Sequence record: OK272484.1 | DNA: 64,000 bases | DNA from: Escherichia phage JLBYU22 | Direction: 5' to 3' (one strand) | Part shown: positions 1 to 64,000 of the stretch, one piece after another | Layout of the letters: every line of letters begins with the position of its first letter | How positions within the stretch are numbered: the stretch's first letter is position 1 | Position numbers and translations under genes: made by a program | The notes under the pieces: model-generated | The model's database searches: none | Told to the model about the DNA's origin: nothing | The model's input: only the letters and a program-made list of their open reading frames with translations

Positions 1-1176
1 TACGGTAAAGACCCAATCGCTTCCGATGCTAAAGAAGCATTCCACCCAATGTATGGTCCAGATGCAATGTTCTCTGGTCAGGGTGCTGCTAAGAAATTCC
101 CAGCTCTGGCTGCTAGCACACAAACTACAGTAGGTGATATCTATACTCACTTCTTCCAGGAAACTGGTACTGTATATCTGCAAGCTTCTGTTCAAGTAAC
201 AATCGATGCTGGCGCGACTGATGCTGCTAAATTAGATGCTGAAATTAAGAAACAAATGGAAGCTGGTGCACTGGTAGAAATCGCTGAAGGTATGGCTACT
301 TCTATCGCTGAACTCCAGGAAGGTTTCAATGGTTCTACCGATAACCCATGGAATGAAATGGGCTTCCGTATCGATAAACAAGTTATCGAAGCTAAATCTC
401 GTCAGCTGAAAGCTGCTTACTCTATCGAATTAGCACAAGACCTCCGTGCTGTTCACGGTATGGATGCTGATGCTGAACTGTCTGGCATTCTGGCTACAGA
501 AATTATGCTGGAAATCAACCGTGAAGTTGTTGATTGGATTAACTACTCAGCTCAGGTTGGTAAATCTGGTATGACCCTGACTCCGGGTTCTAAAGCTGGT
601 GTATTTGACTTCCAGGACCCAATCGATATTCGTGGTGCTCGCTGGGCGGGTGAATCCTTTAAAGCTCTGTTGTTCCAGATTGACAAAGAAGCAGTTGAAA
701 TTGCTCGTCAGACCGGTCGTGGTGAAGGTAACTTCATTATCGCTTCCCGTAACGTAGTTAACGTTCTGGCTTCAGTTGATACTGGCATTTCTTATGCTGC
801 GCAAGGTCTGGCTACCGGCTTTAACACTGATGCTACCAAGTCAGTATTTGCTGGTGTTCTGGGTGGTAAATACCGTGTATATATCGACCAGTATGCTAAA
901 CAGGATTATTTCACTGTAGGTTATAAAGGTCCGAACGAAATGGATGCTGGTATTTACTACGCTCCATATGTAGCTCTAACTCCGCTGCGTGGTTCCGATC
1001 CGAAGAACTTCCAACCAGTAATGGGATTCAAAACTCGTTACGGTATCGGTATCAACCCATTTGCAGAATCCGCTGCTCAGGCTCCGGCTTCTCGCATCCA
1101 GAGCGGTATGCCTTCTATTCTGAATAGCCTTGGTAAAAACGCTTACTTCCGCCGTGTATATGTTAAAGGTATCTAA
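1..1176 (+). CDS. 23: Major capsid protein gp23, C-terminal portion (gene starts upstream of window)
   Basis: Frame is open from base 1 into ORF 49..1176; T4-type gp23 sequence; followed by hairpin terminator. Confidence 0.9.
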   Translation, partial: YGKDPIASDAKEAFHPMYGPDAMFSGQGAAKKFPALAASTQTTVGDIYTHFFQETGTVYLQASVQVTIDAGATDAAKLDAEIKKQMEAGALVEIAEGMATSIAELQEGFNGSTDNPWNEMGFRIDKQVIEAKSRQLKAAYSIELAQDLRAVHGMDADAELSGILATEIMLEINREVVDWINYSAQVGKSGMTLTPGSKAGVFDFQDPIDIRGARWAGESFKALLFQIDKEAVEIARQTGRGEGNFIIASRNVVNVLASVDTGISYAAQGLATGFNTDATKSVFAGVLGGKYRVYIDQYAKQDYFTVGYKGPNEMDAGIYYAPYVALTPLRGSDPKNFQPVMGFKTRYGIGINPFAESAAQAPASRIQSGMPSILNSLGKNAYFRRVYVKGI

Positions 1177-1191
1177 TCTTTGACGATTTAA

Positions 1192-1220
1192 GGGACCTTC
1201 GGGTCCCTTTAGTTGTTTTT
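1192..1220 (+). terminator. Rho-independent terminator after gene 23
   Basis: GGGACC-TTCG-GGTCCC hairpin 1192..1207 followed by T-rich tract. Confidence 0.75.
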
Positions 1221-1224
1221 ATGG

Positions 1225-1232
1225 TATAAATA
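1225..1232 (+). promoter_or_regulatory. T4 late promoter TATAAATA for gene 24
   Basis: Exact TATAAATA about 28 nt upstream of gene 24 ATG. Confidence 0.7.
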
Positions 1233-1259
1233 AATCATATAAACCAAAAGGAAAGCGCA

Positions 1260-2543
1260 ATGGCTAAAATCAACGAACTTCTGCGCGAATCAACCACAAC
1301 GAATAGCAACTCAATCGGTCGCCCAAATCTCGTTGCTTTGACTCGCGCTACCACTAAATTAATATATTCTGACATTGTAGCAACGCAAAGAACTAATCAA
1401 CCTGTTGCTGCTTTTTATGGTATCAAATACCTTAACCCTGATAACGAATTTACATTTAAAACTGGTGCTACTTACGCCGGCGAAGCTGGATACGTAGACC
1501 GAGAACAAATCACAGAATTAACAGAAGAGTCTAAATTAACTCTCAATAAAGGCGATTTATTCAAATATAATAATATCGTTTATAAAGTATTAGAAAATAC
1601 ACCATTTGCTGATATTGAAGAAAGTGATTTAGAATTAGCTCTTCAGATTGCAATTGTTCTTTTAAAGGTTCGTCTATTTTCTGATGCTGCAGTAACAAGC
1701 AAATTTGAAAGCTCTGATAGTGAAATTGCGGATGCTAGATTCCAGATTAATAAATGGCAAACCGCAGTTAAATCTCGTAAACTTAAAACTGGCATTACAG
1801 TTGAATTAGCACAAGATTTAGAAGCAAATGGATTCGATGCTCCTAATTTCTTGGAAGATTTGCTTGCAACCGAAATGGCAGATGAAATCAATAAAGATAT
1901 TCTGCAGTCTTTGATTACAGTATCAAAACGCTATAAAGTCACAGGAATTACTGATACTGGATTCATTGATTTGAGTTATGCATCTGCACCTGAAGCTGGT
2001 CGTTCATTATACCGAATGGTGTGTGAAATGGTTTCGCATATCCAAAAAGAATCAACTTATACTGCAACGTTCTGTGTTGCTTCAGCTCGTGCCGCTGCGA
2101 TTCTTGCTGCATCAGGTTGGTTAAAACATAAACCAGAAGATGACAAATATCTTTCACAAAATGCCTACGGGTTCTTAGCTAATGGTTTACCGCTTTATTG
2201 CGATACCAACAGCCCATTAGATTATGTAATCGTTGGCGTAGTAGAAAATATCGGTGAAAAAGAAATTGTTGGATCAATTTTCTATGCTCCATATACAGAA
2301 GGTCTTGACTTAGATGACCCTGAACATGTAGGTGCATTTAAAGTTGTAGTTGATCCAGAAAGTTTGCAGCCATCTATCGGTTTATTGGTTAGATATGCTT
2401 TATCTGCAAATCCTTATACTGTAGCAAAAGATGAAAAAGAAGCAAGAATAATTGATGGTGGAGACATGGATAAAATGGCGGGTCGTTCAGATTTGTCTGT
2501 TTTATTAGGTGTTAAGCTACCAAAAATTATCGTTGATGAATAA
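1260..2543 (+). CDS. 24: Head vertex protein gp24
   Basis: 427 aa, same length as T4 gp24; position after gene 23. Confidence 0.92.
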   Translation: MAKINELLRESTTTNSNSIGRPNLVALTRATTKLIYSDIVATQRTNQPVAAFYGIKYLNPDNEFTFKTGATYAGEAGYVDREQITELTEESKLTLNKGDLFKYNNIVYKVLENTPFADIEESDLELALQIAIVLLKVRLFSDAAVTSKFESSDSEIADARFQINKWQTAVKSRKLKTGITVELAQDLEANGFDAPNFLEDLLATEMADEINKDILQSLITVSKRYKVTGITDTGFIDLSYASAPEAGRSLYRMVCEMVSHIQKESTYTATFCVASARAAAILAASGWLKHKPEDDKYLSQNAYGFLANGLPLYCDTNSPLDYVIVGVVENIGEKEIVGSIFYAPYTEGLDLDDPEHVGAFKVVVDPESLQPSIGLLVRYALSANPYTVAKDEKEARIIDGGDMDKMAGRSDLSVLLGVKLPKIIVDE

Positions 2544-2549
2544 AACAAA

Positions 2550-2565
2550 GGGACCGAAAGGTCCC
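2550..2565. terminator. Bidirectional hairpin terminator between convergent genes 24 and rnlB
   Basis: GGGACC-GAAA-GGTCCC hairpin flanked by A/T-rich tracts on both sides. Confidence 0.65.
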
Positions 2566-2571
2566 TTTTAT

Positions 2572-3576
2572 TTAACTTACCAATTCAATCCAAGCCGGAC
2601 GAAGTACATCTTGTACCATTTTAACTAATTCCTTCTTAATCAAGGAAGGATTATCCGCTTGAGTTAAAGTAATACCTTCACGAGAAGTTTCTTCCAAAAT
2701 ATCTTGAACAGTTAGTCCCATCACCTTTCCAAAATCTTTTGGACCAATTTCGCCAATTTTAGAAATAACGTTATTTACCCGATTCAGTGTAACGTAGCAA
2801 GCTAAAATTCCCAGCAATTTGTTATCAGCTTCTGACAGTTCAACTTTAACTTTAATAGGCTTATCAGACTTTTTCTTTTCGCTAAATTTAGAGTTCTTGC
2901 ATTTGATAGCTACGCGATTACCATTAGGCATCCAAGAAGGATAACAAGGTTTCAATACATATCCTTCAGCAGTAAATACTTCGCCTTTTGCTTCAGCATT
3001 CCAAACGCATTTATTTGCATCAACTAATCCAGCGTGGTCTACCGTAAAATTATAATCCTGGACGACAGAATCTAAATCATTTGGCAATTTAATAAGTTCT
3101 TCAAATTTACCACGACCCAAAAGTGGAGCCATTTTAAATTTGAATGTATTACAGAATGATTCCATCATATAATCATCGACATAAGTCACATCACCACTTT
3201 CTGTAGTAACAATAATGTCAAATACATAAAAATCTTTATCACCATAATCGACATTCTTCTGAATGCCAGGTCCAGCGAATTCGCCGAAGACTTGATAAGA
3301 TACAACTGCCGAAGTTTCCATAATATCTTGTACTGCTTTAATGGAATCAGCGTAATTCTTTAGAATAATTTCATACCCAAAGAAATCTTCAGCAGGAAGA
3401 ATCGGTCCAGTACGTTTAGCACAAGTTGCTTTATCGCGTTCAATAATCAGTGAGAAATTTGTGCCATGAATCTTTTCACGAGCTACCCATTCGCCGCCAG
3501 TCAATCCTAAACTGTAAAGTTTTTCAATGAATTTAGAATTGTAATGATTTTCAAGACTGCTATACTTTTTAAACAT
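2572..3576 (-). CDS. rnlB: RNA ligase 2
   Basis: 334 aa; nucleotidyltransferase lysine motif KIHGTN near N-terminus; T4 position. Confidence 0.9.
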
Positions 3577-3585
3577 AATTAATCC

Positions 3586-3864
3586 TCAAAATGTAATTTC
3601 TAACCAATCACCATCACGTTGATCACTATTGACTTTAAAGCTAAATCCTTCTTTTCTCAGCCAATCACCAATTTCTTCAGTAATCAATTTATCGCGAGCA
3701 GTACAATAATAACTAAAATATGTTTTACCTTGTTCAGCTGCTTTATTAGCAAGTTCCGAAAAATCTTTAATAAAACACTCTAGCTTAAACTGTTTACTTT
3801 TAAGTGCTTTTTCGCGTAATTGATTAGCAAAAGATTCATTTTCATAAAGATCATACTGTTCCAT
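3586..3864 (-). CDS. Hypothetical protein (position of T4 24.2)
   Basis: 92-aa ORF in coupled minus-strand block. Confidence 0.55.
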   Translation of the reverse strand: MEQYDLYENESFANQLREKALKSKQFKLECFIKDFSELANKAAEQGKTYFSYYCTARDKLITEEIGDWLRKEGFSFKVNSDQRDGDWLEITF

Positions 3865-4066
3865 TTTTCACCTTTTTATTAATATGTCTTTTTCTATAGA
3901 CAACTTTTTCTCGAGTTTCAAATTTATTCTTAGCAGTCATAGCTCGAGCCCATAATACAGCCACTTCTTTTGCCTGTAAGTTCAATTCACGAGCAATTTC
4001 AATGAATGACTTTCCAGACTCATGAAGAGTAAACACCACAACTTCAGTTCTCATAATCAATCTCAT
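3851..4066 (-). CDS. Hypothetical protein (position of T4 24.3)
   Basis: 71-aa ORF, basic, overlaps downstream ORF start. Confidence 0.5.
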   Translation of the reverse strand: MRLIMRTEVVVFTLHESGKSFIEIARELNLQAKEVAVLWARAMTAKNKFETREKVVYRKRHINKKVKNGTV

Positions 4067-4135
4067 GTTATCGAGTTGGTGCCATTATATACATCATTTT
4101 CTGAGTGTGTTTTGTGTGCTTTCAAAATGAAGAAA

Positions 4136-4149
4136 GGGGCCGAAGCCCC
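4136..4149 (-). terminator. Hairpin terminator downstream of hoc
   Basis: GGGGC-CGAA-GCCCC hairpin; T-rich on minus strand after stem. Confidence 0.6.
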
Positions 4150-4155
4150 TTATGA

Positions 4156-5574
4156 TTATGGATAGGTATAGATTATACCAGTTTCTAAAGCAGTTTTGTG
4201 AATGATGTATCCATTACGTGATTCTTGGACATCAACTTCTGGATAGTCTTTCATCATCTTCTGAAGAGTGTAACGATGCAGGTAGTATTTACTATCTGGA
4301 TCTTCAGTTTTCCAATCTTTACCTTCTTCGGTCATTTTTTGGATTTCATCCATAACCCACCAACCACACCAGATGTAAGCTGAAGTACGATGTGGAAGAG
4401 GATGAACATAAGGTAATTCACCTTCTGGCTCTGGAGCAACTTTATCAGTTACCTGAACTTGACCTTCCGCCGTAATAGTTTTGCTATCATAATCAGCAGC
4501 AGTAACAGTTGCAGTAACTTCAATAGTTTGACTTCCAATAGATGAGGTATCAACGGTATATACATTAGTTGACCCTTCTACAGGAGAAGAATCTTTCTTC
4601 CATGAATACGCAATTTGCGCTTCTTCTGGAGCATCAGTGACATTAGCAGTAAATGTAGCCGAAGCATCTTGTTGAACGTTAATAGAAGGAGGAGTCAATG
4701 TAACCTGTGGATTCATTGTCTTCTTATTAACTGTTAATGATACTTCATTCGAAGTAACTTCCTTTTCATTGTAATTTTCAGCAGTTACTTGGGCTACGCA
4801 TTTAATTCTTTTTACTCCACTTGTAGTTGGAGTATAGTTAAATGTAGAGTTAGTTTCTCCACCAACTTGTGAATCATCTACATACCATTTATATGTAGCA
4901 GACGCTCCAACAGGTTGAGAAACCAAGGCAGCAGTAAATTGAACTGGGGTTCCAATTACTCCAGCTGAAGGACTATCAGGAGTTACTGCTAAGGTAGTTG
5001 TCTGCGTCTTTTTATTAACAGTCAGTGACACTTCATTGGAAGTAACTTCCTTTGTATCATAATCTGTCGCGGTTACTTGAGCTACACACTTAATTGTTTT
5101 AACTCCGCTTGTGTCAGGAGTGTAATTGAATGTAGCGTCAGTTGCTTCGTCTACAGGAGAACCGTCAACGTGCCATTGATACGTAGCGTTTGCACCTGAT
5201 GGCTGTGAAGCTAAGGCAGCGGTAAATTCAACAGCTGTTCCAATCACTCCAGCAGCAGGACTATCAGGAGTTACTGCCAAGGTAGTTGTCTGTGTCTTAT
5301 TTTGAACTGTGATAGTTGTACTAATTTCAGCTGTTTCAGCTTCAGAATCAGGAACTGGATTTGTTGCAACTACCTTAATAGTCTTTTGTCCAGCAGGACC
5401 TTTTAGTACATAACTAAAAGTTGCAGACGTTTCTTCCTGCGGTGCATCATCAACAGTCCAAGCATAGGTAATAGGTCCATCTCCAGTTTGACCACTGGGT
5501 GTAGCAGTAAACTGCTGAGTCTGATCTATAACTCCAGTAGGTGTTTTAGGAGTTATATCAACTGTAAAAGTCAT
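4156..5574 (-). CDS. hoc: Highly immunogenic outer capsid protein Hoc, 472 aa with four Ig-like domains plus capsid-binding C-terminus
   Basis: N- and C-terminal sequence as recalled for T4 Hoc; internal tandem Ig-like repeats; T4 Hoc is 376 aa. Confidence 0.88.
   Translation of the reverse strand: MTFTVDITPKTPTGVIDQTQQFTATPSGQTGDGPITYAWTVDDAPQEETSATFSYVLKGPAGQKTIKVVATNPVPDSEAETAEISTTITVQNKTQTTTLAVTPDSPAAGVIGTAVEFTAALASQPSGANATYQWHVDGSPVDEATDATFNYTPDTSGVKTIKCVAQVTATDYDTKEVTSNEVSLTVNKKTQTTTLAVTPDSPSAGVIGTPVQFTAALVSQPVGASATYKWYVDDSQVGGETNSTFNYTPTTSGVKRIKCVAQVTAENYNEKEVTSNEVSLTVNKKTMNPQVTLTPPSINVQQDASATFTANVTDAPEEAQIAYSWKKDSSPVEGSTNVYTVDTSSIGSQTIEVTATVTAADYDSKTITAEGQVQVTDKVAPEPEGELPYVHPLPHRTSAYIWCGWWVMDEIQKMTEEGKDWKTEDPDSKYYLHRYTLQKMMKDYPEVDVQESRNGYIIHKTALETGIIYTYP
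4723..5298 (-). repeat. Tandem duplication of a 288-bp Ig-like domain unit inside hoc (2 copies)
   Basis: Two consecutive 96-aa segments beginning KTQTTTLAVTPDSP and ending EVTSNEVSLTVNK, highly similar at protein level. Confidence 0.8.
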
Positions 5575-5583
5575 AAGTTATCC

Positions 5584-6264
5584 TTATTTTAATGTTACGA
5601 AAGAAGAATTGCGTGTTTCACGAATTAAAACTGATCCGTCACGGTTAATGTAATAAATTAAGCTAAATAAAGTTTGGTGTGCTGACGCATGCTCAAAACT
5701 AGTTGGGTGAGATTTCCAATCCGGAGTTTCAGCAATCCACTGGTAAATCCACCAAGGAACGGTGCAGAATCCTGGATTTTTTCCAATCAGCTGAAGATTC
5801 GGACTAAAGTTTTCCGGAAGAGTAAATACAGACAGCTTTTCAGATTCAATAATCTCAGCTACAGCCTGCTCGAATTTTTCTTCAACAAAAGGAGTATCTT
5901 CAATCAAAACATCGGTATTTTCAGGAATTTTATCCGTTTCTACTACTTCAATTTTAATGTCAGATTTAACCGGAGAATCAATCAGAAGTGCTGCCTCTGG
6001 ATTGACTTCTTCATCGTCATATTTTAACCCCTCTGCAGCATCAGCAGCATCAATTAAGTCTTTAATAGATAACCCATCAGTCTCTGGCATAGGTTCACTA
6101 GCGAGCTTCTGGAGGGCTTCTTCAATATCAACAACGATATTATCAAAAGATTTATTCTTTTTGACCTTTATACCAAACTGCTCAGCATATTCAGCTAATT
6201 TAGCTTTAGCTTCTTTGTTATCATCAAGAGCCTTCAGCTCTGCAATATAATCTTTATCTATCAT
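5584..6264 (-). CDS. inh: Inhibitor of prohead protease gp21
   Basis: 226 aa, same as T4 Inh; position between hoc and uvsW. Confidence 0.8.
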   Translation of the reverse strand: MIDKDYIAELKALDDNKEAKAKLAEYAEQFGIKVKKNKSFDNIVVDIEEALQKLASEPMPETDGLSIKDLIDAADAAEGLKYDDEEVNPEAALLIDSPVKSDIKIEVVETDKIPENTDVLIEDTPFVEEKFEQAVAEIIESEKLSVFTLPENFSPNLQLIGKNPGFCTVPWWIYQWIAETPDWKSHPTSFEHASAHQTLFSLIYYINRDGSVLIRETRNSSFVTLK

Positions 6265-6277
6265 AATATTTCCTCAG

Positions 6278-6285
6278 TATAAATA
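6278..6285 (+). promoter_or_regulatory. T4 late promoter TATAAATA upstream of uvsW
   Basis: Exact TATAAATA about 30 nt upstream of uvsW ATG. Confidence 0.55.
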
Positions 6286-6314
6286 TAGATATATTTATTA
6301 CATGGTATTTAGAC

Positions 6315-7826
6315 ATGACTGACATTAAAGTACATTTTTATGATTTTAGTCACGTGAGAATTGATTGTGAAGAAAGTACATTTCATGAACTCCGTGATTT
6401 CTTTAGCTTTGAAGCTGATGGGTATCGTTTTAATCCGAAGTACAGATATGGCCACTGGGATGGACGAATCCGTCTTTTAGATTATAATCGCCTTCTTCCA
6501 TTCGGCTTGGTCGGGCAAATTAAAAAGTTCTGTGATAACTTTGGCTATAAAGCCTGGATTGACCCGCAAATTAACGAAAAAGAAGAATTATCAAGAAAAG
6601 ATTTTGATGAATGGCTTTCTAAATTAGAAATCTATTCAGGAAATAAAAGAATTGAACCGCACTGGTATCAAAAAGATGCAGTGTTCGAAGGATTAGTTAA
6701 TCGTCGTAGAATTCTTAATCTTCCAACATCTGCAGGTAAATCTTTAATTCAAGCTTTGCTTGCTCGGTATTATTTGGAAAATTATGAAGGTAAAATTCTT
6801 ATCATTGTTCCAACAACTGCTCTGACAACTCAGATGGCTGATGACTTTGTTGACTATCGTTTATTCAGTCATGCAATGATAAAGAAAATCGGCGGTGGAG
6901 CATCAAAAGATGATAAATATAAAAATGATGCACCAGTCGTTGTTGGTACATGGCAAACTGTAGTAAAACAGCCGAAAGAATGGTTCTCACAGTTTGGAAT
7001 GATGATGAATGATGAATGCCATCTTGCTACAGGAAAAAGTATTTCATCTATCATATCAGGTTTAAATAACTGCATGTTTAAATTTGGTCTATCAGGTTCA
7101 TTACGTGACGGCAAAGCCAATATCATGCAGTATGTTGGAATGTTTGGTGAAATATTTAAGCCAGTAACGACCTCTAAATTAATGGAAGATGGACAAGTAA
7201 CTGAGTTAAAAATTAATAGTATTTTTCTTCGCTATCCCGATGAGTTCACTACTAAATTAAAGGGAAAAACTTACCAAGAAGAAATAAAAATTATTACTGG
7301 GCTCAGTAAAAGAAATAAATGGATCGCTAAATTAGCTATTAAGCTTGCACAAAAAGATGAAAACGCTTTTGTCATGTTTAAACACGTATCGCACGGTAAA
7401 GCTATTTTCGATTTAATTAAAAATGAATACGATAAAGTTTATTACGTATCAGGGGAAGTTGATACTGAAACCCGCAATATAATGAAAACCTTAGCTGAAA
7501 ATGGTAAAGGAATAATTATAGTAGCGAGTTATGGTGTATTTTCTACTGGTATTTCAGTTAAAAATCTGCATCATGTTGTTTTAGCGCACGGCGTTAAATC
7601 AAAAATCATTGTATTACAAACAATCGGTCGTGTATTACGTAAGCATGGTTCTAAGACAATAGCAACAGTCTGGGACCTCATCGATGATTGTGGTGTTAAG
7701 CCAAAATCTGCTAATACGAAAAAGAAATACGTTCATTTGAACTATCTTTTAAAACACGGCATTGATCGTATTCAGCGCTACGCAGATGAAAAATTTAATT
7801 ACGTAATGAAAACAGTTAATTTATAA
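6315..7826 (+). CDS. uvsW: UvsW DNA/RNA helicase
   Basis: 503 aa; Walker A LPTSAGKS and DECH box. Confidence 0.9.
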   Translation: MTDIKVHFYDFSHVRIDCEESTFHELRDFFSFEADGYRFNPKYRYGHWDGRIRLLDYNRLLPFGLVGQIKKFCDNFGYKAWIDPQINEKEELSRKDFDEWLSKLEIYSGNKRIEPHWYQKDAVFEGLVNRRRILNLPTSAGKSLIQALLARYYLENYEGKILIIVPTTALTTQMADDFVDYRLFSHAMIKKIGGGASKDDKYKNDAPVVVGTWQTVVKQPKEWFSQFGMMMNDECHLATGKSISSIISGLNNCMFKFGLSGSLRDGKANIMQYVGMFGEIFKPVTTSKLMEDGQVTELKINSIFLRYPDEFTTKLKGKTYQEEIKIITGLSKRNKWIAKLAIKLAQKDENAFVMFKHVSHGKAIFDLIKNEYDKVYYVSGEVDTETRNIMKTLAENGKGIIIVASYGVFSTGISVKNLHHVVLAHGVKSKIIVLQTIGRVLRKHGSKTIATVWDLIDDCGVKPKSANTKKKYVHLNYLLKHGIDRIQRYADEKFNYVMKTVNL

Positions 7827-7839
7827 GGGCTTCGGCCCT

Positions 7840-8082
7840 TTGGAGAAAAAGATGTTACTAGGATTTAAACAATTTCTTTATGAAGCTTCTATTGATGAAT
7901 TTATGGGTAAAATTGCCTCTTGTCAAACATTAGAAGGTTTAGAAGAACTTGAAGCTTATTACAAGAAAAGAGTTAAAGAAACTGAATTAAAAGATACTGA
8001 TGACATCTCTGTGAGAGATGCTTTGGCAGGAAAAAGAGCTGAATTAGAAGATTCAGACGATGAAGTAGAAGAAAGCTTTTAA
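7840..8082 (+). CDS. uvsW.1: UvsW.1 small acidic protein
   Basis: 80-aa ORF immediately downstream of uvsW. Confidence 0.7.
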   Translation: MEKKMLLGFKQFLYEASIDEFMGKIASCQTLEGLEELEAYYKKRVKETELKDTDDISVRDALAGKRAELEDSDDEVEESF

Positions 8083-8137
8083 ATTAAAAAAGGCCCAACC
8101 AAAAAGGAAGGGCCAAAACTATAGACTAAAGGTCACA

Positions 8138-8305
8138 CTATAGCAAAAGTTGTGTTTCATTTAATTGTTCTTCCGAACTTTCTGAAACTGGTAGTTCTTT
8201 AATGTAATTATAGCAAGGCCCAGGATGTACAGGACCTTTGTCTGTTTCAACAACCAATGCAGAATCGATTGGAGTTTTACAGACAACACAAATCTTATCT
8301 GACAT
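8138..8305 (-). CDS. Small cysteine-containing protein (position of T4 uvsY.-2), possible zinc ribbon
   Basis: 55 aa, MSDKICVVCKTPID...HPGPCYNY; Shine-Dalgarno GAGGAG upstream; not in ORF track (under 60 aa). Confidence 0.5.
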   Translation of the reverse strand: MSDKICVVCKTPIDSALVVETDKGPVHPGPCYNYIKELPVSESSEEQLNETQLLL

Positions 8306-8330
8306 GATTGTCTCCTCTGAATTATATATC

Positions 8331-8338
8331 TATTTATA
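8331..8338 (-). promoter_or_regulatory. T4 late promoter (TATAAATA on minus strand)
   Basis: Exact reverse complement of TATAAATA, 26 nt upstream of the small ORF start. Confidence 0.5.
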
Positions 8339-8558
8339 CAACTCTCATATGCATATCAATGCCCATATCTTTAGAATAAAAATATTCATCAAGATATCCG
8401 GCAAATTTTCCTTTAATATAAAGGACATCTTCACCGCACGGGTGGTCGGCCAGGATACGAATATCCTGACGCTTAAGATTATGCTTTTTCATTAAGAATT
8501 GAATTTCCGTTTCAAATTCTTCTTCATAATTAAAAGCATCATCAATGCTATATCTCAT
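8334..8558 (-). CDS. Hypothetical protein (position of T4 uvsY.-1)
   Basis: 74-aa ORF, stop overlaps uvsY start region. Confidence 0.6.
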   Translation of the reverse strand: MRYSIDDAFNYEEEFETEIQFLMKKHNLKRQDIRILADHPCGEDVLYIKGKFAGYLDEYFYSKDMGIDMHMRVV

Positions 8559-8971
8559 TATTTTCCAGCCTCAAATGCCCGCATGTCTTGAATATGCTTA
8601 ATAGCAAATCCACGTGATTTGATAGCATCAAGAGCTCCGCTACAGAAATCTAATAAAATTCCCCAATATTGTAATGAAGTATCAACCTTTAAAACATCCT
8701 TATCAGCTGATAGAACTGTCTTCATTTCTGATTTCTCGTAACGATCCATACTAAATTCATCACCATCTCCTCGTCCCGAGTAGTAGTCTAATTTAGCTTT
8801 AAGAGCAACTTTTTTCTGTGCATCAATTCTAAGCATTTCCTTTTTAATACTTGAATGCTTATTAAGCCATTTACTATATAACATCACATTATTAGCTGCT
8901 TCATACTGTAATTTAGTCGAATCTATAAACACATCTTTCTTCAATTCTTCTTGAAGATCTTCTAATCTCAT
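8558..8971 (-). CDS. uvsY: UvsY recombination mediator
   Basis: 137 aa, same as T4 UvsY. Confidence 0.9.
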   Translation of the reverse strand: MRLEDLQEELKKDVFIDSTKLQYEAANNVMLYSKWLNKHSSIKKEMLRIDAQKKVALKAKLDYYSGRGDGDEFSMDRYEKSEMKTVLSADKDVLKVDTSLQYWGILLDFCSGALDAIKSRGFAIKHIQDMRAFEAGK

Positions 8972-9011
8972 ATTGTTCTCTATTCAATTGTTATTGGATG
9001 GACTTAGATTC

Positions 9012-9037
9012 ATTATACCACGTTTATACGTGAAGCA
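9012..9037 (-). promoter_or_regulatory. Candidate MotA-dependent middle promoter for uvsY
   Basis: Minus strand reads aaTGCTTCA, 13-nt spacer, then TATAAT. Confidence 0.5.
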
Positions 9038-9436
9038 TTATACTCTATTACTGGAAGCCAGTTGTAGTTTTATCTGCTCGATATCATCAGGGTTATCGAT
9101 GACTGAAAAGCGTATTTCTACTATCAAAGTATAATCATCATAAACCGGTATTACATTAACTGCTAATTTATCAATACGTGGCTCATAGTTTCTTACTGCG
9201 CTTTCGATATTACGCTCAACCGTGTCAGCAGTAAGAGGAGTCATATTCTCAAAAAGTTGGTCAGATAAATCACATCCAAATTCAGGGTCAAACGGTCTTG
9301 AACCTTTTCTTGTTGTAATAATTCCTAAAAGACTATTTTTAATTGACCTTAATCCAAGTGATCTTGAAACGTCTTTGTTCCAATCCATTTTCATCTCTGG
9401 GTCAATATCAGAATAAAGCTTATTAATATTTGCCAT
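9038..9436 (-). CDS. 25: Baseplate wedge protein gp25
   Basis: 132 aa, same as T4 gp25. Confidence 0.9.
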   Translation of the reverse strand: MANINKLYSDIDPEMKMDWNKDVSRSLGLRSIKNSLLGIITTRKGSRPFDPEFGCDLSDQLFENMTPLTADTVERNIESAVRNYEPRIDKLAVNVIPVYDDYTLIVEIRFSVIDNPDDIEQIKLQLASSNRV

Positions 9437-10062
9437 TACAATAGCTCAAAGAATTCTTTGAGTCCTCTTATTACATGAGCGTGAGTTTTTCCACACTCTG
9501 GACACTTAATTGGAACAGCCAAATAAACGGTAGGCTTTAAAAGCATATCTTTTATAGCTACAATATCTGACTCTGTGATGATAGAATATAAATCTTCCAG
9601 TTCTTTTTCATTTAAGTCTTCAACTGGAATGCTTTCCCCGTTAGCATGAATCGTTTCTATACATGATACTATCATGTGGGCTATATTTTTATCATCAAAA
9701 ATTTTAGGGTAATGGAATTTAATTTTAATGTCACCCAGTGTATACCAGAGGTCTTCTGGTGCATCTATTTGTGTATGTAATAGATTTATATGGGTTGGTA
9801 TTTCAGTTCCACAGGTGCACTTCCAGGAGTTTTCGTGATTAACTTCTCCAAGAGAATGTGCCCATAAATGAATCAATAGTAGTTCTGATTCTTGGCGGTT
9901 TAAATCTTTTGCATTTGTGCATTCTTTGATTAGCTTTTTAACGATCTCTTCTACTGAACCGTTCTTTTTAGCAGTAATAAGTTCTAGATATTCTTTAAGA
10001 GTAAATGCGCGACAGTTGATTATTTTAGAACCAACTCTCACATCAAATTTGTATTCATACAT
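9436..10062 (-). CDS. 26: Baseplate hub protein gp26
   Basis: 208 aa, same as T4 gp26. Confidence 0.88.
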
Positions 10063-10083
10063 ATTTAGCTCCTTTATTTATCA

Positions 10084-10095
10084 TATTTATAAATA
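10084..10095. promoter_or_regulatory. Divergent overlapping T4 late promoters for genes 26 (minus) and 51 (plus)
   Basis: tatttataaata holds TATAAATA on both strands, offset by 4 nt. Confidence 0.6.
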
Positions 10096-10112
10096 GAATA
10101 AAAGGAGCATCT

Positions 10113-10862
10113 ATGGCAAACATTATTCGTTGTAAATTACCAGATGGTGTTCATCGTTTTAAACCATTTACGGTAGAAGATTATCGAGATTTTTTGTTAG
10201 TTCGAAACGATATAGAACATCGGTCACCACAAGAACAAAAAGAAATAATTGCTGATTTAATTGCTGATTATTTTGGAGACTATCCGAAGACTTGGCAACC
10301 ATTTATATTTTTGCAGGTATTTGTAGGGTCAATAGGTAAAACTAAAGTACCGGTCACATTTGTATGTCCAAAATGTAAAAAAGAAAAGACAGTTCCATTT
10401 GAAATATATCAAAAAGAATTAAAGGAACCTGTTTTTGATGTAGCTAATGTTAAAATTAAATTAAAGTTTCCTTCTGAGTTTTATGAAAATAAAGCAAAGA
10501 TGATTACTGAAAATATTCATTCTGTTCAAGTAGATGAAATATGGTATGATTGGAAGGAAATTAGCGAGTCCAGTCAAATAGAACTAGTTGACGCCATCGA
10601 GATAGAAACATTAGAAAAAATTCTCGATGCAATGAATCCTATTAATTTAACTCTACATATGTCATGCTGTAATAAGTACATTAAAAAATACACTGATATA
10701 GTAGACGTGTTTAAGCTATTAGTTAACCCAGATGAGATATTTACTTTTTATCAAATTAATCACACACTCGTAAAAAGTAATTATAGCTTAAATTCAATAA
10801 TGAAAATGATTCCTGCCGAGCGCGGATTCGTATTAAAACTGATTGAGAAGGATAAACAATAA
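10113..10862 (+). CDS. 51: Baseplate hub assembly protein gp51
   Basis: 249 aa, same as T4 gp51. Confidence 0.88.
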
Positions 10863-12037
10863 TGAGTATGTTGCAACGCCCCGGATATCCAAATCTCAGC
10901 GTTAAATTATTTGATAGCTACGACGCTTGGAGTAATAATAGATTTGTTGAATTAGCTGCTACTATTACTACATTAACTATGCGGGATTCTCTTTATGGCC
11001 GAAATGAAGGAATGCTGCAGTTTTATGATTCTAAAAACATCCATACAAAAATGGATGGAAATGAAATAATTCAGATTTCTGTAGCTAATGCAAATGATAT
11101 TAATAATGTTAAAACACGAATTTATGGATGTAAGCATTTTTCTGTGTCAGTAGATTCAAAAGGTGATAACATCATTGCTATTGAATTGGGAACTATTCAT
11201 TCTATAGAAAATCTTAAATTTGGTAGACCATTTTTCCCTGATGCAGGTGAATCTATAAAAGAAATGCTTGGCGTCATTTATCAGGATCGCACATTATTAA
11301 CTCCAGCAATAAATGCTATAAATGCTTATGTTCCTGATATTCCGTGGACTAGCACATTTGAAAACTATTTGTCATATGTAAGAGAAGTTGCTCTAGCTGT
11401 AGGAAGCGACAAATTTGTATTTGTATGGCAAGACATCATGGGAGTTAACATGATGGACTATGATATGATGATAAATCAAGAACCATATCCAATGATTGTC
11501 GGCGAGCCATCTTTAATAGGTCAATTCATCCAAGAATTAAAATATCCATTAGCATATGATTTCGTTTGGTTGACTAAATCGAATCCTCACAAACGTGACC
11601 CAATGAAAAATGCTACTATCTATGCTCATTCATTTTTAGATTCTTCACTGCCAATGATTACTACAGGAAAGGGTGAAAACTCTATTGTAGTGTCAAGGTC
11701 AGGTGCTTATTCTGAAATGACTTATAGGAATGGCTATGAAGAAGCTATTCGTCTTCAAACTATGGCGCAATACGATGGCTATGCTAAATGTTCTACTGTC
11801 GGTAATTTTAACTTGACTCCTGGCGTTAAAATTATTTTTAATGATAGTAAAAACCAATTTAAAACAGAATTTTACGTTGATGAAGTCATCCATGAATTAT
11901 CCAATAATAATTCAGTAACTCATCTATATATGTTCACTAATGCAACGAAACTGGAAACAATAGACCCAGTTAAGGTTAAAAATGAATTTAAATCTGATAC
12001 TACCACTGAAGAAAGTAGTTCTTCCAATAAGCAATAA
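10862..12037 (+). CDS. 27: Baseplate hub protein gp27
   Basis: 391 aa, same as T4 gp27. Confidence 0.9.
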
Positions 12038-12515
12038 AGAAGTTTCTATTCCTAAAATGGGTCTTAAACACTATAACATTTTAAAAGATGTTAAAGGTCC
12101 TGATGAAAATTTAAAACTTCTTATTGATTCTATTTGTCCGAATTTATCACCGGCAGAAGTTGATTTCGTTTCTATTCATCTATTGGAATTTAATGGAAAG
12201 ATTAAATCTCGTAAAGAAATAGATGGTTATACTTATGACATTAATGATGTTTATGTATGCCAAAGATTGGAATTTCAATACCAAGGAAATACATTTTATT
12301 TTAGACCTCCTGGAAAATTTGAACAATTTTTAACGGTGAGCGATATGTTATCTAAATGCTTGCTTAAGGTCAATGATGAAGTTAAAGAAATTAATTTTCT
12401 TGAGATGCCAGCATTCGTTTTAAAATGGGCAAATGATATTTTTACAACTTTAGCAATTCCTGGCCCTAATGGTCCAATAACCGGAATTGGCAATATTATT
12501 GGATTATTTGAATGA
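11982..12515 (+). CDS. 28: Baseplate hub distal protein gp28
   Basis: 177 aa, same as T4 gp28; overlaps gp27 3' end. Confidence 0.8.
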
Positions 12516-14284
12516 AAAAGCCACAAGAAATGCAAACGATGCGTAGAAAAGTTATTTCAGATAATAAACCAACACAGGAAGCGGCTAAATCCGCTTCCAA
12601 CACTTTATCTGGACTTAACGATATATCTACGAAATTGGATGATGCTCAAGCTGCCTCTGAATTAATAGCTCAAACTGTCGAAGAAAAATCGAATGAAATA
12701 ATTGGAGCAATTGATAACGTAGAAAGCGCAGTGAGTGATACTACTGCCGGTTCTGAGTTAATTGCTGAAACTGTCGAAATTGGCAACAATATTAATAAAG
12801 AAATTGGTGAATCACTCGGAAGCAAATTAGATAAATTAACGAGTTTATTAGAACAAAAAATTCAGACAGCTGGAATTCAACAAACAGGAACCAGTTTAGC
12901 CACGGTTGAAAGCGCTATTCCTGTTAAAGTTGTTGAGGATGATACAGCTGAATCTGTGGGTCCTTTATTACCGGCCCCTGAAGCAGTTAATAATGATCCT
13001 GACGCTGATTTTTTCCCTACCCCTCAGCCAGTTGAACCCAAACAAGAATCGCCAGAAGAAAAACAGAAAAAAGAAGCATTTAACTTAAAATTATCTCAAG
13101 CTTTAGATAAATTAACGAAGACTGTTGATTTCGGATTTAAAAAATCCATTTCAATTACTGATAAAATATCAAGCATGTTATTTAAGTACACCATCAGTGC
13201 TGCTATTGAAGCTGCTAAAATGACTGCAATGATATTGGCTGTTGTTGTTGGAATAGACCTGTTGATGGTTCATTTTAAATACTGGTCAGATAAATTTTCA
13301 AAAGCCTGGGATTTATTTAATACTGACTTTACTAAATTCTCTAGCGAAACCGGAACATGGGGTCCTTTATTACAGAGCATCTTTGATTCTATTGATAAAA
13401 TTAAACAACTTTGGGAAGCGGGAGATTGGGGTGGATTGACAGCAGCTATTGTTGAAGGACTCGGAAGTGTTCTTTTTAATTTAGGTGAACTTATTCAATT
13501 AGGTATGGCTAAATTATCTGCAGCAATTCTTCGAGTCATTCCTGGTATGAAGGATACTGCTGATGAAGTAGAAGGAAGAGCATTAGAAAATTTCCAAAAT
13601 TCTACTGGAGCATCTCTCAATAAAGAAGACCAGGAAAAAGTTGCAAATTATCAAGATAAACGAATGAACGGAGACCTTGGTCCGATAGCAAAAGGATTAG
13701 ATAAAATTGCTAATTGGAAAACTCGTGCATCTAATTGGATTCGTGGTGTAGATAATAAAGAAGCACTGACTACCGACGAAGAACGTGCAGCAGAAGAAGA
13801 AAAATTAAAGCAACTTTCACCTGAAGAAAGAAAAAATGCTTTAATGAAGGCTAATGAAGCCCGTGCCGCAATGATTCGCTTTGAAAAATATGCTGATTCA
13901 GCTGATATGAGTAAAGACTCAACGGTTAAATCTGTTGAATCTGCCTATGAAGACCTTAAAAAACGGATGGATGACCCGGATTTAAATAATTCACCGGCAG
14001 TTAAAAAAGAACTTGCTGCTAGATTTTCTAAAATTGATGCTACTTATCAAGAGCTCAAGAAAAATCAGCCTAATGCCAAACCTGAAACTTCTGCTAAATC
14101 GCCAGAAGCAAAACAAGTCCAGGTAATAGAAAAGAACAAAGCACAGCAAGCTCCTGTTCAACAAGCATCTCCTTCAATCAACAATACTAATAATGTTATT
14201 AAGAAAAATACTGTCGTTCATAATATGACACCTGTCACAAGCACAACTGCTCCTGGTGTATTTGATGCGACTGGGGTTAATTAA
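12512..14284 (+). CDS. 29: Tail tube length determinant (tape measure) gp29
   Basis: 590 aa, same as T4 gp29. Confidence 0.9.
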   Translation: MKKPQEMQTMRRKVISDNKPTQEAAKSASNTLSGLNDISTKLDDAQAASELIAQTVEEKSNEIIGAIDNVESAVSDTTAGSELIAETVEIGNNINKEIGESLGSKLDKLTSLLEQKIQTAGIQQTGTSLATVESAIPVKVVEDDTAESVGPLLPAPEAVNNDPDADFFPTPQPVEPKQESPEEKQKKEAFNLKLSQALDKLTKTVDFGFKKSISITDKISSMLFKYTISAAIEAAKMTAMILAVVVGIDLLMVHFKYWSDKFSKAWDLFNTDFTKFSSETGTWGPLLQSIFDSIDKIKQLWEAGDWGGLTAAIVEGLGSVLFNLGELIQLGMAKLSAAILRVIPGMKDTADEVEGRALENFQNSTGASLNKEDQEKVANYQDKRMNGDLGPIAKGLDKIANWKTRASNWIRGVDNKEALTTDEERAAEEEKLKQLSPEERKNALMKANEARAAMIRFEKYADSADMSKDSTVKSVESAYEDLKKRMDDPDLNNSPAVKKELAARFSKIDATYQELKKNQPNAKPETSAKSPEAKQVQVIEKNKAQQAPVQQASPSINNTNNVIKKNTVVHNMTPVTSTTAPGVFDATGVN

Positions 14285-14292
14285 GGAATAAT

Positions 14293-15387
14293 ATGGCAAT
14301 TGTTAAAGAAATAACTGCTGATTTAATTAAAAAGTCCGGTGAGAAAATTTCAGCCGGACAGAGTACTAAATCAGAAGTAGGAACTAAAACATACACAGCC
14401 CAGTTTCCAACTGGGCGTGCTAGTGGTAATGACACTACAGGGGACTTCCAGGTAACAGATCTATATAAGAATGGATTATTATTTACTGCATACAATATGT
14501 CATCTAGGGATTCTGGAAGTCTTAGATCGATGAGATCTAACTACTCTTCTTCATCTTCGAGTATTTTACGTACAGCCAGAAACACTATCAGTAATACAGT
14601 ATCAAAACTGTCAAATGGATTAATATCAGATAATAATTCAGGAACAATAAGTAAAGCCCCTGTTGCAAATATTCTTTTACCAAGATCTAAATCCGATGTT
14701 GATACATCATCACATAGATTTAATGATGTTCAAGAAAGTCTTATCAGCAGAGGCGGAGGTACTGCTACTGGTGTGCTAAGTAATATTGCTTCAACTGCAG
14801 TATTTGGAGCACTGGAAAGTATAACACAAGGTATAATGGCTGATAATAATGAACAAATATACACTACGGCTCGAAGTATGTATGGTGGTGCTGAAAATAG
14901 AACTAAAGTGTTTACTTGGGATTTGACTCCACGTTCAACAGAAGATTTAATGGCTATTATTAATATCTATCAATATTTTAACTATTTTTCTTATGGTGAA
15001 ACTGGTAAATCTCAATATGCTGCTGAAATAAAGGGGTATTTAGATGATTGGTATCGTTCTACGTTAATTGAACCTTTATCTCCGGAAGACGCAGCTAAAA
15101 ATAAAACACTATTTGAGAAAATGACATCGAGTTTAACTAACGTTCTAGTAGTTTCAAACCCGACAATTTGGATGGTGAAAAACTTTGGTGCAACATCTAA
15201 GTTTGATGGAAAAACGGAAATATTTGGTCCATGCCAAATACAAAGCATTAGATTTGATAAAACGCCTAATGGTAACTTTAACGGATTAGCTATTGCTCCA
15301 AACCTCCCTAGTACATTTACTCTCGAGATTACTATGAGAGAAATTATCACGTTAAACCGTGCTTCTTTATATGCGGGGACTTTTTAA
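14293..15387 (+). CDS. 48: Baseplate tail-tube junction protein gp48
   Basis: 364 aa, same as T4 gp48. Confidence 0.9.
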   Translation: MAIVKEITADLIKKSGEKISAGQSTKSEVGTKTYTAQFPTGRASGNDTTGDFQVTDLYKNGLLFTAYNMSSRDSGSLRSMRSNYSSSSSSILRTARNTISNTVSKLSNGLISDNNSGTISKAPVANILLPRSKSDVDTSSHRFNDVQESLISRGGGTATGVLSNIASTAVFGALESITQGIMADNNEQIYTTARSMYGGAENRTKVFTWDLTPRSTEDLMAIINIYQYFNYFSYGETGKSQYAAEIKGYLDDWYRSTLIEPLSPEDAAKNKTLFEKMTSSLTNVLVVSNPTIWMVKNFGATSKFDGKTEIFGPCQIQSIRFDKTPNGNFNGLAIAPNLPSTFTLEITMREIITLNRASLYAGTF

Positions 15388-16352
15388 TGTATTCTTTAGA
15401 GGAATTTAATAATCAAGCAATAAACGCAGATTTCCAACGTAATAATATGTTTAGCTGCGTTTTTGCGACAACTCCATCAACTAAAAGCTCTTCGTTGATA
15501 AGTTCAATTAGCAACTTTTCTTATAATAACTTGGGTCTAAATTCAGACTGGTTAGGATTGTCTCAAGGCGATATTAATCAGGGAATTACCACGCTAATTA
15601 CTGCTGGCACACAAAAACTGATAAGAAAATCAGGGGTTAGTAAATATCTTATTGGTGCCATGAGTCAACGTACAGTTCAAAGTTTATTGGGCTCATTTAC
15701 AGTTGGTACATATTTAATTGACTTCTTTAACATGGCATATAACTCATCTGGATTGATGATATACTCTGTAAAAATGCCAGAGAATAGATTATCTTATGAA
15801 ACTGACTGGAACTATAATTCTCCTAATATTCGTATAACCGGAAGAGAATTAGACCCTTTGGTTATTTCATTTAGAATGGATTCAGAAGCTTGTAACTATC
15901 GTGCAATGCAAGACTGGGTTAACTCTGTTCAAGACCCAGTAACTGGATTGCGTGCTTTGCCACAGGATGTCGAGGCAGATATTCAGGTTAATCTTCATGC
16001 TCGTAATGGATTACCTCATACTGCGGTGATGTTCACCGGATGCATTCCAGTGTCAGTGAGCGCTCCTGAGTTATCATATGATGGAGATAACCAAATAACT
16101 ACATTTGATGTTACTTTTGCGTATAGAGTCATGCAGGCTGGGTCGGTTGATAGACAAGCTGCGCTTGAGTGGCTTGAATCTGCTGCTATAAATGGCATTC
16201 AAAGTGTTCTCGGAAATAGTGGAGGTGTTACTGGATTATCTAATTCGCTTTCACGACTTAGTAGATTAGGAGGAACTGCTGGAAGCATTTCAAACATTAA
16301 TACTATGACGGGAATTGTCAACTCGCAAAGTAAAATATTAGGAGCAATATAA
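15387..16352 (+). CDS. 54: Baseplate tail-tube initiator gp54
   Basis: 321 aa; T4 gp54 is about 320 aa. Confidence 0.9.
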   Translation: MYSLEEFNNQAINADFQRNNMFSCVFATTPSTKSSSLISSISNFSYNNLGLNSDWLGLSQGDINQGITTLITAGTQKLIRKSGVSKYLIGAMSQRTVQSLLGSFTVGTYLIDFFNMAYNSSGLMIYSVKMPENRLSYETDWNYNSPNIRITGRELDPLVISFRMDSEACNYRAMQDWVNSVQDPVTGLRALPQDVEADIQVNLHARNGLPHTAVMFTGCIPVSVSAPELSYDGDNQITTFDVTFAYRVMQAGSVDRQAALEWLESAAINGIQSVLGNSGGVTGLSNSLSRLSRLGGTAGSISNINTMTGIVNSQSKILGAI

Positions 16353-16356
16353 CAAT

Positions 16357-16374
16357 GGGGACCGAAAGGTCCCC
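16357..16374. terminator. Bidirectional hairpin terminator between gene 54 and the convergent minus-strand block
   Basis: GGGGACC-GAAA-GGTCCCC perfect 7-bp stem, flanked by A/T tracts. Confidence 0.7.
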
Positions 16375-16380
16375 ATATTT

Positions 16381-16671
16381 TTATTTACGGAATGAAATAA
16401 AAGCAGCAACTGAAGCAACTAAACTGTCTTCAATATAAACTTCAATTTTTACCGGAGCTTCTGACTCAAATTTACCTGTTACTACACCTTGGAAAATGCT
16501 TTCAGTCTGTTCTGGCTTTGAAAAATTTTCAGAAGGAAAAATTCCGAACTTTTTATCTGTTCCAAAAATTTTGATAAATTCATCGTAAACTGCTTCATTA
16601 AAAGCATTATCAGCAGGAATAACGCCTTCAACTACAAGTTCTTGACCTAAAAAGCGCAAAGAAGATTTCAT
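16381..16671 (-). CDS. Hypothetical protein downstream of alt
   Basis: 96-aa ORF with GAGGA Shine-Dalgarno and its own early promoter. Confidence 0.6.
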   Translation of the reverse strand: MKSSLRFLGQELVVEGVIPADNAFNEAVYDEFIKIFGTDKKFGIFPSENFSKPEQTESIFQGVVTGKFESEAPVKIEVYIEDSLVASVAAFISFRK

Positions 16672-16681
16672 TTTGTGTTCC

Positions 16682-16740
16682 TCATGTTATGTCAGTAAGA
16701 TTACTATAACACAACACGAGGGACTTGTAAACTACATTTT
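16682..16740 (-). promoter_or_regulatory. Early sigma70-type promoter cassette (GTTTAC -35, 17-nt spacer, TATAGT -10) plus leader
   Basis: Minus strand GTTTACaagtccctcgtgttgtgtTATAGT; 51-bp near-identical copy at 31839..31889. Confidence 0.55.
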
Positions 16741-18789
16741 GAACTTTTTAGACATTCCGTTAATGTTAACCAAAGAAGCTAAGATTTGAGAAACTTCGTT
16801 TTCCTCTTCTTTTGATTCTTCGACAAGGAATTGATTAAATCCAGTCATTGGACGAACTTCACCAGTTTCCATCAAATGGTCGCCATCATATACTGATTCC
16901 TCTAATTGTTCAGAAGGAGGAACGATTGTACCTTCGATTAGATACTTGTTATAAGCAGTTTCTTTCATAAAGTACGTACTTACTTTATTAATCTTCAGTA
17001 AAATTCCACGTGGTAGAATAACTTCAGCTTCTGATGGAAATCCTGATAAATGACCTGGAACGATAACTTTGATTCGCTCAGCTCCTTTAATTACCATACC
17101 CACGCTAGTTTCGGCATCTTCACTAGCATATGTAGAATGACTACCCATATGCATCAAATCTTCTGCATCAACGGAACCTTCTCCTTCACCAGAAAATACT
17201 GCGCCGGAATCATCTAAGGCCATATAGTTTTTACCATGCTCACCGAAGATATTTGGTTTAAGCGATGTGGATACGAAGTTCTTGAAATAGAACATTTTGT
17301 TTTCAATGTTATGACGCAAAGTTTTAAATGTAACTTCTTGTCCACGGTAAAGTGTAGTTCCTGGAGGAAGAACTGAACCTTTAGCGAATGCAGAATCAAG
17401 CGTCTCAATATGTTTAATAGCTCGTTCCATATATTCTTCGCGGGTAGAATCTGGTTTACCCAAAAGGAACGAGTTCATTTCAACATATGAATCTGCACAA
17501 TAATCTTCAATTACATCAGATTCAGCTTGAGTTAATCCTTTTGGAGTTACTTCGGTGCTCGCGTATTCATATGCCTGAGCGGCAGATTCATTAATCAATT
17601 TATAAATGCCATTCATGACAAATTGAATAATAGCTGTCTTTTCATCTGGTGTAGCTTTAGAACCTTTAACTAAATCATTGATAATTTTCTTAATAACATC
17701 AAAGCTATTAGAAATATTAATGTCAGCAAGATCGCTTAAAATTTTATCAGTTTTATAATCAAAGAATTCTTTATTCTTTAAATATTCTTGAGAACCTTGA
17801 TATGTTATATCGCTCTGCAACTTGATAGATGGATCACGTAAACGCGCATGGGCTAATGCAATATGATTTCGGAAACTTTCTAGTTCATAATCATTAGATT
17901 TAAAACGAGAAGCACTTCTCATACCACCGATAGCTCCTTTGTTAAAGTTTGAACCAATCTGGATAACCCCGGAGTTCATTGGTCCTTCTGCTTTATATAC
18001 CGGAACTTTAGATTCAAACTCTTGATATTTCTTAGCAGCGAAGCTATCACCCTGAAGTGAAGCATCAACAGTAGAATATTGAGCTTGTGCTGCTAATCGA
18101 CGACTAATTTTAGTTTTCTGAATAACAGCTTGATCCGTGCGCTTATCATTTTCTAAGGCAATAGAAGCAGCAACAGCAACAGCTTTAGGAACAGCATTAC
18201 CTGTTTTAACGTCTACATAAACATCACCAACCTTTGATTCAACTTTTGTGAATAACTCAGTTGAAATAGGAGGTACACCTGGAATGTCTTCTAAATTGGC
18301 ATTTTTACGGTAAACCATAATATATGCATACTTTTTATCGTAATCCCAGATTTCCTTTAAAAGAGCATATCGACCTGCTCCTTTAGTACGTACTAAACGG
18401 TCAGCAATAACTTGCATTTGACGAGCTGCGCCATTTGTTTTACTCTTTAGTACGCGGAATAAGCATGCATCAATTTTATACTGTTTCATTGTTTGAAGAG
18501 CAGTATCAAAAACCGCATTAATGACACCAATTGGATTTCCACCCAAGTTTTTAAGTTTAACGAGCGATAGTTTCTCATTGACACCTATCATTACGATATG
18601 CATCATTTTATCGCCTGGCTTAACGTTTTTATTTGTATCACCGCCAGAGGTGTATGTACAAAATCTAAATCCAGGAAGCACACTTTCTTCGCCGGCTTGA
18701 ATAGCAAAAATTTGCGGTATTTTATGCTTAGGATTTAAGTTAACAACCGGCGCCGAAGCGCCGTCAAATAATTCTGTAATAAGTTCCAT
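16732..18789 (-). CDS. alt: Alt-like mono-ADP-ribosyltransferase, paralogue A (685 aa)
   Basis: N-terminus MELITELFD; ART R-S-E motifs YRGQ / FVSTSL / SEAEVILPRG. Confidence 0.85.
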   Translation of the reverse strand: MELITELFDGASAPVVNLNPKHKIPQIFAIQAGEESVLPGFRFCTYTSGGDTNKNVKPGDKMMHIVMIGVNEKLSLVKLKNLGGNPIGVINAVFDTALQTMKQYKIDACLFRVLKSKTNGAARQMQVIADRLVRTKGAGRYALLKEIWDYDKKYAYIMVYRKNANLEDIPGVPPISTELFTKVESKVGDVYVDVKTGNAVPKAVAVAASIALENDKRTDQAVIQKTKISRRLAAQAQYSTVDASLQGDSFAAKKYQEFESKVPVYKAEGPMNSGVIQIGSNFNKGAIGGMRSASRFKSNDYELESFRNHIALAHARLRDPSIKLQSDITYQGSQEYLKNKEFFDYKTDKILSDLADINISNSFDVIKKIINDLVKGSKATPDEKTAIIQFVMNGIYKLINESAAQAYEYASTEVTPKGLTQAESDVIEDYCADSYVEMNSFLLGKPDSTREEYMERAIKHIETLDSAFAKGSVLPPGTTLYRGQEVTFKTLRHNIENKMFYFKNFVSTSLKPNIFGEHGKNYMALDDSGAVFSGEGEGSVDAEDLMHMGSHSTYASEDAETSVGMVIKGAERIKVIVPGHLSGFPSEAEVILPRGILLKINKVSTYFMKETAYNKYLIEGTIVPPSEQLEESVYDGDHLMETGEVRPMTGFNQFLVEESKEEENEVSQILASLVNINGMSKKFKM

Positions 18790-18792
18790 GAT

Positions 18793-20889
18793 TTATCCTT
18801 GAACGAACTTGTAAGGCATGTTTGTAATATCTATGCAAGACGCAATAATTCCAAGAGATGATTCTACTTTTTGTTTAACATTTGATGAAACAAATGATGC
18901 AAAGTCAACTCTGTCTTCTATTTCAATATCACCTGTCATTGCAACTACTTCGCCGGTTTCCATTAAATGGTCTCCATCATAGATTACCGATTCGGTGAGC
19001 TCTTCCGTGGTCATAACTTCAGCTTGAATGAGTTTTGTATTATTAGACGTGGTTCCGTCATTATTAGAAGCATCAGTTATTTTATTAACTTTGACCATCA
19101 ATCCGCGCGGTAGAATAACTTCAGCTTCTGTTGCTATTCCGAGACTTCCTGGATATACAACATTAACTTTATGAGCTCCATCAATTGCCCATCCTATTTG
19201 AACTTTAACGTATTCAGGATTTTCTTTATACGCTCTTATTTCGTTTGGATTAATAGTTATTCCTTCTTCATTTTTATCAACTGTCAATTCATTACGAGCT
19301 TCTGGTTCTAAAAGACCAATACCAGCATGTGTAATTCCAAAACGTCCAAAAATGATAGGAGTTAAAGAAGTAGATACAAAATTTCTGAAATAGAACACTT
19401 TATTTTTAACTAGTGCTTCGTATATAGGAGCAGTCATACTTTGAGCACGATAAACTGTGATGCCTTCCGGTATGCGGTCACCATTTTCAAAAGCTGAATC
19501 TAAGTTATTTATAGCAGATTCAATTTCTTTTTCACTCATTACATCATATCGTTCTGGATTGTAACGACCTAAAAGAAGATTATTGATGTCAGTATATCCT
19601 GAACCGCAATATTCTCTAATGCCACGCTTTTGTGATGGAGTATATTTAGAACCATCGCGGGCAATAGTAATATCAATCATTGGACCAGCACCAATTCCAG
19701 AAAAACTGTAAATCATTCGTTTGAGGAATTTAGTTTTTGCTGCGTTCCAGGAATTTTTAGTTATTTCTTCCCAGACTTCATCTGGTTGTCCTTTACGATT
19801 TTTATTATGATTAGCAAGCCATTTATCTTTATAATCTTCAAAGAATTGATTTACAGCTGCTGCGTATTTCTCTAAACATTTTATTGAAGTAGTTGGTTCA
19901 TTTTTAATCGCATTAAGAATTACATCTTTAATTTTTTCAGAAACTTCATTAACCTCACTTTTTGAAAAGAATTTATAGTCATAATGAAGTTCATCTGCAG
20001 TTCCTTCGGCAATGATTTTTGCTGCTTTAGTTTTAGAAGCTAATGAATTAATTCCAAGCTTCATTTCTTCTGCTTCGGGAATTAAAGGAGCCGTAGCAGG
20101 TTTATTGAAATTAGCTGCGGTAGATTCATACTTTTGGAATAATTCACTTTCAAATCTAGAAGATTCTAATGATTGACTTTGTGCAATTGCTCTACGGGAA
20201 ATTTTAACTTTAACGATTACAGCTTGGTCAGAACGTTTATCGTTTTCTTGCGCAATAGATGCAGCAATTGCCTCATTTTTAGTTACTTGAGCTCCAGTAT
20301 CTTTATTGATATAAACATCACCGACCTTTGATTCAACTTTAGTAAAGAGCTCGGTACTAATTTCCGGAACTCCTGGAATGTCTTCTAGTGATACATTTTT
20401 GCGATGTATAAGAATATATGCATACTTTTTATCGTAATCCCAGAGTTCCTTAAGAAGGACGTATCTACCACCTGAACGACTACGGATAAGTCTATCAGCA
20501 ATAACTTGAATTTGTCGAGCTTGACCAGCGGTTTTAGACTTAAGAATACGGAGCATACAGGCATCAATTTTATACTGACGCATAGTTTGCATTGCAACAG
20601 TAAAAACTGAATTGATATAATTAATTGGGCTTGGACCAAGACCTTTTAATTTAGCAATTGAACCTTTAGCAGTTAATGTAAAAGGAACAATATGCATCAT
20701 TTTATCGCCCATCTTTAAATCGCGATTAGTATCACCTCCAGATGTATAGGTGCATAAACGAAAGCCTGGCTGTTCAATTGCATCATCAACGTGAACTGAA
20801 AAAATTTGCGGTATTTTCTTCTTTGGATTTAAGTTTGTAATCGGAAGAGTAGTATCTTCGTCAAATAATTCTGTAATAAGTTCCATCAT
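18793..20889 (-). CDS. alt: Alt-like mono-ADP-ribosyltransferase, paralogue B (698 aa)
   Basis: N-terminal 250 aa closely similar to paralogue A; motifs YRAQ / FVSTSL / TEAEVILPRG; late promoter upstream. Confidence 0.85.
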   Translation of the reverse strand: MMELITELFDEDTTLPITNLNPKKKIPQIFSVHVDDAIEQPGFRLCTYTSGGDTNRDLKMGDKMMHIVPFTLTAKGSIAKLKGLGPSPINYINSVFTVAMQTMRQYKIDACMLRILKSKTAGQARQIQVIADRLIRSRSGGRYVLLKELWDYDKKYAYILIHRKNVSLEDIPGVPEISTELFTKVESKVGDVYINKDTGAQVTKNEAIAASIAQENDKRSDQAVIVKVKISRRAIAQSQSLESSRFESELFQKYESTAANFNKPATAPLIPEAEEMKLGINSLASKTKAAKIIAEGTADELHYDYKFFSKSEVNEVSEKIKDVILNAIKNEPTTSIKCLEKYAAAVNQFFEDYKDKWLANHNKNRKGQPDEVWEEITKNSWNAAKTKFLKRMIYSFSGIGAGPMIDITIARDGSKYTPSQKRGIREYCGSGYTDINNLLLGRYNPERYDVMSEKEIESAINNLDSAFENGDRIPEGITVYRAQSMTAPIYEALVKNKVFYFRNFVSTSLTPIIFGRFGITHAGIGLLEPEARNELTVDKNEEGITINPNEIRAYKENPEYVKVQIGWAIDGAHKVNVVYPGSLGIATEAEVILPRGLMVKVNKITDASNNDGTTSNNTKLIQAEVMTTEELTESVIYDGDHLMETGEVVAMTGDIEIEDRVDFASFVSSNVKQKVESSLGIIASCIDITNMPYKFVQG

Positions 20890-20909
20890 AGCCTCTCTAG
20901 TGTTTATTC

Positions 20910-20917
20910 TATTTATA
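20910..20917 (-). promoter_or_regulatory. T4 late promoter (TATAAATA on minus strand) upstream of Alt paralogue B
   Basis: Exact reverse complement of TATAAATA, 21 nt upstream of start at 20889. Confidence 0.6.
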
Positions 20918-20922
20918 AAATT

Positions 20923-20940
20923 AAAGGCCCGAAGGCCTTT
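20923..20940 (-). terminator. Hairpin between the 62-aa ORF and the alt late promoter
   Basis: AAAGGCC-CGAA-GGCCTTT stem-loop. Confidence 0.45.
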
Positions 20941-21127
20941 AGTAATCTAGTGGTAAGAGAGTACGATATATTTCAAACTTTGGTCCTTTTTCATAGGCAT
21001 CAAATGTTTCTGTAAATTTATTATAAGCGTATGCATCTACAAATTCGAGAATGACTTGTGATACAGAAGTAGAAACATCTCCACCTTCTTTTTGAGCAAT
21101 GACAATTGTTTCTAAGTAAGCTTTCAT
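20939..21127 (-). CDS. Hypothetical small protein between ligase and alt
   Basis: 62-aa ORF overlapping ligase stop. Confidence 0.5.
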   Translation of the reverse strand: MKAYLETIVIAQKEGGDVSTSVSQVILEFVDAYAYNKFTETFDAYEKGPKFEIYRTLLPLDY

Positions 21128-22587
21128 AGACCAGTTACCTCATGAAAATCACCAAATACATCCTCGAATGTATTAGCTTTAGTTTTATCTTCACGTAAAC
21201 GAATCGCAATCGGAAGAAATAATTTAACGTAATCAGTGCGGCCATCAGATTTTAACCAACCGTTGCATTCGCACTCTAGAATTTTTCCAATATAATAATT
21301 TTGGTTTTCCATAATGCGAGTACGGTCAAGCTCATGTGATTTTACGCCGGCTTTATCTTTTAAGCCTGAACCAGCATTTACTTTAATTTTTCCACACTCT
21401 GACTCAAGAATAAATCCACCTGCTTTAGTAGGGTCTTTACGGTGAGGATAAATTCCTACAATTTTTAAATCAACATCAATTACTTCTTTAAATTTATAGA
21501 GATTTTTTGAACGGGCATTTTCCCATAACCCATCAACGTTTTTGAGAATAATACCTTCAAGACCTTGATCAATATACTTTTTGTAAATTACCTTAGCTTC
21601 ATCTAGGTTATTTACTACCTGGTTTTCAATTAAAATTACTTTATCATAGCCTGATGTCATTTGTTCTAGTTTAGAAAAACGTACATCATACTTTAAACGA
21701 AATGCAGGAAGACCATATATTTCTACTAATGGAACATAATCCCAGACCTGAAACTTCATGCATTGTGCTTCTTTTTCGGAAATGGTTCCCTTTAAAGATT
21801 TATTAGCGATTCCATTAGAAGCAGTACGTGATTCAGCTACTTCGGCGAATTCTTTAGCTTTACTAATTTCAGGATAAGCATTAAAAAGAAAATCTAGGCC
21901 TTCTGGCTCCTTTTTAACTTGCTCATGGTATACCAATTCGCCATCAATTAACACACCTTCTGGATGAATCTGGCGGGCTTCAGCGGTCATTTTAATTAAC
22001 TCTTCCTTAAGAAGATCTAATCCTAGATATTCATTACCAGCTCGTGATAAAAGACGAACATCATCTAATTCATCACCTCTGACTTCAGCAAAGCACCGAG
22101 CTCCATCAGCTTTTAACTGGGCAAAAGCTGGAAATTTGATATTCTTATTAATGCCTTTTTCATCATAAGAACTTGCAAGCATTTGAGGTTGTTCAGGAAT
22201 TAAACCTGGCCAAACTTTGTTTGCAATAGATACTGAAGCACCGCATTCAAGGTCTCGCATCATCACTCGACGCAAAACTTCAACATCATCTTTTTTACCA
22301 TCGGTGATATATCCAATTAATTCCTCAATTGCCGCATTTCCAGTCAATTTCCGAGTAGCTAACGTGAATTCAATGAAGTCAAGCATATCGGTAAGAGTCA
22401 ACATTCCAAAACTCTGGGTAGCAATACCCGGTTTAGGCCATTTCTTGATATAATACTGTAACCCACGAGAATAAGTCAGACGATATACTCGTTTAAGCAA
22501 TTCATTATCTTTGTTCTTTTCAAGAATTGCTTGCTTCTGCTTAGTTGAACCAATAGATGCTATTTCGTTCAGAATTTTAAGAATCAT
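21124..22587 (-). CDS. 30: ATP-dependent DNA ligase gp30
   Basis: 487 aa, same as T4; adenylation motif KADGARC. Confidence 0.93.
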   Translation of the reverse strand: MILKILNEIASIGSTKQKQAILEKNKDNELLKRVYRLTYSRGLQYYIKKWPKPGIATQSFGMLTLTDMLDFIEFTLATRKLTGNAAIEELIGYITDGKKDDVEVLRRVMMRDLECGASVSIANKVWPGLIPEQPQMLASSYDEKGINKNIKFPAFAQLKADGARCFAEVRGDELDDVRLLSRAGNEYLGLDLLKEELIKMTAEARQIHPEGVLIDGELVYHEQVKKEPEGLDFLFNAYPEISKAKEFAEVAESRTASNGIANKSLKGTISEKEAQCMKFQVWDYVPLVEIYGLPAFRLKYDVRFSKLEQMTSGYDKVILIENQVVNNLDEAKVIYKKYIDQGLEGIILKNVDGLWENARSKNLYKFKEVIDVDLKIVGIYPHRKDPTKAGGFILESECGKIKVNAGSGLKDKAGVKSHELDRTRIMENQNYYIGKILECECNGWLKSDGRTDYVKLFLPIAIRLREDKTKANTFEDVFGDFHEVTGL

Positions 22588-22853
22588 TGTTCATCCTTTA
22601 GAGTTTGGTTTACAGCTCTATTATAAATCAATTCATCATTAAGCTCAGTCAAAGACCTGTGGTACGTGGTTCTAACTTTATTTCCTTGCATCCAGTGCTT
22701 GACGTAAATGAAACCTTGCTCTACACATTTTTTAAAAATTCGTTCGTCTTTTTGAGCTCGGAATTCTGGATTGCATCTAAAAAATTGATTTACGTGACCG
22801 TAATCACGTGTAGTATTACCTTCATTTTCATAAATAGTGTGAACGACAAACAT
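22584..22853 (-). CDS. Hypothetical protein (position of T4 30.1)
   Basis: 89-aa ORF coupled to ligase start. Confidence 0.55.
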   Translation of the reverse strand: MFVVHTIYENEGNTTRDYGHVNQFFRCNPEFRAQKDERIFKKCVEQGFIYVKHWMQGNKVRTTYHRSLTELNDELIYNRAVNQTLKDEQ

Positions 22854-23689
22854 TAGAATGCTCCTTGGAAAATATTATCACCACTAGTAGGTCTATTATA
22901 CAAATACTCTATGCCACCGGGCTTAATATAGTTCCATGTCTGAAACGGATGTGTCTGATATGGATGATATAGATTATAAGGATTAAATCCAGGAGTTCTC
23001 CAGGTAGTGTTCCAAGGAAAAGAATCATTTTTAATCATCTTTTCAATTACATCTTTTATAACTTTTTCACTATCAAAACTTTCTTTATTTTCCTTCGATG
23101 GAAAAAGCTTATTCTCTACATCATTCCATGTATAAACTCGCTGAGCGGTTTTTGGAATACTGTCACGCTCCCCTCGAGCCATCCAATAAACAGGAACATT
23201 TAATATTTCACTCGCGTGATCGCAATGGTGAGCGAGATCGTCAATATAACAAATTACGTTATATTTCTCTTTTGCCTTTTTGAACAACTCTTCTTTTGAA
23301 GAATCATGACCACACATCAATACTTCTGAGAAGGCACCAGGAAAAAGAGCATTCAAATTAAATTGACGATTCAGCAGAGCGTCAATAGAATCACCCAATG
23401 CTGTAACAGCTACAAAATTATAATCTTCTTTTAATTTGTTAATTACACACAGGGCATCTTTATATGGAGACAAGTAACGAATAAAATCTGAACGATTATA
23501 CTTTTCGATTAATTTAACACCGAGTTCTTCATCGCAATTAAAGAGCTTACCAGGAGAAATAAATTTTTCGTCCTGAATCATTTTTAAAATATGTTCCAAC
23601 GGAAGATTATATTTTTGGGCAAAATAAGGAAGGCCCGATTGCCAGCTTAAACATACCCCGTCAATATCAGTCAAAATAGTAGGCTTCAT
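22853..23689 (-). CDS. Putative HAD-superfamily phosphatase/nucleotidase-like protein (position of T4 30.2)
   Basis: 278 aa; N-terminal ILTDIDGV matches HAD motif I (DxDxT/V). Confidence 0.55.
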   Translation of the reverse strand: MKPTILTDIDGVCLSWQSGLPYFAQKYNLPLEHILKMIQDEKFISPGKLFNCDEELGVKLIEKYNRSDFIRYLSPYKDALCVINKLKEDYNFVAVTALGDSIDALLNRQFNLNALFPGAFSEVLMCGHDSSKEELFKKAKEKYNVICYIDDLAHHCDHASEILNVPVYWMARGERDSIPKTAQRVYTWNDVENKLFPSKENKESFDSEKVIKDVIEKMIKNDSFPWNTTWRTPGFNPYNLYHPYQTHPFQTWNYIKPGGIEYLYNRPTSGDNIFQGAF

Positions 23690-24150
23690 AGAGAGTCTCT
23701 TAATAGGTTTAACACATCAATAAATTCAGCTTCGGTTAGTATTGTATCATCTTTTGTTAGACCACTAGCCATGCTGTGCTTCAAAACTTTTCCTTTCGAG
23801 GCTAGTAATGCATCACGAAAGCCCTTGTTTTGAATCGCTGCTTCAAAATATGCATTTGTGTATAATTCTTTCCACGCCGGGGAGTATCTTGAAAACGGAA
23901 CTCCAATCCAGAAGAGGGTCCCACGGTCCTGAGCTCTAGCATAAGACCTTCCAGCTTGTTGGGCGGCAAGCCCGGATAACCCAAATATACGACGTTGTTG
24001 TTCAACATTTTTCACCTTACACCCTTGGAGGAATCCTTCAAGACCTCCAAATTGAATACCATCCATAACGAAAGGCCATTGGGCGAAATTACTTAATGCA
24101 CATGATGGCCACCTAAAATTGCTTCTAATCTCTAACTCAGACATTTTCAA
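23686..24150 (-). CDS. NADAR/YbiA-family (DUF1768-like) protein (position of T4 30.3)
   Basis: 154 aa; LSNFAQWPFVMDGIQF...EGFLQGCK resembles the YbiA core FSNFAAWP..DG....EHYFQAQK. Confidence 0.6.
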   Translation of the reverse strand: MKMSELEIRSNFRWPSCALSNFAQWPFVMDGIQFGGLEGFLQGCKVKNVEQQRRIFGLSGLAAQQAGRSYARAQDRGTLFWIGVPFSRYSPAWKELYTNAYFEAAIQNKGFRDALLASKGKVLKHSMASGLTKDDTILTEAEFIDVLNLLRDSL

Positions 24151-24343
24151 TGCTTATAATTTCAACATCAGCCCAATGACCATAGCAAGGAAGACGAAAT
24201 TCAACTGGCCAGTTAGGGTCCTTTTCTAATATAATAGACTCAACTCGTGGTTCTTCATGTTCATCAGTATATGGATTTTTATCTGTTACTTTATATGTGA
24301 CCTTAATGTACTGAATTCCAAAAATCTTATTAATTATATTCAT
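24137..24343 (-). CDS. Hypothetical small protein
   Basis: 68-aa ORF in coupled block. Confidence 0.5.
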   Translation of the reverse strand: MNIINKIFGIQYIKVTYKVTDKNPYTDEHEEPRVESIILEKDPNWPVEFRLPCYGHWADVEIISIENV

Positions 24344-24537
24344 ACTAATTCCTTTAATCCGTAGATAGGAGATAATTCATCACCCATACGAAGGTCTTCA
24401 TTTCCATCTACCCAGGAAACAATATAAGCCTCTTTTATTTGAATACCACTCCATTTAAATGGAGGTAGAACCTTAGAAATTAATCCAGGTATACCAACTC
24501 CCTTTAATTCAACAGTTTGACCTAAAAAGAATTTCAT
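24340..24537 (-). CDS. Hypothetical small protein
   Basis: 65-aa ORF in coupled block. Confidence 0.5.
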   Translation of the reverse strand: MKFFLGQTVELKGVGIPGLISKVLPPFKWSGIQIKEAYIVSWVDGNEDLRMGDELSPIYGLKELV

Positions 24538-24824
24538 TAGAACCTCATCTGAAAACCGTGCGATTTAACATTACCGCCGCCAATATCAGAAATGTTAATT
24601 TCACGCGCAATTGAAGGGTCAATGTCAATTTCGCGATTGAGTTTAGTGATAGCTAAAGTATCACGCCCATTTACAGTACGAAACTCTAAAGGACAAACCA
24701 CATCAACGTAGTTTTTAATCGATTCGCTAGTAGGTTGCAAATGTGCAGGAAGGTCTTTAGGCGACTTTGAGAAAACTACTTCGCAGAAGTTTTTACGGGT
24801 ATCAAAATAAGTAGTCATAAACAT
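24537..24824 (-). CDS. Hypothetical protein
   Basis: 95-aa ORF in coupled block. Confidence 0.5.
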   Translation of the reverse strand: MFMTTYFDTRKNFCEVVFSKSPKDLPAHLQPTSESIKNYVDVVCPLEFRTVNGRDTLAITKLNREIDIDPSIAREINISDIGGGNVKSHGFQMRF

Positions 24825-24841
24825 AGTATTTTCCTCAGTAA

Positions 24842-24855
24842 GGGGCCGAAGCCCC
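24842..24855. other. GC-rich hairpin (GGGGC-CGAA-GCCCC) between two minus-strand ORFs
   Basis: Perfect 5-bp stem with tetraloop; T-rich only on plus side, so its role on the minus-strand transcript is uncertain. Confidence 0.4.
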
Positions 24856-24865
24856 TCATTTTATT

Positions 24866-25231
24866 TTAAATATCAAATTCGTTAAGAACTACATCAAAGA
24901 TTGCTTCAAGATGCTCAGGTTTAGCTCTGTTACTCAGAATATGACGAATCCAAGTTTTAACCAGAAGCTTGCGATTAACGCCATTCCAGCAAGGATGAGT
25001 CCCTAAATCGCGTTGACGAAAATCATCATCCAAAGCGATTTTGAAGTTGGAACCTTCCATTGTGATTGAAACCGTGATGCCATTTTCAAATCGCATATAA
25101 ACGTAGTTAGGAGTCATATACTGTTCAATTTCGCATACTGATCCATTTTGATGTTTCCAAAGGCAAATAGTATCAATAGAACCTGCAATACCATTAGAAA
25201 CATATTTACGTTCAAAGTTGATGTAGTTCAT
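24866..25231 (-). CDS. Hypothetical protein
   Basis: 121-aa ORF. Confidence 0.55.
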   Translation of the reverse strand: MNYINFERKYVSNGIAGSIDTICLWKHQNGSVCEIEQYMTPNYVYMRFENGITVSITMEGSNFKIALDDDFRQRDLGTHPCWNGVNRKLLVKTWIRHILSNRAKPEHLEAIFDVVLNEFDI

Positions 25232-25299
25232 TTTTATTCTCCGAGATGTTTAATTGCGGTACAGGTATATAATATCATATCCTGTACCAAAGTAAACAA

Positions 25300-25632
25300 T
25301 TATTTTACTACTTTCCAGTGCTGCATGTCAAGTTTACCAACTTTTTTCATCTTCTCAATTAAGCGTTCTGCGCGTTGGCGAGCTGTAACATAATGCCATT
25401 CACCTAATTCATTTTGTTCAATTTTTCCAACGATTACTGTGTTCAATTCATAAATCCAACCAGTAAAGAAATTATGAACTTGAATTGTAAAGGTGAAATC
25501 TGTTCCCATACCTTCTGTTGTTTCTACTTCAATAATATCACCTTCAACTGCCATTAAGAACCACATAGTTTCATCATATTTACCGTTGAAGCATTTAGTT
25601 TTAACTGTAGCGTTCAGATTAATCGTTTTCAT
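25300..25632 (-). CDS. Hypothetical protein
   Basis: 110-aa ORF. Confidence 0.55.
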   Translation of the reverse strand: MKTINLNATVKTKCFNGKYDETMWFLMAVEGDIIEVETTEGMGTDFTFTIQVHNFFTGWIYELNTVIVGKIEQNELGEWHYVTARQRAERLIEKMKKVGKLDMQHWKVVK

Positions 25633-25719
25633 TTTATTCTCCTTTGTTTGTGTAAGATAATACTATCACAAAGGAACCATACTGTAAACAACTTTGTGCA
25701 ATCTTTGGAAAATAAAAAA

Positions 25720-25737
25720 GGACTCCCGAAGGAGTCC
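25720..25737 (-). terminator. Rho-independent terminator after the small basic protein gene
   Basis: GGACTCC-CGAA-GGAGTCC 7-bp stem followed by T-tract on minus strand. Confidence 0.65.
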
Positions 25738-25742
25738 TCAAC

Positions 25743-25919
25743 TTATGCTTTCTGCTTACCAAAACGAGAAGCATCATCTCGAAGAACCGCACGTGCTCGG
25801 CGCATGATCTTCTCAACAGTTTGATTGATACGAGAGTTCGACCCACGCTTGTAACCAGCGCGTTTAGAATCACCAACTTTCTTTTCAACTGCTTTCTTTG
25901 CTTTAGCTTGTTTTGCCAT
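25743..25919 (-). CDS. Small lysine/arginine-rich basic protein (58 aa)
   Basis: ATG at 25917..25919 gives MAKQAKAKKAVEKK...; the longer 72-aa track ORF is probably an N-terminal over-extension. Confidence 0.5.
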   Translation of the reverse strand: MAKQAKAKKAVEKKVGDSKRAGYKRGSNSRINQTVEKIMRRARAVLRDDASRFGKQKA

Positions 25920-26040
25920 TATAAATTCTCTTTTAAATGAAAATGCAGGACTTATTGGCATTGCCTGCGCAAGCCCTCAAGGGGAACATAGGTTTTTGGA
26001 TATTTAACGACCAGGATAACCATAAACCTCGTCAACATAA

Positions 26041-26289
26041 TTACTTCAGTGTTACCACAAAGTGACGAACTGCTTTTCGTGCAGCAGAAGCCAGAGGCTT
26101 AGCATATTTAAGTTCATCTTTTTCCTGAAGCTCAGCAGCTAATGCAGTTTGAGCAGGATTCAGATGTTTGAAATAACGCAGGATTTCAAGAGCTTCGGCT
26201 TCAACATCAATAGATGCGCCATAGTTTTCGTGACCATTATTCCATGCGTTTCGTTGCAGTTCAAGAGCGTGTTGTAATTGTTTAATCAT
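26041..26289 (-). CDS. rIII: rIII lysis inhibition accessory protein
   Basis: 82 aa, same as T4 rIII; position between the 30.x block and gene 31. Confidence 0.75.
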   Translation of the reverse strand: MIKQLQHALELQRNAWNNGHENYGASIDVEAEALEILRYFKHLNPAQTALAAELQEKDELKYAKPLASAARKAVRHFVVTLK

Positions 26290-26428
26290 TTAAAAATTCT
26301 CGTTAGAGATTAAAACTCGGTAGTCACGTTCTTCTGAATTTCATCTTCTTTCGACAGATCTCTCAGTTGTAGACTACCACATAGAATTGTTCGGTTAACT
26401 TATTATTCCGACACCCAATTCATATTAT

Positions 26429-26436
26429 TATTTATA
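26429..26436 (-). promoter_or_regulatory. T4 late promoter (TATAAATA on minus strand) upstream of rIII
   Basis: Exact reverse-complement TATAAATA just downstream of gene 31 stop. Confidence 0.45.
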
Positions 26437-26772
26437 TCACTTATAAAGACACGGAATAGCTTTATAGTGACAGGTAACGAATTTTTGCTTAATTTCTTTT
26501 GGCTGCTTAAGACCCAGAGCTACAAAAGGATGTGGAACGTTTCGAATTTGACCAACTGGAAGAGAAGTCAAATCACCAACTTCACAGAAACCTTCAGGAA
26601 CATCAGGACCAACAGAGTGAATTACACACAGTTCAGGAACTTCACCTTGAACACGTTTACCGATAATAAGTCCTGATTCTGTAACTTCTTCATCACCGGC
26701 TTGTGCAGGTTCAGAAACTAAAATAACATATTCACCGACAGCACGAATTGGTAGCTGTTGTACTTCAGACAT
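26437..26772 (-). CDS. 31: Co-chaperonin gp31 (GroES analogue)
   Basis: 111 aa, same as T4 gp31. Confidence 0.9.
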
Positions 26773-26802
26773 CGTTTTTCCTTTTTGTTAACAGATGAAT
26801 TA

Positions 26803-26827
26803 ATAATAACAAATAATTCTTAAAGCA
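26803..26827 (-). promoter_or_regulatory. Candidate MotA-dependent middle promoter for gene 31
   Basis: Minus strand aaTGCTTTA, 12-nt spacer, TATTAT. Confidence 0.45.
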
Positions 26828-26828
26828 T

Positions 26829-27137
26829 TTATTTACCAATAAATTGGAGTAAATGCTCAACTTTCATACCATTAACAGAAATCAATTTGTCAATAGAAAA
26901 ACCTCGCCACTCGCCAAGCTCAACATCAAATACTGGAATCATGTCAGTAGATTCTTTCCGAGTAGATTCAGTCAATTTACCGGTTTGCATGGTTGGCATA
27001 AAGTCTGCATCACGAGTACCTTTCATAGTACGAATAGTACCATCAGACTTTTCAAAAACTATGTTTGAAACACCCATGGACAATTTAGTTTTCAAAATTT
27101 CACGAACTGCTACTTTCTGCTCAGTTGTCAGTTTCAT
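26829..27137 (-). CDS. Hypothetical protein (position of T4 31.1)
   Basis: 102-aa ORF. Confidence 0.55.
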   Translation of the reverse strand: MKLTTEQKVAVREILKTKLSMGVSNIVFEKSDGTIRTMKGTRDADFMPTMQTGKLTESTRKESTDMIPVFDVELGEWRGFSIDKLISVNGMKVEHLLQFIGK

Positions 27138-27374
27138 TTATTTACCTATCACAGTTTTAATATGAGTTGTTCCACGTTCTTTAAGGGTGGAAAGTAATTT
27201 TTGGCATTTTTCTAAATCAGATTTCCAACTATATGGTCTATCAATACTAGTCCAATCAGTTTTATAATACTGTTTCCATTTAGAGAAAAAATATTTCTTA
27301 TACTCTACAGCAAATGAGATGTTCTCGTTAGAATAAGAACTAATTGCTGTGAGCTTTACCAAACGAAATTTCAT
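27138..27374 (-). CDS. Hypothetical protein (position of T4 31.2)
   Basis: 78-aa ORF. Confidence 0.5.
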   Translation of the reverse strand: MKFRLVKLTAISSYSNENISFAVEYKKYFFSKWKQYYKTDWTSIDRPYSWKSDLEKCQKLLSTLKERGTTHIKTVIGK

Positions 27375-27955
27375 TATTCACCACAGAATTCGTTGATATT
27401 TTCCCAGTTTAACTTATTCAAGTTTTTCTTAGGAACATTAAACACTTCAATACCTGCATTTCGCAGAATATCATCCCAGCCAGGTTTATTTTTATCGTAT
27501 GTTTCACAATAAACCAGCTTTTTAATACCAGATTGAGCTATCGCTTTTGCACAATCTGGGCAAGGAGAAAGTGTTACATACATAGTAGCACCTTCAATAG
27601 AAGAACCATTTCGTGCAGCAAACAAAATTGCATTTAGTTCAGCATGAATTTCATTTTTAGATGACCATTCCGAGTGAGCACTACGATGTTCTTTCGCCAA
27701 AACAAAACGATCAGCTGAACCAAATGATACGCATTCAGGCTTATGGCCTTGAATGATAGTATGTTTAGGCTTATTCAACAACCATCCTTGCTCAGCAGCA
27801 TAATCACAACAGTTCACACCCCCTGCGGGTGAACCATTATACCCAGTAGAAATAATACGTCCATTCTTTTCAATTACTGCTCCTACCTTCCAGGAGCAAC
27901 ATTTTGATTCTTGCGATACTAAATATGCAATTTGAAGTACTGTACTCGCTTTCAT
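27374..27955 (-). CDS. cd: dCMP deaminase
   Basis: 193 aa; zinc-binding HAELNA and PCPDCAKA motifs. Confidence 0.92.
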   Translation of the reverse strand: MKASTVLQIAYLVSQESKCCSWKVGAVIEKNGRIISTGYNGSPAGGVNCCDYAAEQGWLLNKPKHTIIQGHKPECVSFGSADRFVLAKEHRSAHSEWSSKNEIHAELNAILFAARNGSSIEGATMYVTLSPCPDCAKAIAQSGIKKLVYCETYDKNKPGWDDILRNAGIEVFNVPKKNLNKLNWENINEFCGE

Positions 27956-28290
27956 TTCATAATCACCAGATAAGCAGATTTAGCAGTTTCAACACGATAA
28001 ATTTCGTGACGAAGTTTAGTTATACTTTTAATAACAGAACTAATTATATTCTGCCCATCTTTAAAGCGGTTTTTCTTATCAATAAAAATTGCACCAGCCA
28101 TCTTTTTGTGAAGCTCAACTGGATACTTCGTCACAATAATAGCATCATACACAGAAGGATGAATACTATTCACTAGAGTGTCATTCATTAAAGTTATTCT
28201 AATGAACTGAGCTGTTTCAGAGTCAAGCGCTCTATGATCGCCAGTATCATTTTCAAGACAATTATCAATTATATCAGTTAAATTCATCAT
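27952..28290 (-). CDS. Hypothetical protein (position of cd.1)
   Basis: 112-aa ORF coupled to cd. Confidence 0.55.
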   Translation of the reverse strand: MMNLTDIIDNCLENDTGDHRALDSETAQFIRITLMNDTLVNSIHPSVYDAIIVTKYPVELHKKMAGAIFIDKKNRFKDGQNIISSVIKSITKLRHEIYRVETAKSAYLVIMK

Positions 28291-28523
28291 AGTACGCCAT
28301 ACACCCTTTGTGCTTCAACTAATCCATCAAAATCCAATTTGAGATGTGTTATTTGGTCACCATCACCTGGATTCACAATTACTAATACTGAACGAGGAGT
28401 TTCGGTAATAACACGAACCGATGTTTCTGGAAATCGTTCAGAAACCTTATTTACCAATTCCTGAGCAAATAGTTTAACTTTTTCTTGGAATTCTTTAACA
28501 GTAATTGGTTTTTCACTTAGCAT
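28287..28523 (-). CDS. Hypothetical protein (position of cd.2)
   Basis: 78-aa ORF. Confidence 0.5.
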   Translation of the reverse strand: MLSEKPITVKEFQEKVKLFAQELVNKVSERFPETSVRVITETPRSVLVIVNPGDGDQITHLKLDFDGLVEAQRVYGVL

Positions 28524-28585
28524 TTTGTTTTCCTCATTTGTTTTGGTAGAGCTATAATATCACAACTCTACCAAAAAGTAAACTA

Positions 28586-28867
28586 TTAAATTGCCTTGAA
28601 TTCTGATGTCTGTGATTCAAAGCGAATATCGCCTTTGATGACTAGCTCAGCATCAAGACCAAATACGACAATGATATGCGCGGAACCCGGATACAGCGTA
28701 ATTGCAATAGAATCCACCTGGTCTGGAAGCAAAGTGTTCAATACATGAGTCACTTGAGCATGAATTCGAAGCTCGGCTGCGTTATCAAGCTTTTCAAACA
28801 TATTATTAGCGATAATTTGACTAAACACTACTTCTACGATTTTAGAATAAGTCGGAAACATATTCAC
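28586..28867 (-). CDS. Hypothetical protein (position of cd.3)
   Basis: 93-aa ORF. Confidence 0.5.
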   Translation of the reverse strand: MNMFPTYSKIVEVVFSQIIANNMFEKLDNAAELRIHAQVTHVLNTLLPDQVDSIAITLYPGSAHIIVVFGLDAELVIKGDIRFESQTSEFKAI

Positions 28868-29064
28868 CTCACATAATTTTCTTCAAGCCAATTAATAACA
28901 TCCAACGCATTATCAAAAGTTGAACCATCTACTCTGTCTTCTGTTTCATAATCAAGAACATCTAAGCCTACTCTTCCATCAACAATAGGCCATAAACAAA
29001 ATAGATATTTCTTTTCTTTTTCAATTTTATCACAAAGACGATAAATCTTTTCTATGTTATTCAT
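28864..29064 (-). CDS. Hypothetical protein (position of cd.4)
   Basis: 66-aa ORF. Confidence 0.5.
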   Translation of the reverse strand: MNNIEKIYRLCDKIEKEKKYLFCLWPIVDGRVGLDVLDYETEDRVDGSTFDNALDVINWLEENYVR

Positions 29065-29253
29065 AAGTTTTCCATGGTAAAGGCAGTTTAGTTTTCTTTA
29101 CTGTTAGTTCAACATCAGGATTCTTTTCTCTTAATTTAAGGCATTCCTCCCAAGCTCTGATTTCACTAGTGAAAACACAAAATTGACCATTACTAGTACC
29201 AACTAAACCGCTATTTACAATAACAATAGCCCAAGTTTCATGATGCAAAGCCA

Positions 29254-29254
<1 letters not shown>
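29057..29254 (-). CDS. Hypothetical protein (position of cd.5)
   Basis: 65-aa ORF. Confidence 0.5.
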
Positions 29255-30457
<1,203 letters not shown>

Positions 30458-30461
<4 letters not shown>

Positions 30462-30688
30462 TTATTTTTCTCAACCAATGATTGAATATAATCATGCAGG
30501 TCTTTAGATGCTTTACCCCACTTATTTTGGTATTCATTTTTAAGATTAGCACGTGATTGAGCTAATAAAACATCATTAGTTGGAGGTAAAGATTCTAATC
30601 GTTGAATCTGACGTCCATAAATCATTGCTGCCATCTCTGATTCATAAATCAATCCTTTGAGATGTTCAAATTGATGCCATGAAATCAT
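30458..30688 (-). CDS. Hypothetical protein
   Basis: 76-aa ORF in coupled block. Confidence 0.5.
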
Positions 30689-30984
30689 TTACATTTATCC
30701 TCTTTTAACTCTTGACGATAATAACATATCATAGTTTTCTGGTCATGTACATATCGTTTTACATCATTAAGCCAAATACGAAATTCCTGGGAATCTTCAA
30801 ATGGCATACCGACCCAAGCTTTACCATCGATAACTTTAACTTGCCAAGATAGTTTAGCTTCGTCATATGACTTTATTTGTACAGGCCAATTAGGATGAAC
30901 TGTTTCTTTCTTTACTTCTAGAGGCTTTGTCGAACAACCAACTAGAAGACCAATAGATAATATTACTGCTGATAGTCTAATCAT
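30685..30984 (-). CDS. Putative o-spanin (outer-membrane lipoprotein, Rz1-like)
   Basis: 99 aa; signal peptide with lipobox LVGC; directly downstream of and overlapping the i-spanin candidate. Confidence 0.6.
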   Translation of the reverse strand: MIRLSAVILSIGLLVGCSTKPLEVKKETVHPNWPVQIKSYDEAKLSWQVKVIDGKAWVGMPFEDSQEFRIWLNDVKRYVHDQKTMICYYRQELKEDKCK

Positions 30985-31334
30985 TTAGAAAGGTCCTGGA
31001 TGTCTTCTGCGAACTTGTTGAAGGAGTTGTTGATTTGTTTTTCAACCAATCCTGGCTTATGAGCCACCACATCCGCCTTCTTTGCGTCTTTGCGCAGCTT
31101 TTCATTTTCACGCTCAATAACAGCAATTGCCTCACGATTTTTATTATTCATCGCATCAATATAATTATACTGAATTCGCAAATTATTTAATGCTAAGGCG
31201 TTTTCATTGGCCGTTTTTGTAATTTCTACAACAGACGTTTCTAATCTTTCAATTTTATTTTTTAAAATTAAAGAAGTTCCGCCCAATGCAATTACAATTA
31301 ATAGCAAACCTGCTGTCGTATTACTTAATTGCAT
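30981..31334 (-). CDS. Putative i-spanin (Rz-like)
   Basis: 117 aa; N-terminal TM helix TTAGLLLIVIALGG then charged coiled-coil-like region. Confidence 0.6.
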   Translation of the reverse strand: MQLSNTTAGLLLIVIALGGTSLILKNKIERLETSVVEITKTANENALALNNLRIQYNYIDAMNNKNREAIAVIERENEKLRKDAKKADVVAHKPGLVEKQINNSFNKFAEDIQDLSK

Positions 31335-31831
31335 AAAGTTTTAATAACCTCTATAATATCGTCTTGAGAAAGACCGTTAATTAAAATATGATGTTCAGCT
31401 GGAGATTTAGAAATTTTAAAGCATGCCTCAACATCTTCTGCCATATCCGATGCACTACGATTTGGATTACTAATACCAAGGCGGTGTTTTCCCGTCAAAG
31501 GATTAACGATGATATAGCATTTGCAGCTATTGATATGAACATTGGGTTGAGTCTGATTAATGAACACTTCACAATCATACTTAGCGAGTTGATTTTCTAA
31601 AAAGACTTTCATCTCTTCAACCGCATCAGGAAGCATATCACGGGCTTGCTCAAGACGACGATTTCGATATTCTTTAATGGTCGTTTTCCGCTTGACTTGC
31701 TTAGCTAAATCTTTCTTAAGATCGGTGATATATCCAACTCGACGATTTCCTTTGAATACAGAAATCCCATCTGTAGTATCACCGTATGCTTCAACGACCA
31801 TTTCAGTAGTAATAAGTTGTAAATCCATCAT
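31325..31831 (-). CDS. alc: Alc, inhibitor of host transcription
   Basis: 167/168 aa (tandem ATG), T4 Alc length; position upstream of pseT block. Confidence 0.8.
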   Translation of the reverse strand: MMDLQLITTEMVVEAYGDTTDGISVFKGNRRVGYITDLKKDLAKQVKRKTTIKEYRNRRLEQARDMLPDAVEEMKVFLENQLAKYDCEVFINQTQPNVHINSCKCYIIVNPLTGKHRLGISNPNRSASDMAEDVEACFKISKSPAEHHILINGLSQDDIIEVIKTLCN

Positions 31832-31838
31832 AAAGTCC

Positions 31839-33480
<1,642 letters not shown>

Positions 33481-33488
33481 AATAAAAT

Positions 33489-33502
33489 GGGCCTTGCGGC
33501 CC
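33489..33502 (-). other. GC hairpin between nrdB stop and denA start (possible terminator or attenuator)
   Basis: GGGCC-TTGC-GGCCC stem-loop, T-rich after stem on minus strand, 9 nt upstream of denA ATG. Confidence 0.4.
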
Positions 33503-33507
33503 ACTCC

Positions 33508-34686
33508 TTAAAAATATTTTTTAAAACTCATCATAACTTTATCATCAACATCATTATCAATCTGTGCTACAAGGTAAGATGACAGTTCTACTTCTTGCGG
33601 TGCAGATTGAACATTATCAGAATTAAGATATTCACGAATCCAAGGATATGGATGTTTAACCGGAGCATCGGTAATTGGGCATGGAAGACCGCACTGTTTC
33701 ATACGAGATACAGTTAAGTAATCAATAAAGCTCCACATGCTATTTGTATTTAATCCAGGAACATCGCCATCTTTAAATAAATGAACTGCCCAATCTTTTT
33801 CTTGGCGGTTAACTTCCATGAAAATATCAACTGCTTCTTGTTCACACTCTTGAGCAATTTTAACCCATTGATCGCCATCAGTACCAGATTGAAGTTGACG
33901 AATAATATATTGGGTGCCTTTAAGGTGAAGCTGTTCATCGCGTGCAATGAACTTCATAATCTTGGCATTACCTTCCATGATTTCCATGTTCTTATGGAAG
34001 TTAAAGGTACATGCGAAAGATACATAAAAACGAATAGCTTCCAATGCGTTGATTACATGCAAACAGAGGTAAAGAGATTTCATTAGCTCACGCTTCCAAT
34101 ATGTCTCATGCTCAATAGCATCTTCAATAACGTCTTCGTCTGCATTAATTTCTTTTTGGTATTCGATATCAGCTTTAGCGTTTTCCCAATAACGAGTTTT
34201 AATCAGAACATCATCATAATAACGTCCAATGGATTCAGCACGTTTCATAATAGCTTCATCTAATACAATTTCATCAAATACCTTCGATGGATCAGTATAA
34301 AGATTTCGCATGATATGAGTATATGAACGACTGTGAATAGTTTCACTAAAAGTCCATGTAGCAACCCATGTATCAAGGCTTGGGTCTGAAATTAATGACA
34401 TAAGTACAGCAGATGGCGCGCGACCCTGAATGCTATCTAAAAGTGATTGATACTTCAAGTTGTTAGTAAAAATATTTTGCTGATACTGAGGAAGCTTATT
34501 AAACTGTGCAGCATCCATCATCAAGTTTACTTCTTCAGGACGCCAGAAAAATGACAACTGCTTTTCGGTTAAATCTTCAAAAACTTTATGACGTTGAATA
34601 TCATAACGCGCAATACCAAGACCTGAACCAAAAAACATAGGTTCTTTTAAAACATCAACTGGATTTGTATTAAAAACTGTGCTCAT
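33508..34686 (-). CDS. nrdB: Ribonucleotide reductase small subunit NrdB (uninterrupted)
   Basis: 392-aa continuous ORF; no intron. Confidence 0.92.
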   Translation of the reverse strand: MSTVFNTNPVDVLKEPMFFGSGLGIARYDIQRHKVFEDLTEKQLSFFWRPEEVNLMMDAAQFNKLPQYQQNIFTNNLKYQSLLDSIQGRAPSAVLMSLISDPSLDTWVATWTFSETIHSRSYTHIMRNLYTDPSKVFDEIVLDEAIMKRAESIGRYYDDVLIKTRYWENAKADIEYQKEINADEDVIEDAIEHETYWKRELMKSLYLCLHVINALEAIRFYVSFACTFNFHKNMEIMEGNAKIMKFIARDEQLHLKGTQYIIRQLQSGTDGDQWVKIAQECEQEAVDIFMEVNRQEKDWAVHLFKDGDVPGLNTNSMWSFIDYLTVSRMKQCGLPCPITDAPVKHPYPWIREYLNSDNVQSAPQEVELSSYLVAQIDNDVDDKVMMSFKKYF

Positions 34687-34737
34687 AAATTTTCCACTTA
34701 GTTAATAGATAGTGACTCGTCCATGAGTCAAATTATA

Positions 34738-37002
34738 TCATAATTTACAGGATGAACAATCTTCAGCTTTTGGAGTTTCTATTTCATAATCATCAGTACC
34801 AGAACCATCACGGGTATTATGATAATAGAAATTTTTTCCGCCAAAATACCAAAAATACAAAAGGTCATCAATCATTATTGACATTGGAACCTTTCCTTTT
34901 GGAAAAATCTGTGGGTCATAATATGTATTCGCCGAAGCTGATTGACAAACCCATTTCAGCATAATAGCTACCTGCGTAAGATAAGGTTTATTACCTTTCT
35001 TAGCTAATTTCCATGTATAATCATAGAGGTCTATGTTATGCTCAATATTGGGCACGACTTGATTAAAGGAGCCCTCTTTTGATTCTTTAACAGAGACTGG
35101 TCCACGTGGAGGCTCGATACCGTTTGTACTGTTAGAAACTTGGGAAGATGACTCACATGGCATAAGTGCTGATAATGTGCTATTACGGATGCCAAAGAGC
35201 TTAAGGTCTTCCCGCAGCGACGACCAGTCACAAACGTATTTTGGAGCTGCGATTTGGTCAATCTTTTTATTGTACCAGTCGATAGGTAATTCGCCTCGAG
35301 ACCAACGAGTGTCTGAATAATATTCGCAAGGTCCTTTTTCTTTGGCGAGCTTAATGGATGCTTTAATGAGTCCATACTGTAATCTCTCAAATAGTTCATG
35401 TGTTAAATCGTTAGCATCTTCATAAGAAGCAAAGTTACTTGCCAGCCAAGCTGCATAGTTAGTAACACCTACACCGAGGTTACGACGCTTTTTAGCTTTT
35501 TCTGCTTCAGGAACTGGATATCCTTGGTAATCCAAAAGATTATCAAGAGCACGAACTTGGACTTCTGCCAATTCATTAATTTTATCTTGGTCTTGCCAGT
35601 CAAAATTATCCAGTACGAATGCAGAGAGAGTACACAATCCAATTTCAGCATCAGGACTATTCACATCATTTGTTGGAATAGCAATTTCACAGCACAAGTT
35701 ACTCTGACGAATAGGTGCCTTTTCACGAATAAACGGAGTATAGTTATTCGTATTATCAATGAACTGCACATAAATCCTTGCTGTTCCTGAACGTTCAGTC
35801 ATGAGCAATTCAAATAGTTCACGGGCTTTAATACGCTTTTTACGAATATTAGGGTCTTTTTCTGCAGCTTCATACAATTCACGGAAACGGTCTTGGTCTT
35901 TAAAATAAGAATAATAAAGCTCGCCGCCCATTTCATGCGGACTGAACAAAGTAATGTAATCGTTCTTTCCGAATCGTTCCATCATCAAATCATTCAGCTG
36001 AACACCATAATCCATGTGACGAATGCGGTTTTCTTCTACGCCTTTGTTATTTTTCAAAACGAGAAGATTTTCAACTTCCAAATGCCAAATAGGATAATAA
36101 GCAGTAGCAGCGCCGCCACGAATTCCACCCTGTGAACATGATTTAACTGCAGTCTGAAAATGTTTCCAAAAAGGAATAACACCAGTATGACGTACTTCAC
36201 CCATGCCAATCTTAGAACCTTCGGCACGAATCATACCAACGTTAATACCAATTCCAGCGCGTTTAGAGATATATTCAACAATTGAAGCGGAAGCCTTATT
36301 GATAGACTTTAATGAATCACCTGCCTCAATAACAACGCATGAACTAAACTGTCGAGTCGGAGTACGACAACCAGCCATAATAGGAGTTGGCAATGAAATC
36401 TGTCGAGTAGATACTGCTTCATAAAAACGGATAACATGTTTTAATCTATCAACAGGTTCATCTTGATGCAGTGCCATTCCAATAGTCATAAATGCAAACT
36501 GCGGAGTTTCATAAATTTGACCGGTGGTTTTATCTTTGACTAGATATTTTTCTTTTAATTGCATCGCTCCGGAATAAGTAAATTCCATATCCCGCTCGTG
36601 CTTAATTTTTGATTCTAAAAATGTAATTTCTTCCGCAGAATATTTTGACAATAATTCAGAGTCATATTTCCCTTCATTTACGCAATAAGAAATATGGTCA
36701 ATAAATGAACGCGGTTCATACTGCCCGTAAACATGCTTACGAAGAGCAAACATTAAACAGCGTGCAGCTACATATTGATAATCAGGCTCTTCAACCGAAA
36801 TAGAATTCGCAGCAGCCTTAATGACAATAGTCTGAATATCATCAGTTGTCATTCCATCACGGAGATAAGATTTAATATTTTCATATAATTCATAAGGATC
36901 TACTGATGTTCCTTCAGCTGCCCAAGATAAAACTTTAATAATTTTTTGTGGGTCGAAGCTCTGAGAAACACCACTACTTTTGATAACATTAATTAATTGC
37001 AT
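34738..37002 (-). CDS. nrdA: Ribonucleotide reductase large subunit NrdA
   Basis: 754 aa, same as T4 NrdA. Confidence 0.95.
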   Translation of the reverse strand: MQLINVIKSSGVSQSFDPQKIIKVLSWAAEGTSVDPYELYENIKSYLRDGMTTDDIQTIVIKAAANSISVEEPDYQYVAARCLMFALRKHVYGQYEPRSFIDHISYCVNEGKYDSELLSKYSAEEITFLESKIKHERDMEFTYSGAMQLKEKYLVKDKTTGQIYETPQFAFMTIGMALHQDEPVDRLKHVIRFYEAVSTRQISLPTPIMAGCRTPTRQFSSCVVIEAGDSLKSINKASASIVEYISKRAGIGINVGMIRAEGSKIGMGEVRHTGVIPFWKHFQTAVKSCSQGGIRGGAATAYYPIWHLEVENLLVLKNNKGVEENRIRHMDYGVQLNDLMMERFGKNDYITLFSPHEMGGELYYSYFKDQDRFRELYEAAEKDPNIRKKRIKARELFELLMTERSGTARIYVQFIDNTNNYTPFIREKAPIRQSNLCCEIAIPTNDVNSPDAEIGLCTLSAFVLDNFDWQDQDKINELAEVQVRALDNLLDYQGYPVPEAEKAKKRRNLGVGVTNYAAWLASNFASYEDANDLTHELFERLQYGLIKASIKLAKEKGPCEYYSDTRWSRGELPIDWYNKKIDQIAAPKYVCDWSSLREDLKLFGIRNSTLSALMPCESSSQVSNSTNGIEPPRGPVSVKESKEGSFNQVVPNIEHNIDLYDYTWKLAKKGNKPYLTQVAIMLKWVCQSASANTYYDPQIFPKGKVPMSIMIDDLLYFWYFGGKNFYYHNTRDGSGTDDYEIETPKAEDCSSCKL

Positions 37003-37319
37003 AAGTCCTCAACTTGAAAATCGTCTTTAAACAATCGGTTAACTATATGAGCTATTATATCACCATGACACGGCTTTGGTTTACATGTGCATCCTAGCCT
37101 CATTCCACGTAAAGGCTCTAAATGTGCTTTAGTTATTTCTCCGGATTTAATTCGACGTATAAAATCTTTTTTGAATAATTCAATGGCAGCCTCCCGGCTG
37201 CCAGCATCTTTACCGACGTAATTTCCCCAAAATGTACCACGGTGAATATTAACATCAAAGTCGGATTTGTATTTATTCACTACCCGGCATAGACGGCCCG
37301 CGCTGGAATAATTCGTCAT
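36993..37319 (-). CDS. Hypothetical Cys/His-motif protein (position of T4 nrdA.1)
   Basis: 108 aa; motif [13 protein letters not shown] near C-terminus. Confidence 0.55.
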
Positions 37320-37536
37320 ATTGTTTTTCCGTTAATACAGTAATATCATAGTAACAGTCAGAAGAAGTTTTAACTGTGGAAATTTTATTATCAAAATACT
37401 CACGAGTCATTTTATGAGTATAGTATTTTTTACCATAAATGGTAATAGGCTGTTCTGGTCCTGGAACTTCTAACTCGCTTGGGTTAGGAAGTGTAAAAAG
37501 AACAACGCCAGAAGTATCTTTAAATCGTAAAATCAT
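37273..37536 (-). CDS. Hypothetical protein (position of T4 nrdA.2)
   Basis: 87-aa ORF coupled to td. Confidence 0.5.
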
Positions 37537-38393
37537 ATTGCCATTTTCCCTTTAATTGCTGGATGCGATTCATAATTTTCAAGGATAAAATCTTTCGGTT
37601 TCATGTATTCAGTTAACCAGTAAAGCTGTGTTTCGGTGTCACAATTTCCAAACTCTATAGGCCAATCAATTTTAAGTTCACATAGTTCTTTAGGCTCACG
37701 ACGTAAAATTTCTTTACATTGCTCAGTATGATTCATATAGATGTGAGTATTACCACCAGAAAATATCAAATCTCCTGGGATAAGATTACACATCTTAGCC
37801 ACAATATGCGTCAAGGCAGCGTACGAGGCAATGTTGAATGGCAATCCCAAGAAAACATCTACACTTCTTTGGTACCATTGTAAATCAAGATAACCATTAC
37901 GCACATTAAACTGATAGAACATATGACAGGGCGGTAATGCCATTTGATTGATTTCAGCTGGATTCCATGCTGAAACGATTTGACGTCGATCAGTTGGTAA
38001 TTTTTTAATACGATCAATAGTTTCAACTAATTGATCCACACCACCGAAATCACGCCATTGTTTACCGTATATAGGACCAAGTTCACCACTATGATATCCT
38101 AGGTCTTTAGCCTGGTTTTCATAGTTATCGTCCCAAATAGTTTTACCTTGAATAAGACTGCCATGAGTGCGAAGACGTAAATCATTAACATTGGTAGAAC
38201 CGGAAATAAACCATAGAAGCTCAGCAATGCATGCATTCCAGGCGAGCTTTTTAGTTGTTACTGCAGGAAAACCTTTGGTTAAATCCCAACGCAATTTAGT
38301 ACCGAACAAAGCAATTGTTCCTGTGCCTGTTCGGTCATCGGTTTCATAACCATTTTCAAAAATGTCTTTAATTAAATCTTGGTATTGTTTCAT
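37533..38393 (-). CDS. td: Thymidylate synthase (uninterrupted)
   Basis: 286 aa continuous; active-site PPCHMFYQF; no group I intron. Confidence 0.95.
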
Positions 38394-38437
38394 TTAGTAC
38401 CTTATATAAATTATAATACATTTTATGAAGCTAATAA

Positions 38438-38797
38438 TTAATACGGTTTAGCATCAAATTTTCTCTCAATTTCAGGCGTGAAATATAATTCTTTACCGCG
38501 TTTGGAAAAACGACCAATAATATGATAATTATTCTCATCAAACGTGATATTGCCGATATCCATAGCTTTCAACCAAATATCGATATTTCTGTCAAGCTTT
38601 ATATCAAAATTCCAATACGGAGAACTATTACCAAAAATACTGCAAGCGGATTCAGTGAAACAACTGCTATAAATTTTGTCTTTAGGAACTATTAATTGAT
38701 AGACGCCTTTAATAAACTGAGGACCTTGCCATTTTGGTTGTTTCGCGTCTTTTTCTAATAGAATAGGGTAATAATTAAAATTCATATTTTCCGCCAC
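38438..38797 (-). CDS. Hypothetical protein in an insertion between frd and td
   Basis: 119-aa ORF; frd and td overlap in T4. Confidence 0.6.
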   Translation of the reverse strand: MAENMNFNYYPILLEKDAKQPKWQGPQFIKGVYQLIVPKDKIYSSCFTESACSIFGNSSPYWNFDIKLDRNIDIWLKAMDIGNITFDENNYHIIGRFSKRGKELYFTPEIERKFDAKPY

Positions 38798-38805
38798 GTA
38801 TTATT

Positions 38806-39632
<827 letters not shown>

Positions 39633-39643
39633 ATTATCTCCTA

Positions 39644-39976
39644 TTAAAAAGGATCAGGAATATATCCGCTAGCTTTAATCATTTTAATTAACGTTAGCAT
39701 TCCTTTATTAACCGCTAGTGAGATTTCATCAAAAACTTCATCACTAAAAAGTTCTAACACACCCTTCTGAACTTTTAATTTACAGCCAACAATTTCGTCA
39801 TCGCCTATAGTAAATTCATTACCACCAATTCCTCCGAAAAACTTAATTACACCAGTTAACTGTCTTCCACGAGAATATGGGTCGTGTGATAAAGTAATAT
39901 GAGTCACCCCGGGTACAGTTTTAAATTGGCAGCGAATATTTACTTGAGCAATTCCAGTTACATGAATGTCAGACAT
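39644..39976 (-). CDS. Hypothetical protein (position of frd.2)
   Basis: 110-aa ORF. Confidence 0.55.
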   Translation of the reverse strand: MSDIHVTGIAQVNIRCQFKTVPGVTHITLSHDPYSRGRQLTGVIKFFGGIGGNEFTIGDDEIVGCKLKVQKGVLELFSDEVFDEISLAVNKGMLTLIKMIKASGYIPDPF

Positions 39977-39986
39977 AATATTTTCC

Positions 39987-40229
39987 TCAAACAGACTTTT
40001 TCACAATTTTCCAATCAGCTTTAAACTGCTCGACGTCAGAATGGTAAATCCAAAATCCTGCGCTTTCTCCGTCTTCATAAAGAGGACATCCATCGCATTC
40101 ATCTTCCCATCCCATATCACGTAAAAGATGTTCAGCTTTTTCAACAAGTTCAGAATCTTTACCGATGATATTAAAATACCATTTACCTCTAACTTCCGAA
40201 TCTTTGATGCTCTGACGTTGTAATCTCAT
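39987..40229 (-). CDS. Hypothetical protein (position of frd.3)
   Basis: 80-aa ORF with early promoter upstream. Confidence 0.5.
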   Translation of the reverse strand: MRLQRQSIKDSEVRGKWYFNIIGKDSELVEKAEHLLRDMGWEDECDGCPLYEDGESAGFWIYHSDVEQFKADWKIVKKSV

Positions 40230-40240
40230 TTTATTCTCCT

Positions 40241-40300
40241 CAGTAGTTGATAGGGTAATAGTATCACACTACTACCCTGATGTAAACTACTTTTTGAAAG
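40241..40300 (-). promoter_or_regulatory. Early promoter cassette (family 2): GTTTAC -35, 18-nt spacer, TACTAT-type -10, conserved leader ...CTATCAACTACTG
   Basis: Shares leader and -35 region with elements near 40965, 58105, 61411, 62140. Confidence 0.5.
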
Positions 40301-40652
40301 TTTTTCGCAAAAGTTCAATGATTTCATCTACATTATTTTCGTCTACAATGCAGTGAATTTTTGTTACGCCAGAAACCTTGTCTTCGACTTCATCTTCTTC
40401 AGAAGTCGGTTCTTTATACTCACGAAAACAATGAAATTCGTCTTCACAAACGTTAAAGTAAAAATGCTTTCCATTTGCGCATTCAATGTGTTTTATTACT
40501 CTAAATCCATCAACAAAGAAAGCTTCTTTAACTTCAAACCATCCACCATTTTCTTGAATAATTTTAACTATTGATGAATTAGAACGCGGGCGATAATTAA
40601 TAAATGTATCAATAAGTCTTGGAACAAGCTCATACTTTTTGCCAATATACAT
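40287..40652 (-). CDS. Hypothetical protein in the variable slot between gene 32 and the frd block
   Basis: 121-aa ORF. Confidence 0.55.
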   Translation of the reverse strand: MYIGKKYELVPRLIDTFINYRPRSNSSIVKIIQENGGWFEVKEAFFVDGFRVIKHIECANGKHFYFNVCEDEFHCFREYKEPTSEEDEVEDKVSGVTKIHCIVDENNVDEIIELLRKTFKK

Positions 40653-40696
40653 TACATTTTCCTCATTTTAACGGGGCTGTAATAGCCCCTTGATAA

Positions 40697-40948
40697 TTAT
40701 TGTTCAATCAATCCCATGTAAAATTCTGTGTCTTCAGAATCCATGCCATCACAATATTCATTAGCCATAAAGCGGGTGAGGTCTTCAAGAGGACCTTCAA
40801 TGACAATAGAAAAATTGCAATAATTGGGATCATCGTGAATACTTGTGATACTAAGTTCAGGATAACGATTACGAATAATTTCTTCGATATATTCAAAATC
40901 AACGATGTCAATATCAACTTTAGCCATATTATTTTCCTCTTTAATCAT
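40697..40948 (-). CDS. Hypothetical acidic protein
   Basis: 83-aa ORF with AGAGG Shine-Dalgarno and own early promoter. Confidence 0.55.
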
Positions 40949-40964
40949 CAGCAGTATTGCCGAT

Positions 40965-41025
40965 AGTTGTATAGTACCATGGAAGAACAGGGATGTAAAC
41001 AGTTTTGTGAAAAAATTTTTGAAAT
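40965..41025 (-). promoter_or_regulatory. Early promoter cassette (family 2) with A/T-rich UP element
   Basis: Minus strand ttttttatttcaaaaattttttcacaaaactGTTTACA...TACTATacaactatc. Confidence 0.55.
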
Positions 41026-41031
41026 AAAAAA

Positions 41032-41050
41032 GGGGACCCTAGAGGTCCCC
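41032..41050 (-). terminator. Rho-independent terminator after gene 32
   Basis: GGGGACC-CTAGA-GGTCCCC hairpin followed by T7 tract on minus strand. Confidence 0.7.
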
Positions 41051-41072
41051 AATTAATTAGTAATATAATCTA

Positions 41073-41981
41073 TTAAAGGTCATTCAAAAGGTCATCCAGG
41101 TCCGTGTCATCAGCACTAGATGAACTGCCAGAGCTTGAGCTCATAAAATCATCTTCAGTTTTTGTATTGAAGTCATCAACATTGAATGCATCCAAATCAT
41201 CAGCAACTTTATCAGCTTTCTTAGCGGCAGTTGCTGCGGCACCGCCCATCACAGCAGTTCCCATAACTTGACCGAATTTAGTGCTCAGTTCTTCAAATGA
41301 TTTGAATTTATCTTTAGAAGTCATTTCAGAAAGGTCAACCATTTGTTCGAACAGTTCTTTCTGGAAAGATTTATCGTCAATGTTTGGAATCGCAGATTGA
41401 TTCAGGAATTTAGATTCATCGTAGTTACTAAATCCAGAAACTTGTTTAACTTTCAGTACAAAGTTAGCACCTTCCCACGGACAAGTTACATCAACCGGAG
41501 TTTCACCCATTTCAACATCAACTGCAATCATCGCGTTGATTTTATCCCAGATTTTCTTACCGAAACGATATTTAAATACTTTACCTTCGTTTTCTGGAGC
41601 AGCTGGGTCTTTTACTACAAGAATGTTAGCCCAGTAAGAAGTTTTACGTTTAACAAGACTGTACTCTTTATTGTCAGTGTTGTACAGATCATTTTTACTG
41701 ATGTACTGACATACTGGGCAAGAATCGTAATCACCGTGGGTAGATGAACAGTTTTCAATATACCATTTACCATTTTTCTTGAAACCGTGATTTACAAGAA
41801 TTGCGAATGGTGCTTGTTCATCATTTTTAGACGGAAGAAAACGAATTACTGCTTGACCGTTACCCGCATTGTCGAGTTTCAGTTTCCACTCGCCTTTATC
41901 TTCAGAAGAAAAACCACCTTTATTTCCAGCCAGTTTAGCCATTTGTGCAGCGAGTTCAGCAGTAGATTTACGTTTAAACAT
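41073..41981 (-). CDS. 32: Single-stranded DNA-binding protein gp32
   Basis: 302 aa; acidic serine-rich C-terminus; Zn-binding Cys/His region. Confidence 0.95.
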
Positions 41982-42013
41982 TTTTATTTCCTTTTTAATT
42001 TAATTAACAGTTG

Positions 42014-42048
42014 GTGCTATGACGATGTATGACCTCATAGCTGGTCAG
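42014..42048 (-). promoter_or_regulatory. Gene 32 mRNA leader pseudoknot (translational autoregulation operator)
   Basis: Minus strand CTGACCAGCTATGAGGTCATACATCGTCATAGCAC, then A/U-rich leader before the ATG. Confidence 0.65.
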
Positions 42049-42064
42049 TGAGATAATTATAATC

Positions 42065-42072
42065 TATTTATA
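42065..42072 (-). promoter_or_regulatory. T4 late promoter (TATAAATA on minus strand) upstream of gene 32
   Basis: Exact reverse-complement TATAAATA. Confidence 0.5.
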
Positions 42073-42080
42073 ATAAGCAA

Positions 42081-42734
42081 TTAATACTTACAAGATTTCA
42101 CAGTTTCAATGAAAACACTTTTAGCTTTCTGTGAATCAATATTTAAAATTTTTCTATAAGCCTTTAACTTTATAGAATAATTATTCCAGACTAAATTATC
42201 AGTCTGTTCATCATGTTTATCAATTATATTTAAAAACGAATCAAGCAAGATAAACGTCTCAAACGAAATTATATTCGATTGAAGTAGTTTAAAAATATAA
42301 CTTGATTGAACTTTTGGATTATACTCAAAGATTTCTTTAAAAGCAGAAACTTCAACTTTTTTACTAAAATAATAAATGTTGCGAATATCTTCTTCAAACT
42401 TAAATTTAATTTGCTTTAAGCGTCCGATATATTCACGATAAAACACAAGTGCATCAGCGTCAGAGATGTCACCAATCCAAGCATCTTGGTTAGCAACCAA
42501 ATTGCTTATAAAGATTAAAGCAAGTTCCTTTAATTTATATTTTTCTGATAACTTCTGGAAAAAATACTTATCCCTTCGCTTTTGATAAGCGGCATCAGAC
42601 ACCCGCATGCACCAATTATACTTAATTACATCATACTTTCCATTCATATGTTGTTTTATCATTAAGTATAATTTATAAACTGATTTACCATCAATGTATC
42701 TTTCACCACCAGCAGGCATGCGGAGTTTAATCAT
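42081..42734 (-). CDS. 59: Helicase loader gp59
   Basis: 217 aa, same as T4 gp59. Confidence 0.9.
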   Translation of the reverse strand: MIKLRMPAGGERYIDGKSVYKLYLMIKQHMNGKYDVIKYNWCMRVSDAAYQKRRDKYFFQKLSEKYKLKELALIFISNLVANQDAWIGDISDADALVFYREYIGRLKQIKFKFEEDIRNIYYFSKKVEVSAFKEIFEYNPKVQSSYIFKLLQSNIISFETFILLDSFLNIIDKHDEQTDNLVWNNYSIKLKAYRKILNIDSQKAKSVFIETVKSCKY

Positions 42735-43069
42735 AGTAGAAAATCTAATGTATTAGTTTTTTCACAACGAACAACAGAAGGACGTAAAAGATTTTCGTCA
42801 ATAGCTTCTGACTGAATTTTTTCAATTATACCCGAAGGAATAAATTTAGCAAATTGAGTTTCAGGAATAGAATTTTCTTCTAAGAATGCTGTTGTAGCTT
42901 CAAGATAACTCATTCCAAACTCTTCTACCATTTTTTCAATAATAAATCCATTTTCTTGACGGTCAAGAAGCTTTGCAATTTCATCCTTTTCTTTCTTAAT
43001 TGAAAGTTCTTTTTCTGAAAGACCGGTCTCATCGACCGGACGAATATCATTTAGAGAAAACTGTGTCAT
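42731..43069 (-). CDS. 33: Late transcription accessory protein gp33
   Basis: 112 aa from ATG at 43067..43069 (MTQFSL...); track ORF starts at a non-ATG codon upstream. Confidence 0.85.
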   Translation of the reverse strand: MTQFSLNDIRPVDETGLSEKELSIKKEKDEIAKLLDRQENGFIIEKMVEEFGMSYLEATTAFLEENSIPETQFAKFIPSGIIEKIQSEAIDENLLRPSVVRCEKTNTLDFLL

Positions 43070-43316
43070 AAAGTTCAACTACCTCTTCAGTTTCAGCTTC
43101 AAACACATCACGGTTATCTTTATGATACAAAGCTAACAGACGATTAAACATCTTGCCATCAACACCAAGTTCATCTTTGGCACGAATTCGAATATCTTTA
43201 ATCAATTCATTATAACCAGAAATTTTCAGTTTATGATCAGATGCTTCTTTAATAAATTTAGCCAAATCTTCGCCATGGATAGCTTCATCAAATTCAACCA
43301 TTTCTTTTTTAGCCAT
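43047..43316 (-). CDS. dsbA: Double-stranded DNA-binding protein DsbA
   Basis: 89 aa, same as T4 DsbA. Confidence 0.85.
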   Translation of the reverse strand: MAKKEMVEFDEAIHGEDLAKFIKEASDHKLKISGYNELIKDIRIRAKDELGVDGKMFNRLLALYHKDNRDVFEAETEEVVELYDTVFSK

Positions 43317-43324
43317 TATTCACC

Positions 43325-44242
43325 TCAAAATTCATTAATGCTATTAGTTAATTTAGAAAGACCCGCTTTTACAAAATATGAATAAATTTTGCCACGCGGT
43401 GGTAATTTATATGAATTATAGTAATTCACAATGTTTGAAGCAATATTATCAGGAATATAATCAAAATCAATTAGAACTAAATTTTCTTTATAACGATTAT
43501 ATTCAGATTCTGTGAGAAGCACCTTAGCTTGCTCGCGGTCATTAGCAATAGCTTCAACAATAGAGGTTTTCATTGAAGGAGTTCGTTCACCTTCAACTCT
43601 GGTAAACCAAAAGTCAGACCGTACTTTAACTGAAGCAACGTTATCCTTTTTGTCACCTTTAAGGATTTTAGTCATACAGTCAATTTCAGCAGAACCGCTT
43701 TTAATTTTAACCCATTTCTTGTGCATCGGTGACCATTGCTTAACATTTGGGTATTTGTGAAGTTGAGTAAAGTCACCATCAGATGAAATGATTAAAATCT
43801 TGTGTCCTTCTAAAGAGAACTTTTTAACAAGAACAGCAATATGGTCATCTGCTTCATACTTATCAATATCCATAACAATGTATGGCATATAAGCTTTCAA
43901 TTCATCTATAACTTTATGGCTGGATTCAAAATAACCTTCCCAGTCCCAAGTAGATTCTTCTCGTGCTTTTCCACGGTTTTTCTTATAATAATACGCGAAA
44001 TCACGACGCCAGTATCCAGATTTCGCGTTATCAATACACAGTACAATTTTAGTGTATCCAAGAGTTTTTGCTTTTTTGACATTAAACTTAATTGAGTTCA
44101 ATATCAAATGACGAACCATTGATAAATTAATTTTTTCTTTATCTGGGAAGTTTACCAAAGCAGTTGAAAGCGCAATTTGACTAAAGTCAATTAAGCAGAT
44201 TCCTTCTTTGTAATCTTCATCCAGCATCATTTCTAAATCCAT
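43325..44242 (-). CDS. rnh: RNase H / 5'-3' exonuclease
   Basis: 305 aa from MDLEMMLDED; track start at 44257 is a TTG. Confidence 0.9.
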   Translation of the reverse strand: MDLEMMLDEDYKEGICLIDFSQIALSTALVNFPDKEKINLSMVRHLILNSIKFNVKKAKTLGYTKIVLCIDNAKSGYWRRDFAYYYKKNRGKAREESTWDWEGYFESSHKVIDELKAYMPYIVMDIDKYEADDHIAVLVKKFSLEGHKILIISSDGDFTQLHKYPNVKQWSPMHKKWVKIKSGSAEIDCMTKILKGDKKDNVASVKVRSDFWFTRVEGERTPSMKTSIVEAIANDREQAKVLLTESEYNRYKENLVLIDFDYIPDNIASNIVNYYNSYKLPPRGKIYSYFVKAGLSKLTNSINEF

Positions 44243-44271
44243 ATGAACCTCGTTCAATTAGTGAGATTTCT

Positions 44272-44301
44272 ATTATATACCATCCGAATCTTAAAGTAAA
44301 C
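44272..44301 (-). promoter_or_regulatory. Early sigma70-type promoter for rnh (GTTTAC -35, 18-nt spacer, TATAAT -10)
   Basis: Minus strand GTTTAC...TATAAT with A/T-rich upstream; lies beside the divergent gene 34 late promoter. Confidence 0.5.
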
Positions 44302-44304
44302 AAG

Positions 44305-44312
44305 TATAAATA
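44305..44312 (+). promoter_or_regulatory. T4 late promoter TATAAATA for gene 34
   Basis: Exact TATAAATA 35 nt upstream of gene 34 ATG. Confidence 0.65.
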
Positions 44313-44346
44313 CTTATTATTGAAAACACAATAGGAGCCCGGGAGA

Positions 44347-47300
44347 ATGGCCGAGATTAAAAGAAAGTTCAGAGCAGAAGATGGTCTGGACGCAGGTGGT
44401 GATAAAATAATCAACGTAGCTTTAGCTGATCGTGCCGTAGGAACTGACGGTGTTAACGTTGATTACCTAATTCAAGAAAACACAGTTCAACAATACGATC
44501 CAACTCGTGGATATTTAAAAGATTTTGTAATCATTTATGATAACCGCTTTTGGGCTGCTATAAATGATATTCCAAAACCGGCAGGATCTTTTAATAGCGG
44601 ACGCTGGAGAGCATTACGTACCGATGCTAACTGGATTACGGTTTCATCTGGTTCATATCAATTAAAATCTGGCGAAGCAATTTCGGTTAATACTGCAGCT
44701 GGAAATGACATCACATTTACTTTACCATCTACTCCAATTGATGGTGATACTATCGTTCTCCAAGATATTGGAGGAAAACCCGGAGTTAACCAAGTTTTAA
44801 TTGTAGCTCCAGTGCAAAGTATTGTAAACTTTAGAGGTGAACAAGTACGTTCAGTACTAATGACTCATCCAAAGTCACAGCTAGTTTTAATTTTTAGTAA
44901 TCGTCTGTGGCAAATGTATGTAGCTGATTATAGTAGAGAAGCTGTAGTTGTAACACCAGCAAGTCTCTATCAGGCGCAATCTAATGATTTTATCGTACGT
45001 AGATTTACTTCTGCTGCACCAATTAATGTTAAACTTCCAAGATTTGCTAATCATGGAGATATTATTAATTTCGTTGATTTAGATAAACTAAATCCGCTTT
45101 ATCATACAATTGTTACAACATATGATGAAACCACTTCAGTACAAGAAGTTGGAACTCATTCTATTGAAGGCCGTACATCTATTGACGGTTTCTTGATGTA
45201 TGACGATAATGAGAAATTATGGAGATTATTTGACGGGGACAGTAAAGCACGTTTACGTATCATAACAACTAATTCAAACATTCGTCCAAATGAAGAAGTT
45301 ATGGTATTTGGTGCGAATAATGGAACAACTCAAACAATTGAGCTTCAGCTTCCAACTAATATTTCTGTTGGTGATACTGTTAAAATTTCCATGAATTACA
45401 TGAGAAAAGGACAAACAGTTAAAATCAAAGCTGCCGGTGAAGATAAAATTGCTTCTTCAGTTCAATTGCTGCAATTCCCAAAACGTTCAGAGTATCCACC
45501 TGAAGCTGAATGGGTGACTGTTCAAGAATTAGTTTTTAACGGTGAAACTAATTATGTTCCAGTTTTGCAACTTGCTTACATAGAAGATTCTGATGGAAAA
45601 TATTGGGTTGTGCAACAAAATGTTCCAACCGTAGAAAGAGTCGATTCTTTAAACGATTCTACTAGAGCAAGATTAGGCGTGATTGCTTTAGCTACACAAG
45701 CTCAAGCTAATGTCGATTTAGAAAATTCTCCACAAAAAGAATTAGCAATTACTCCAGAAACATTAGCTAACCGTACTGCTACAGAAACTCGCAGAGGTAT
45801 CGCAAGAATAGCAACAACTGCTCAAGTGAATCAGAACACCACATTCTCTTTTGCTGATGATATTATCATCACTCCTAAAAAGCTGAATGAAAGAACTGCT
45901 ACAGAAACTCGCAGAGGTGTTGCTGAAATTGCTACGCAACAGGAAACTAATGCAGGTACTGATGATACTACAATCATCACTCCTAAAAAGCTTCAAGCTC
46001 GTCAGGGTTCTGAATCATTATCTGGTATTGTAACCTTTGTATCTACCGCAGGAGCTACTCCAGCTTCTAGTCGTGAATTAAATGGTACAAATGTTTACAA
46101 TAAAAACACTAATAATTTAGTTGTTTCGCCTAAAGCTTTGGATCAGTATAAAGCTACTCCAACGCAACAAGGTGCAGTAATTTTAGCAGTTGAAAGTGAA
46201 GTAATTGCTGGACAGAGCCAAGAAGGATGGGCAAATGCGGTTGTAACGCCAGAAACGTTACATAAAAAGACATCAACTGATGGAAGAATTGGTTTAATTG
46301 AAATTGCTACACAAAGTGAAGTTAATACAGGAACTGATTATACTCGTGCAGTCACTCCTAAAACTTTAAATGACCGTAAAGCAACTGAAAGTTTAAGTGG
46401 TATAGCTGAAATTGCTACACAAGTTGAATTCGACGCAGGCGTCGACGATACTCGTATCTCTACACCATTAAAAATTAAAACTAGATTTAATAGTACTGAT
46501 CGTACTTCTGTTGTTGCTCTATCTGGATTAGTTGAATCAGGAACTCTCTGGGACCATTATACCCTTAATATTCTTGAAGCAAATGAGACACAGCGTGGTA
46601 CACTTCGTGTGGCTACACAAGTTGAAGCTGCTGCAGGAACATTAGATAATGTTTTAATAACTCCTAAAAAGCTTTTAGGTACTAAATCTACCGAATCGCA
46701 GGAAGGTGTTATTAAAGTTGCAACTCAGTCTGAAACTGTGACTGGAACGTCAGCAAATACTGCTGTATCTCCAAAAAATTTAAAATGGATTGTGCAGAGT
46801 GAACCTACTTGGGCAGCTACTACTGCGATAAGAGGCTTTGTTAAAACTTCATCTGGTTCAATTACATTCGTTGGTAATGATACAGTTGGTTCAACACAGT
46901 CGTTAGAATTATACGAGAAAAATAGCTATGCGGTATCACCATATGAATTAAACCGTGTATTAGCAAATTATTTGCCGTTAAAAGCAAAAGCTGTAGATAG
47001 TAATTTATTGGATGGTCTAGATTCATCTCAGTTCATTCGTAGGGACATTGCGCAGACAGTTAATGGTTCACTAACCTTAACCCAACAAACGAATCTGAGT
47101 GCCCCTCTTGTATCATCTAGTACTGCTGCGTTTGGTGGTTCAGTTTCGGCAAATAGTACATTAACTATTTCTAATACTGGAACGGCAACTCGTCTGATTT
47201 TTGAGAAAGGACCTCAAACTGGAACTAACCCAGCGCAGACGATGACTATCAGAGTTTGGGGAAATCAGTTTGGTGGTGGATCAGATACAACACGTTCTAC

Positions 47301-48216
47301 TGTATTTGAAGTTGGTGATGAAACATCTAATCACTTTTATTCTCAACGTAATAAAGCTGGTAATATTACGTTTAGCATTAATGGTACTGTAATGCCAATA
47401 AATGTTAACGCTTCCGGTTCATTGAATGCGAATGGCGTAGCAACATTTGGTAGTTCAGTTACAGCCAATGGTGAATTTATCAGCAAGTCTGCAAATGCTT
47501 TCAGAGCAATAAATGGCGATTATGGATTCTTTATTCGCAATGATGCTGCTAACACATATTTTATGCTTACTGCATCGGGTGATCAGACTGGCGGATTTAA
47601 TGGATTACGTCCTTTAGCTATTAATAATGCATCTGGTCAAGTAACTATTGGTGAAAGCTTAATCATTGCCAAAGGTGCTACTATAAATTCAGGTGGTTTA
47701 ACTGTTAACTCGAGAATTCGTTCTCAGGGCACTAAAACCTCTGACTTATATACCCGTGCGCCAACATCTGATACCGTAGGATTCTGGTCAATTGATATTA
47801 ATGATTCAGCTACTTATAACCAGTTCCCAGGTTATTTTAAAATGGTTGAAAAAACTAATGAAGTGACTGGGCTTCCGTACCTAGAACGTGGCGAAGAAGT
47901 TAAATCTCCTGGTACATTGACTCAGTTTGGTAACACACTTGATTCGCTTTACCAAGATTGGATTACTTATCCAACGACTCCAGAAGCACGTACCACTCGC
48001 TGGACACGTACATGGCAGAAAACCAAAAACTCTTGGTCAAGTTTTGTTCAGGTATTTGATGGAGGTAACCCTCCTCAACCATCTGATATCGGTGCTTTAC
48101 CATCTGATAATGCTACAATGGGGAATCTTACTATTCGTGATTTCTTACGAATTGGTAATGTTCGCATTATTCCTGACCCAGTGAATAAAACTGTTAAATT
48201 TGAATGGGTTGAATAA
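44347..48216 (+). CDS. 34: Long tail fibre proximal subunit gp34
   Basis: 1289 aa, same as T4 gp34. Confidence 0.95.
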   Translation: MAEIKRKFRAEDGLDAGGDKIINVALADRAVGTDGVNVDYLIQENTVQQYDPTRGYLKDFVIIYDNRFWAAINDIPKPAGSFNSGRWRALRTDANWITVSSGSYQLKSGEAISVNTAAGNDITFTLPSTPIDGDTIVLQDIGGKPGVNQVLIVAPVQSIVNFRGEQVRSVLMTHPKSQLVLIFSNRLWQMYVADYSREAVVVTPASLYQAQSNDFIVRRFTSAAPINVKLPRFANHGDIINFVDLDKLNPLYHTIVTTYDETTSVQEVGTHSIEGRTSIDGFLMYDDNEKLWRLFDGDSKARLRIITTNSNIRPNEEVMVFGANNGTTQTIELQLPTNISVGDTVKISMNYMRKGQTVKIKAAGEDKIASSVQLLQFPKRSEYPPEAEWVTVQELVFNGETNYVPVLQLAYIEDSDGKYWVVQQNVPTVERVDSLNDSTRARLGVIALATQAQANVDLENSPQKELAITPETLANRTATETRRGIARIATTAQVNQNTTFSFADDIIITPKKLNERTATETRRGVAEIATQQETNAGTDDTTIITPKKLQARQGSESLSGIVTFVSTAGATPASSRELNGTNVYNKNTNNLVVSPKALDQYKATPTQQGAVILAVESEVIAGQSQEGWANAVVTPETLHKKTSTDGRIGLIEIATQSEVNTGTDYTRAVTPKTLNDRKATESLSGIAEIATQVEFDAGVDDTRISTPLKIKTRFNSTDRTSVVALSGLVESGTLWDHYTLNILEANETQRGTLRVATQVEAAAGTLDNVLITPKKLLGTKSTESQEGVIKVATQSETVTGTSANTAVSPKNLKWIVQSEPTWAATTAIRGFVKTSSGSITFVGNDTVGSTQSLELYEKNSYAVSPYELNRVLANYLPLKAKAVDSNLLDGLDSSQFIRRDIAQTVNGSLTLTQQTNLSAPLVSSSTAAFGGSVSANSTLTISNTGTATRLIFEKGPQTGTNPAQTMTIRVWGNQFGGGSDTTRSTVFEVGDETSNHFYSQRNKAGNITFSINGTVMPINVNASGSLNANGVATFGSSVTANGEFISKSANAFRAINGDYGFFIRNDAANTYFMLTASGDQTGGFNGLRPLAINNASGQVTIGESLIIAKGATINSGGLTVNSRIRSQGTKTSDLYTRAPTSDTVGFWSIDINDSATYNQFPGYFKMVEKTNEVTGLPYLERGEEVKSPGTLTQFGNTLDSLYQDWITYPTTPEARTTRWTRTWQKTKNSWSSFVQVFDGGNPPQPSDIGALPSDNATMGNLTIRDFLRIGNVRIIPDPVNKTVKFEWVE

Positions 48217-48224
48217 GAGGTATT

Positions 48225-49340
48225 ATGGAAAAATTTATGGCAGAGTTTGGACAAGGATATGTCCAAACGCCATTTTTATCGGAAAGCAATTCAGTAAGAT
48301 ATAAAATAAGCATAGCGGGTTCTTGCCCGCTTTCTACAGCAGGACCATACGTTAAATTTCAGGATAATCCTGTAGGAAGTCAAACATTTAGCGCAGGCCT
48401 TCATTTAAGAGTTTTTGACCCTTCCACCGGAGCATTAGTTGATAGTAAATCATATGCTTTTTCGACTTCAAATGATACTACATCAGCTGCCTTTGTTAGT
48501 TTCATGAATTCTTTGACGAATAACAGACTTGTTGCTATATTAACTAGCGGAAAGGTTAATTTTCCTCCTGAAGTAGTATCTTGGTTAAGAACCGCAGGAA
48601 CGTCTGCTTTTCCATCTGATTCTTTATTGTCAAGATTTGACGTATCATATGCTGCCTTTTATACTTCTTCTAAAAGAGCTATTGCATTAGAACATGTTAA
48701 ACTAAGTAATAGAAAAAGCACAGATGATTATCAAACTATTTTAGATGTTGTATTTGACAGTTTAGAGGACGTTGGAGCCACAGGATTTCCAAAAAGAACG
48801 TACGAAAGCGTTGAGCAATTTATGTCAGCGGTTGGTGGAACTAATAACGAAATTGCACGTCTACCGACTTCGGCTGCTATAAGTAAACTTTCTGATTATA
48901 ATTTAATTCCTGGCGATGTTCTTTATCTTAAAGCTCAGTTATATGCTGATGCCGATTTACTCGCGCTTGGAACTACAAATATATCTATCCGTTTTTATAA
49001 TGCATCGAATGGATATATTTCTTCAACACAAGCTGAGTTTACCGGGCAAGCTGGGTCTTGGGAATTAAAAGAAGATTATGTAGTTGTTCCAGAAAATGCA
49101 GTAGGATTTACGATATATGCACAGAGAACTGCGCAAGCTGGTCAAGGTGGCATGAGAAATTTAAGCTTTTCTGAAGTGTCAAGAAATGGAGGTATTTCGA
49201 AACCTGCTGAATTTGGCGTCAATGGCATTCGTGTTAATTATATCTGTGAATCTGCTTCACCTCCGGATATAATGGTACTTCCTACGCAAGCATCGTCTAA
49301 AACTGGTAAAGTGTTTGGGCAAGAATTTAGAGAAGTTTAA
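48225..49340 (+). CDS. 35: Long tail fibre hinge connector gp35
   Basis: 371 aa; position between 34 and 36. Confidence 0.88.
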   Translation: MEKFMAEFGQGYVQTPFLSESNSVRYKISIAGSCPLSTAGPYVKFQDNPVGSQTFSAGLHLRVFDPSTGALVDSKSYAFSTSNDTTSAAFVSFMNSLTNNRLVAILTSGKVNFPPEVVSWLRTAGTSAFPSDSLLSRFDVSYAAFYTSSKRAIALEHVKLSNRKSTDDYQTILDVVFDSLEDVGATGFPKRTYESVEQFMSAVGGTNNEIARLPTSAAISKLSDYNLIPGDVLYLKAQLYADADLLALGTTNISIRFYNASNGYISSTQAEFTGQAGSWELKEDYVVVPENAVGFTIYAQRTAQAGQGGMRNLSFSEVSRNGGISKPAEFGVNGIRVNYICESASPPDIMVLPTQASSKTGKVFGQEFREV

Positions 49341-49345
49341 ATTGA

Positions 49346-49363
49346 GGGAGCCTTCGGGTTCCC
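49346..49363 (+). terminator. Hairpin terminator after gene 35
   Basis: GGGAGCC-TTCG-GGTTCCC followed by TTTTTCTTT. Confidence 0.6.
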
Positions 49364-49371
49364 TTTTTCTT

Positions 49372-49379
49372 TATAAATA
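49372..49379 (+). promoter_or_regulatory. T4 late promoter TATAAATA for gene 36
   Basis: Exact TATAAATA 24 nt upstream of gene 36 ATG. Confidence 0.7.
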
Positions 49380-49402
49380 CTATTAAAATAAAGGGGCATA
49401 CA

Positions 49403-50068
49403 ATGGCTGATTTAAAAGTAGGTTCAACAACCGGAGGCTCTGTCATTTGGCATCAAGGAAATTTTCCATTGAATCCAGCCGGTGACGATGTACTCTATAA
49501 ATCATTTAAAATATATTCAGAATACAATAAACCACAAGCTGTTGATAACGATTTCGTTTCTAAAGCTAATGGTGGTACTTATGCATCAAAGGTAACATTT
49601 AATGCTGGTGTTCAAGTACCATATGCTGTAAACAATACAAACCCGTGCGGTATTTATCCAGGTAACGGTGATAATGCTACTTTTGCTGTAGCAAATATCG
49701 ATATTGTTTCGTGGAATGGTATTGGTTTTAAATCATCACAGGGTTCAGCAGCCCGAACTGTTGTAATTAATGCACGTAATGGTGATATTAGCACAAAAGG
49801 TGTTGTATCAGCTGCGGGTCAAGTAAGAAGTGATGCAGCTGCTCCTATAGCAGCGAATGACCTTACTAGAAAGGACTATGTTGACGGAGCAATAAATACT
49901 GTTACGGCAAATGCGAACTCTAGAGTGTTACGATCTGGTGATACTATGACTGGAAACTTAACCGCACCAAACTTTTTCTCACAGAATCCTGCATCTCAAC
50001 CTTCACATGTTCCACGATTTGACCAAATCGTAATTAAGGATTCTGTTCAAGATTTCGGCTATTATTAA
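49403..50068 (+). CDS. 36: Long tail fibre distal connector gp36
   Basis: 221 aa, same as T4 gp36. Confidence 0.9.
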   Translation: MADLKVGSTTGGSVIWHQGNFPLNPAGDDVLYKSFKIYSEYNKPQAVDNDFVSKANGGTYASKVTFNAGVQVPYAVNNTNPCGIYPGNGDNATFAVANIDIVSWNGIGFKSSQGSAARTVVINARNGDISTKGVVSAAGQVRSDAAAPIAANDLTRKDYVDGAINTVTANANSRVLRSGDTMTGNLTAPNFFSQNPASQPSHVPRFDQIVIKDSVQDFGYY

Positions 50069-50076
50069 GAGGACTT

Positions 50077-53000
50077 ATGGCTACTTTAAAACAAATACAA
50101 TTTAAAAGAAGCAAAACCGCAGGTGCACGTCCTGCTGCTTCAGTATTAGCCGAAGGTGAATTGGCTATAAACTTAAAAGATAGAACAATTTTTACTAAAG
50201 ATGATTCAGGAAATATCATTGACTTAAGCATTTCCGCTGGCGGTAATATCAGTGGAAATATCACTCAAACTGGTGATTATACACAGACTGGAAAATTTAA
50301 TTTAATTGGCCCGCAGATTATAGCAAGTGGTGGATATATTGAGTTTAATTATCGTACTACTGGAAGTGGGGCTTGGTCCGGTCAACACACTGCAAAAGCT
50401 CCAATTTTTGTAGATTTAAGCTCAGCTACTTCCACATCTGAATATAATCCTATAATTAAACAGCGCTTTAAAGATGGAACTTTTTCATTAGGTACTTTAG
50501 TTTCTGAAGGTTCGTTAAAGATTCATTATATTGATGAAACTGGTCAATCTAAATATTGGACATTTGCGCGCTCAGGTAATTTTCAAGTTGATTCTGGTAA
50601 TTTATTAGTATCTGGTGGGTATTTAGTCGCTCAGAGTAATATTGAAACAAGAACAGGTTCTTTGATTGGTCCATCTGTTGTAACTAAAAATATTTCATTT
50701 GATACGAAAGCGTTTGGACAATACGATTCGCAGTCATTAGTTCAATATGTTTATCCTGGAACTGGTGAAACAAACGGAATTAATTACCTTCGTAAATTCC
50801 GTGCAAAATCCGGTGGTACGATTTATCATGAATTAGCTTCTGCACAAACCGGAAAAAGTGATGAACTGTCTTGGTGGACCGGTAATACAGCCGTTAATAA
50901 ACAAATGGGCCTTCGCAATGATGGGTCTTTAGTATTGCGACGCTCACTCGCAATTGGTACAATTACAACAGATGAAAACATTAATAATTACGGCTCCACT
51001 GGAGCAATGGGTGAATGCTATATAGTCATTGGAGATGCCGCAACTGGTATATCATATAAAAGATCTGGTGTATATGATTTAGTTGCTAATGGTCTTTCTA
51101 TCGCGTCTATTACTCCTGACAGTTTCCGTAGTACTCGTAAAGCATTATTTGGACGCTCAGAAGATCAAGGTACAACATGGATTATGCCTGGAACGAATGC
51201 TGCATTTTTATCAGTTCAAACACAGGCTGATGAAAACAGTGCTGGAGACGGTCAGACACATATTGGCTATAATTCAGGCGGAAAAATGAACCACTATTTC
51301 CGCGGTAAAGGCAAAACTAATATTAATACTCAAGAAGGCATGGAAGTTAACCCGGGTATTCTTAAAATAGTAACCGGTGCAAATAATGTAATGTTTTATG
51401 CTGATGGCGGTATTACATCCACTAAGCAGCTTTCAATATATAATGGTGTATATTTAGCAGCTAATAATTCTACTGCTGGGCTAACATTCGCTCCAACTAC
51501 TACAATTGATGGCACTAAGCAAATTTTGTGGGAAGGTGGTAAGCGCGCTGGACAGAATAAAAGCTATGTAACTGTTAAAGCGTGGGGTAATTCATTTAAC
51601 GCATCTGGCGATCGTAATCGTGAAACAGTTTTTGAAGTAGCTGACGGACAAGGTTATTATTTTTATTCCCAGCGTGTAGCCCCAAGCGGCTCAGAAACTA
51701 CTGGTCCTGTTGTAACTCAGTTTGCTGGAGCTGTTAATGCTAGAGGAAGTATTATTACTGACGGAAGTTTTAAAGTTAATGGATTGAGCACTTTAGTCGG
51801 TAATGTTACCATGTCTAATGGTTTGTTTGTCCAAGGTGGTTCTTCTATTACTGGACAAGTTAAAATCGGCGGAACTGCAGATGCATTAAGAATTTGGAAT
51901 GCTGAATATGGTGCAATTTTCCGTCGTTCTGAAGATAAGCTTTATATTATTCCAACCCCGCAGAATGCTGGTGAATCAGGTGGTATTTCTAATTTACGTC
52001 CGTTCTATATTACATTAAGTACTGGTAAAGTTTCCATGGATCATGATGTAGATATCGGCGGCGGTAGATTTAAAGTAGAAGTGGCTGGAACTACGGCTGG
52101 TCAACGTATTATAGTTAATGCAGCGAGCGATGCTATTAGAATAAATGCTCCAACACAAGAGTCTTCTAACTTCATTCAAGGACGTAAGGCTGATGTGAAT
52201 AAATGGTATTTGGGTATTGGCGATGGCGGCAACGTCGTTCGTATGCACAGCTACACATATTCACATGGTATTGCATTAAATTCTGATTCTGTCGATATTA
52301 CTAAGCCTCTTAAAGTCGGAAACGCCCAACTAGGAACTGACGGTAATATTACCAATGGTTCAGGAAACTTTGCCAACTTAAATACCACGTTAAATCGTAA
52401 AGTTAATTCTGGATTTATTACTTATGGAGCAACCTCTGGATGGTATAAGTTTGCAACAGTAACAATGCCACAATCCACTTCGACAGTCTTCTTTAAAATA
52501 GTTGGAGGTTCTGGATTTAATAGCGGATTATTCACACAATGTAATATTGCTGAAATTGTTTTACGTACTAGTAATGAAAGACCTGCTGACTTAAATGCTG
52601 CATTATACACAAGAACAATTGGAGCTGCATTTAAAGATATTGCAGTTAATAACGTCTCTGGAGATACATATGACATTTATGTTTCTGCTGGAACATATTG
52701 TAATCAATTGGCTTGTGAGTGGTCATGTACCGAAAATGCTACTGTTAGTGTTATTGGTATTAACTCATCTACACAATCGCCTGTAGATGCTCTTCCAGAC
52801 ACAGCAGTTAACGGTCAAGTTGCTAATGTTCTTAATAACTTGGTTGATCGCGGTAAAGTTAAGCGTTATGAAGCCGATTCTGAAATAGCTATTAATAGCC
52901 AAACCGGTATTCGTATCAGAAGCAACAGCGATAAAACTGGTTCTGTTGCTACAATGCTACGAAATGATGGCGGTAGTTTTTATATTCTGTTTACAGATAA

Positions 53001-53838
53001 AAATGCCACCGATGGCGCAGCAACTGTTAATGGCGATTGGAATAGTAAACGTCCTTTCGCAATTAACTTAACAACCGGCAAAGTGATGATGAATAATGGC
53101 ATAGCTGTTCGCAGCGCTGCTTTATTCTATAATAGCATAAACGTCAAAGATAATGGTTCTATTAACTTTGATAAATCAGGCGCTAACCCGAGAAATATGA
53201 GAATATTTCATGCTGGCGATGCTTCTCGCGGTAACCGTATTGAAATTGCCGATGAAACTAACTATATTGCTTACTTTGAAAAAACACCAGGTGGAGCTAA
53301 TCGCTTTGTAGTAAATAATGCTACTGTAGCTGGTGTTAATCAAATGAATTCATTTGGTATTAACATCAATAACGCACTTGGTGGAAATAGTATAGCGTTT
53401 GGCGATAATGACACTGGTATTAAGCAAAATGGCGATGGATTATTAGACATATATGCGAATGGTGTACAGACTTTCCGTTTCCAAAACGGTGATTTGTACT
53501 CATACAAAAATATAAATGCTCCAAACGTTTATACTCGTTCTGATATTCGTTTAAAATCTAACTTCAAACCTATCGAAAATGCACTTGATAAAGTTGAAAA
53601 ACTTAACGGTGTCATTTACGATAAAGCTGAATATATCGGTGGAGAGGCAATTGAAACTGAAGCGGGTATTGTAGCTCAAACGTTACAAGACGTTTTACCA
53701 GAAGCCGTCCGTGAAACAGAAGACAGCAAGGGTAATAAAATACTCACTGTTTCTTCTCAAGCCCAGATTGCTCTTCTGGTTGAAGCTGTGAAAACGCTTT
53801 CTTCTCGTGTAAAAGAACTTGAATCTAAACTTATGTAA
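50077..53838 (+). CDS. 37: Long tail fibre distal subunit gp37 (T2/T6-type, 1253 aa)
   Basis: N-terminus conserved with T4 gp37; longer than T4 (1026 aa); C-terminal segment resembles an intramolecular chaperone-like domain. Confidence 0.9.
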   Translation: MATLKQIQFKRSKTAGARPAASVLAEGELAINLKDRTIFTKDDSGNIIDLSISAGGNISGNITQTGDYTQTGKFNLIGPQIIASGGYIEFNYRTTGSGAWSGQHTAKAPIFVDLSSATSTSEYNPIIKQRFKDGTFSLGTLVSEGSLKIHYIDETGQSKYWTFARSGNFQVDSGNLLVSGGYLVAQSNIETRTGSLIGPSVVTKNISFDTKAFGQYDSQSLVQYVYPGTGETNGINYLRKFRAKSGGTIYHELASAQTGKSDELSWWTGNTAVNKQMGLRNDGSLVLRRSLAIGTITTDENINNYGSTGAMGECYIVIGDAATGISYKRSGVYDLVANGLSIASITPDSFRSTRKALFGRSEDQGTTWIMPGTNAAFLSVQTQADENSAGDGQTHIGYNSGGKMNHYFRGKGKTNINTQEGMEVNPGILKIVTGANNVMFYADGGITSTKQLSIYNGVYLAANNSTAGLTFAPTTTIDGTKQILWEGGKRAGQNKSYVTVKAWGNSFNASGDRNRETVFEVADGQGYYFYSQRVAPSGSETTGPVVTQFAGAVNARGSIITDGSFKVNGLSTLVGNVTMSNGLFVQGGSSITGQVKIGGTADALRIWNAEYGAIFRRSEDKLYIIPTPQNAGESGGISNLRPFYITLSTGKVSMDHDVDIGGGRFKVEVAGTTAGQRIIVNAASDAIRINAPTQESSNFIQGRKADVNKWYLGIGDGGNVVRMHSYTYSHGIALNSDSVDITKPLKVGNAQLGTDGNITNGSGNFANLNTTLNRKVNSGFITYGATSGWYKFATVTMPQSTSTVFFKIVGGSGFNSGLFTQCNIAEIVLRTSNERPADLNAALYTRTIGAAFKDIAVNNVSGDTYDIYVSAGTYCNQLACEWSCTENATVSVIGINSSTQSPVDALPDTAVNGQVANVLNNLVDRGKVKRYEADSEIAINSQTGIRIRSNSDKTGSVATMLRNDGGSFYILFTDKNATDGAATVNGDWNSKRPFAINLTTGKVMMNNGIAVRSAALFYNSINVKDNGSINFDKSGANPRNMRIFHAGDASRGNRIEIADETNYIAYFEKTPGGANRFVVNNATVAGVNQMNSFGININNALGGNSIAFGDNDTGIKQNGDGLLDIYANGVQTFRFQNGDLYSYKNINAPNVYTRSDIRLKSNFKPIENALDKVEKLNGVIYDKAEYIGGEAIETEAGIVAQTLQDVLPEAVRETEDSKGNKILTVSSQAQIALLVEAVKTLSSRVKELESKLM

Positions 53839-53840
53839 AA

Positions 53841-53856
53841 GAGGGCTTCGGCCCTC
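53841..53856 (+). terminator. Hairpin (attenuator/terminator) between genes 37 and 38
   Basis: GAGGGC-TTCG-GCCCTC stem-loop followed by moderately T-rich sequence. Confidence 0.45.
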
Positions 53857-53868
53857 TAAGGATTTTTA

Positions 53869-54654
53869 ATGGCAATTGTAGGTGTTCCTGGCTGGATTGG
53901 TGAATCTGCCGTGAATGAAACTGGACAGCGTTGGATGGATGCTGCGATGAGAGCAGTTCGTGTTTCAGTTCCTGGTTGGATGAGCTCAATGGCTGGGCAA
54001 TCTAAAGAAGTATATTATAGCATTGGTGCTAGCAATTCTTACAATAAAGACACACTAATAAATTGGATAAAAGCCCAAGGAAGCACTCCTGTTGTTATTA
54101 CTATTACAGGAAATATTGTTTCTCAATCTACTGGTGTTCCATGCTTAGATTTTCCTAGCTCATTAACTAATGCATACGTGACACTTAATATCAATTCAGG
54201 CGTGCATGTTTGGGGCCGTGGCGGGAATGGCGGAAATAACTCTGCTGGCGGAGCAGGAGGAACTGCAATAAATAACGGAATTGGAACTAGATTACGTATT
54301 AACAACAATGGTGTTATCGCAGGCGGCGGTGGCGGCGGTGGCGGCGGATACTACTCTCCTTTTTCACAAATGAAATTGACTTTTGGCGGAGGAGGCGGTC
54401 GTCCATTTGGTGCTGCCGGTGGGTCTGCTAATATGGAACAGGGTGCTACTGCTGGTACTATTTCTGCGCCAGGTAAAGGGTCTGTCAACGGTATCTATAA
54501 TGGCGGGAATGGTGGTGATGCCGGAGCCGCAGGAGGTAAATGTAATATTCGCGGTCAAGGATCAGAATATAACGGTGGTGCTGCGGGTAAAGCTGTTACT
54601 GGTAATGCTCCAACTTGGACTAAAGTTGGCACAATATATGGTTCAAGAGTATAA
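53869..54654 (+). CDS. 38: Tail fibre tip adhesin gp38 (T2-type, glycine-rich motifs flanking variable segments)
   Basis: 261 aa; poly-Gly runs such as GGGGGGGGGYY and GGGGG; N-terminus MAIVGVPGWIG; C-terminus GSRV. Confidence 0.88.
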   Translation: MAIVGVPGWIGESAVNETGQRWMDAAMRAVRVSVPGWMSSMAGQSKEVYYSIGASNSYNKDTLINWIKAQGSTPVVITITGNIVSQSTGVPCLDFPSSLTNAYVTLNINSGVHVWGRGGNGGNNSAGGAGGTAINNGIGTRLRINNNGVIAGGGGGGGGGYYSPFSQMKLTFGGGGGRPFGAAGGSANMEQGATAGTISAPGKGSVNGIYNGGNGGDAGAAGGKCNIRGQGSEYNGGAAGKAVTGNAPTWTKVGTIYGSRV

Positions 54655-54686
54655 TTTTTGAATAAATATCCTTAAAAGGAGGGTCT

Positions 54687-55343
54687 ATGGCAGCACCTAG
54701 AATATCACTTTCGCCCTCTGATATTCTATTTGGTGTTCTAGATCGCTTGTTCAAAGATAACGCTACCGGGAAAGTTCTTGCTTCCCGGGTAGCTGTCGTA
54801 ATTCTTTTATTTATGATGGCGATTGTTTGGTATAGGGGAGATAGTTTCTTTGAGTACTATAAGCAATCAAAGTATGAAACATACAGTGAAATTATTGAAA
54901 AGGAAAGAAATGCACGCTTTGAATCTGTCGCCCTGGAACAACTCCAGATAGTTCATATATCATCTGAGGCAGACTTTAGTGCGGTGTATTCTTTCCGCCC
55001 TAAAAACTTAAACTATTTTGTTGATATTATAGCATACGAAGGAAGATTACCTTCGACAATAACAGAAAAATCACTTGGAGGATATCCTGTTGATAAAACT
55101 ATGGATGAATATACAGTTCATTTAAATGGACGTCATTATTATTCCGATTCAAAATTTGCTTTTTTACCAACTAAAAAGCCTACTCCCGAAATAAACTACA
55201 TGTACAGTTGTCCATATTTTAATTTGGATAATATCTATGCTGGAACGATAACCATGTACTGGTATAGAAATGATCATATAAGTAATGACCGCCTTGAATC
55301 AATATGTGCTCAGGCGGCCAGAATATTAGGAAGGGCTAAATAA
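54687..55343 (+). CDS. t: Holin T
   Basis: 218 aa, same as T4 holin; single N-proximal TM segment. Confidence 0.9.
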   Translation: MAAPRISLSPSDILFGVLDRLFKDNATGKVLASRVAVVILLFMMAIVWYRGDSFFEYYKQSKYETYSEIIEKERNARFESVALEQLQIVHISSEADFSAVYSFRPKNLNYFVDIIAYEGRLPSTITEKSLGGYPVDKTMDEYTVHLNGRHYYSDSKFAFLPTKKPTPEINYMYSCPYFNLDNIYAGTITMYWYRNDHISNDRLESICAQAARILGRAK

Positions 55344-55616
55344 TTATTTGTTCGTATACATCTCTAGATATCGATATACACCCTCAAAACCCTCGTTGAA
55401 TTCGTCGATGAGGGTTTTCTTATCTTCTTGAGTTAATTCAGAAACAATTTTACGGAATGAATTCTGATTTAATTTTCTACCTTCATGCGTTACTCCAATC
55501 TCATTCAGAAATGCAATAAAATTAGCACGATTCTCAACAATATCTTCTCTGGAAAATTTAATCAAAATAGACGCAACAGTAATAATTTCACGAACTGTAT
55601 CAATGTTTTTATTCAT
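55344..55616 (-). CDS. asiA: Anti-sigma70 factor AsiA
   Basis: 90 aa, sequence as recalled for T4 AsiA. Confidence 0.9.
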   Translation of the reverse strand: MNKNIDTVREIITVASILIKFSREDIVENRANFIAFLNEIGVTHEGRKLNQNSFRKIVSELTQEDKKTLIDEFNEGFEGVYRYLEMYTNK

Positions 55617-55628
55617 TAACTATACCAC

Positions 55629-55781
55629 TCAATTAGTTGACTTTGTTATAATATCATCAGACGCTTGATTTGTAAACTGGTCTGTGTTATTTTCTTCAAA
55701 AATTTTTTCTACGAATTCCTTGAACGACTTACGTTCCTGAGCTACATTATGCTCGATTACTTTTTCAAGATTATGACTCAT
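55629..55781 (-). CDS. Small hypothetical protein (50 aa) coupled to arn
   Basis: ATG overlaps arn stop (ATGA); not in ORF track. Confidence 0.35.
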   Translation of the reverse strand: MSHNLEKVIEHNVAQERKSFKEFVEKIFEENNTDQFTNQASDDIITKSTN

Positions 55782-56056
55782 TCGAAATAATCTTCAATTT
55801 CATAATCATGGACGTAAATCATTATAGTTTTTAATACATCATCAATACTTTTTCCTGGAGCTGGAATTACGTAGAAATATCCTGCTTTTGAGAGGTCTTT
55901 ATAAGTTCCAATCAAGAAATCATTATTCTCAAGATGTAGTTCTTCAACTAATTCATTAACAATTGAATGGTATAGGTTTGGTAGAAACTTATATAGCTTT
56001 TCTAGAATATCAATTTTGATTGTGTATTGAACCACGGATTGAGAATCAATAATCAT
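55778..56056 (-). CDS. arn: Arn, anti-restriction (McrBC inhibitor) DNA-mimic protein
   Basis: 92 aa acidic protein at the T4 arn position next to asiA. Confidence 0.7.
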   Translation of the reverse strand: MIIDSQSVVQYTIKIDILEKLYKFLPNLYHSIVNELVEELHLENNDFLIGTYKDLSKAGYFYVIPAPGKSIDDVLKTIMIYVHDYEIEDYFE

Positions 56057-56139
56057 AGACCTTCCCCTTATGTTTCTGTTTGCGATTAGATTCTTTAAAC
56101 GCTTTCTTCTTATCCATATGAACAGAAGCTTTATTAAAA

Positions 56140-56358
56140 TTATGTTTTGCGACTAAATTGTTCATAGTGCTGAATTACCTCTCTCAAACATTTGCATGTG
56201 AATGAAAACTTTTTAGCTACACCACATTCAAATATATGTTCTCTTAAATCGTGTGTATCCGTATATCCCATCTCAACAATAAAATGCCGTATTAGATTTT
56301 TATCTTTATCATTGAGAGAATTAAAATAATCAGATTTTGAATTAATTTCCCTGGCCAA
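56140..56358 (-). CDS. Hypothetical protein (arn-motA interval)
   Basis: 72-aa ORF. Confidence 0.5.
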   Translation of the reverse strand: MAREINSKSDYFNSLNDKDKNLIRHFIVEMGYTDTHDLREHIFECGVAKKFSFTCKCLREVIQHYEQFSRKT

Positions 56359-56638
56359 ATTGAATCACCTTCAGTTGACGTTTTAGCTCTTTTATCATCT
56401 CTTCGTTCATCGCAATATAAAGATCGCGTAAAGCAGGTTTTAGCATGTCATTTATTATAGAACTAAATGGACATACATAATCTTTTCCTACGAGCTTTTT
56501 GGTGAATTCCATATCACAGAACTTAAATCCCGGCTCATTGGTATAAATTCCCCAATTAGTTGACATCATTTTATTGGCATATTCTAGTGCCTGGATTTGA
56601 TTCATAATTCCATCAATTTGAAACTTTTTAATATTCAT
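56342..56638 (-). CDS. Hypothetical protein (arn-motA interval)
   Basis: 98-aa ORF. Confidence 0.5.
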   Translation of the reverse strand: MNIKKFQIDGIMNQIQALEYANKMMSTNWGIYTNEPGFKFCDMEFTKKLVGKDYVCPFSSIINDMLKPALRDLYIAMNEEMIKELKRQLKVIQFGQGN

Positions 56639-57099
56639 TAGTAAAGGTCCTCAGAGTAAAGTTCTTTTTCACTACCACCACGTTCAATACGTACTTGTCC
56701 AGCGTAAGTTGCAATAATCATTGCTTCTTCACGTGTCCAATAATTACTATATTGGTCAATAAACCCTTGGTCATCATCACAAACTTGTTGAGTAACTAAT
56801 TGAGGTTTAACTACATCTAAAACTTCTGCCATATCTTTAGAATAATGACGAGCACCTGGAATAATAAGAGTTCGTCCATCTTTTAATTTAAAACGGTTGG
56901 CTGCACAGACAATTCGTCGTTGATACTTTTGGTTTTCATCCCAATATGCAGTCTGCCAACAGATTTCAGGAACTTCATCTAAAACATTTTGTTCTGTATA
57001 TTCACCACCATAAGAAGCTAATTTAGCAGCCAGACTTTCCGGAGTCTCACGAGATAAAGCTTTATCTAACAGAGCTAAACGTTCTTTAAAAGTTTTCAT
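56638..57099 (-). CDS. Hypothetical protein (arn-motA interval)
   Basis: 153-aa ORF. Confidence 0.55.
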
Positions 57100-57425
57100 T
57101 TAAACCATCCTTTAATACGCTGCCACAAAGTTTTCTGTTGAGCTTTGTTAACACCAATTGAACGAATAACCGGTTGAGATTCCTGGAATTCTTTATAATC
57201 GGCAAGGTAAATTTCGTAAGCTGCATCTGTAAAGGAACTTATCGCTGCCATAAAATTATTGCGAATACCTACTGGAGCATCTTTACTTTCACGAATAATC
57301 ATGTATTTACCAGTCTTAATCTTTACAATAGTTCCAAGATAAGCTCCATGGTACCAAATATCCCAACCCTCTTGAGTAGGTTCTGCACAACGACGAAGTT
57401 CATTGACAATTTCTAACTTGTTCAT
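57096..57425 (-). CDS. Hypothetical protein (arn-motA interval)
   Basis: 109-aa ORF. Confidence 0.55.
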
Positions 57426-57435
57426 TATTTATTCC

Positions 57436-58071
57436 TCACAGTTCAGATGCTACAGTGATTACAGCTTCAATGTTTTCTGCCGAGCGTTTAATGTCAAGAT
57501 ACACATTACCGTTTTTAGCGATTTTACAAGACATTCCGATATCAGTAAATTTCTGAATATGATGTTCCATCATTTTGTATCCAAAAATTCGCATGTTTCC
57601 ATTGTTGTTAATTTCAAAATTGCGAATTCCGTGAGTGCGTTTTTCTAAAATAGCAAGATAATTACTACGATAAGTTTCAACCTTTTTAAGAACAAATCCA
57701 TTTTCATCTAAAAGTTTTAACATGAGATCTTTATCTTCTTCCATATCGGAAGTAATCTCGCGAGCTTTACGAGTAGCACGTTTTTTCAGAAGTTCTGGAG
57801 CATTTTCCTGCGCATATAAAGTTGCTGCGTTTGAAATAATATCTTGCGCTTCGCCTGTGATGATTAATCCATCACCTGATTTCTCTACCAGGCCTTTTTT
57901 AATCAATACCCCAATATTACTATTAACTACTGCGTTACCTAAATCTGGATGCACCTCACGAACTTCTGCAGCTGTAATGAAATCTTTCTTAGCAATGGTA
58001 ATTAAAATCGCAGCAGTTTTTTCATTCAGAACATCGTTAGAAGCTTTGATGATGTAAGTTACTTTAGACAT
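57436..58071 (-). CDS. motA: Middle transcription activator MotA
   Basis: 211 aa, same as T4 MotA. Confidence 0.92.
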   Translation of the reverse strand: MSKVTYIIKASNDVLNEKTAAILITIAKKDFITAAEVREVHPDLGNAVVNSNIGVLIKKGLVEKSGDGLIITGEAQDIISNAATLYAQENAPELLKKRATRKAREITSDMEEDKDLMLKLLDENGFVLKKVETYRSNYLAILEKRTHGIRNFEINNNGNMRIFGYKMMEHHIQKFTDIGMSCKIAKNGNVYLDIKRSAENIEAVITVASEL

Positions 58072-58104
58072 TTTCTAATCTCCGTAATTCTGTATCAGTA
58101 GTTG

Positions 58105-58170
58105 ATAGTTGTATAGTACCACAGTATGCTTTGGTTGTAAACCGTTTTGTGAAAAAAATTTTTGAAATAA
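58105..58170 (-). promoter_or_regulatory. Early promoter cassette (family 2) for motA with UP element
   Basis: Minus strand ttttttatttcaaaaatttttttcacaaaacgGTTTACA, 17-nt spacer, TACTATacaactatcaactactg. Confidence 0.55.
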
Positions 58171-58174
58171 AAAA

Positions 58175-58194
58175 GGGAGAGCCTCGGCTCTCCC
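58175..58194 (-). terminator. Rho-independent terminator immediately upstream of the motA promoter
   Basis: GGGAGAGCC-TC-GGCTCTCCC hairpin followed by T-tract on minus strand. Confidence 0.7.
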
Positions 58195-58199
58195 TAAAA

Positions 58200-58349
58200 T
58201 TACTGCATGACTGTGATAACTGTCATGATAACACGTTGAATTCCGAACGCAAGAAGACCTCCTGCTACGGCTGGAACAACACCTAAACCCGCCAGTAAAA
58301 TGCTACCGGATACTAATGCAGCGCTTGTAATACCTATAAATGGACTCAT
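58200..58349 (-). CDS. Small hydrophobic membrane peptide (49 aa), coupled to gene 52
   Basis: MSPFIGITSAALVSGSILLAGLGVVPAVAGGLLAFGIQ...; ATG overlaps gene 52 stop; not in ORF track. Confidence 0.5.
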   Translation of the reverse strand: MSPFIGITSAALVSGSILLAGLGVVPAVAGGLLAFGIQRVIMTVITVMQ

Positions 58350-59674
58350 TTGATTTCCTCTAAATCTTTAGTGTATTCGGTAACTACATCAGTAGTTTTC
58401 CAATATTCGTTTTCTTCTTTCTTAGCTTTAGCTTCTTCAGCAAGTTTCTTTGCTTCGTCGGAAGTCATATGAAAAATATTCATACCAACTAGTTTATCAA
58501 CATAAGAAGAATACATATCAATTTTAGAAAGTTCTTCTGTCAGTTCTTTACGAGTTTTACCTTGTACAACAATTTCACCTGAAATTACTTTCTTAATGAA
58601 ATGTGCCTTGGCAAAGGCTAAACGAAATGCTGATTCAGTTTCTTTGATTTTGTTATCAATTCGTTTCTGGACATAAGTTTTACGAACTTCAACGAAGTCT
58701 TTGATTAAATCAACTACGTTATCGTAAACTTGCAGCTTTCCTTTCTCATTAATAACGGTAATATTCTGGGAACGACGCTCAATCAACCCGAAGTCTTTCA
58801 TAATTTTCGCGTGACGTTCTTCTTCGTTATCGCTCAAAGAATATTCTTTACGGAATTTAACTTTGAAGCCAAAACCATGCTCACCGCAAGCATCATCCCA
58901 CGTAATGAATCCTTTATCTTCAAGCGGGTCTAAGATTTTACTCACATAAGTTTCACGATCATACTTATACGGAATCTCAGTGATATTCATTTGAGTTCGT
59001 GAAGTAAACTTGTACGTTCCACGAATTTCATATTGACCGTCAATTTCAACGACTTCACCGCGAAATTCTGGGAATTCTACCTTAGGTTTAGTTACTTTCT
59101 TTCCTTGAAGAGCTTGCAGTACAGCTTTCTTGACAGAAGAAACGCTATGAGGAAGAATGTAAGTTGCATAACCAGTTGCAATACCGGAAACACCATTAAG
59201 AAGAACAGTAGGAATAATAGGCAAATAGAAAGCAGGCGGAATGTGTTCTTTATCTTGATGTACCGGAGCATATTCAGTATCTTTATATACGTTATAGAAA
59301 TTTTTACTTACACGAGCAAAAATATAACGACTTGCCGCTGCTTTTTGGACAGTACGAGAACCAAAGTTTCCTTGACCATCTAACAAAGGAAAGTTATTAT
59401 TCCAAGTGTTAGCCATCAAAGCACCTGCGTCTTGTGCAGAGTTTTCACCATGATGATATCCAAGGTCTGCTACACCACCTGCAATAGAAGCGAGTTTGTG
59501 AAACTTATCTTTATTTCCTCGTGCCAAATCAAGAGCTCGAGCAATAACAAATCGTTGAACTGGCTTAAATCCATCAATCATATTTGGAATGGCACGATTT
59601 TCAACCGTGTACATAGCATAAGCCAATGCTTCATTATCAATGATACTTTTTAAATCGCGATTATTCAGTTGCAT
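58346..59674 (-). CDS. 52: DNA topoisomerase II medium subunit gp52
   Basis: 442 aa, same as T4 gp52. Confidence 0.93.
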   Translation of the reverse strand: MQLNNRDLKSIIDNEALAYAMYTVENRAIPNMIDGFKPVQRFVIARALDLARGNKDKFHKLASIAGGVADLGYHHGENSAQDAGALMANTWNNNFPLLDGQGNFGSRTVQKAAASRYIFARVSKNFYNVYKDTEYAPVHQDKEHIPPAFYLPIIPTVLLNGVSGIATGYATYILPHSVSSVKKAVLQALQGKKVTKPKVEFPEFRGEVVEIDGQYEIRGTYKFTSRTQMNITEIPYKYDRETYVSKILDPLEDKGFITWDDACGEHGFGFKVKFRKEYSLSDNEEERHAKIMKDFGLIERRSQNITVINEKGKLQVYDNVVDLIKDFVEVRKTYVQKRIDNKIKETESAFRLAFAKAHFIKKVISGEIVVQGKTRKELTEELSKIDMYSSYVDKLVGMNIFHMTSDEAKKLAEEAKAKKEENEYWKTTDVVTEYTKDLEEIK

Positions 59675-59678
59675 AAAT

Positions 59679-59819
59679 TTACCATACTAGTGAATGTAGT
59701 GCCATAATAACATCAGAAATGAAAAGCACGACTTGAATTAATCCGAACATTACTCCATAATATAGTGCTACCAATAAAGTAGCAAGGGCTAGTGAATAGC
59801 CCAAGATTTTCTTAATCAT
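59679..59819 (-). CDS. Small hydrophobic membrane peptide (46 aa)
   Basis: MIKKILGYSLALATLLVALYYGVMFGLIQVVLFISDVIMALHSLVW; not in ORF track. Confidence 0.45.
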   Translation of the reverse strand: MIKKILGYSLALATLLVALYYGVMFGLIQVVLFISDVIMALHSLVW

Positions 59820-59970
59820 TAGTAGATAACAACACAAATGTTAAATATGCACACATACCCTGGGCTAAAGCTTGTGAAAACACACTGCTAGCATCGATAC
59901 AGATAGTTAAAACACATGCTACTATCCAACAAATAAATGAAATAACTCCTAATAATTTTGCGATATTCAT
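59812..59970 (-). CDS. ac: Ac-like small membrane protein (52 aa)
   Basis: MNIAKLLGVISFICWIVACVLTICIDASSVFSQALAQGM...; size and position of T4 ac. Confidence 0.55.
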   Translation of the reverse strand: MNIAKLLGVISFICWIVACVLTICIDASSVFSQALAQGMCAYLTFVLLSTND

Positions 59971-59980
59971 AATATTCTCC

Positions 59981-60136
59981 TCAACTATTTTTAGAACCAA
60001 TGTACGCGAATAATGATAAAATCGCTAATACGCCCTGAGCTGATGCTTGCAAAAATACTGAAGTTTCTCCAGTTATTACTGTTCCGATGCATAAAAAGAA
60101 CCAACAGAAAAAGGCTATACCGTGAACAAATTTCAT
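59981..60136 (-). CDS. Ac-like small membrane protein paralogue (51 aa)
   Basis: MKFVHGIAFFCWFFLCIGTVITGETSVFLQASAQGVLAIL...; shares FxCW...C...SVF.QA.AQG pattern with the neighbouring Ac-like ORF. Confidence 0.5.
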   Translation of the reverse strand: MKFVHGIAFFCWFFLCIGTVITGETSVFLQASAQGVLAILSLFAYIGSKNS

Positions 60137-60143
60137 ATTTTCC

Positions 60144-60224
60144 TCACTGGCGTCCGAAGACGCCTTTGGTTTTAAGATTGTTACGATAGAACTGCATCAC
60201 GTGTTCGTTGTGGAAATTACTCAT
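60144..60224 (-). CDS. stp: Stp peptide (26 aa), host-defence modulator associated with PrrC anticodon nuclease
   Basis: Translation [26 protein letters not shown] matches T4 Stp as recalled; ATG overlaps ndd stop. Confidence 0.8.
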
Positions 60225-60682
60225 TAATATGCCTGCAAAACGAATTTAAAGTTATCAGCCAACATACGGTTCATTTCTTCAAGTGTTTGATACTCAGAAT
60301 GATGATTACGAGTAAACGCCAAAGCTAACTGACCTTTACCAAATCCTGTCGTCAGAGGTTTCATCTTAGAAGCAGGTAAATAAAATACTGTGTATGGAAC
60401 ATTGTTATTTGCAATAGTACGTGCAAGCTGAGACCGACGTTGACGAATATGACTTAGAACTGCACTGAATCCTTGCTTAGAACGCTGATTACCTACATAA
60501 AATCGTGCTGACACACATGGATTACTAAATAGACGACCATCTAATTTACTTACTAAAAAGTAAAATCCAGGTTTAGATAAAATATCTTTATGCGGAGTTC
60601 CCAAAAACCACTCGCCACCCTTGATTGTACCAATAACAGTAGCGCCTGCGTTGTTCAGATCAGTAACAGTCATGTATTTCAT
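60224..60682 (-). CDS. ndd: Nucleoid disruption protein Ndd
   Basis: 152 aa from MKYMTVTDL; T4 Ndd about 151 aa; track ORF over-extended. Confidence 0.8.
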
Positions 60683-60740
60683 ATTAATTTCCTCTAAATT
60701 ATTTTCTACTCCAAGGCCGCATGAATACGCGGCCATTAAA

Positions 60741-60956
60741 TTAATCGTCGCAGTCGACGCTCAATTCCCAAAACTCTTCTACTGTATAAGTTTCAGTATC
60801 ATTTTCAATACAGAAACGTTCATTACTGTTATTTGCTAAAGTAGCATTAACTGTCATTTTCTCGCTGGTGCTCTTAAGAGGCGAAATACGAATTAACTGA
60901 TCACCATTATCTAAACAGAAAATTTCACCAACTTTTACATCTTTAAAAATTTTCAT
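60741..60956 (-). CDS. Hypothetical protein (position of ndd.1)
   Basis: 71-aa ORF. Confidence 0.5.
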
Positions 60957-60964
60957 AATTCACC

Positions 60965-61072
60965 TCAAGGAGTATAAAATCCAAATGCAGTTGTTGACCA
61001 TCCCATCCAATATGGGAAATTTGCGCCAATGTAAAACATGAGAATATAAAACCAAATGCTTAGTAAATTCAT
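60965..61072 (-). CDS. Small hydrophobic peptide (35 aa)
   Basis: MNLLSIWFYILMFYIGANFPYWMGWSTTAFGFYTP; coupled to upstream ORF. Confidence 0.35.
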   Translation of the reverse strand: MNLLSIWFYILMFYIGANFPYWMGWSTTAFGFYTP

Positions 61073-61269
61073 TATTTTACACCATTCCAAATTGTTTCAA
61101 CTACAGATTTTAAGCCATTTTGATGAATGTCCATTCCGACAACTGCCATCAAATAGATTCCAACTACAACTGAACCTAAGGCAAAAATCAGCATGAAAAT
61201 GAATAAAGCCGGAAAAATATTATCGAAAAACCATTCAATAAATGTAAAAGCACTACGTTTACGCTTCAT
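61072..61269 (-). CDS. Small membrane protein (65 aa from MKRKRSAF)
   Basis: Hydrophobic helix IFPALFIFMLIFALGSVVVGIYLMAVVG; GAGG Shine-Dalgarno before ATG at 61269. Confidence 0.5.
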   Translation of the reverse strand: MKRKRSAFTFIEWFFDNIFPALFIFMLIFALGSVVVGIYLMAVVGMDIHQNGLKSVVETIWNGVK

Positions 61270-61276
61270 ATTTTCC

Positions 61277-61390
61277 TCACATAAATCCAAAGTAAGCGTT
61301 TAATACATCAATCATTAAAACGATTGGGAATATACTCAAAACTATTAGTATTATAACTACATTCCATATAGCTTTAACAATCTTTTTCAT
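61277..61390 (-). CDS. Small membrane peptide (37 aa)
   Basis: MKKIVKAIWNVVIILIVLSIFPIVLMIDVL...; GGAGG Shine-Dalgarno; early promoter directly upstream. Confidence 0.5.
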   Translation of the reverse strand: MKKIVKAIWNVVIILIVLSIFPIVLMIDVLNAYFGFM

Positions 61391-61410
61391 TTTCTGTTCC
61401 TCCGTAGTTG

Positions 61411-61455
61411 ATAGGGTAATAATACCACAGAGGAACAGTCTTGTAAACAACTTTT
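61411..61455 (-). promoter_or_regulatory. Early promoter cassette (family 2)
   Basis: GTTTAC -35, 18-nt spacer, TATTAT -10, leader ...CTATCAACTACGG. Confidence 0.5.
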
Positions 61456-61554
61456 TTAAAAATATTCGTAATAAATGTGAATACCAACTACTACTGCTGA
61501 AACTTGCGCAACCCACCATGCACAAGCAATAAGTACAGAATTCAAAATTTTCAT
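61456..61554 (-). CDS. Small hydrophobic peptide (32 aa)
   Basis: MKILNSVLIACAWWVAQVSAVVVGIHIYYEYF; not in ORF track. Confidence 0.35.
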   Translation of the reverse strand: MKILNSVLIACAWWVAQVSAVVVGIHIYYEYF

Positions 61555-61633
61555 AATAACCTCATCACAAAAGTAAATGTTAAACAAATTAATGGAATAC
61601 TAATTAACCAAACGAAACACCACCATAGTGAAC

Positions 61634-61897
61634 TCATAACTCAATCTCAGCGATTTTCATTTCATTACTATTAATAGCCGCTTTAAGACTATCTGAAAGA
61701 ATTACATTCCAGTGGTCATTCATATGACCATTGACTAAGCGTGTAATTTCTTCGGGAGTTGAAAAATAAGGCGTATCAGACTCCCAATGCGATAGTCCCA
61801 AGCGAGTATAAATCATACCTTCATCATCGCTAGAATATTCAACTGACACAAACTCATCAGTTATTTTATGTTTAGCGTAATAAAATTTAAATTTCAT
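61634..61897 (-). CDS. Hypothetical protein
   Basis: 87-aa ORF. Confidence 0.5.
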   Translation of the reverse strand: MKFKFYYAKHKITDEFVSVEYSSDDEGMIYTRLGLSHWESDTPYFSTPEEITRLVNGHMNDHWNVILSDSLKAAINSNEMKIAEIEL

Positions 61898-61903
61898 TTT
61901 TAC

Positions 61904-62122
61904 TCAATAATCCGCTAAAAGATCGACGATTGCATCACGAAGACACTTATTCGCAATACGTTTAAGAGCAATTTCAGTTTCTGGAGCATTTTGAATAATC
62001 ATTGAATTCAATTCAGCCTCAGCAAACTGAAGTTCTTTAATTAATTCAGCTTTATATTTTCCTTGCCCTTTCTTAGCTTTTGCTCGTTTTAGTTCAGCTG
62101 TAGTAAACATTTTATTCTCCAA
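61904..62122 (-). CDS. Hypothetical protein
   Basis: 72-aa ORF with early promoter upstream. Confidence 0.5.
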   Translation of the reverse strand: MENKMFTTAELKRAKAKKGQGKYKAELIKELQFAEAELNSMIIQNAPETEIALKRIANKCLRDAIVDLLADY

Positions 62123-62139
62123 ATCCGTATCAGTTGATA

Positions 62140-62190
62140 GTTGTATAGTACCACAGTCCTTGTGGTATGTAAACCGTTTTGTGAAAATTT
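62140..62190 (-). promoter_or_regulatory. Early promoter cassette (family 2)
   Basis: Minus strand aaaattttcacaaaacgGTTTACA...TACTATacaactatcaactgatacg. Confidence 0.5.
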
Positions 62191-62191
62191 T

Positions 62192-62749
62192 TTAAATGGA
62201 AAGATACCATCCGTTGTAGTTGCTTTTTCTTACAACCTTACGAAGGTCTTCTCTATCACCAATGAACTTCGGAGTGTACTGGATGACACCTGGGTGAATT
62301 TCTTTAGTGTTGAATATAATTATACAGTCAGCGACTTGATGATTTAGAATGGGCCCTAGATTTATTCCAGAACCGTATGGATACTCTCCGCTGCATCCTG
62401 TTGTTACAGAAATCCAACGCGAGTCAGTTTGATGTGTCTTAACTTCTACGCGAAGTCCGCAGTATCTTGGGTGCGCCAATACATCCCATGCGTATGTATA
62501 CGGGTCATTAACATCCTCTTGACCTTTGTTAACATACCCGCTTAGCCAATCTGCAACAAAAAACTCTGCGTACACCGCGATACGGCATCTTTCAATAACT
62601 TCTGCTTTATCCTGATTTGGATTTTGTTTTAAAGAGTATCTTGCTGTATCAGCAATTTTGACCTTCATTTCACTAGTCAAGTCACTGTTCGATAGGGTAA
62701 ATGTCGGAATCTGAAATAGTCTCTGTAAACCCGGATTCGTTTTCTGCAT
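62192..62749 (-). CDS. denB: Endonuclease IV
   Basis: 185 aa, same as T4 DenB; position next to rIIB. Confidence 0.8.
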   Translation of the reverse strand: MQKTNPGLQRLFQIPTFTLSNSDLTSEMKVKIADTARYSLKQNPNQDKAEVIERCRIAVYAEFFVADWLSGYVNKGQEDVNDPYTYAWDVLAHPRYCGLRVEVKTHQTDSRWISVTTGCSGEYPYGSGINLGPILNHQVADCIIIFNTKEIHPGVIQYTPKFIGDREDLRKVVRKSNYNGWYLSI

Positions 62750-62818
62750 TAAACTTTCCTTTTACGTCGGAATCACCGATATTCATACAATAAATCATAA
62801 TTTTTCCTTAAAACAAAA

Positions 62819-62830
62819 GGGCCGAAGCCC
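62819..62830 (-). terminator. Short hairpin with T-tract on minus strand
   Basis: GGGC-CGAA-GCCC followed by TTTTGTTTT on minus strand. Confidence 0.4.
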
Positions 62831-62837
62831 CTTATTT

Positions 62838-63032
62838 TTATTTGAATTGTGCAATTCTTTTTTCTAAACAATCTGCGTAAGATTTCATTGAGATGAACTG
62901 TGAAAGCAGTAATTCTTGCTCAACTTCATTAATCGTTAGAAACTTTGTGCTTTCTAAAAATTTGCTCAGTGCATTAATTTTGAGCATTAATTGATCGTAT
63001 TCTTCTTTTACTCGTGCTTGATAACCTAACAT
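62838..63032 (-). CDS. Hypothetical protein (position of denB.1)
   Basis: 64-aa ORF. Confidence 0.5.
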   Translation of the reverse strand: MLGYQARVKEEYDQLMLKINALSKFLESTKFLTINEVEQELLLSQFISMKSYADCLEKRIAQFK

Positions 63033-63060
63033 AATTTTCCTTAGTTAAGGGCCGAAGCCC

Positions 63061-63999
63061 TTATTTAAATTGTTCAGTAACGTCTTCAACTACTTCGTAT
63101 TGGCAGGTACGCATTTTAGCATCGTTGTAATCAATCGGAATTGATACTACATCGCGAGGATGTACTTTAACTTTTACAACTCGGCTGGTTGAACTACCAA
63201 AGTGACGAATATAAGATTTAGAACACACATGCAGACCACGAGAACAAGTTTGTGTATCATCGTCATTCACACGAGTACGTGGCATTTTAACTACTTTACC
63301 AGGACTGTTATCAAAAGTATTTGAATGGCAGTCAAAGTAATTGCTGCGAACTACTTTCCAAGCATAGAAGTAGCCGTCTTCAGTAATTTCAATATCGTTT
63401 GCTACCAAGAAATCAAAGAGTCGAGATACAGCTTTTTGGCTCGGGTTTTCCAACAGATTTTCCAAGAACGGAAAATAAAATTCAAAGTTTTCACCTTTTT
63501 CCATCGAATCGAGAATACGATCAACTAAACCAGATCGCAATTCAATATTTTGATAGAACAAGCTTCCACCTTCAATTCGAACATCACCGGAAATATATTT
63601 TTCAACAGCGCGACGAACATTAATTTTTTGTGCCGCTTCTTCCAATTTATCTTCAACAAGCAGATTAAGAATTTCCTGGAAGTTTGAATGAGTATTAGGA
63701 GTTGCGTTATAAGTTACACCGTCAACAGTAATTGAAATGAATTTTTTAGATGCATTCCAAATAATGTCAGATTTAGTAACTGGAGCAATAGCTGTATCGC
63801 TATTAACTTTAACCGTAATGTCACCGCTAATAGTAACTTTAGAGCGTTTAGCTTCTTCAGCATTTTTCAAAACACGACGAATTGTGTCAACCGATACACC
63901 TTGCCAATCAGCCAATTCCTGTTGGGTGTAATTACCGCTTGAATACAATTTAACAATTTCAGCTTGTTCGTTTTTGGTCAGGCATTTAATATTGTACAT
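63061..63999 (-). CDS. rIIB: rIIB rapid-lysis/membrane integrity protein
   Basis: 312 aa, same as T4 rIIB; start codon at window edge. Confidence 0.88.
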   Translation of the reverse strand: MYNIKCLTKNEQAEIVKLYSSGNYTQQELADWQGVSVDTIRRVLKNAEEAKRSKVTISGDITVKVNSDTAIAPVTKSDIIWNASKKFISITVDGVTYNATPNTHSNFQEILNLLVEDKLEEAAQKINVRRAVEKYISGDVRIEGGSLFYQNIELRSGLVDRILDSMEKGENFEFYFPFLENLLENPSQKAVSRLFDFLVANDIEITEDGYFYAWKVVRSNYFDCHSNTFDNSPGKVVKMPRTRVNDDDTQTCSRGLHVCSKSYIRHFGSSTSRVVKVKVHPRDVVSIPIDYNDAKMRTCQYEVVEDVTEQFK

Positions 64000-64000
64000 A

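Follow-up and report, generated by a model that had tools for sequence, protein, structure and literature searches.

Positions 60,965 to 61,637 of the window, a 64,000-nucleotide stretch of Escherichia phage JLBYU22 (OK272484.1), very likely hold the ndd.2, DUF7248 (ndd.3 plus ndd.2a), ndd.4 and ndd.5 block together with ndd.6, which encode predicted single-helix membrane microproteins of Tequatrovirus. The five genes are already known: they are real, conserved and long annotated in T4 as ndd.2 to ndd.6. When compared with the T4 ndd region, as a preliminary description of this DNA had advised, the window proved to be Tequatrovirus DNA, 95% identical to T4 (NC_000866) across the locus, and the order and strand of the genes between ndd.1 and denB were those of T4, as expected of orthologues. 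The T4 counterparts are ndd.2, ndd.2a, ndd.3, ndd.4, ndd.5 and ndd.6 (NC_000866, T4p270-T4p275), with amino acid identities of 94-100%. More specifically, 2 of 35 residues differ from T4 in Ndd.2, 2 of 37 in Ndd.4 and 1 of 28 in Ndd.6; none of the 32 residues of Ndd.5 differs, nor, against re-sequenced T4, any of the 65 of the DUF7248 protein. The preliminary description had called such genes rarely annotated and implied that they were new. In fact they are annotated in NC_000866, are represented by PHROGs 4135, 2401, 3098 and 5011 and by Pfam DUF7248, and are already covered by T4 transcriptome, proteome and CRISPRi screens, so that rediscovering them changes little. Annotation is uneven across Tequatrovirus records, and ndd.4 is left unannotated in several of those sampled.

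Gene content and arrangement of the block

Four ATG-start ORFs of 35, 65, 37 and 32 aa lie on the minus strand within 60965-61554, each with one predicted hydrophobic helix, as originally described. The best 19-residue Kyte-Doolittle stretches score 1.43 (Ndd.2), 2.71 (DUF7248), 3.06 (Ndd.4) and 2.17 (Ndd.5), values consistent with the membrane location that had been proposed. The cluster of four was incomplete, since it left out a fifth, similar ORF, ndd.6. All five ORFs match PHROG families, and the proteins (28-65 aa) each consist of one predicted transmembrane helix with short flanks. ndd.2 (60965..61072, minus strand; ATG start; phrog_4135, E 3e-23) encodes 35 aa (MNLLSIWFYILMFYIGANFPYWMGWSTTAFGFYTP) with zero charged and 12 aromatic residues, and shares the motif F..G.N..YW.G with its Kanagawavirus homologues. 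ndd.4 (61277..61390, minus strand; ATG start; phrog_3098) encodes 37 aa, with the N-terminus MKKIVK ahead of its predicted transmembrane helix. ndd.5 (61456..61554, minus strand; ATG start; phrog_5011) and ndd.6 (61551..61637, minus strand; phrog_8851) encode 32 and 28 aa. A search for paralogy among the five peptides returned short stretches only (SVVVGI in the DUF7248 protein versus AVVVGI in Ndd.5, 14/16 nt), which are insufficient for a common origin.

The preliminary description had the ORFs joined by overlapping stop and start codons and preceded by Shine-Dalgarno sequences. Of the three junctions inside 60965-61554, DUF7248/ndd.2 has a 1-nt stop-start overlap (TAATG), ndd.4/DUF7248 a 7-nt gap and ndd.5/ndd.4 a 65-nt gap containing a promoter, so that the overlap claimed throughout occurs once. 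Shine-Dalgarno sequences are present before ndd.4 (GGAGGA), DUF7248 (GAGGA) and ndd.5 (GAGG), and the one before ndd.2 is weak; ndd.2 is probably translationally coupled to DUF7248. Outside that span, ndd.6 has ATGA overlaps at both ends, its start with the stop of the gene upstream and its stop with the start of ndd.5.

The gene upstream of ndd.6 is one of two, here called F and G, that the window has and T4 lacks between ndd.6 and denB. Gene F (61634..61897, minus strand; phrog_2390) encodes a soluble, RB69ORF270c-like protein of 87 aa and lies upstream in the transcription unit of ndd.6 and ndd.5; in T4 only its last 8 codons remain. Gene G (61904..62110, minus strand; phrog_4535), which is absent from T4, encodes a soluble protein of 68 aa and is the first gene after an upstream early promoter, TTTACA-17-TACTAT (62145..62173, minus strand), whose spacer contains a stem-loop of 7 bp. 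The junction at which the presence and absence of F and G diverge from T4 falls in the promoter-leader/start region. In Dhakavirus AnYang, a 25-aa ORF similar to ndd.6 is found upstream of the F homologue.

We then assessed the distribution of the block by tblastn, which recovered full-length copies of the genes in about 490-650 phage records. ndd.2 is full length in 515 of 518 records, ndd.4 in 595 of 595 and ndd.5 in 490 of 490, and ndd.6 is found in 650 of 661. The ndd.5 matches all have at least 90% identity and come from T4-like (Tequatrovirus-type) records only. ndd.4, ndd.2 and DUF7248 extend beyond the genus into other Tevenvirinae genera; about 100 of the ndd.4 records, from other genera, are below 60% identity, and by sequence comparison ndd.4 is among the most widely conserved genes of the array. 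The block sits in the non-essential, recombination-prone ndd-denB region, and gene content of this interval varies between genera.

The DUF7248 gene (61072..61269, minus strand; PF23906, phrog_2401) holds T4 ndd.3 and ndd.2a in one frame of 65 aa. NC_000866 is 1 nt short at the position equal to window 61264, and the 65-aa ORF is annotated in re-sequenced T4 (MT984581). The ndd.2a/ndd.3 split is therefore due to the 1-nt gap in NC_000866, and the two T4 genes are one DUF7248 gene. A basic N-terminus (MKRKR) precedes one long helix, and the C-terminal tail, NGLKSVVETIWNG, is conserved. The protein matches the Pfam model with 71.9 bits (cutoff 27), residues 6-63 covering model positions 4-57 of 58, and its AlphaFold2 model has helices at 4-17 and 19-64 (pLDDT 80). 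Members of DUF7248/phrog_2401 have the same short N-terminus, single transmembrane helix and GLKSVVExIWNG tail, with no structural difference from the protein in the window, and G52, K54, W61 and G63 are invariant among 22 diverse members. A profile search for DUF7248 returned 103 clusters of 40-99 aa, many of them on contigs of about 165-175 kb; every named one is from T4-like phages. Two distant members are located among phage replication genes.

Coding status and start codons

Within-genus variation was analyzed in 17 Tequatrovirus copies. Variable sites at codon positions 1/2/3 number 6/3/13 in ndd.2, 5/4/21 in DUF7248 and 1/0/9 in ndd.5; with ndd.6 included the sum is 15/7/47, that is, 47 of 69 sites at third positions (chi-square p = 3e-9), an excess indicating that these ORFs are more than chance. 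In-frame pN/pS values are 0.13 for ndd.2, 0.074 for DUF7248, 0.061 for ndd.5 and 0.09 for ndd.6 (range 0.061-0.133), versus 0.4-5 in shifted frames. The peptide sequences of these four genes are under strong purifying selection. ndd.4 lacks the third-position excess within the genus (3/1/1) and has oddly few synonymous changes (pS 0.005), so that the case for its being coding is made by conservation of the protein across genera, not by pN/pS: P22 and D28 are invariant in the cross-genus alignment. Its 37-aa core is unbroken in 17/17 copies. RNA structure was considered as the cause of the low synonymous diversity and rejected (fold z -1.16; one compensatory pair only in a cross-genus alifold). 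Frameshifts in relatives, which the preliminary description had named as a sign against coding, were not the pattern found: indels among the 17 copies either keep the frame or fall between the ORFs or beyond them, barring three rare lesions, namely a nonsense codon in DUF7248 of a single T2 record, an insertion of 2 nt at the ndd.6 end in one IMG/VR contig and a match in two pieces in MT682710. Natural lesions of this kind, though occasional, show that constraint is weak when the phages are passaged in the laboratory.

These data bear on two ways in which the five short ORFs could have been misread. According to one, they are chance frames in the AT-rich, promoter-rich filler of a hyperplastic region, and their conservation comes from recent ancestry or regulatory DNA. 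We regard this as highly improbable. The genus has diverged by just 1-5% across the segment, the T4 proteins have escaped mass spectrometry, no knock-down phenotype was seen and the ndd.4 DNA, nearly without synonymous variation, resembles a nucleic-acid element; but chance frames do not account for a third-position excess and pN/pS below 0.14 in four genes that vanish in shifted frames, for matches to curated PHROG and Pfam models, or for protein homologues encoded by diverged DNA in Gaprivervirus, Dhakavirus and Kanagawavirus, where invariant residues stand among many synonymous differences. Nor does a nucleic-acid element find support in the non-significant ndd.4 fold or in Rfam, which has no match in 59500-62800 at E up to 1. 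According to the other, the true products are longer TTG- or GTG-start ORFs (41, 72, 82 and 43 aa), which some GenBank records list. The window has no stop in these frames, SA20RB carries an annotation for the 82-aa form, and upstream of ndd.4 the frame continues over 57 codons in 12 of the 17 copies and over 50 in a further copy. Against this, the TTG at -45 from which the ndd.4 extension starts is lost in 4/17 relatives, with the frame closed after 22-32 codons, and the extension runs across the early promoter and overlaps ndd.5 out of frame, where substitutions follow the ndd.5 frame. The strong Shine-Dalgarno sequences are correctly spaced before the ATGs, and homologues in other genera start at ATG (MKK...). 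T4 itself uses ATGs upstream of those in the window for ndd.2 (36 aa) and ndd.4 (42 aa), which the window lacks; the ndd.4 one reads ACG in 15/17 copies, the window included. Longer products are thus so improbable as to be nearly negligible; the preliminary description had rightly taken them for over-extensions, and annotation should follow the short ATG forms.

A further alternative grants function to DUF7248, Ndd.4 and Ndd.2 alone and makes ndd.5 and ndd.6 mainly translated spacers that pass ribosomes on from gene F to the genes downstream or protect the mRNA. The restriction of ndd.5 to Tequatrovirus-type records, the very short ndd.6, the ATGA overlaps that chain the two and the retention in T4 of the 8-codon F remnant before ndd.6, with the same overlap, all fit such a role. 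It is nevertheless improbable: the low pN/pS of both genes (0.06 and 0.09) indicates that the amino acid sequence itself is constrained, an ndd.6-like peptide is present in other genera, and what follows ndd.5 is a stem-loop and promoter and no coupled gene.

The ndd.4 promoter and its stem-loop

The early promoter that the preliminary description had placed before one of the ORFs was recovered upstream of ndd.4. It is a T4-type, sigma-70-like promoter, TTTACA-17-TATTAT with TG (61419..61447, minus strand), with 10/12 consensus matches and the best score of the region. It is common to T4 and the window, and the SA20RB record labels the homologous site a T4 early promoter. Overlapping it is a 15-bp stem-loop (61394..61438, minus strand; -23.2 kcal/mol, z -5.05) that none of 200 shuffled sequences equals in folding. 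The 5' arm (61438-61424) lies in the promoter spacer; the loop (61423-61409) contains the larger part of the -10 hexamer, together with the site where transcription is expected to begin; the 3' arm (61408-61394) includes the ndd.4 Shine-Dalgarno GGAGGA (61398..61403, minus strand). The stem-loop is kept with two-sided (compensatory) changes in VR7, WG01, K305 and MY742, in folds made per sequence and anchored on GGAG, an approach biased towards finding structure in each. RNAalifold on a MAFFT alignment of the cross-genus promoter-leader, in which the arms were misaligned, predicted 0 pairs.

This arrangement corresponds to a PeSL (promoter-early stem-loop) cassette of T4-type phages (Arbiol et al., 2010, PMC2839356; Comeau et al., 2014, PMC4122927). 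The definition includes a stem-loop between -35 and -10 or overlapping -10 (PMC2839356), the consensus of the PST/T4 pair is TTTACW-N17-TAYWAT, which the ndd.4 promoter fits (PMC4122927), and ndd.4/.5 is named as a PeSL-exchanged cassette (PMC4122927, Fig. 6A). The features of PeSL cassettes given there, an early T4/PST-type promoter, the placement of the stem-loop, a 3' Shine-Dalgarno with ATG and a hyperplastic location, are all seen here. Small genes in the flanks have also been gained, lost or exchanged, as is typical of such cassettes: F and G are present here and absent from T4. In the window the Shine-Dalgarno itself forms the 3' arm, a point not found in the available text of PMC2839356 or PMC4122927; read-through RNA is accordingly predicted to have its translation occluded, instead of or in addition to being terminated. 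No U-run follows the hairpin in the sequence, so terminator activity is not predicted.

With the ndd.4 Shine-Dalgarno base-paired to the promoter spacer in the stem-loop, the ribosome site would be buried in RNA reading through from upstream, or that RNA would be attenuated. RNA from the cassette's own promoter would start inside the loop and be open to translation; from about 61412 it is predicted to be unstructured (0 kcal/mol). In long upstream transcripts of the T4 late genes e, soc, 49 and I-TevI, the ribosome-binding site is folded into a hairpin, and an internal promoter provides a shorter, translatable RNA. The ndd.4 hairpin may be analogous, with the difference that in those genes late promoters serve to delay translation, whereas the internal promoter of ndd.4 is early.

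Expression and possible functions

We propose two early transcription units in the block. One would run from the promoter at 62173 through G, F, ndd.6 and ndd.5, with ATGA coupling, and the other from the promoter at 61447 through ndd.4, DUF7248, ndd.2 and ndd.1, with TAATG coupling between DUF7248 and ndd.2. The peptides would insert in the host inner membrane within minutes of infection. By the positive-inside rule the DUF7248 protein, Ndd.4 and Ndd.5 are expected to be oriented N-in, which would place the conserved 20-residue tail of the DUF7248 protein in the periplasm.

Published T4 data concern both expression and need. ndd.2 to ndd.6 are classed 'early' by transcript (Class_Tx) and 'NA' by protein (Class_P), and none of the five proteins was found by mass spectrometry (PMC9697503, Table S2), as expected for such small hydrophobic peptides. 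In the sa-delta-9 deletion, which spans the genes from 52.1 to denB, phage yield remains at 50% of the wild type (PMC6071114), and all six T4 ORFs are scored 'Not Fit' by CRISPRi-ART (PMC11879866, supplementary file 15); the genes are covered in that supplement and not mentioned in the main texts of HIDEN-SEQ and CRISPRi-ART. According to the T4 literature, ndd.2-ndd.6 are dispensable in laboratory E. coli.

Comparisons with PHROG, Pfam, NCBIfam and PDB detected no similarity to any family of known function. NCBIfam gave no match for any of the five, and searching PDB sequences with profiles of DUF7248 and Ndd.4 gave chance-level matches only (E 0.4-0.6). The copied database names 'outer membrane protein', 'periplasmic protein' and 'naphthalene 1,2-dioxygenase' are without basis; 'periplasmic protein', as inherited by DUF7248, is a localisation guess. 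Holins or antiholins were considered and rejected, given the early promoters, the ndd-denB location and the early T4 transcripts, as opposed to a late position beside endolysin; a Holin_BlyA match, on one distant DUF7248 member only, was sub-threshold (17.4 bits vs 27). Small inner-membrane proteins with a single transmembrane helix and an accessory, dispensable role include T4 Imm, Sp, Ac and RI, which are expressed early, and E. coli AcrZ and MgtS. The five peptides resemble these in size, single helix and, by analogy, accessory role, with no sequence similarity detected. We suggest that their role is accessory and tied to particular hosts or conditions, and that they modulate processes of the envelope or membrane and do not serve core replication functions; the action on host membrane proteins that the preliminary description had put forward is conjectural.

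Two more specific activities can be considered. T4 stimulation of phosphatidylglycerol synthesis is lost in the sa-delta-9 deletion (PMC6071114), and because the genes map within it, one or more of the microproteins might be the early factor behind this stimulation, acting on the inner-membrane phospholipid synthesis machinery; we consider this a doubtful candidate function. A weaker suggestion comes from a 17-residue motif. Among 27 DUF7248 profile matches were four large proteins, two with PF10145, each with the motif in 5-10 stretches, and hhalign of the DUF7248 tail with the tape-measure-protein W-repeat gave 66% probability over 17 columns only. Since the periplasmic tail of DUF7248 would resemble a siphophage tape-measure repeat unit, it might interfere at the membrane with the DNA entry of competing phages. 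Ndd.4, Ndd.2 and DUF7248 recur in several genera infecting different Enterobacterales, which makes them reasonable first targets. Together with Ac and 52.1, the five peptides make the 52-denB interval dense in early membrane microproteins.

Five small genes for predicted membrane peptides between ndd and denB

All genes at 58.3-62.8 kb of the window are on the minus strand, in the order gp52 topoisomerase subunit, 52.1, ac, an ac paralogue, stp, ndd, ndd.1, the region of ORFs A to D, two soluble ORFs and denB. The four small hydrophobic ORFs that the preliminary description placed between ndd and denB are genuine and all start with ATG: ORF A (60965-61072, 35 aa), ORF B (61072-61269, 65 aa), ORF C (61277-61390, 37 aa) and ORF D (61456-61554, 32 aa), with top 19-residue hydropathy values of 1.43, 2.71, 3.06 and 2.17, respectively. 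ORF E (61551-61637, 28 aa, hydropathy 2.31), absent from that description, shares an ATGA with D at one end and another with the upstream gene F (87 aa), whose stop overlaps the E start, at the other. N-terminal positive charges are found in B, C and D, the sole charge of E is C-terminal, and A has no charged residue, one-third of it being aromatic. In the AlphaFold2 model of B (mean pLDDT 80), a single long helix (19-64) comes after a short amphipathic one (4-17).

The three ORFs listed after gp52 (52.1, ac and the ac paralogue) are small and hydrophobic, and stp encodes 26 aa identical to T4 Stp. The paralogue, a second Ac-like membrane ORF of 51 aa (59981-60136, minus strand) located between ac and stp, shares the motif SVF.QA.AQG with its counterpart at 59812-59970; it is missing in T4, and a similar one is present in phage TH57. 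ORF B and the ac paralogue are preceded by identical 16-nt ribosome-site modules (minus strand, GTGAGGAAAATATGAA), at 61265-61280 and 60132-60147, respectively.

Longer, non-ATG versions of these ORFs, reported by an ORF finder and in some records, were unsupported, in agreement with the earlier view that they are over-extensions. More specifically, the TTG at -45 that would start an 82-aa form of C is missing in 4 of 17 Tequatrovirus genomes, with the frame closing after 22-32 codons, and the extension runs across a promoter and overlaps D in a different frame. The ATG that opens the five extra codons of T4 ndd.4 (the orthologue of C) reads ACG in 15 of these 17 genomes, and the extra Met codon of T4 ndd.2 (the orthologue of A) is ATA in the window and five others.

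Codon-position and pN/pS analysis was performed on the 17 aligned copies. Variable sites at codon positions 1/2/3 numbered 6/3/13 for A (pN/pS 0.133), 5/4/21 for B (0.074), 1/0/9 for D (0.061) and 3/0/4 for E (0.090), compared with 4/4/19 (0.096) for the neighbouring ndd.1; pooling A, B, D and E gives 15/7/47 (p = 3e-9). Both shifted frames gave ratios of 0.4 to 5 or zero synonymous changes. The preliminary description regarded frameshifts in related phages as evidence against coding. Next to the low in-frame ratios, three disruptive lesions were found: a gap in the T4 reference NC_000866, a premature stop at codon 45 of B in one T2 record, and a 2-nt insertion in ndd.6 (the orthologue of E), three codons ahead of its end, in one IMG/VR contig. 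Other indels comprise a 3-nt deletion within ndd.6 of phage FL33, a 12-nt deletion spanning the B stop and A start in phage a51, where both ORFs are still annotated, a length-variable A-run after the D stop and a 1-nt difference in the spacer ahead of C. Counting tblastn matches that cover at least 80% of the peptide, B was found in 496 of 499 records, Ndd.4 in 595 of 595, Ndd.5 (D) in 490 of 490, Ndd.6 in 650 of 661 and Ndd.2 in 515 of 518; since pieces were joined, these counts include a few frameshifted copies, and a two-piece match occurred in one of 40 evenly sampled rows for B. As the analysis shows, the five microprotein genes are conserved and correctly delimited, and they lie in two early transcription units.

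Correspondence with the T4 ndd genes

At the DNA level, the segment 60700-61950 had matches of 80-99% identity in 498 phage records, almost all of them Tequatrovirus. The top match stands at 97.6%, and the window is therefore a relative of T4 rather than T4. The region is collinear with NC_000866 at 95% identity, apart from about 440 bp, carrying genes F and G, that are absent from T4. Comparison with the T4 ndd.1-ndd.6 region, which the preliminary description had proposed, recovered the same genes: ndd.2, ndd.2a, ndd.3, ndd.4, ndd.5 and ndd.6 are annotated at matching positions, and the translations differ by 0-2 residues. ORFs A-E match PHROGs 4135, 2401, 3098, 5011 and 8851 (E-values of 3e-17 to 3e-30), and B scores 71.9 bits with Pfam DUF7248 (cutoff 27), of which it is a full-length member. 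The implied novelty thus falls away: A-E are the known T4 ndd.2-ndd.6 genes within a known type of regulatory cassette. The original observation was correct in itself.

ORF B corresponds to two T4 annotations. A single base at 61264, in codon 2 of B, is missing only in NC_000866 (L001, about 4126) among the 17 copies; it is present in T4 assembly OZ209057 and in 15 relatives. The T4 'Ndd.3' is exactly the frameshifted translation from the ATG of B, and 'Ndd.2a' is the last 40 residues of B. Two more T4 records match B in a single piece at 100%, and re-sequenced T4 (MT984581) is annotated with a 65-aa 'Ndd.3' containing ndd.2a in frame. As the base is missing only in NC_000866 and B is intact in other T4 records, the ndd.3/ndd.2a pair is an artefact of a reference error or a stock-specific lesion.

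In the T2 record mentioned above (PV648363; L009, 1033-1035), the stop at codon 45 leaves the N-terminus and transmembrane helix of B and removes the conserved tail. Natural in-frame chimeras occur in Shigella phage Sf25 (gp120, P0007) and in one T4 record, a 151,790-bp contig (P0008); one joins an Ndd.4 N-terminus to a DUF7248 C-terminus and the other an Ndd.5 N-terminus to a DUF7248 tail, both apparently through deletions between short similar stretches coding for the hydrophobic helices. Genes F (87 aa) and G (68 aa), at 61634-62110, are missing in T4, where the G leader is fused to the final 8 codons of F (MKIAEIEL; L001, 4497-4530), and this remnant mini-ORF retains the ATGA overlap with the ndd.6 start. 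The GenBank product names 'outer membrane protein', 'periplasmic protein' and 'naphthalene 1,2-dioxygenase' on these ORFs are baseless and have been copied onward. Several GenBank records label as ndd.5 a spurious overlapping 37-aa ORF that spans the promoter (61374-61487), and several others leave ndd.4 without annotation.

Early promoters and the ndd.4 hairpin

Two sigma-70-type early promoters of T4 pattern are located in the region, one at 62173..62145 ahead of G and the other at 61447..61419 ahead of C, the latter bearing out the early promoter previously placed there; phage SA20RB carries early-promoter annotations at both homologous sites. The promoter before C sits inside a 15-bp hairpin on the minus strand. 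Its 5' arm (61438-61424) falls within the promoter spacer, and most of the -10 hexamer lies in its loop (61423-61409) together with the expected start of transcription. Its 3' arm (61408-61394) includes the Shine-Dalgarno of ndd.4, GGAGGA, whose GGAG is presumably the motif cleaved by T4 RegB in early mRNAs. The fold reaches -23.2 kcal/mol (z = -5.05; none of 200 shuffles as good), and the same hairpin in T4 -20.9 kcal/mol (z -4.0). RNA starting at about 61412 is predicted to be unstructured (0 kcal/mol). An equivalent arrangement is formed by other arm sequences in VR7, WG01, K305 and MY742; when hairpins are anchored on GGAG, two-sided changes appear beside it across genera, for example C-G to U-A, G-C to A-U and A-U to U-A. 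PEi26 has instead a smaller hairpin downstream of the -10.

The combination of early promoter, stem-loop and Shine-Dalgarno before ndd.4 is the PeSL cassette as defined by Arbiol et al. (PMC2839356), and Comeau et al. name ndd.4/.5 as a PeSL-exchanged cassette (PMC4122927). On upstream read-through RNA, the ndd.4 ribosome site would stay closed or the RNA would be attenuated; on RNA from the cassette's own promoter, the site would be open. The upstream promoter (62145-62173) has its own 7-bp spacer stem-loop (ACCACAAGGACUGUGGU), a second PeSL-like element in which the Shine-Dalgarno is not involved.

Within Tequatrovirus, ndd.4 (61277-61390) has five variable sites in 114 nt, just one of them at a third position (binomial test, p = 6e-5), and a pS of 0.005 versus 0.10-0.23 in neighbouring genes. 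Genus-wide, at least 99% identity is seen for ndd.4 in 312 of 494 records versus none of 470 for ndd.2. The low-variation block matches the extent of the ORF rather than the promoter, and synonymous differences are present between genera. A search of the block for an overlapping ORF found none, the ndd.4 RNA fold was not significant, and Rfam gave no match around the gene. The simplest idea is recent recombinational spread of the PeSL-ndd.4 cassette.

Distant relatives and functional leads

Outside Tequatrovirus, Gaprivervirus (VR7, TH57) encodes a 68-aa DUF7248 protein and a 38-aa Ndd.4. Ndd.4 is also present in Dhakavirus (WG01, AnYang), AnYang having an Ndd.6-like 25-mer ahead of its F homologue. 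In Kanagawavirus (Kosakonia 305, Edwardsiella PEi26) and one Enterobacter phage, promoter-ndd.4 is followed by an Ndd.2-like 39-41-mer, and PEi26 also encodes a 64-aa DUF7248 protein. Ndd.4 residues M1, K2, K6, A7, I8, N10, V17, L18, I20, F21, P22, V24, I27, D28 and F34 are invariant; the conserved patterns are F..G.N..YW.G in Ndd.2 and I..xGLKSV....WNG in DUF7248.

A DUF7248 profile search of 1.84 billion representatives returned 27 matches, mostly single-helix proteins of 47-76 aa that share this tail, and a word-indexed search gave 103 clusters of 40-99 aa in which every named member comes from T4-like phages. Two distant members neighbour phage replication genes. Four of the 27 are long proteins, two with PhageMin_Tail (a tape-measure domain), and all four carry repeats such as WNGLKSIVDTIWGG behind hydrophobic segments. 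The DUF7248 tail NGLKSVVETIWNG (61075-61134) resembles the post-hydrophobic repeat unit of tape-measure proteins P0012 and P0016, with an hhalign probability of only 66% over 17 columns, a weak second functional lead. From composition, our impression is that the two long proteins whose sequences were inspected are not from enterobacterial phages.

In T4, ndd.2-ndd.6 transcripts fall in the early class, and their protein products went undetected (PMC9697503, Table S2); knock-down of each of these ORFs received the CRISPRi-ART score 'Not Fit' (supplementary file 15 of PMC11879866). The peptides may enter the inner membrane shortly after infection and serve accessory, host- or condition-dependent functions. 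The T4 deletion sa-delta-9, which removes 52.1 through denB, halves phage yield, and the stimulation that T4 otherwise exerts on phospholipid synthesis, notably on that of phosphatidylglycerol, is lost (PMC6071114). Its authors found the lipid effect explained by no gene of the interval, several products of which are predicted membrane proteins (PMC6071114). This lipid phenotype, mapped to the interval, is a candidate function for the peptides.
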